A stretch of 11,790 bases of DNA from Candidatus Krumholzibacteriota bacterium. Lineage in GTDB: Bacteria; Krumholzibacteriota; Krumholzibacteriia; LZORAL124-64-63. Of the stretch, positions 1-11,790 are shown piece after piece. Numbering within the stretch: the stretch's first letter is position 1; each line of letters begins with the position of its first letter. The position numbers and the translations under genes were made by a program. The stretch covers positions 1 through 11,790 of the forward strand of contig JBDLKA010000106.1 of NCBI GenBank assembly GCA_039714075.1, read 5' to 3'. Under the pieces are notes generated by a model, which did not search any database, was not told the DNA's origin, and was given only the letters and a program-made list of their open reading frames with translations.

Positions 1-88
1 CTTCTCCGCCCATGACGACGAACGCGCCGGCGGGAGAGGAGGGCATGGCCTCGGCCCGGAGTGGAGCGGGTGCCGGCCTACCTTCCAT
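1..88 (-). CDS. Possible 5' end of a gene running off the left edge (MEGRPAPAPLRAEAMPSSPAGAFVVMGGE...); product uncertain
   Basis: The minus-strand frame is open from 154 to the window edge, with in-frame ATGs at 88, 46 and 13. It is co-oriented with and downstream of the 228-1202 gene. There is no convincing RBS and it is too short to classify. Confidence 0.2.
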   Translation of the reverse strand, partial: MEGRPAPAPLRAEAMPSSPAGAFVVMGGE

Positions 89-186
89 GAGCAACCGCCA
101 GGGAAGGGCGCGCGGGAATATCGCCGTATTCAGTGGGGATGCACAGGTGGATATTCATGAAATGCTCGATTCCCAATATTGTCCTG

Positions 187-213
187 CCGGGGGCCGAGGC
201 CGTCAGCCCCCGG
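187..213 (-). terminator. GC-rich stem-loop downstream of the 228-1202 gene (weak terminator or mRNA-stabilising hairpin)
   Basis: The minus strand reads CCGGGGGC-TGA-cggcc-TCG-GCCCCCGG, an 11-bp stem with one G:U pair and a 5-nt loop, 14 nt past the TAG. No U-tract follows. Confidence 0.45.
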
Positions 214-227
214 AGGGAATAAAGGTC

Positions 228-1202
228 CTACTTCAAAAGGACCATGCTGCGGGACACCTGGCCGGTTGCGGTCTTCAGCACATACCTGTACTGGCCGGCT
301 GAGACGGGGGTGCCGCTGTTGGTCTTTCCGTCCCAGGTCACGTGGTGTTCACCCGCGCCCAGTTCTCCATGATGCAGGGAGGCGATCCTGCGGCCCGCGA
401 TATCAAACACCGAAATATCCACCATGCCGGGACGGTCCAGGGCGAAATCGATCCGGGTCAGGGGATTGAAGGGATTCGGGTAGTTCTGGTCCAGGGTGGC
501 TCCCAGGGCGGCGGTGCCGACCGGGACGCTCGTAACACCGGTCTGTTGCCAGACGATGTTGTCGTAGAAAATCCCGGCGCCCTCGTAGTTGGTCGCGGTG
601 TTGGCGAAGCCGATCTGGAGAACCTGGTTCTCCAGGCTCGCGTCGATGGGAATGTTGATCGAGTAGCCGCCCCACTCGATGGGTATGGCCGTCATGTCCA
701 CCGTGAGGAAGTTGGTCAGGGCCCAGCCGGCGCTGGGATCCAGGGTCTTGATGAAGGCCACGGCGGTCGATGCCAGTTCCAGGTTCCCCATCTTGGCCTG
801 GAAGGCGAAGGTCCAGATATTGCCGACGTCCGCGGCGGTGACGACCTGTTCCTGGAAAGTGTTGGATTCGATGAGATTCCCGATGCCATGGTCGGTGTTG
901 TTGTAGTCGCTGAAGACCACCAGCTGCTGGTGGCCCTGCGCCAGTCCGCCTTCACCGGTGTCCACCTGGCAGAAACCGAAGCCGTCGTTGGGGGCCGGGA
1001 AGGGGCCGTAACCGTAGAGGTAGTTTCCGTCCGGGTCGAAGACGTTCCCGTAGACCAGCCAGCCGTCATCGGACAATGAGAAAGGATCGAGGTGATCCAT
1101 GGCTTCGAAGTCCTGGCTGTAGGGTGCCAGCGCGAAACCCGCAGCGGGTATCAGACAGACCAACAGGCCGACCGCGAAGACAGCTGCAGCTCCATTTTTC
1201 AT
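228..1202 (-). CDS. Secreted protein (324 aa) with a putative carbohydrate-binding beta-sandwich domain and a C-terminal T9SS type-A-like sorting / FlgD Ig-like domain
   Basis: The start was reassigned to ATG 1202 (MKNGAAAVFAVGLLVCLIPAAGFA), which gives a Sec signal peptide and has a GAGAGG RBS upstream. The C-terminus LDQNYPNPFNPLTRIDF...VFDIAGRRI...WDGKTNSG...SAGQYRYVL...RSMVLLK is the classic FCB C-terminal domain pattern. The middle region is aromatic-rich and ends in IFYDNIVW, typical of CBM-like jelly-roll modules. Confidence 0.85.
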   Translation of the reverse strand: MKNGAAAVFAVGLLVCLIPAAGFALAPYSQDFEAMDHLDPFSLSDDGWLVYGNVFDPDGNYLYGYGPFPAPNDGFGFCQVDTGEGGLAQGHQQLVVFSDYNNTDHGIGNLIESNTFQEQVVTAADVGNIWTFAFQAKMGNLELASTAVAFIKTLDPSAGWALTNFLTVDMTAIPIEWGGYSINIPIDASLENQVLQIGFANTATNYEGAGIFYDNIVWQQTGVTSVPVGTAALGATLDQNYPNPFNPLTRIDFALDRPGMVDISVFDIAGRRIASLHHGELGAGEHHVTWDGKTNSGTPVSAGQYRYVLKTATGQVSRSMVLLK

Positions 1203-1325
1203 TTCAGTGGCCTCTCGTTGAAGAAAACTCTCTTGCCGCCTTGTCAAGTGATCCAGGTGAATCGTGGGAAGCGGTTGCCGGATTCCGGATCCGCCGTTTC
1301 CGGGGCACAAAATCCGAGAGAGATC

Positions 1326-1354
1326 TTGACAGGACTACCTATATCATACACTAT
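1326..1354 (+). promoter_or_regulatory. Predicted sigma70-type promoter for the GH1 / GH-barrel operon
   Basis: A perfect TTGACA lies at 1326-1331. Candidate -10 elements are CACTAT (1349-1354, 17-bp spacer) and TACACT (1347-1352, 15-bp spacer). The site is in a locally AT-rich divergent intergenic region. Confidence 0.55.
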
Positions 1355-1374
1355 GTTCGGAATCCGAACAAAGA
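1350..1374. promoter_or_regulatory. Palindromic operator 1, probable ROK repressor site
   Basis: ACTATGTTCGGAATCCGAACAAAGA contains the perfect inverted repeat TGTTCGGA-A-TCCGAACA (1354-1370). It overlaps the predicted -10/+1 and is 18/25 identical to the site at 9759-9783. Confidence 0.75.
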
Positions 1375-1542
1375 TTTTTTTTAATAAATGGGCGGGAAAT
1401 TGCAGGCCGAACACACACGAGCAACGGTTCCTCTTCCTGAAGTCCCTGGAATGTGTAAGGTTATCGGGTCCTGGGCGCCGGTTTGCCCCTCGGCGCCCCC
1501 TGAATTCGCAAATGTCGACGAATTGACGGGAGCCGATGCCAC

Positions 1543-2946
1543 ATGAGCCGAATCGATTTTCCTGACGGATTTGTCTGGGGTGCCGCTACCTCGGCGCAGC
1601 AGATCGAGGGCGGGACGCAAAAAGATGGCCGTGGGGAGTCCATCTGGGACCGTTTCGCCGCCCAGTCGGGAAAAATCGAGGATGGGTCGACTCCCGAACA
1701 TGCCTGCGACCATTACCACCGCTGGCGCGAGGATATCGATCTGGTGAAGTGGCTGGGCCTGGGGGCCTACCGTTTTTCCATCGCCTGGCCGCGGATCATT
1801 CCCACCGGCACGGGCCGGGTCAATCCCGCCGGCCTGGATTTCTATGACGCCCTGGTGGACGGCCTTCTCGAAGCCGGCATCCAGCCCTTTCCGACGCTGT
1901 ACCACTGGGATCTGCCCCAGGTTCTGCAGGACGAGGGCGGCTGGGCCTCGCGCGAGACGGCCCAGGCCTTTGTTGAATACTCGGCGGCCGTCACGCGGCG
2001 GCTGGGAGACCGCGTCAAGCAATGGACGACGCATAACGAACCCTGGTGCATCGCCACCCTCGGACACGAAGAGGGGCATCATGCTCCCGGGCACAAGGAT
2101 CCCGCCGAGGCTCTGCACGCCGCGCATCACCTGCTGCTGTCCCACGGCTGGGCGGCCGGGGCCATCCGGGGAGAGGTTTCCGGGGCCAAGGTGGGCATCG
2201 TCCACAACTACTGTCCCTCGTATCCCGCTACCGACAGCGAAGGTGACCGGGACGCGGCCCGCTGGTTCGACGGATTTTTCAACCGCTGGTATCTCGACCC
2301 GGTCTTCCGGGGTTCATACCCCGTGGACGCGGTCGCCGACAGGGTCGCCGCCGGCCACCTGGCGGGGCCGGACATGCCGTTCGTGAAGGACGGCGACATG
2401 GCGGCCATCGCCACTCCGCTCGATTTCCTGGGGTTGAACTACTACAGCCGCAACGTCATGGCCGCTGGTCCGGACGGCGGGCGCCGGGATGTCAAAATGG
2501 CGCCTCCCGAAGAGCTGACCGACATGGGGTGGGAGGTCTTCCCCGAAGGGCTTTACGACAGCCTGATGCGGGTCCACCGTGAGTACGGTCCGAAGAAGAT
2601 CTACATCGCCGAAAACGGGGCGGCCTACGAATATCCGGCCGACGCGAAGGGCCGCATCGCCGACGAAAAGAGGGTCACCTATCTCCGCGATCATTTCCTG
2701 GCCGCCCGCAGGGCCATGGCCGAGGGAGTTCCCCTGGAGGGTTACTTCGTCTGGTCCCTGATGGACAATTTCGAATGGGGCTACGGCTTCACCAAGAGGT
2801 TCGGCCTTTTCGGTGTCGATTACGAAACCCAGCAGCGTATCCCCAAGGACAGTGCCTTCTGGTACCGCGACGTCGCCCGCGCCAACGCCGTCGACGACTC
2901 TACCCAGCCATCAATCCAAGGAGAATCCCGTGCCTGCGATCGCTAA
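1543..2946 (+). CDS. bglA: GH1 beta-glucosidase (467 aa, cytoplasmic)
   Basis: GH1 motifs are present throughout: FPDGFVWGAATSAQQIEG, ACDHYHRWREDI, YRFSIAWPRI, TLYHWDLPQ, acid/base HNEPW, LNYYS, nucleophile IAENG, WSLMDNFEW. It has a GGGAG RBS and no signal peptide. Confidence 0.96.
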   Translation: MSRIDFPDGFVWGAATSAQQIEGGTQKDGRGESIWDRFAAQSGKIEDGSTPEHACDHYHRWREDIDLVKWLGLGAYRFSIAWPRIIPTGTGRVNPAGLDFYDALVDGLLEAGIQPFPTLYHWDLPQVLQDEGGWASRETAQAFVEYSAAVTRRLGDRVKQWTTHNEPWCIATLGHEEGHHAPGHKDPAEALHAAHHLLLSHGWAAGAIRGEVSGAKVGIVHNYCPSYPATDSEGDRDAARWFDGFFNRWYLDPVFRGSYPVDAVADRVAAGHLAGPDMPFVKDGDMAAIATPLDFLGLNYYSRNVMAAGPDGGRRDVKMAPPEELTDMGWEVFPEGLYDSLMRVHREYGPKKIYIAENGAAYEYPADAKGRIADEKRVTYLRDHFLAARRAMAEGVPLEGYFVWSLMDNFEWGYGFTKRFGLFGVDYETQQRIPKDSAFWYRDVARANAVDDSTQPSIQGESRACDR

Positions 2947-5900
2947 AGGCTGCCTTCGTTCCTCCGCCCGGTTCGCCCTGGTAATCCTCCTGCTCCTGGC
3001 CCTGGGTCCGGTTTCCGCCGCGACCGGGACCGCGGATGACCACATGCCTGAAATCAAGGTGGTTCACGACGAGGGTGGTTCCCGGCTTCAGGTGGACGGC
3101 AGGGACTTCATGGTGCTGGGGATGAACTGGGGTTACATGCCCATCGGCCAGAACTACACCTACAGCCTGTGGACCAAGCCGGACCACATCATCGAAGCCG
3201 CCCTGGCCAAGGAGATGCCCCTGCTTCAGGCCATGGGGATCAACACCATCCGGCATTACGTGGGCATGCCTCCGCGCTGGGTCGAATACGTGTACGAGAA
3301 ATATGGCATCTACACCGTGTTGAACCATACGATCGGCCGTTACGGGCTGACCATCGACGGCGCGTGGCTGCCGAACACCGACTACAGCGATCCCAGGGTG
3401 CGCGAAACCCTGAAGGCGGAAATGCGGGCTCTGGTGGACGAGTTCAAGGACACGCCGGGTGTTTTGATGTGGCTGCTGGGCAACGAGAACAACTACGGGC
3501 TGTCCTGGTCGTCGTTCGAGATCGAGGCCCTGCCCGAAGGCGAACGCAACGCGGCGCGGGCGCGCCATCTCTATTCGCTTTTCGGAGAGATCATCCGCGA
3601 CATCAAGGAGCGTGATCCCGGCCGGCCCGTGGCCATGGCCAACGGTGATCTGCAATACATCGACATCATCGCCGAGGAGTGCCAGGGGCTGGACGTGTTC
3701 GGGTCGAACGTGTATCGCGGCATCTCGGCGCGGGATTTCTACGAGGTGGTCGACGAGAAGCTGGGTGTGCCGACCATGTTCACCGAGTTCGGCGCCGACG
3801 CCTTCAACGCCGTCACCATGAAGGAAGACCAGGCGACGCAGGCCTACTACCTGCTGGGCCAGTGGCGGGAAATATACGAACAGTCCGCGGGCAAGGGCCG
3901 GGTGGGCAACGCCATCGGCGGGCTGATCTTCCAGTGGAGCGACGGCTGGTGGAAGTACAAGCAGGAGGAACGGCTGAACATCCACGACACCAACGCCTCG
4001 TGGCCGAACGGCGGGTATCCCGAGGATTTCCGCGAAGGCGACAACAACATGAACGAGGAGTGGTGGGGTATCTGCGCCAAGGGGTACTCCGATCCCCGCG
4101 GGCTGTACGACGTCTATCCCCGCGCCGCCTATTACGCGCTGCGCGACGCCTTCCGGCTCGACCCCTACGCGCCCTCGACGGACATCGACATGATCCGCAC
4201 CCACTTCGGCAACATCCAGACCATGGGGGCGGTTACCGAGGCCCGGGGCGACGCGGCCAGTCTGGCGACCGACGTGTTGAGCAAAGTGCGCGTTTCCAGT
4301 TTGCGGATGGAGTTCGAGACCTACAGCACCGGCGGCAGGAACATCTCGACGCCGGACATCGAGGAACCACAGAAGGCCTATCCTTCATTCCTCGGCTTCG
4401 ACCACGGCCAGTCGTTCTATGCGGACATCGAGGCCAAGCCCAATGACGGCATCATCGGCAGGATGTCCCTGAATGTCCTGGGCCGGGTGGCGAAGAATCC
4501 CATCGACGAAATTTTCTACGAGAACCGCGGCCGTCCCCGCACCATAACGGACAACAACGGCGATCTGGTGGAACTCGAGTCGCTCGAGCGCGTGAAAATC
4601 TACCAGGCCTCGGTCACCTGGGACGACCGCTGGTTCAATCTGGATGCCTTCTACCGCACCGGCCACCTCCACTGGCAGTACGAGGGCGATTTCTTCGGCC
4701 TGTACCGCGACGCCTATTACGGTGAAAACATCGACATCTACAACGGCGAAGCCCCCCTGGGTTTCGAAATCGCCGGCAAGAAGCTGTTCAACGGATTGAA
4801 GGTGGCCTTCGGGCCGCAGCTCTGGTGGGGCGCCAACCCCGCGGTCTTCGTCAAGTACCAGCGGTCGCTGGCCGGGATGCAGTGGACGGGCATGTTCCAG
4901 GAGGACTTCGCCCAGCAGACGGCCCTGACCAGCAGCGTTGCCATCCCGATACGTACCACCCGCAAGGCCTCCCTGCAGATGCAGACCGGTCTGGGTCCCT
5001 TCAACTTCGAGGGCGGGGTCCTCTGGTCTGGTCAGCCGCGCAAGGATGAATCCTTTGAGCTGATCGACGAAGACCTCGTGAATTCAGGCGGGCCTATCGC
5101 CCCGGAGGACATTCGCACCGATACGATCAAGCCGGAGGACACCTTCGGCTTCAAGGGCAAGCTGACCTGGCAGGACGGGATCTGGAACTGGTACGGCCAG
5201 GGCGCCTACATGGGTCTGGTTGCCGACGCCGGACCGACGGCCATTCCGACCTTCACCGGTTGGGGGCTGAAGGACAGCGGTTCGGGCAACCAGATCAACG
5301 GGGTAACGGGGGCGGCTGTTACACTGGGCAAGTGGCAGGTCGGTCCCAACTTCCTGTGGCAGAAGCCCATCGTCGGGCCGATGCCCCATGCGGACGATCT
5401 TGAATTTACGCAAGGCAGTCCCCGCAACGTCCTGGATGATCCCTTCGCCGTACGCTACAACCGCGAAACCACCGCCGCGGAGTTCATGCTGACCTACGAC
5501 CCCACGCCCGCCACCTGGATGTGGAACTGGGACAGCGACGTCCGCGAGGACGCGAACCTGGCGGCCAGTCTGGGCTTCATCATCAAGAAGCACCACACCA
5601 CCGCCGACGCCGGCCTGTTCATCTCCAAAGAGAATGAGGTGTACTCCTTCGGCGGCTCCACGCCCGCCCGCGATTGGGGCGACCTGTGGGAGGTGAACTG
5701 CCGCATCGTCAACCGCTTCGGACTGACCACGCGCATGATCAGTCACATCTACTTCGGCACCGCCGAGCCCAACGGGGACAACGAGCGGCTGGTCAAACGC
5801 TTCGGCGCCGACAGCCGGATCGCCTGGCCTGCGGTGGCCCTGGCCGGCCACGTGAAGGTCAACGATTACGGAATCTACGACTACCATCGGGACCACAACC

Positions 5901-6136
5901 TGACCTATCCGTTGCAGCTGATGGCGGACATCTCCTTCAACCTGGGCAAACCCCAGTGGTTCAACTTCCCGCAGACGCGGTTCGGAGTACGGGGCACCTT
6001 CCGCACCCTGGACCAGTTCTCAAGCCGCTACTGGCCCGACGGTGAACCCGAGCTGGAGGAGGGCGAGATGTATCCCGAGGGGCTGCCCGAAGGAAGGGAA
6101 TGGGAAATCCGGACCTATCTGCACCTGGTCATCTAG
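2930..6136 (+). CDS. Secreted clan GH-A (GH2/GH158-like TIM barrel) glycoside hydrolase fused to a predicted outer-membrane beta-barrel (1068 aa)
   Basis: A GTG start at 2930 has an AAGGAG RBS (2918-2923), overlaps the GH1 3' end and exposes a signal peptide (...FALVILLLLALGPVSA). The N-terminal domain has MGINTIRHY, WLLGNENNY (putative acid/base Glu at 3485-3487), TEFGAD (putative nucleophile at 3785-3787) and FQWSDGWWK. The region from ~4280 onward contains many alternating amphipathic, aromatic-flanked strands and ends WEIRTYLHLVI. Confidence 0.8.
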   Translation: MPAIAKGCLRSSARFALVILLLLALGPVSAATGTADDHMPEIKVVHDEGGSRLQVDGRDFMVLGMNWGYMPIGQNYTYSLWTKPDHIIEAALAKEMPLLQAMGINTIRHYVGMPPRWVEYVYEKYGIYTVLNHTIGRYGLTIDGAWLPNTDYSDPRVRETLKAEMRALVDEFKDTPGVLMWLLGNENNYGLSWSSFEIEALPEGERNAARARHLYSLFGEIIRDIKERDPGRPVAMANGDLQYIDIIAEECQGLDVFGSNVYRGISARDFYEVVDEKLGVPTMFTEFGADAFNAVTMKEDQATQAYYLLGQWREIYEQSAGKGRVGNAIGGLIFQWSDGWWKYKQEERLNIHDTNASWPNGGYPEDFREGDNNMNEEWWGICAKGYSDPRGLYDVYPRAAYYALRDAFRLDPYAPSTDIDMIRTHFGNIQTMGAVTEARGDAASLATDVLSKVRVSSLRMEFETYSTGGRNISTPDIEEPQKAYPSFLGFDHGQSFYADIEAKPNDGIIGRMSLNVLGRVAKNPIDEIFYENRGRPRTITDNNGDLVELESLERVKIYQASVTWDDRWFNLDAFYRTGHLHWQYEGDFFGLYRDAYYGENIDIYNGEAPLGFEIAGKKLFNGLKVAFGPQLWWGANPAVFVKYQRSLAGMQWTGMFQEDFAQQTALTSSVAIPIRTTRKASLQMQTGLGPFNFEGGVLWSGQPRKDESFELIDEDLVNSGGPIAPEDIRTDTIKPEDTFGFKGKLTWQDGIWNWYGQGAYMGLVADAGPTAIPTFTGWGLKDSGSGNQINGVTGAAVTLGKWQVGPNFLWQKPIVGPMPHADDLEFTQGSPRNVLDDPFAVRYNRETTAAEFMLTYDPTPATWMWNWDSDVREDANLAASLGFIIKKHHTTADAGLFISKENEVYSFGGSTPARDWGDLWEVNCRIVNRFGLTTRMISHIYFGTAEPNGDNERLVKRFGADSRIAWPAVALAGHVKVNDYGIYDYHRDHNLTYPLQLMADISFNLGKPQWFNFPQTRFGVRGTFRTLDQFSSRYWPDGEPELEEGEMYPEGLPEGREWEIRTYLHLVI

Positions 6137-6137
6137 G

Positions 6138-6947
6138 TCAGGGAAGGGTTCCGTAGACCCGGACGTGATCCACCAGCATGGTCTGGGGGAAGACCGTATT
6201 CTCGTCGGGAGGGCCGACCCACCGGCCGCCGACGGCGACGTTCAGGATGATGAAGAAGGGGTGGTCGTAGACCCAGGTCGCCCCGGACGGAAGATCGGCC
6301 CGGTTGACCGTGTGGTAGTTGTACCCGTCGACGAACCAGCTAATGGAATCCTCGTTCCACTCCACGGCGAATTCGTGGAAACCGAGGTGGAATCCCCCCT
6401 GGGCCAGGACATGCTTTCCGGAAATCGCTGAATTCCCGTAGTGGCCCGGACCGTGAATGCTGCCGACCAGAACGCGCGGTTCCTGGCCCCGGTATTCCAT
6501 GATGTCGATCTCTCCGCACGCCGGCCAACCCACCTCGTCGATGTTGCCGCCGAGAAGCCAGAAGGCGGGCCAGATGCCCTGGCCGATCGGCAGCTTGATC
6601 CGGGCCTCGAAGCGGCCGCGGGTCCGTTCGAAGAGACCCTTGGTCTTGATGCGGCCCGAAGTGTAGGGCTGACCCTCGAATTCCTCCTCGCGGGCGGTGA
6701 TGGCCAGGTTTCCGGCACCGTCCAGGTAGACGTTCTCCGCACGGTCGGTGTCGTATTCGAGCTGAAGGTTGCCCCAGTCGGTCCCGATGTCGAACACCCA
6801 TTTTGCGGGGTCGGGCAGCTCGCCGGCCGGTCCTTCGAATTCGTCCTGCCAGATGAGGCCGTACTCCGGGGCCGGTTCGTCCTCGTCGCAACCGGCGAGG
6901 GCCGCGAAAACCAGCAGCACCGCCATGAGGGTCATCGCCCTTCTCAT
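6138..6947 (-). CDS. GH16 endo-beta-1,3(4)-glucanase / laminarinase-type lipoprotein (269 aa)
   Basis: It has lipobox LAGC (Cys20) and motifs LIWQDEF, YTSGRIKT, GRFEARIKLP, GIWPAFW, catalytic GEIDIME (6495-6515), PFFIILNVAVGG and MLVDHVRVY. There is an AGGAGG RBS and an ATGA overlap with the ROK stop codon. Confidence 0.93.
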   Translation of the reverse strand: MRRAMTLMAVLLVFAALAGCDEDEPAPEYGLIWQDEFEGPAGELPDPAKWVFDIGTDWGNLQLEYDTDRAENVYLDGAGNLAITAREEEFEGQPYTSGRIKTKGLFERTRGRFEARIKLPIGQGIWPAFWLLGGNIDEVGWPACGEIDIMEYRGQEPRVLVGSIHGPGHYGNSAISGKHVLAQGGFHLGFHEFAVEWNEDSISWFVDGYNYHTVNRADLPSGATWVYDHPFFIILNVAVGGRWVGPPDENTVFPQTMLVDHVRVYGTLP

Positions 6948-8215
6948 GACGCCGCCCCTCCTGTCGACGAATTTGCAGAGGTGTCGATGGCGGGAAAGAG
7001 ACGGGAGTCCCCGAGCGCGGTCTTCAGGACCAGGGTGGCGGCGCCGACGGCCACCGACTGGGGGCCGAGTTTGCTGGCCAGGATTTCCGCCGCCGCGACC
7101 GAGCTGACGAGAGTGTGGGTTTGAACCCTTTCGCGCAGCGGCGCAAGCACCAGTTCGCCGAGCCGGGCCAGATCTCCGCCCAGGACCACCACCGCCGGGT
7201 TCATCAGGTTCAACAAGCCCGCCACGGCGGTGCCCAGGTGGGTGGCGGCTTCCCGGATGACCTCCAGGGCGAGCGTGTCCCCCGCCAGGGCCGCGTTTTC
7301 GATGTCGTGAACGGTGAATTTTTTTCCGGTCAAGGCGCTCTGGGGGTATTCGGACTCAAGTTCTGCGGCGCGGGCTTCCAGAGCCCGCCCTCCGACCAGG
7401 GTAACCAGGCATCCCCGCAGCCCGCAGATGCAGCGCTTTCCCTGGGGGTCGATGGAAATGTGCCCAATTTCGCCGGCAACCCCGGTAGCGCCCCGGTAGA
7501 TTTCCCCGCCGATGACATGTCCGGAGCCGATACCGGTGGCCACCTTGATGTAGGCGAGGTTGTCGGCGTCGCCGCCCAGGCCCCACCAGTGTTCGGCAAG
7601 GGCGCCCAGGTTGGCGTCGTTGTCGACCAGCAGGGGTACGCCGTATTTTTCGCTGAGCTCATCGAGACCGAGCCGTTCTTCCCAGGCGGGCAGAACGACG
7701 GTCGAGAGGCGGTCCGGATGCGAGGGGTCCACCGGGCTGGGCACCGCGACGCCGATTCCGACCAGGGGCCGGTGGACGGCGGCGGGGGCTTCGAGACAAT
7801 GTTTGCAAAGCTCGGCGATGACCTGGCGGGTTCCCGACGGATCGTTGCGCACGGGATGTTCCCGGGTCACCCACGCCAGCACCTTGCCGCGAAGGTTGGT
7901 CAGGGCGACAGCCACATGGGTGGCGCTCATCTCCACGCCGAGGATGACACAGACGTCGTCCTGGAATTCGATGACGATGGGACGGCGGCCGCCGCGGGAG
8001 GGACCCTCGCCGACCTCGGCGATCAGTCCCATGGGCAGGATCTCACTGACCACCTCGGATACGGTGGATCGGGAAAGGCCGGCCCGGCGCGCGATTTCGG
8101 CGCGGGAAATATGGCGTTCTTCCCAGATGAGCCGCAGCACCGCGTCCGCCAGGGGCCGCGGCCGGTCCGGGTCGGTTCTCCGTAGGCCTTTCCAGGTCAA
8201 GTTGTCGTTCTGCAT
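6944..8215 (-). CDS. ROK-family (NagC/XylR/Mlc-like) transcriptional repressor (423 aa)
   Basis: An N-terminal HTH (ISRAEIARRAGLSRSTVSEVV) and GGRRP linker precede ROK-domain motifs GIGVAVP, DNDAN, TGIGSG, AGEIGH, Zn motif CICGLRGC and NLMNP. Confidence 0.93.
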   Translation of the reverse strand: MQNDNLTWKGLRRTDPDRPRPLADAVLRLIWEERHISRAEIARRAGLSRSTVSEVVSEILPMGLIAEVGEGPSRGGRRPIVIEFQDDVCVILGVEMSATHVAVALTNLRGKVLAWVTREHPVRNDPSGTRQVIAELCKHCLEAPAAVHRPLVGIGVAVPSPVDPSHPDRLSTVVLPAWEERLGLDELSEKYGVPLLVDNDANLGALAEHWWGLGGDADNLAYIKVATGIGSGHVIGGEIYRGATGVAGEIGHISIDPQGKRCICGLRGCLVTLVGGRALEARAAELESEYPQSALTGKKFTVHDIENAALAGDTLALEVIREAATHLGTAVAGLLNLMNPAVVVLGGDLARLGELVLAPLRERVQTHTLVSSVAAAEILASKLGPQSVAVGAATLVLKTALGDSRLFPAIDTSANSSTGGAAS

Positions 8216-8257
8216 CCACCCTGTCCCTTCAATTAACAGATATGTGACGACCCGATA

Positions 8258-9694
8258 CTATTTGTGCCAGTAGACATTGTCCACCAGGACCGTCTCCGCG
8301 CGGGTGGGACCCGCCGTGGCGGTGCTTATGACCAGCTGTCCGATATTGGACCAGTCCCAGTCGTCCCAGGTGTAGCCCGGAATATCGGGGTTGATCTGGA
8401 AATCCGCGAGCGGGATGTCCAAAGGCATCCAGGCCCCCGCGTCGAAGGGCGGGACGGAAGTCGGGCCGAGCAGCAGGTCGTAGGTCTGGATCTTCTCGAT
8501 GCCGGGGTCGGCCGGGAAGGAGACCAGTTTGATCTTCAGGTCCGACCCGGCCGGAGCATAGACGTCCAGGTGGAGGTGCGTCATGTCGGAGGCGTCGATC
8601 GTCGGGTTCAGGAACTCGATGCCCACGTAGAAAAGATCCGAATACATCTTGGTGTCGTCTTCCGCGACGACATAATCCTGGAGATATCCTCCGTTGGACC
8701 AATTGGTTCGCCAGGTGTCGACCAGGACGTCGTCATAGGCGTTGCTGAACATGGAAACCACGTCGCCGGCGGGAAGACCGGGAGGTGTCGCGGCGGTTGG
8801 CGGCGGTGCGTACACCGTCACGTCGATATAACCGGTGGCGGGGACTCCCTCCAGTTCTGCGGTAATCCGCGCATTGCCGGGAGCCAGAAGATTGATCTCG
8901 ATGCCGGTCACGACCGCGACCGAGGGGTCCGAGGATAGGTAGTCGAAATAGTAGGGCGAATGTCCGACCGAGATTGTCGCGCCATCCACCATGAAGTCCG
9001 TAAAGGCGCCGCCGAGGGTCACCTTGGAGCCGACGAAGTATTTCTGTCTCCAGTAGCCCAGATCGGGATCCGGGTCGCTGATGTTGCCCAGTTTCGCGTA
9101 TCTTATCTCGTCGATCCAGATGTCGTAGCCGTCGGGGAAATTTTCGTCCGGAGCCTGGGCGAAGGTGAACAATCCCCGTTCGGCGATCAGCTTGGACGGC
9201 GCCGGGATGGGGATGATCACGAAGGTCCAATCACGTGTCAGATGGATTCCCAAACGTCCGACTTCATACCGTGAGGTGCCGGTGTTGTCGTTTCCGAAGC
9301 CGGTTGCCGCAAGTTCGAGCGGATTGTTGGCGCGGGCGTAGAATGTCAGGGCGTTGTAGCCGGACAGATCCCGTTTGCCCACCGAGGTGATGACGCCTCC
9401 GGTGAACAGCCCCAGGGAGGATCCGGTGGGGGGGATGTTGAACTTCAGGGAACGGTTTCCGTCGGGGGCAAACCCGTTGTACGAATAGACGGAGTCCATT
9501 TCAACGCCGGTATAATGAGTCCGGAAAAACGGCTGGAAGTAGACGTCCTCGCTGTAATCATCGTCGAAAACCAGAGGATCGTTGTTGGCGGAGGAGACCG
9601 GCAGATCGGTGGGGTTCCGGTCACTGCATCCGGTACCGAGAATCAGAAGGGATATCGCCGCCAGGGCGAACAGGTGGCTTCTGGACTGGTTCAC
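8258..9694 (-). CDS. Multi-domain lipoprotein, putative surface glycan-binding protein (CBM-like, Ig-like, Pro/Thr linker, CBM-like; 478 aa)
   Basis: The start was reassigned to GTG 9694 (GGAGG RBS 6 nt upstream), giving VNQSRSHLFALAAISLLILGTG-C with a lipobox. Module 1 has RDLSGYNALTFYARA...IWIDEIRY. An Ig group-2-like segment YLSSDPSVAVV...GNARITAEL and a PPPTAATPP linker follow. Module 3 has DVVSMFSNAY...IDASDMTHLHLDVY...WMPLDIPLADF...LVDNVYW. No catalytic GH motif was recognised. Confidence 0.75.
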   Translation of the reverse strand: MNQSRSHLFALAAISLLILGTGCSDRNPTDLPVSSANNDPLVFDDDYSEDVYFQPFFRTHYTGVEMDSVYSYNGFAPDGNRSLKFNIPPTGSSLGLFTGGVITSVGKRDLSGYNALTFYARANNPLELAATGFGNDNTGTSRYEVGRLGIHLTRDWTFVIIPIPAPSKLIAERGLFTFAQAPDENFPDGYDIWIDEIRYAKLGNISDPDPDLGYWRQKYFVGSKVTLGGAFTDFMVDGATISVGHSPYYFDYLSSDPSVAVVTGIEINLLAPGNARITAELEGVPATGYIDVTVYAPPPTAATPPGLPAGDVVSMFSNAYDDVLVDTWRTNWSNGGYLQDYVVAEDDTKMYSDLFYVGIEFLNPTIDASDMTHLHLDVYAPAGSDLKIKLVSFPADPGIEKIQTYDLLLGPTSVPPFDAGAWMPLDIPLADFQINPDIPGYTWDDWDWSNIGQLVISTATAGPTRAETVLVDNVYWHK

Positions 9695-9758
9695 TTTGCG
9701 CCTCCGCATGGTATACTGAATTCGAGTCCTTATGGCAGGCCGTCGGGCCATGACCGAT

Positions 9759-9783
9759 ACTTTGTAAGGTAACCGATCAAAGT
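9759..9783. promoter_or_regulatory. Palindromic operator 2, probable ROK repressor site
   Basis: ACTTTGTAAGGTAACCGATCAAAGT has perfect ACTTTG/CAAAGT ends and inner GG-N3-CC symmetry. It is 18/25 identical to operator 1. Confidence 0.72.
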
Positions 9784-9794
9784 TTGCCTGTCCA
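9766..9794 (-). promoter_or_regulatory. Predicted sigma70-type promoter for the lipoprotein-ROK-GH16 operon
   Basis: The minus strand reads TGGACA (9794-9789), a 17-bp spacer, then TACCTT (9771-9766). The -10 lies inside operator 2. Confidence 0.5.
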
Positions 9795-9845
9795 TGGCAA
9801 ATCCGTCTCATCCAATGGAAGCCTCTTCATTCAAGGAACCATTCC

Positions 9846-10553
9846 ATGCGCGTCAAAGCCATTGTTTTTCTCAGCCTGATCCTCCTGCTGATGTCCGTGG
9901 TGTCGTTTTCAGCCGAAAAACCGGATTCATGGCGCGAAGTGACCTTCCCCAGCCCCGACGGGGGAACCGTCTCGGCCGATCTTTACGGCGATGGTGATCA
10001 CGGAGTTATCCTGGCCCACGGCCGCATCTTCGACAAGCAGAGTTGGCGGCCCCTGGCGACCCGTTTGGCTCAGGAAGAAATGACGGCGCTGCCCATCGAC
10101 TTCCGGGGGTACGGGTCGTCGCAGCCGGGCGAGCAGGAAGGCGCCCTCCACAACGATGTCCTGGCCGCGATCACCTACCTGCAGGAAGCGGGGATGGAAA
10201 AGGTGTCCGTGATCGGAGGAAGCATGGGCGGTGGGGCGGCGGCCCGCGCGGCGGTCGCCTCCGAAGAGGGGGACATCCACCGCCTGATCCTGCTGTCGCC
10301 CGTTCCCATCGAGCATCCCGAAGAAATCCGGGCCGGTTCCCTGCTCTACGTCGTCAGCGCCGAAGAGGGCATGTTCGAGGCCGTGAAAAGCCAGTACGAA
10401 AAAGCACCCGAGCCCAAGCGGCTGGAGATCCTCCCGGGCGCCGCCCACGCCCAGCACATCTTCAAGACGAGCCTGGGGGACGACCTTAGTGAGCTGCTCA
10501 TCGGATTTCTGGATGGGGCGAATGAAGAGGTTTCGCCCGCACCTGCGGAATAA
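9846..10553 (+). CDS. Secreted alpha/beta-fold hydrolase (esterase-like, 235 aa)
   Basis: It has a signal peptide (MRVKAIVFLSLILLLMSVVSFSA), oxyanion segment ILAHG, DFRGYGSS, nucleophile elbow GGSMGG and a C-terminal His in GAAHAQ. An AAGGA RBS is present. Confidence 0.88.
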   Translation: MRVKAIVFLSLILLLMSVVSFSAEKPDSWREVTFPSPDGGTVSADLYGDGDHGVILAHGRIFDKQSWRPLATRLAQEEMTALPIDFRGYGSSQPGEQEGALHNDVLAAITYLQEAGMEKVSVIGGSMGGGAAARAAVASEEGDIHRLILLSPVPIEHPEEIRAGSLLYVVSAEEGMFEAVKSQYEKAPEPKRLEILPGAAHAQHIFKTSLGDDLSELLIGFLDGANEEVSPAPAE

Positions 10554-10568
10554 GACAGGTTGAATTCC

Positions 10569-10594
10569 AAAAGTGTCCCCGGGGACACTTTTTT
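10569..10594 (+). terminator. Perfect 24-bp palindrome; probable intrinsic (possibly bidirectional) terminator
   Basis: AAAAGTGTCCCC|GGGGACACTTTT spans 10569-10592 and the T-run extends to 10594. It lies 15 nt after the hydrolase stop codon. Confidence 0.7.
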
Positions 10595-10785
10595 GAGCCA
10601 AAATGTTTGTTTTCAATACTTTAGATTTTCAATATTCCATTGTGGAATTATGATAGGGGTATCCCATTTCAGAGGTAAAACAATAAAAAACGAGAAATTT
10701 TACCTGATATGGTTTATTTTATATCCCATCTTTTAAGTCGGTAATCCATTCGGCGCGAAAAACCACCACTGTTCCGGAGGCGACG

Positions 10786-11790
10786 ATGCAGGCGGGAACG
10801 ATGCTGGCCCATTATCGGGTCGAGGAAAAGATAGGCAAAGGCGGGATGGGCGAGGTCTTCCGCGCCCATGACACCAAGCTGGGCCGTGACGTGGCCTTGA
10901 AAATCCTGCCGCCCGAGTTTTCCCGGGACAGCGACCGCATGGCCCGTTTCGAGCGCGAGGCCAAGGTTCTGGCTTCGCTGCACCACCCGAACATCGCTTC
11001 CATCTTCGGCTTCGAATCAACCGGTGAATGCACTTTCCTGGTCATGGAACTGGTTGCCGGCGACGACCTGGCCGCTGTTCTGGCCAATGGCCCCTTGCCG
11101 GTGGATGAAGCCGTCGAAGTCGCCCGCCAGATCGCCGAAGGCCTGGAGGAAGCCCATGAAAAGGGCATCGTCCACCGCGACCTGAAACCCGCCAACGTCA
11201 AGCGCACGCCCGACGGCAAGGTGAAGGTGCTGGATTTCGGTCTGGCGCGGGCTTTCGCCGGCCAGTCCGCGGGGGAAGAGGCTGTTTCCAGCGCGCCAAC
11301 CATGACCGCGGCGATGACCCAGGTGGGCACGGTGCTCGGCACTGCGGCCTACATGAGCCCGGAGCAGGCGCGGGGCAAGGAAGTGGACCGCCGGGCCGAC
11401 ATCTGGGCCTTCGGGGTGATCCTGTTTGAAATGTTGACCGGCCGCCAGCTGTTCGTGGGCGAAACCGCCAGCGACACCCTGGCCGGGATCCTGAAGTCGG
11501 AACCCGAGTGGGAGGAGCTGCCGCCCGGTCTGCCGTACCAGGTCGAACGGGTGCTGCGGCGGTGTCTGGCCAAGGAACCGCGGCAACGATTGCGGGACAT
11601 CGGTGAGGCACGGGTCAGGCTCGAGGATCCGACCGCCGAATCGGGGCTGTTTTCGGGTCCAGTCGCCGCCATGCCGGATGCCGACGGCGGCGGAAGGTGG
11701 GGCAGGCTGTTGCCGTGGGGGCTGCTGGCCGTCAGTCTGGCGGCGGTCGCCTGGCTGGCGTGGGGCCAGTGGAGCAAACCGAAAACGGGC
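10786..11790 (+). CDS. Hanks-type Ser/Thr protein kinase with a transmembrane segment (truncated by the window edge)
   Basis: It is absent from the ORF track because no stop codon falls in the window. A GGAGG RBS (10776-10780) precedes ATG 10786. Manual translation gives MQAGTMLAHYRVEEKIGKGGMGEVFRA...VALKIL...RFEREA...HPNI...HRDLKPANV...KVLDFGLA...GTAAYMSPEQ...DIWAFG, followed by the hydrophobic stretch LLPWGLLAVSLAAVAWLAW. Confidence 0.95.
   Translation, partial: MQAGTMLAHYRVEEKIGKGGMGEVFRAHDTKLGRDVALKILPPEFSRDSDRMARFEREAKVLASLHHPNIASIFGFESTGECTFLVMELVAGDDLAAVLANGPLPVDEAVEVARQIAEGLEEAHEKGIVHRDLKPANVKRTPDGKVKVLDFGLARAFAGQSAGEEAVSSAPTMTAAMTQVGTVLGTAAYMSPEQARGKEVDRRADIWAFGVILFEMLTGRQLFVGETASDTLAGILKSEPEWEELPPGLPYQVERVLRRCLAKEPRQRLRDIGEARVRLEDPTAESGLFSGPVAAMPDADGGGRWGRLLPWGLLAVSLAAVAWLAWGQWSKPKTG

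Follow-up and report, generated by a model that had tools for sequence, protein, structure and literature searches.

The window analysed here, an 11,790-nucleotide stretch of a contig from a Candidatus Krumholzibacteriota bacterium, contains an open reading frame at 2930..6136 on the forward strand that encodes 1068 amino acids plus a stop codon. It begins with GTG, and a Shine-Dalgarno-like AAGGAG, read from the sequence at 2917..2922 of the same strand, lies 7 nt 5' of this start. The start translationally overlaps, by 17 nt, the end of a forward-strand GH1 beta-glucosidase gene (1543..2946; PF00232, 2.7e-158; TIGR03356, 3.7e-185, above its cutoff), whose product lacks a signal peptide and is cytoplasmic by inspection. 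Convergent with the target gene is a reverse-strand gene for a GH16 endo-beta-glucanase of the laminarinase type (6138..6947; PF00722, 2.6e-23), a lipoprotein with the lipobox LAGC by inspection. It is overlapped by 4 nt by a reverse-strand gene for a NagC/Mlc-like ROK regulator with an N-terminal helix-turn-helix (6944..8215; Pfam ROK, 8.3e-59, plus HTH), for which the NagC model scored 7.2e-64, below its own cutoff. The last of these genes, also on the reverse strand, encodes a lipoprotein with the lipobox LGTGC, here called U517 (8258..9709). Its longest open reading frame reaches 9811, although translation probably begins at the ATG at 9709. U517 opens with a beta domain, continues with a Big_2-like domain and ends in a CBM-like domain, of which homologues have one to six copies. 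No Pfam match was obtained for the copy in the window; its homologues show weak matches to Big_2, CBM11, CBM30 and CIA30, and a conserved lipobox followed by CERD.

The target is a real gene rather than a chance reading frame, since 5835 of the 8000 scored candidates from the protein collection match its product at E<=1e-3, the best of them over the full length with 85 % identity. The predicted layout is a signal peptide followed by a GH158-like glucanase domain, a helical linker and a 24-strand outer-membrane barrel. Inspection of the translation places the signal peptide at residues 1-30 (2930..3019), with a hydrophobic core, a type-I cleavage site between VSA and AT, and no lipobox. Residues 1-36 have low pLDDT in the AF2 model, and the N-termini of homologues are comparable to this signal peptide. 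The full-length model reached a pLDDT of 88.1 and a pTM of 0.64, and due to this pTM the relative placement of the two large domains is uncertain. All motifs quoted in the initial annotation were located in the protein, and the strands listed there fall within residues 496-1025.

The N-terminal domain (residues ~40-415, 3047..4174) is predicted from sequence profiles and structural models to be a clan GH-A (beta/alpha)8 catalytic domain, with the beta-1,3-glucanases of GH158 and GH157 as its nearest relatives. PF02836, the sole Pfam domain in the whole protein, matches residues 90-297 with an E-value of 7.8e-8. A profile of the target family found BuGH158 (6pal, 6.2e-10) and a GH158 protein annotated "Pro" (9oro, 1.5e-9) in the PDB, so that, judged by profile, no solved family is nearer in sequence than GH158. 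The top Foldseek matches were laminarin-bound LaGH157 and GH158 structures (1.6e-13 to 5e-12), so that as a fold match LaGH157 equals GH158. The annotation had proposed a clan GH-A domain with both catalytic glutamates, and this is borne out: in the HMMER alignment, the GNE motif (residues 184-186) coincides with the GNE of BuGH158, and TEFG (residues 285-288) with its TEWG. Of 38 family members aligned at the predicted acid/base E186 (N185-E186, 3482..3487), 33 have the glutamate, as do 32 of 35 at the predicted nucleophile E286 (3785..3787), and the two lie exactly 100 residues apart. As in GH158, the NE acid/base follows strand 4 and the nucleophile strand 7, and mutants of the corresponding N136/E137 in BuGH158 are described as inactive in PMC7157763. 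The N-terminal ~375 residues are predicted, from sequence and model, to be a GH158-related glucanase of clan GH-A that acts by retention and has its catalytic pair intact. BuGH158 and the target also share a location in beta-1,3-glucan loci beside a GH16. The target is, however, only ~15 % identical to GH158. According to PMC7157763, BuGH158 carries a C-terminal eight-stranded Ig-like domain, which packs on alpha7/alpha8. In the AF2 model of the target, DSSP found no eight-stranded beta domain from residue ~410 up to the barrel; a linker made of helices leads into the membrane barrel of 616 residues instead. This linker comprises two helices only (residues 419-427 and 431-450, 4184..4279), situated between the enzyme and strand 1, with a pLDDT of 90 at residues 431-440 and 73 at 441-450.

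Residues 453-1068 (4286..6133) are supported by structure prediction as a large outer-membrane-type beta-barrel. Modelled as one domain, residues 445-1068 gave a pLDDT of 90.2 and a pTM of 0.87, and DSSP assigned 24 long amphipathic strands within residues 453-1067, in agreement with the "roughly 20 or more" strands proposed earlier. A crude alternating-hydrophobicity scan found 15 segments, of which the C-terminal part holds 12; as it under-calls strands, DSSP on the AF2 models was used instead. Across the 24 strands, the share of hydrophobic residues differs between the two faces (69 % against 28 %), with no clear hydrophobic face in strand 1 (453-470). Even strands are followed by connections with a median length of 2 residues, odd strands by connections with a median of 25.5, which is the classical pattern of outer-membrane proteins. 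In a Foldseek search of the barrel model against the PDB, every match among the top 50 listed was an outer-membrane barrel (E 1e-9 to 2e-7, the lowest being 1.3e-9), including BtuB, FepA/PfeA, LptD, OprC, AlgE, ScrY, OccK, chitoporin and MtrB.

The C-terminal strand WEIRTYLHLVI (residues 1058-1068, 6101..6133) had been compared to a BAM beta-signal. This comparison is strengthened by the 45 family members, in which hydrophobic residues occupy position -1 in 44, -3 in 41, -5 in 39 and -9 in 41 sequences. The last residue is F, Y or W in 20 members and I, L or M in 24; it is Ile in the window copy. Together with the Sec signal peptide seen by inspection, the protein thus combines an even strand number, turn/loop alternation, a beta-signal and fold similarity, as seen in outer-membrane barrels. 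Neither a soluble beta-sandwich nor a standard TonB-dependent receptor, the two alternatives raised at the outset, emerged from AF2, Foldseek and Pfam. The view that the barrel exceeds the size of an autotransporter and lacks a plug likewise agrees with the 24 strands and with Pfam results devoid of Plug and TonB-dependent-receptor domains.

The barrel belongs to a family with neither a Pfam model nor a solved relative. Residues 418-1068 had no Pfam match at E<=1, sequence and family-profile searches of the PDB gave no relatives of the barrel part, and the barrel can be assigned to no specific solved family because TMq values for its Foldseek matches were only 0.18-0.37, with no close match. 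Language-model neighbours fall in the DUF6029, Treponema MOSP and Porin_4 clusters, which is evidence at the level of a lead; none of the three gave a Pfam match. Homology to DUF5916 was rejected at an hhalign probability of 0.3 %. Within the family, loops and turns are highly conserved, among them the loops 576-609 and 813-846 and the long turn 857-876; at least 93 % of members share each of D587, D602, R832, R845, D857, W867 and E873. No published description of a fusion of a glycoside hydrolase with such a barrel, or of the barrel itself, was found in the literature searched, which lay mostly outside subscription journals and bioRxiv supplements.

The target family comprises more than 5,400 protein clusters, and its loci number at least 593 among species-representative genomes; it extends over many bacterial phyla. 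The suggestion that the family is widespread, with "glycosidases" of ~1050 amino acids near laminarin genes of Bacteroidota, was thus confirmed by both homologues and loci. Among 44 related loci with at least 5 kb on both sides, a GH16 gene is present in 41, a U517 homologue in 40, directly adjacent to the target homologue in 18, and a ROK regulator in 19. Neighbours in eight diverse loci include GH16, GH3, GH17, GH30 and GH81 enzymes, PKD/CBM4 proteins, MFS sugar transporters and Y_Y_Y regulators, and a neighbour of ~1130 amino acids is a GH149 beta-1,3-oligosaccharide phosphorylase (6hq6, 1582 bits). This gene set equals that of the laminarin polysaccharide utilization locus (PUL) of Formosa agariphila (GH16_3/GH17/GH30_1/GH149/GH158), which is induced 70- to 110-fold on laminarin (bioRxiv 10.64898/2026.01.10.698779). 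The assignment of the target family to laminarin loci is therefore supported. Since the related loci hold GH16, GH17, GH30 and GH149 together with the target gene, the target is probably, by elimination, the gene listed as "GH158" in papers on laminarin PULs. Among the best 120 matches of a Flavobacteriaceae member, many marine genera are present and Formosa is absent.

Taken together, the target is probably a secreted single-chain protein that combines a predicted glucanase with a predicted outer-membrane barrel for the use of beta-1,3-glucan (laminarin). Its most likely role is that of an uptake channel in the outer membrane for laminarin oligosaccharides with a tethered glucanase, the latter probably on the periplasmic side, an explanation to which we assign about even chances. 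In this scheme, the surface lipoproteins U517, which is CBM-like, and the GH16 endo-laminarinase would capture and nick laminarin, and the fragments would cross the barrel without TonB energy, because the barrel lacks a plug domain. Further cutting would fall to the tethered glucanase, whose most likely place is the periplasmic exit. An inner-membrane sugar transporter, found as an MFS protein in related loci and not in this window, would import the products, the cytoplasmic GH1 beta-glucosidase would complete the breakdown, and control would lie with the ROK regulator. With enzyme and channel in one chain, the periplasmic level of the translocating species would stay low, which may sustain inward flux. 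The periplasmic placement is supported, at the level of the model, by the alternation of turns and loops, which, if the protein follows the common topology of outer-membrane proteins, places the beginning of strand 1 and hence the N-terminal enzyme in the periplasm. A 20-residue helix directly before strand 1 speaks against it, since it recalls the pore-spanning linker of autotransporters and would leave the enzyme outside.

The same helix (431-450) is the starting point of a less probable explanation, which we nevertheless regard as the most serious rival: the barrel could be mainly an anchor or an autotransporter-like translocator that displays the GH158-like domain outward as a cell-surface endo-laminarinase, with import through the same pore or another transporter. 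The order of N-terminal functional domain, helix and C-terminal barrel with a beta-signal is indeed that of type Va autotransporters. In addition, BuGH158 is a predicted cell-surface enzyme according to PMC7157763. One relative of the target (P0271) carries a CBM4_9 module before its GH domain. Such modules are commoner on surface enzymes. In the loci L073 and L079, the target homologue lies directly behind a SusC/SusD/PKD/GH16 set in one operon-like array; the target need not be the sole, or even the main, importer. On the other hand, type Va autotransporters have 12 strands and a PF03797 domain, whereas the target has 24 strands and no autotransporter Pfam domain, and we know of no surface-display barrel with 24 strands (type Va 12, type Vd 16). 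In large barrels such as LptD, BamA, ushers, PgaA and BcsC, the soluble domain at the N-terminus faces the periplasm, and the locus already encodes a surface GH16 lipoprotein. Furthermore, barrel-only relatives of 564 and 597 amino acids with their own signal peptides occur in marine Gammaproteobacteria (clusters of 21 and 27 members, Pseudomonadales/Oceanospirillaceae). These would be senseless for a pure anchor or translocator, and their existence implies that the barrel has a function without the enzyme.

If the barrel is an uptake channel, as preferred here, it would resemble the sugar porins LamB, ScrY, ChiP and CymA, which are TonB-independent oligosaccharide channels and of which ScrY, together with chitoporin, is among the fold matches of the target. 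These porins have 14-18 strands and no fused enzyme, in contrast to the target, to which they show no sequence relation. Likewise, the features of the LamB/ScrY type, 16-18 strands and a LamB or porin Pfam domain, were not found. To our knowledge, a barrel of 24 strands is wider than any open sugar porin (14-18 strands), so that gating or plugging is expected. A further explanation, which we consider improbable and less likely than surface display, is a new type of transporter that is gated or energised. The conserved loops of the barrel, U517 or the GH domain would close it, substrate binding or an unknown coupling would open it, and it would be nearer to SusC/SusD than to a porin. It would account for the 24 strands, for the best TM-scores being those to TonB-dependent transporters of 22-26 strands and to LptD, for the high conservation of the loops and turns with the seven residues named above, and for the tight pairing of U517 with the target gene, in the position of SusD. 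The arrangement as a whole resembles SusC/SusD, with an outer-membrane barrel protein of ~1050 amino acids, then a lipoprotein of ~470 amino acids and a GH16, all downstream of the same Y_Y_Y (BguR-type) regulator, and with barrels of similar width (24 versus 22 strands in SusC). However, the target has no plug domain, and the enzyme domain takes the place of the N-terminal extension and plug of SusC. Searches for the TonB-dependent transporter domains PF07715 and PF00593 gave no match at E<=0.01 over the full sequence or, for residues 418-1068, at E<=1, and neither TIGR04056 nor any other NCBIfam SusC model gave a signal. U517 differs from SusD in being built of beta domains and has no PF07980 or PF14322 match. 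The segment EIKVVHD (residues 42-48) bears a superficial likeness to a TonB box; this reading was rejected because the segment aligns with BuGH158 and forms one of the strands of the GH fold.

A far-reaching version of the uptake hypothesis holds that the target, U517 and GH16 form a self-contained, TonB-independent import module and an evolutionary alternative to SusC/SusD, spread across Bacteroidota, Ignavibacteriota, Calditrichota, Fibrobacterota, Krumholzibacteriota, Gemmatimonadota and Myxococcota. The glucan would be threaded through the plug-less 24-strand barrel and pulled in by the tethered, possibly processive GH158-like hydrolase, with bond hydrolysis instead of proton-motive force driving transport. 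We regard this version as rather unlikely. Processivity has recently been described for a GH158 (PMC13195107). The system does not replace SusC/SusD everywhere: most loci of Flavobacteriia run from regulator to target homologue to U517 to GH16 without SusC/SusD, so that the target homologue takes their normal place, but SusC/SusD shares the array in L073 and L079, two of 80 loci.

An export of beta-glucan through the barrel, with the hydrolase as an accessory like BcsZ, PslG or AlgL, is very improbable: AlgE is among the barrel matches and PslG among those of the GH domain, but the scanned neighbours included no glycosyltransferase and the context is wholly catabolic (GH1, GH3, GH16, GH17, GH30 and GH81, the GH149 phosphorylase, MFS importers, and ROK and BguR-type regulators). 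Least probable of all, and barely credible, is a soluble beta-rich domain with a carbohydrate-binding or structural role that the structure prediction mistook for a barrel: the pTM of a single 624-residue domain, the membrane barrels throughout the listed Foldseek matches, the dyad hydrophobic pattern, the 2-residue even connections and the C-terminal aromatic signal all speak against an artefact.

Laminarin is among the largest carbon fluxes in the ocean, and its bacterial uptake is explained by TonB-dependent transporters of the SusC/SusD type and separate enzymes. The target family also occurs in phyla reported to be almost devoid of SusC/SusD-type pairs; a preprint places 94.4-98.6 % of SusCD-like proteins in Bacteroidota. 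If the uptake hypothesis is true, the target may bring sugar chains into the cell in a manner not described before and would constitute a second route for glycan entry. A new family of outer-membrane barrels would be defined, and laminarin loci in metagenomes would be read differently, as the gene is now scored only as "GH158" or "glycosidase".

Other proteins that join carbohydrate-active and membrane domains are known from comparable loci. A GH17-MFS transporter fusion in laminarin loci of Formosa is argued to couple cutting and uptake (PMC6246565), and the "porin" mentioned there is a different, nitrogen-linked protein. This fusion resembles the target in joining a laminarin-active enzyme to a membrane transporter, but it is alpha-helical and belongs to the inner membrane, whereas the target is a predicted beta-barrel of the outer membrane. 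An MFS_2-GH3 fusion was found in the related locus L045. CBM9-DUF5916 proteins, located within 10 kb in L025, L032, L033 and L043, also have a carbohydrate-binding module before a large predicted outer-membrane domain; they differ in that this module is not an enzyme and the membrane domain has no detectable homology to the target barrel. Members of the target family are present in the cultured Flavobacterium terrisoli, Robiginitalea aurantiaca and Flavilitoribacter nigricans and in Lacinutrix, Flavivirga and Algibacter species, which makes the uptake hypothesis directly testable.

The gene at 2930-6136 (+) encodes a 1068-aa protein. The interpretation with the best support is that it forms a channel in the outer membrane which takes up laminarin fragments and to which a beta-1,3-glucanase is covalently tethered. 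Computation establishes its two folds and intact catalytic residues; it also shows that a plug is absent, that the genomic context is one of laminarin use and that the barrel is autonomous. The reading frame starts with GTG, 7 nt downstream of the sequence AAGGAG, and its first 17 nt (2930-2946) overlap the end of the upstream GH1 gene, in a window with 62% G+C. By inspection, the N-terminus is a type-I signal peptide ending VSA/AT at residue 30. Since 5835 of 8000 scored candidates match the protein at E ≤ 1e-3 and the best 120 matches are all full-length (about 1050 aa, 61-85% identity), the gene is real. The few named proteins among these 120 are called 'glycosidase', 'beta-galactosidase' or 'GH2 TIM barrel-domain protein' and come mostly from Krumholzibacteria and Gemmatimonas metagenome-assembled genomes (MAGs). 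Among the matches listed, the closest genomic loci are Krumholzibacteriia MAGs with 78-80% identity, which makes this phylum the probable origin of the window.

The motifs quoted in the initial annotation were all found where it had placed them, namely the two putative catalytic glutamates 100 residues apart (GNE, residues 184-186; TEFG, residues 285-288), the listed strands between residues 496 and 1025, and WEIRTYLHLVI at the C-terminus. Its assignment of the enzyme part to clan GH-A with both catalytic glutamates is borne out by Pfam, profile search, Foldseek and an alignment to BuGH158. Pfam reported only a GH2-type TIM barrel (PF02836, residues 90-297, E 7.8e-8), and the sole match of a single-sequence search of PDB chains was a GH158 enzyme (9oro, E 0.0074). 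A profile of 45 family members ranked BuGH158 (6pal, 6.2e-10) and GH158(Pro) (1.5e-9) ahead of the GH2 beta-galactosidases. Likewise, Foldseek with the full-length AF2 model placed laminari-oligosaccharide-bound Labilibaculum GH157 and GH158 structures on top (1.6e-13 to 5e-12), followed by GH2, GH5 and other clan GH-A enzymes. In the alignment, the family motifs LLGNENNYG and FTEFGADAF lie opposite GIGNEIELG and ITEWGPTGW of BuGH158; alanine mutants of N136, E137 and E220 in the acid/base and nucleophile motifs of BuGH158 are reported to be inactive (PMC7157763). The corresponding E186 is conserved in 33 of 38 and E286 in 32 of 35 aligned family members. The N-terminal domain is thus classified, by alignment and model, as a predicted GH158-like glucanase. 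Whereas BuGH158 has an eight-stranded Ig-like domain after the TIM barrel, the present protein lacks it, and DSSP assigns only two helices (419-427 and 431-450) between the TIM barrel and the C-terminal strands.

For the full-length protein, an AF2 model based on 45 sequences reached a mean pLDDT of 88.1 and a pTM of 0.64, so that the relative arrangement of enzyme and barrel in the model is uncertain. For residues 445-1068 alone, a pLDDT of 90.2 and a pTM of 0.87 were obtained, the latter indicating a single compact domain. Both models contain the same 24 long strands between residues 453 and 1067, in agreement with the strand-rich barrel of about 620 aa that had been proposed. For the sequence of the window, one face of the strands is 69% hydrophobic (95/137 residues) and the other 28% (39/137). 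The median connection is 2 residues long after even-numbered strands (n=11: 2, 3, 6, 2, 2, 2, 2, 20, 5, 2, 12) and 25.5 after odd-numbered ones (n=12). Such alternation is typical of outer-membrane proteins, in which periplasmic turns are short and external loops long. Strand 1 would therefore begin on the turn side, where the C-terminus would also lie.

All matches listed among the top 50 of a Foldseek search with the barrel model are outer-membrane barrels, including BtuB, MOMP, FepA/PfeA, PirA, LptD, OprC, AlgE, ScrY, the OccK family, chitoporin, MtrB and OmpF. The E-values of 1.3e-9 to 1.9e-7 make the fold class clear, yet TM-scores of just 0.18-0.37 indicate that no solved family is close. 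Residues 418-1068 and 16 relatives had no Pfam match at E ≤ 1, and PDB sequence searches, profiles included, found nothing matching the barrel part. The sequence methods therefore agree that the predicted barrel family is unannotated. A protein language model places it nearest to Bacteroidota and Pseudomonadota clusters without names (522-729 aa), followed by DUF6029, Treponema MOSP and Porin_4 clusters, which serve as a lead only. Among 45 members, the C-terminal strand is hydrophobic at positions -1 (44), -3 (41), -5 (39) and -9 (41) and polar at -2, -4 and -8, a pattern that fits a putative beta-signal, as had been suggested for WEIRTYLHLVI. The last residue is F/Y/W in 20 and I/L/M in 24 of the 45, which makes the terminal Ile a peculiarity of the clade. 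Conservation within the barrel is highest at positions of the third external loop (W582, G586, D587, F589, D602), of loop 813-846 (R832, F839, V841, R845) and of turn 857-876, which is unusually long (D857, W867, E873); these positions are candidates for a constriction or binding site.

In the window, a cytoplasmic GH1 beta-glucosidase gene (TIGR03356, above its cutoff) lies directly upstream, and the gene converges with an operon-like array on the opposite strand that encodes the lipoprotein U517, a ROK regulator and a GH16 lipoprotein. U517 (8258-9811, -, likely start 9709) has no Pfam match. Its lipobox is conserved and continues with C-E/S-R-D. The protein is built of a beta domain at the N-terminus, a Big_2-like domain and, at the C-terminus, a CBM-like domain of about 140 residues, which occurs in 1-6 copies in homologues; these match CBM11, CBM30, CIA30 and SGBP_B_XBD weakly. 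An acidic stretch after the lipid cysteine resembles the Bacteroidota surface-export signal for lipoproteins, and Bacteroidota GH16 homologues carry acidic residues there (CSTDE, CDSDD, CDNDDD). U517 and GH16 are thus plausible surface proteins, U517 as a glycan binder and GH16 as an endo-laminarinase. A single base separates the gene from the convergent GH16 gene (6136-6138), which leaves no room for a terminator, and the ROK and GH16 genes overlap by 4 nt (6944-6947). The 360-aa secreted protein at 228-1310 (-) has an unannotated N-terminal domain and a FlgD_ig/T9SS-sorting-like tail (PF13860, 3.4e-11); its homologues adjoin the GH1 gene and the fusion gene in Krumholzibacteriia and related MAGs. 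A secreted alpha/beta-hydrolase (235 aa, 9846-10553, +) and the 5' part of a Ser/Thr protein kinase gene with a C-terminal membrane segment (10786-11790, +) show no evident tie to the glucan locus.

Neighbours were counted by local phmmer of the window proteins against all ORFs of the best 80 of at least 593 loci, yielding homologues of U517 (56 loci), GH16 (51), ROK (23), GH1 (14) and the FlgD_ig-tailed protein (21, at E ≤ 1e-5). Many of these loci are short. For the 44 that extend 5 kb or more to either side of the gene, the counts at ≥100 bits are U517 40, GH16 41, ROK 19, GH1 9 and FlgD-tail 7. Here, U517 lies within 300 nt of the fusion gene in 18 of 44 loci, and two loci (L024, L025) lack both U517 and GH16. 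In Bacteroidota the order is constant, with a Y_Y_Y regulator, the fusion gene, U517 and GH16, followed by PKD/CBM4 proteins, GH3, a protein of about 1130 aa, GH17, GH30 and MFS transporters; the 1130-aa protein is a GH149 beta-1,3-oligosaccharide phosphorylase (6hq6, 1582 bits). A preprint describes the same gene set for the laminarin PUL of Formosa agariphila (GH16_3, GH17, GH30_1, GH149, GH158), located downstream of the regulator BguR, induced 70- to 110-fold by laminarin and including a hypothetical protein with CBM103-like modules (bioRxiv 10.64898/2026.01.10.698779). By elimination, the fusion protein is probably the 'GH158' of laminarin-PUL papers, and U517 may be the hypothetical protein.

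Further peculiarities were observed in individual loci. In L045, one 1107-aa ORF (1388-4711, -) encodes both an MFS_2 sugar transporter and a GH3 beta-glucosidase. As in the GH17-MFS fusion of Formosa, a transporter is here fused to a CAZyme within a laminarin locus. DUF5916 proteins are encoded within 10 kb of the fusion gene in L025 (6355-8952), L032 (7297-9717), L033 (6432-8813) and L043 (1709-3928, also with CBM9), and directly upstream of it in the three Longimicrobiales loci among these; as candidate barrel relatives, they had no detectable homology to the barrel. In L080, the Y_Y_Y regulator and the fusion gene are separated by a 1.46-kb AT-rich stretch (8473-9934), which contains no ORFs other than two short ones of 76 and 71 aa on the opposite strand, unlike other Flavobacteriia loci, where a short gap or a SusC/SusD set occupies this interval.

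Mechanistically, the barrel would conduct oligosaccharides, and the tethered glucanase, on the periplasmic side, would sustain inward flux by cutting at the channel exit. LptD, BamA, ushers, PgaA and BcsC are analogues with a periplasmic N-terminal domain. The proposed periplasmic placement is based on this analogy and the topology rule. Surface display of the enzyme is the main rival, though rather unlikely, and is favoured by the helix ahead of strand 1, the proposed surface location of BuGH158 and a CBM4_9 ahead of the enzyme in the relative P0271.

A gated SusC/SusD-like machine, considered improbable, is suggested by the barrel width, the conserved loops and the pairing with U517, which occupies the SusD position and is co-conserved across phyla (40/44 loci). 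A standard TonB-dependent receptor, named at the outset as an outcome that would contradict the proposal, was not obtained for this barrel. A Pfam scan of 72 of 109 called ORFs from 8 diverse loci found no Plug, TonB_dep_Rec or SusD domain, and one ORF with a CarboxypepD_reg domain only (L076:3014-5728, opposite strand). For the remaining loci, two batches of ORFs with 700 aa or more contained 0/47 and 3/42 TonB-dependent receptors, with 2 and 16 ORFs, respectively, left out for overlap with known genes. Two of these three receptors are SusC-like and belong to Flavobacteriaceae loci (L073, L079), in which the SusC-like gene, SusD, a PKD protein and GH16 directly precede the fusion gene, U517 and a second GH16. 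The module of fusion gene, U517 and GH16 therefore stands either alone behind a regulator or appended to a canonical SusC/SusD set, which it mirrors gene for gene.

Exopolysaccharide export by the barrel is highly improbable because the gene context is purely catabolic. Least probable of all is a soluble C-terminal region, the other contradicting outcome named initially, which is opposed by the single-domain model with pTM 0.87, the listed Foldseek matches being outer-membrane barrels throughout, the family-wide beta-signal-like C-terminus, and the dyad hydrophobicity and turn/loop alternation of the strands.

The enzyme family and outer-membrane barrels are each of an already known kind. No earlier description appears to exist of their fusion, of the barrel family or of its place in laminarin loci; no mention of the fusion or the barrel family was found in literature covering few subscription journals, so that this absence is provisional. 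The closest published idea is the inner-membrane GH17-MFS fusion of Formosa (PMC6246565).

The suspicion that the family is widespread proved correct, as at least 593 loci in one-genome-per-species contigs, from many phyla, encode a relative. The best 80 of these include Krumholzibacteriia, Eisenbacteria, Delongbacteria, Gemmatimonadota, Fibrobacteraceae, Ignavibacteriales, Calditrichota, Rhodothermales, many Bacteroidota and Myxococcota-type MAGs, with Flavobacterium terrisoli, Robiginitalea aurantiaca and Flavilitoribacter nigricans as cultured carriers. Matches listed for a Flavobacteriaceae query include Yeosuana, Mariniflexile, Algibacter, Flavivirga, Thalassobellus, Lutibacter, Lacinutrix, Gillisia, Arenibacter and Maribacter. 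Cultured Flavobacteriia would allow immediate testing of the finding.

When the C-terminal 651 residues were used as query, an exhaustive HMMER search retrieved 457 clusters at the 50%-identity level, 129 of them at E ≤ 1e-30. Full-length members mostly have 1000-1100 aa with the barrel at about 450-1060, indicating that most are fused. Two candidate barrel-only proteins (P0171, P0154) were rejected as fragments of proteins of about 1020-1050 aa. Barrel-only forms are nevertheless real: P0211 (597 aa, cluster of 27 members) and P0217 (564 aa, 21 members), from clusters with sequences named Pseudomonadales or Oceanospirillaceae, have stable lengths, contigs of up to 1.7 Mb and their own signal peptides.
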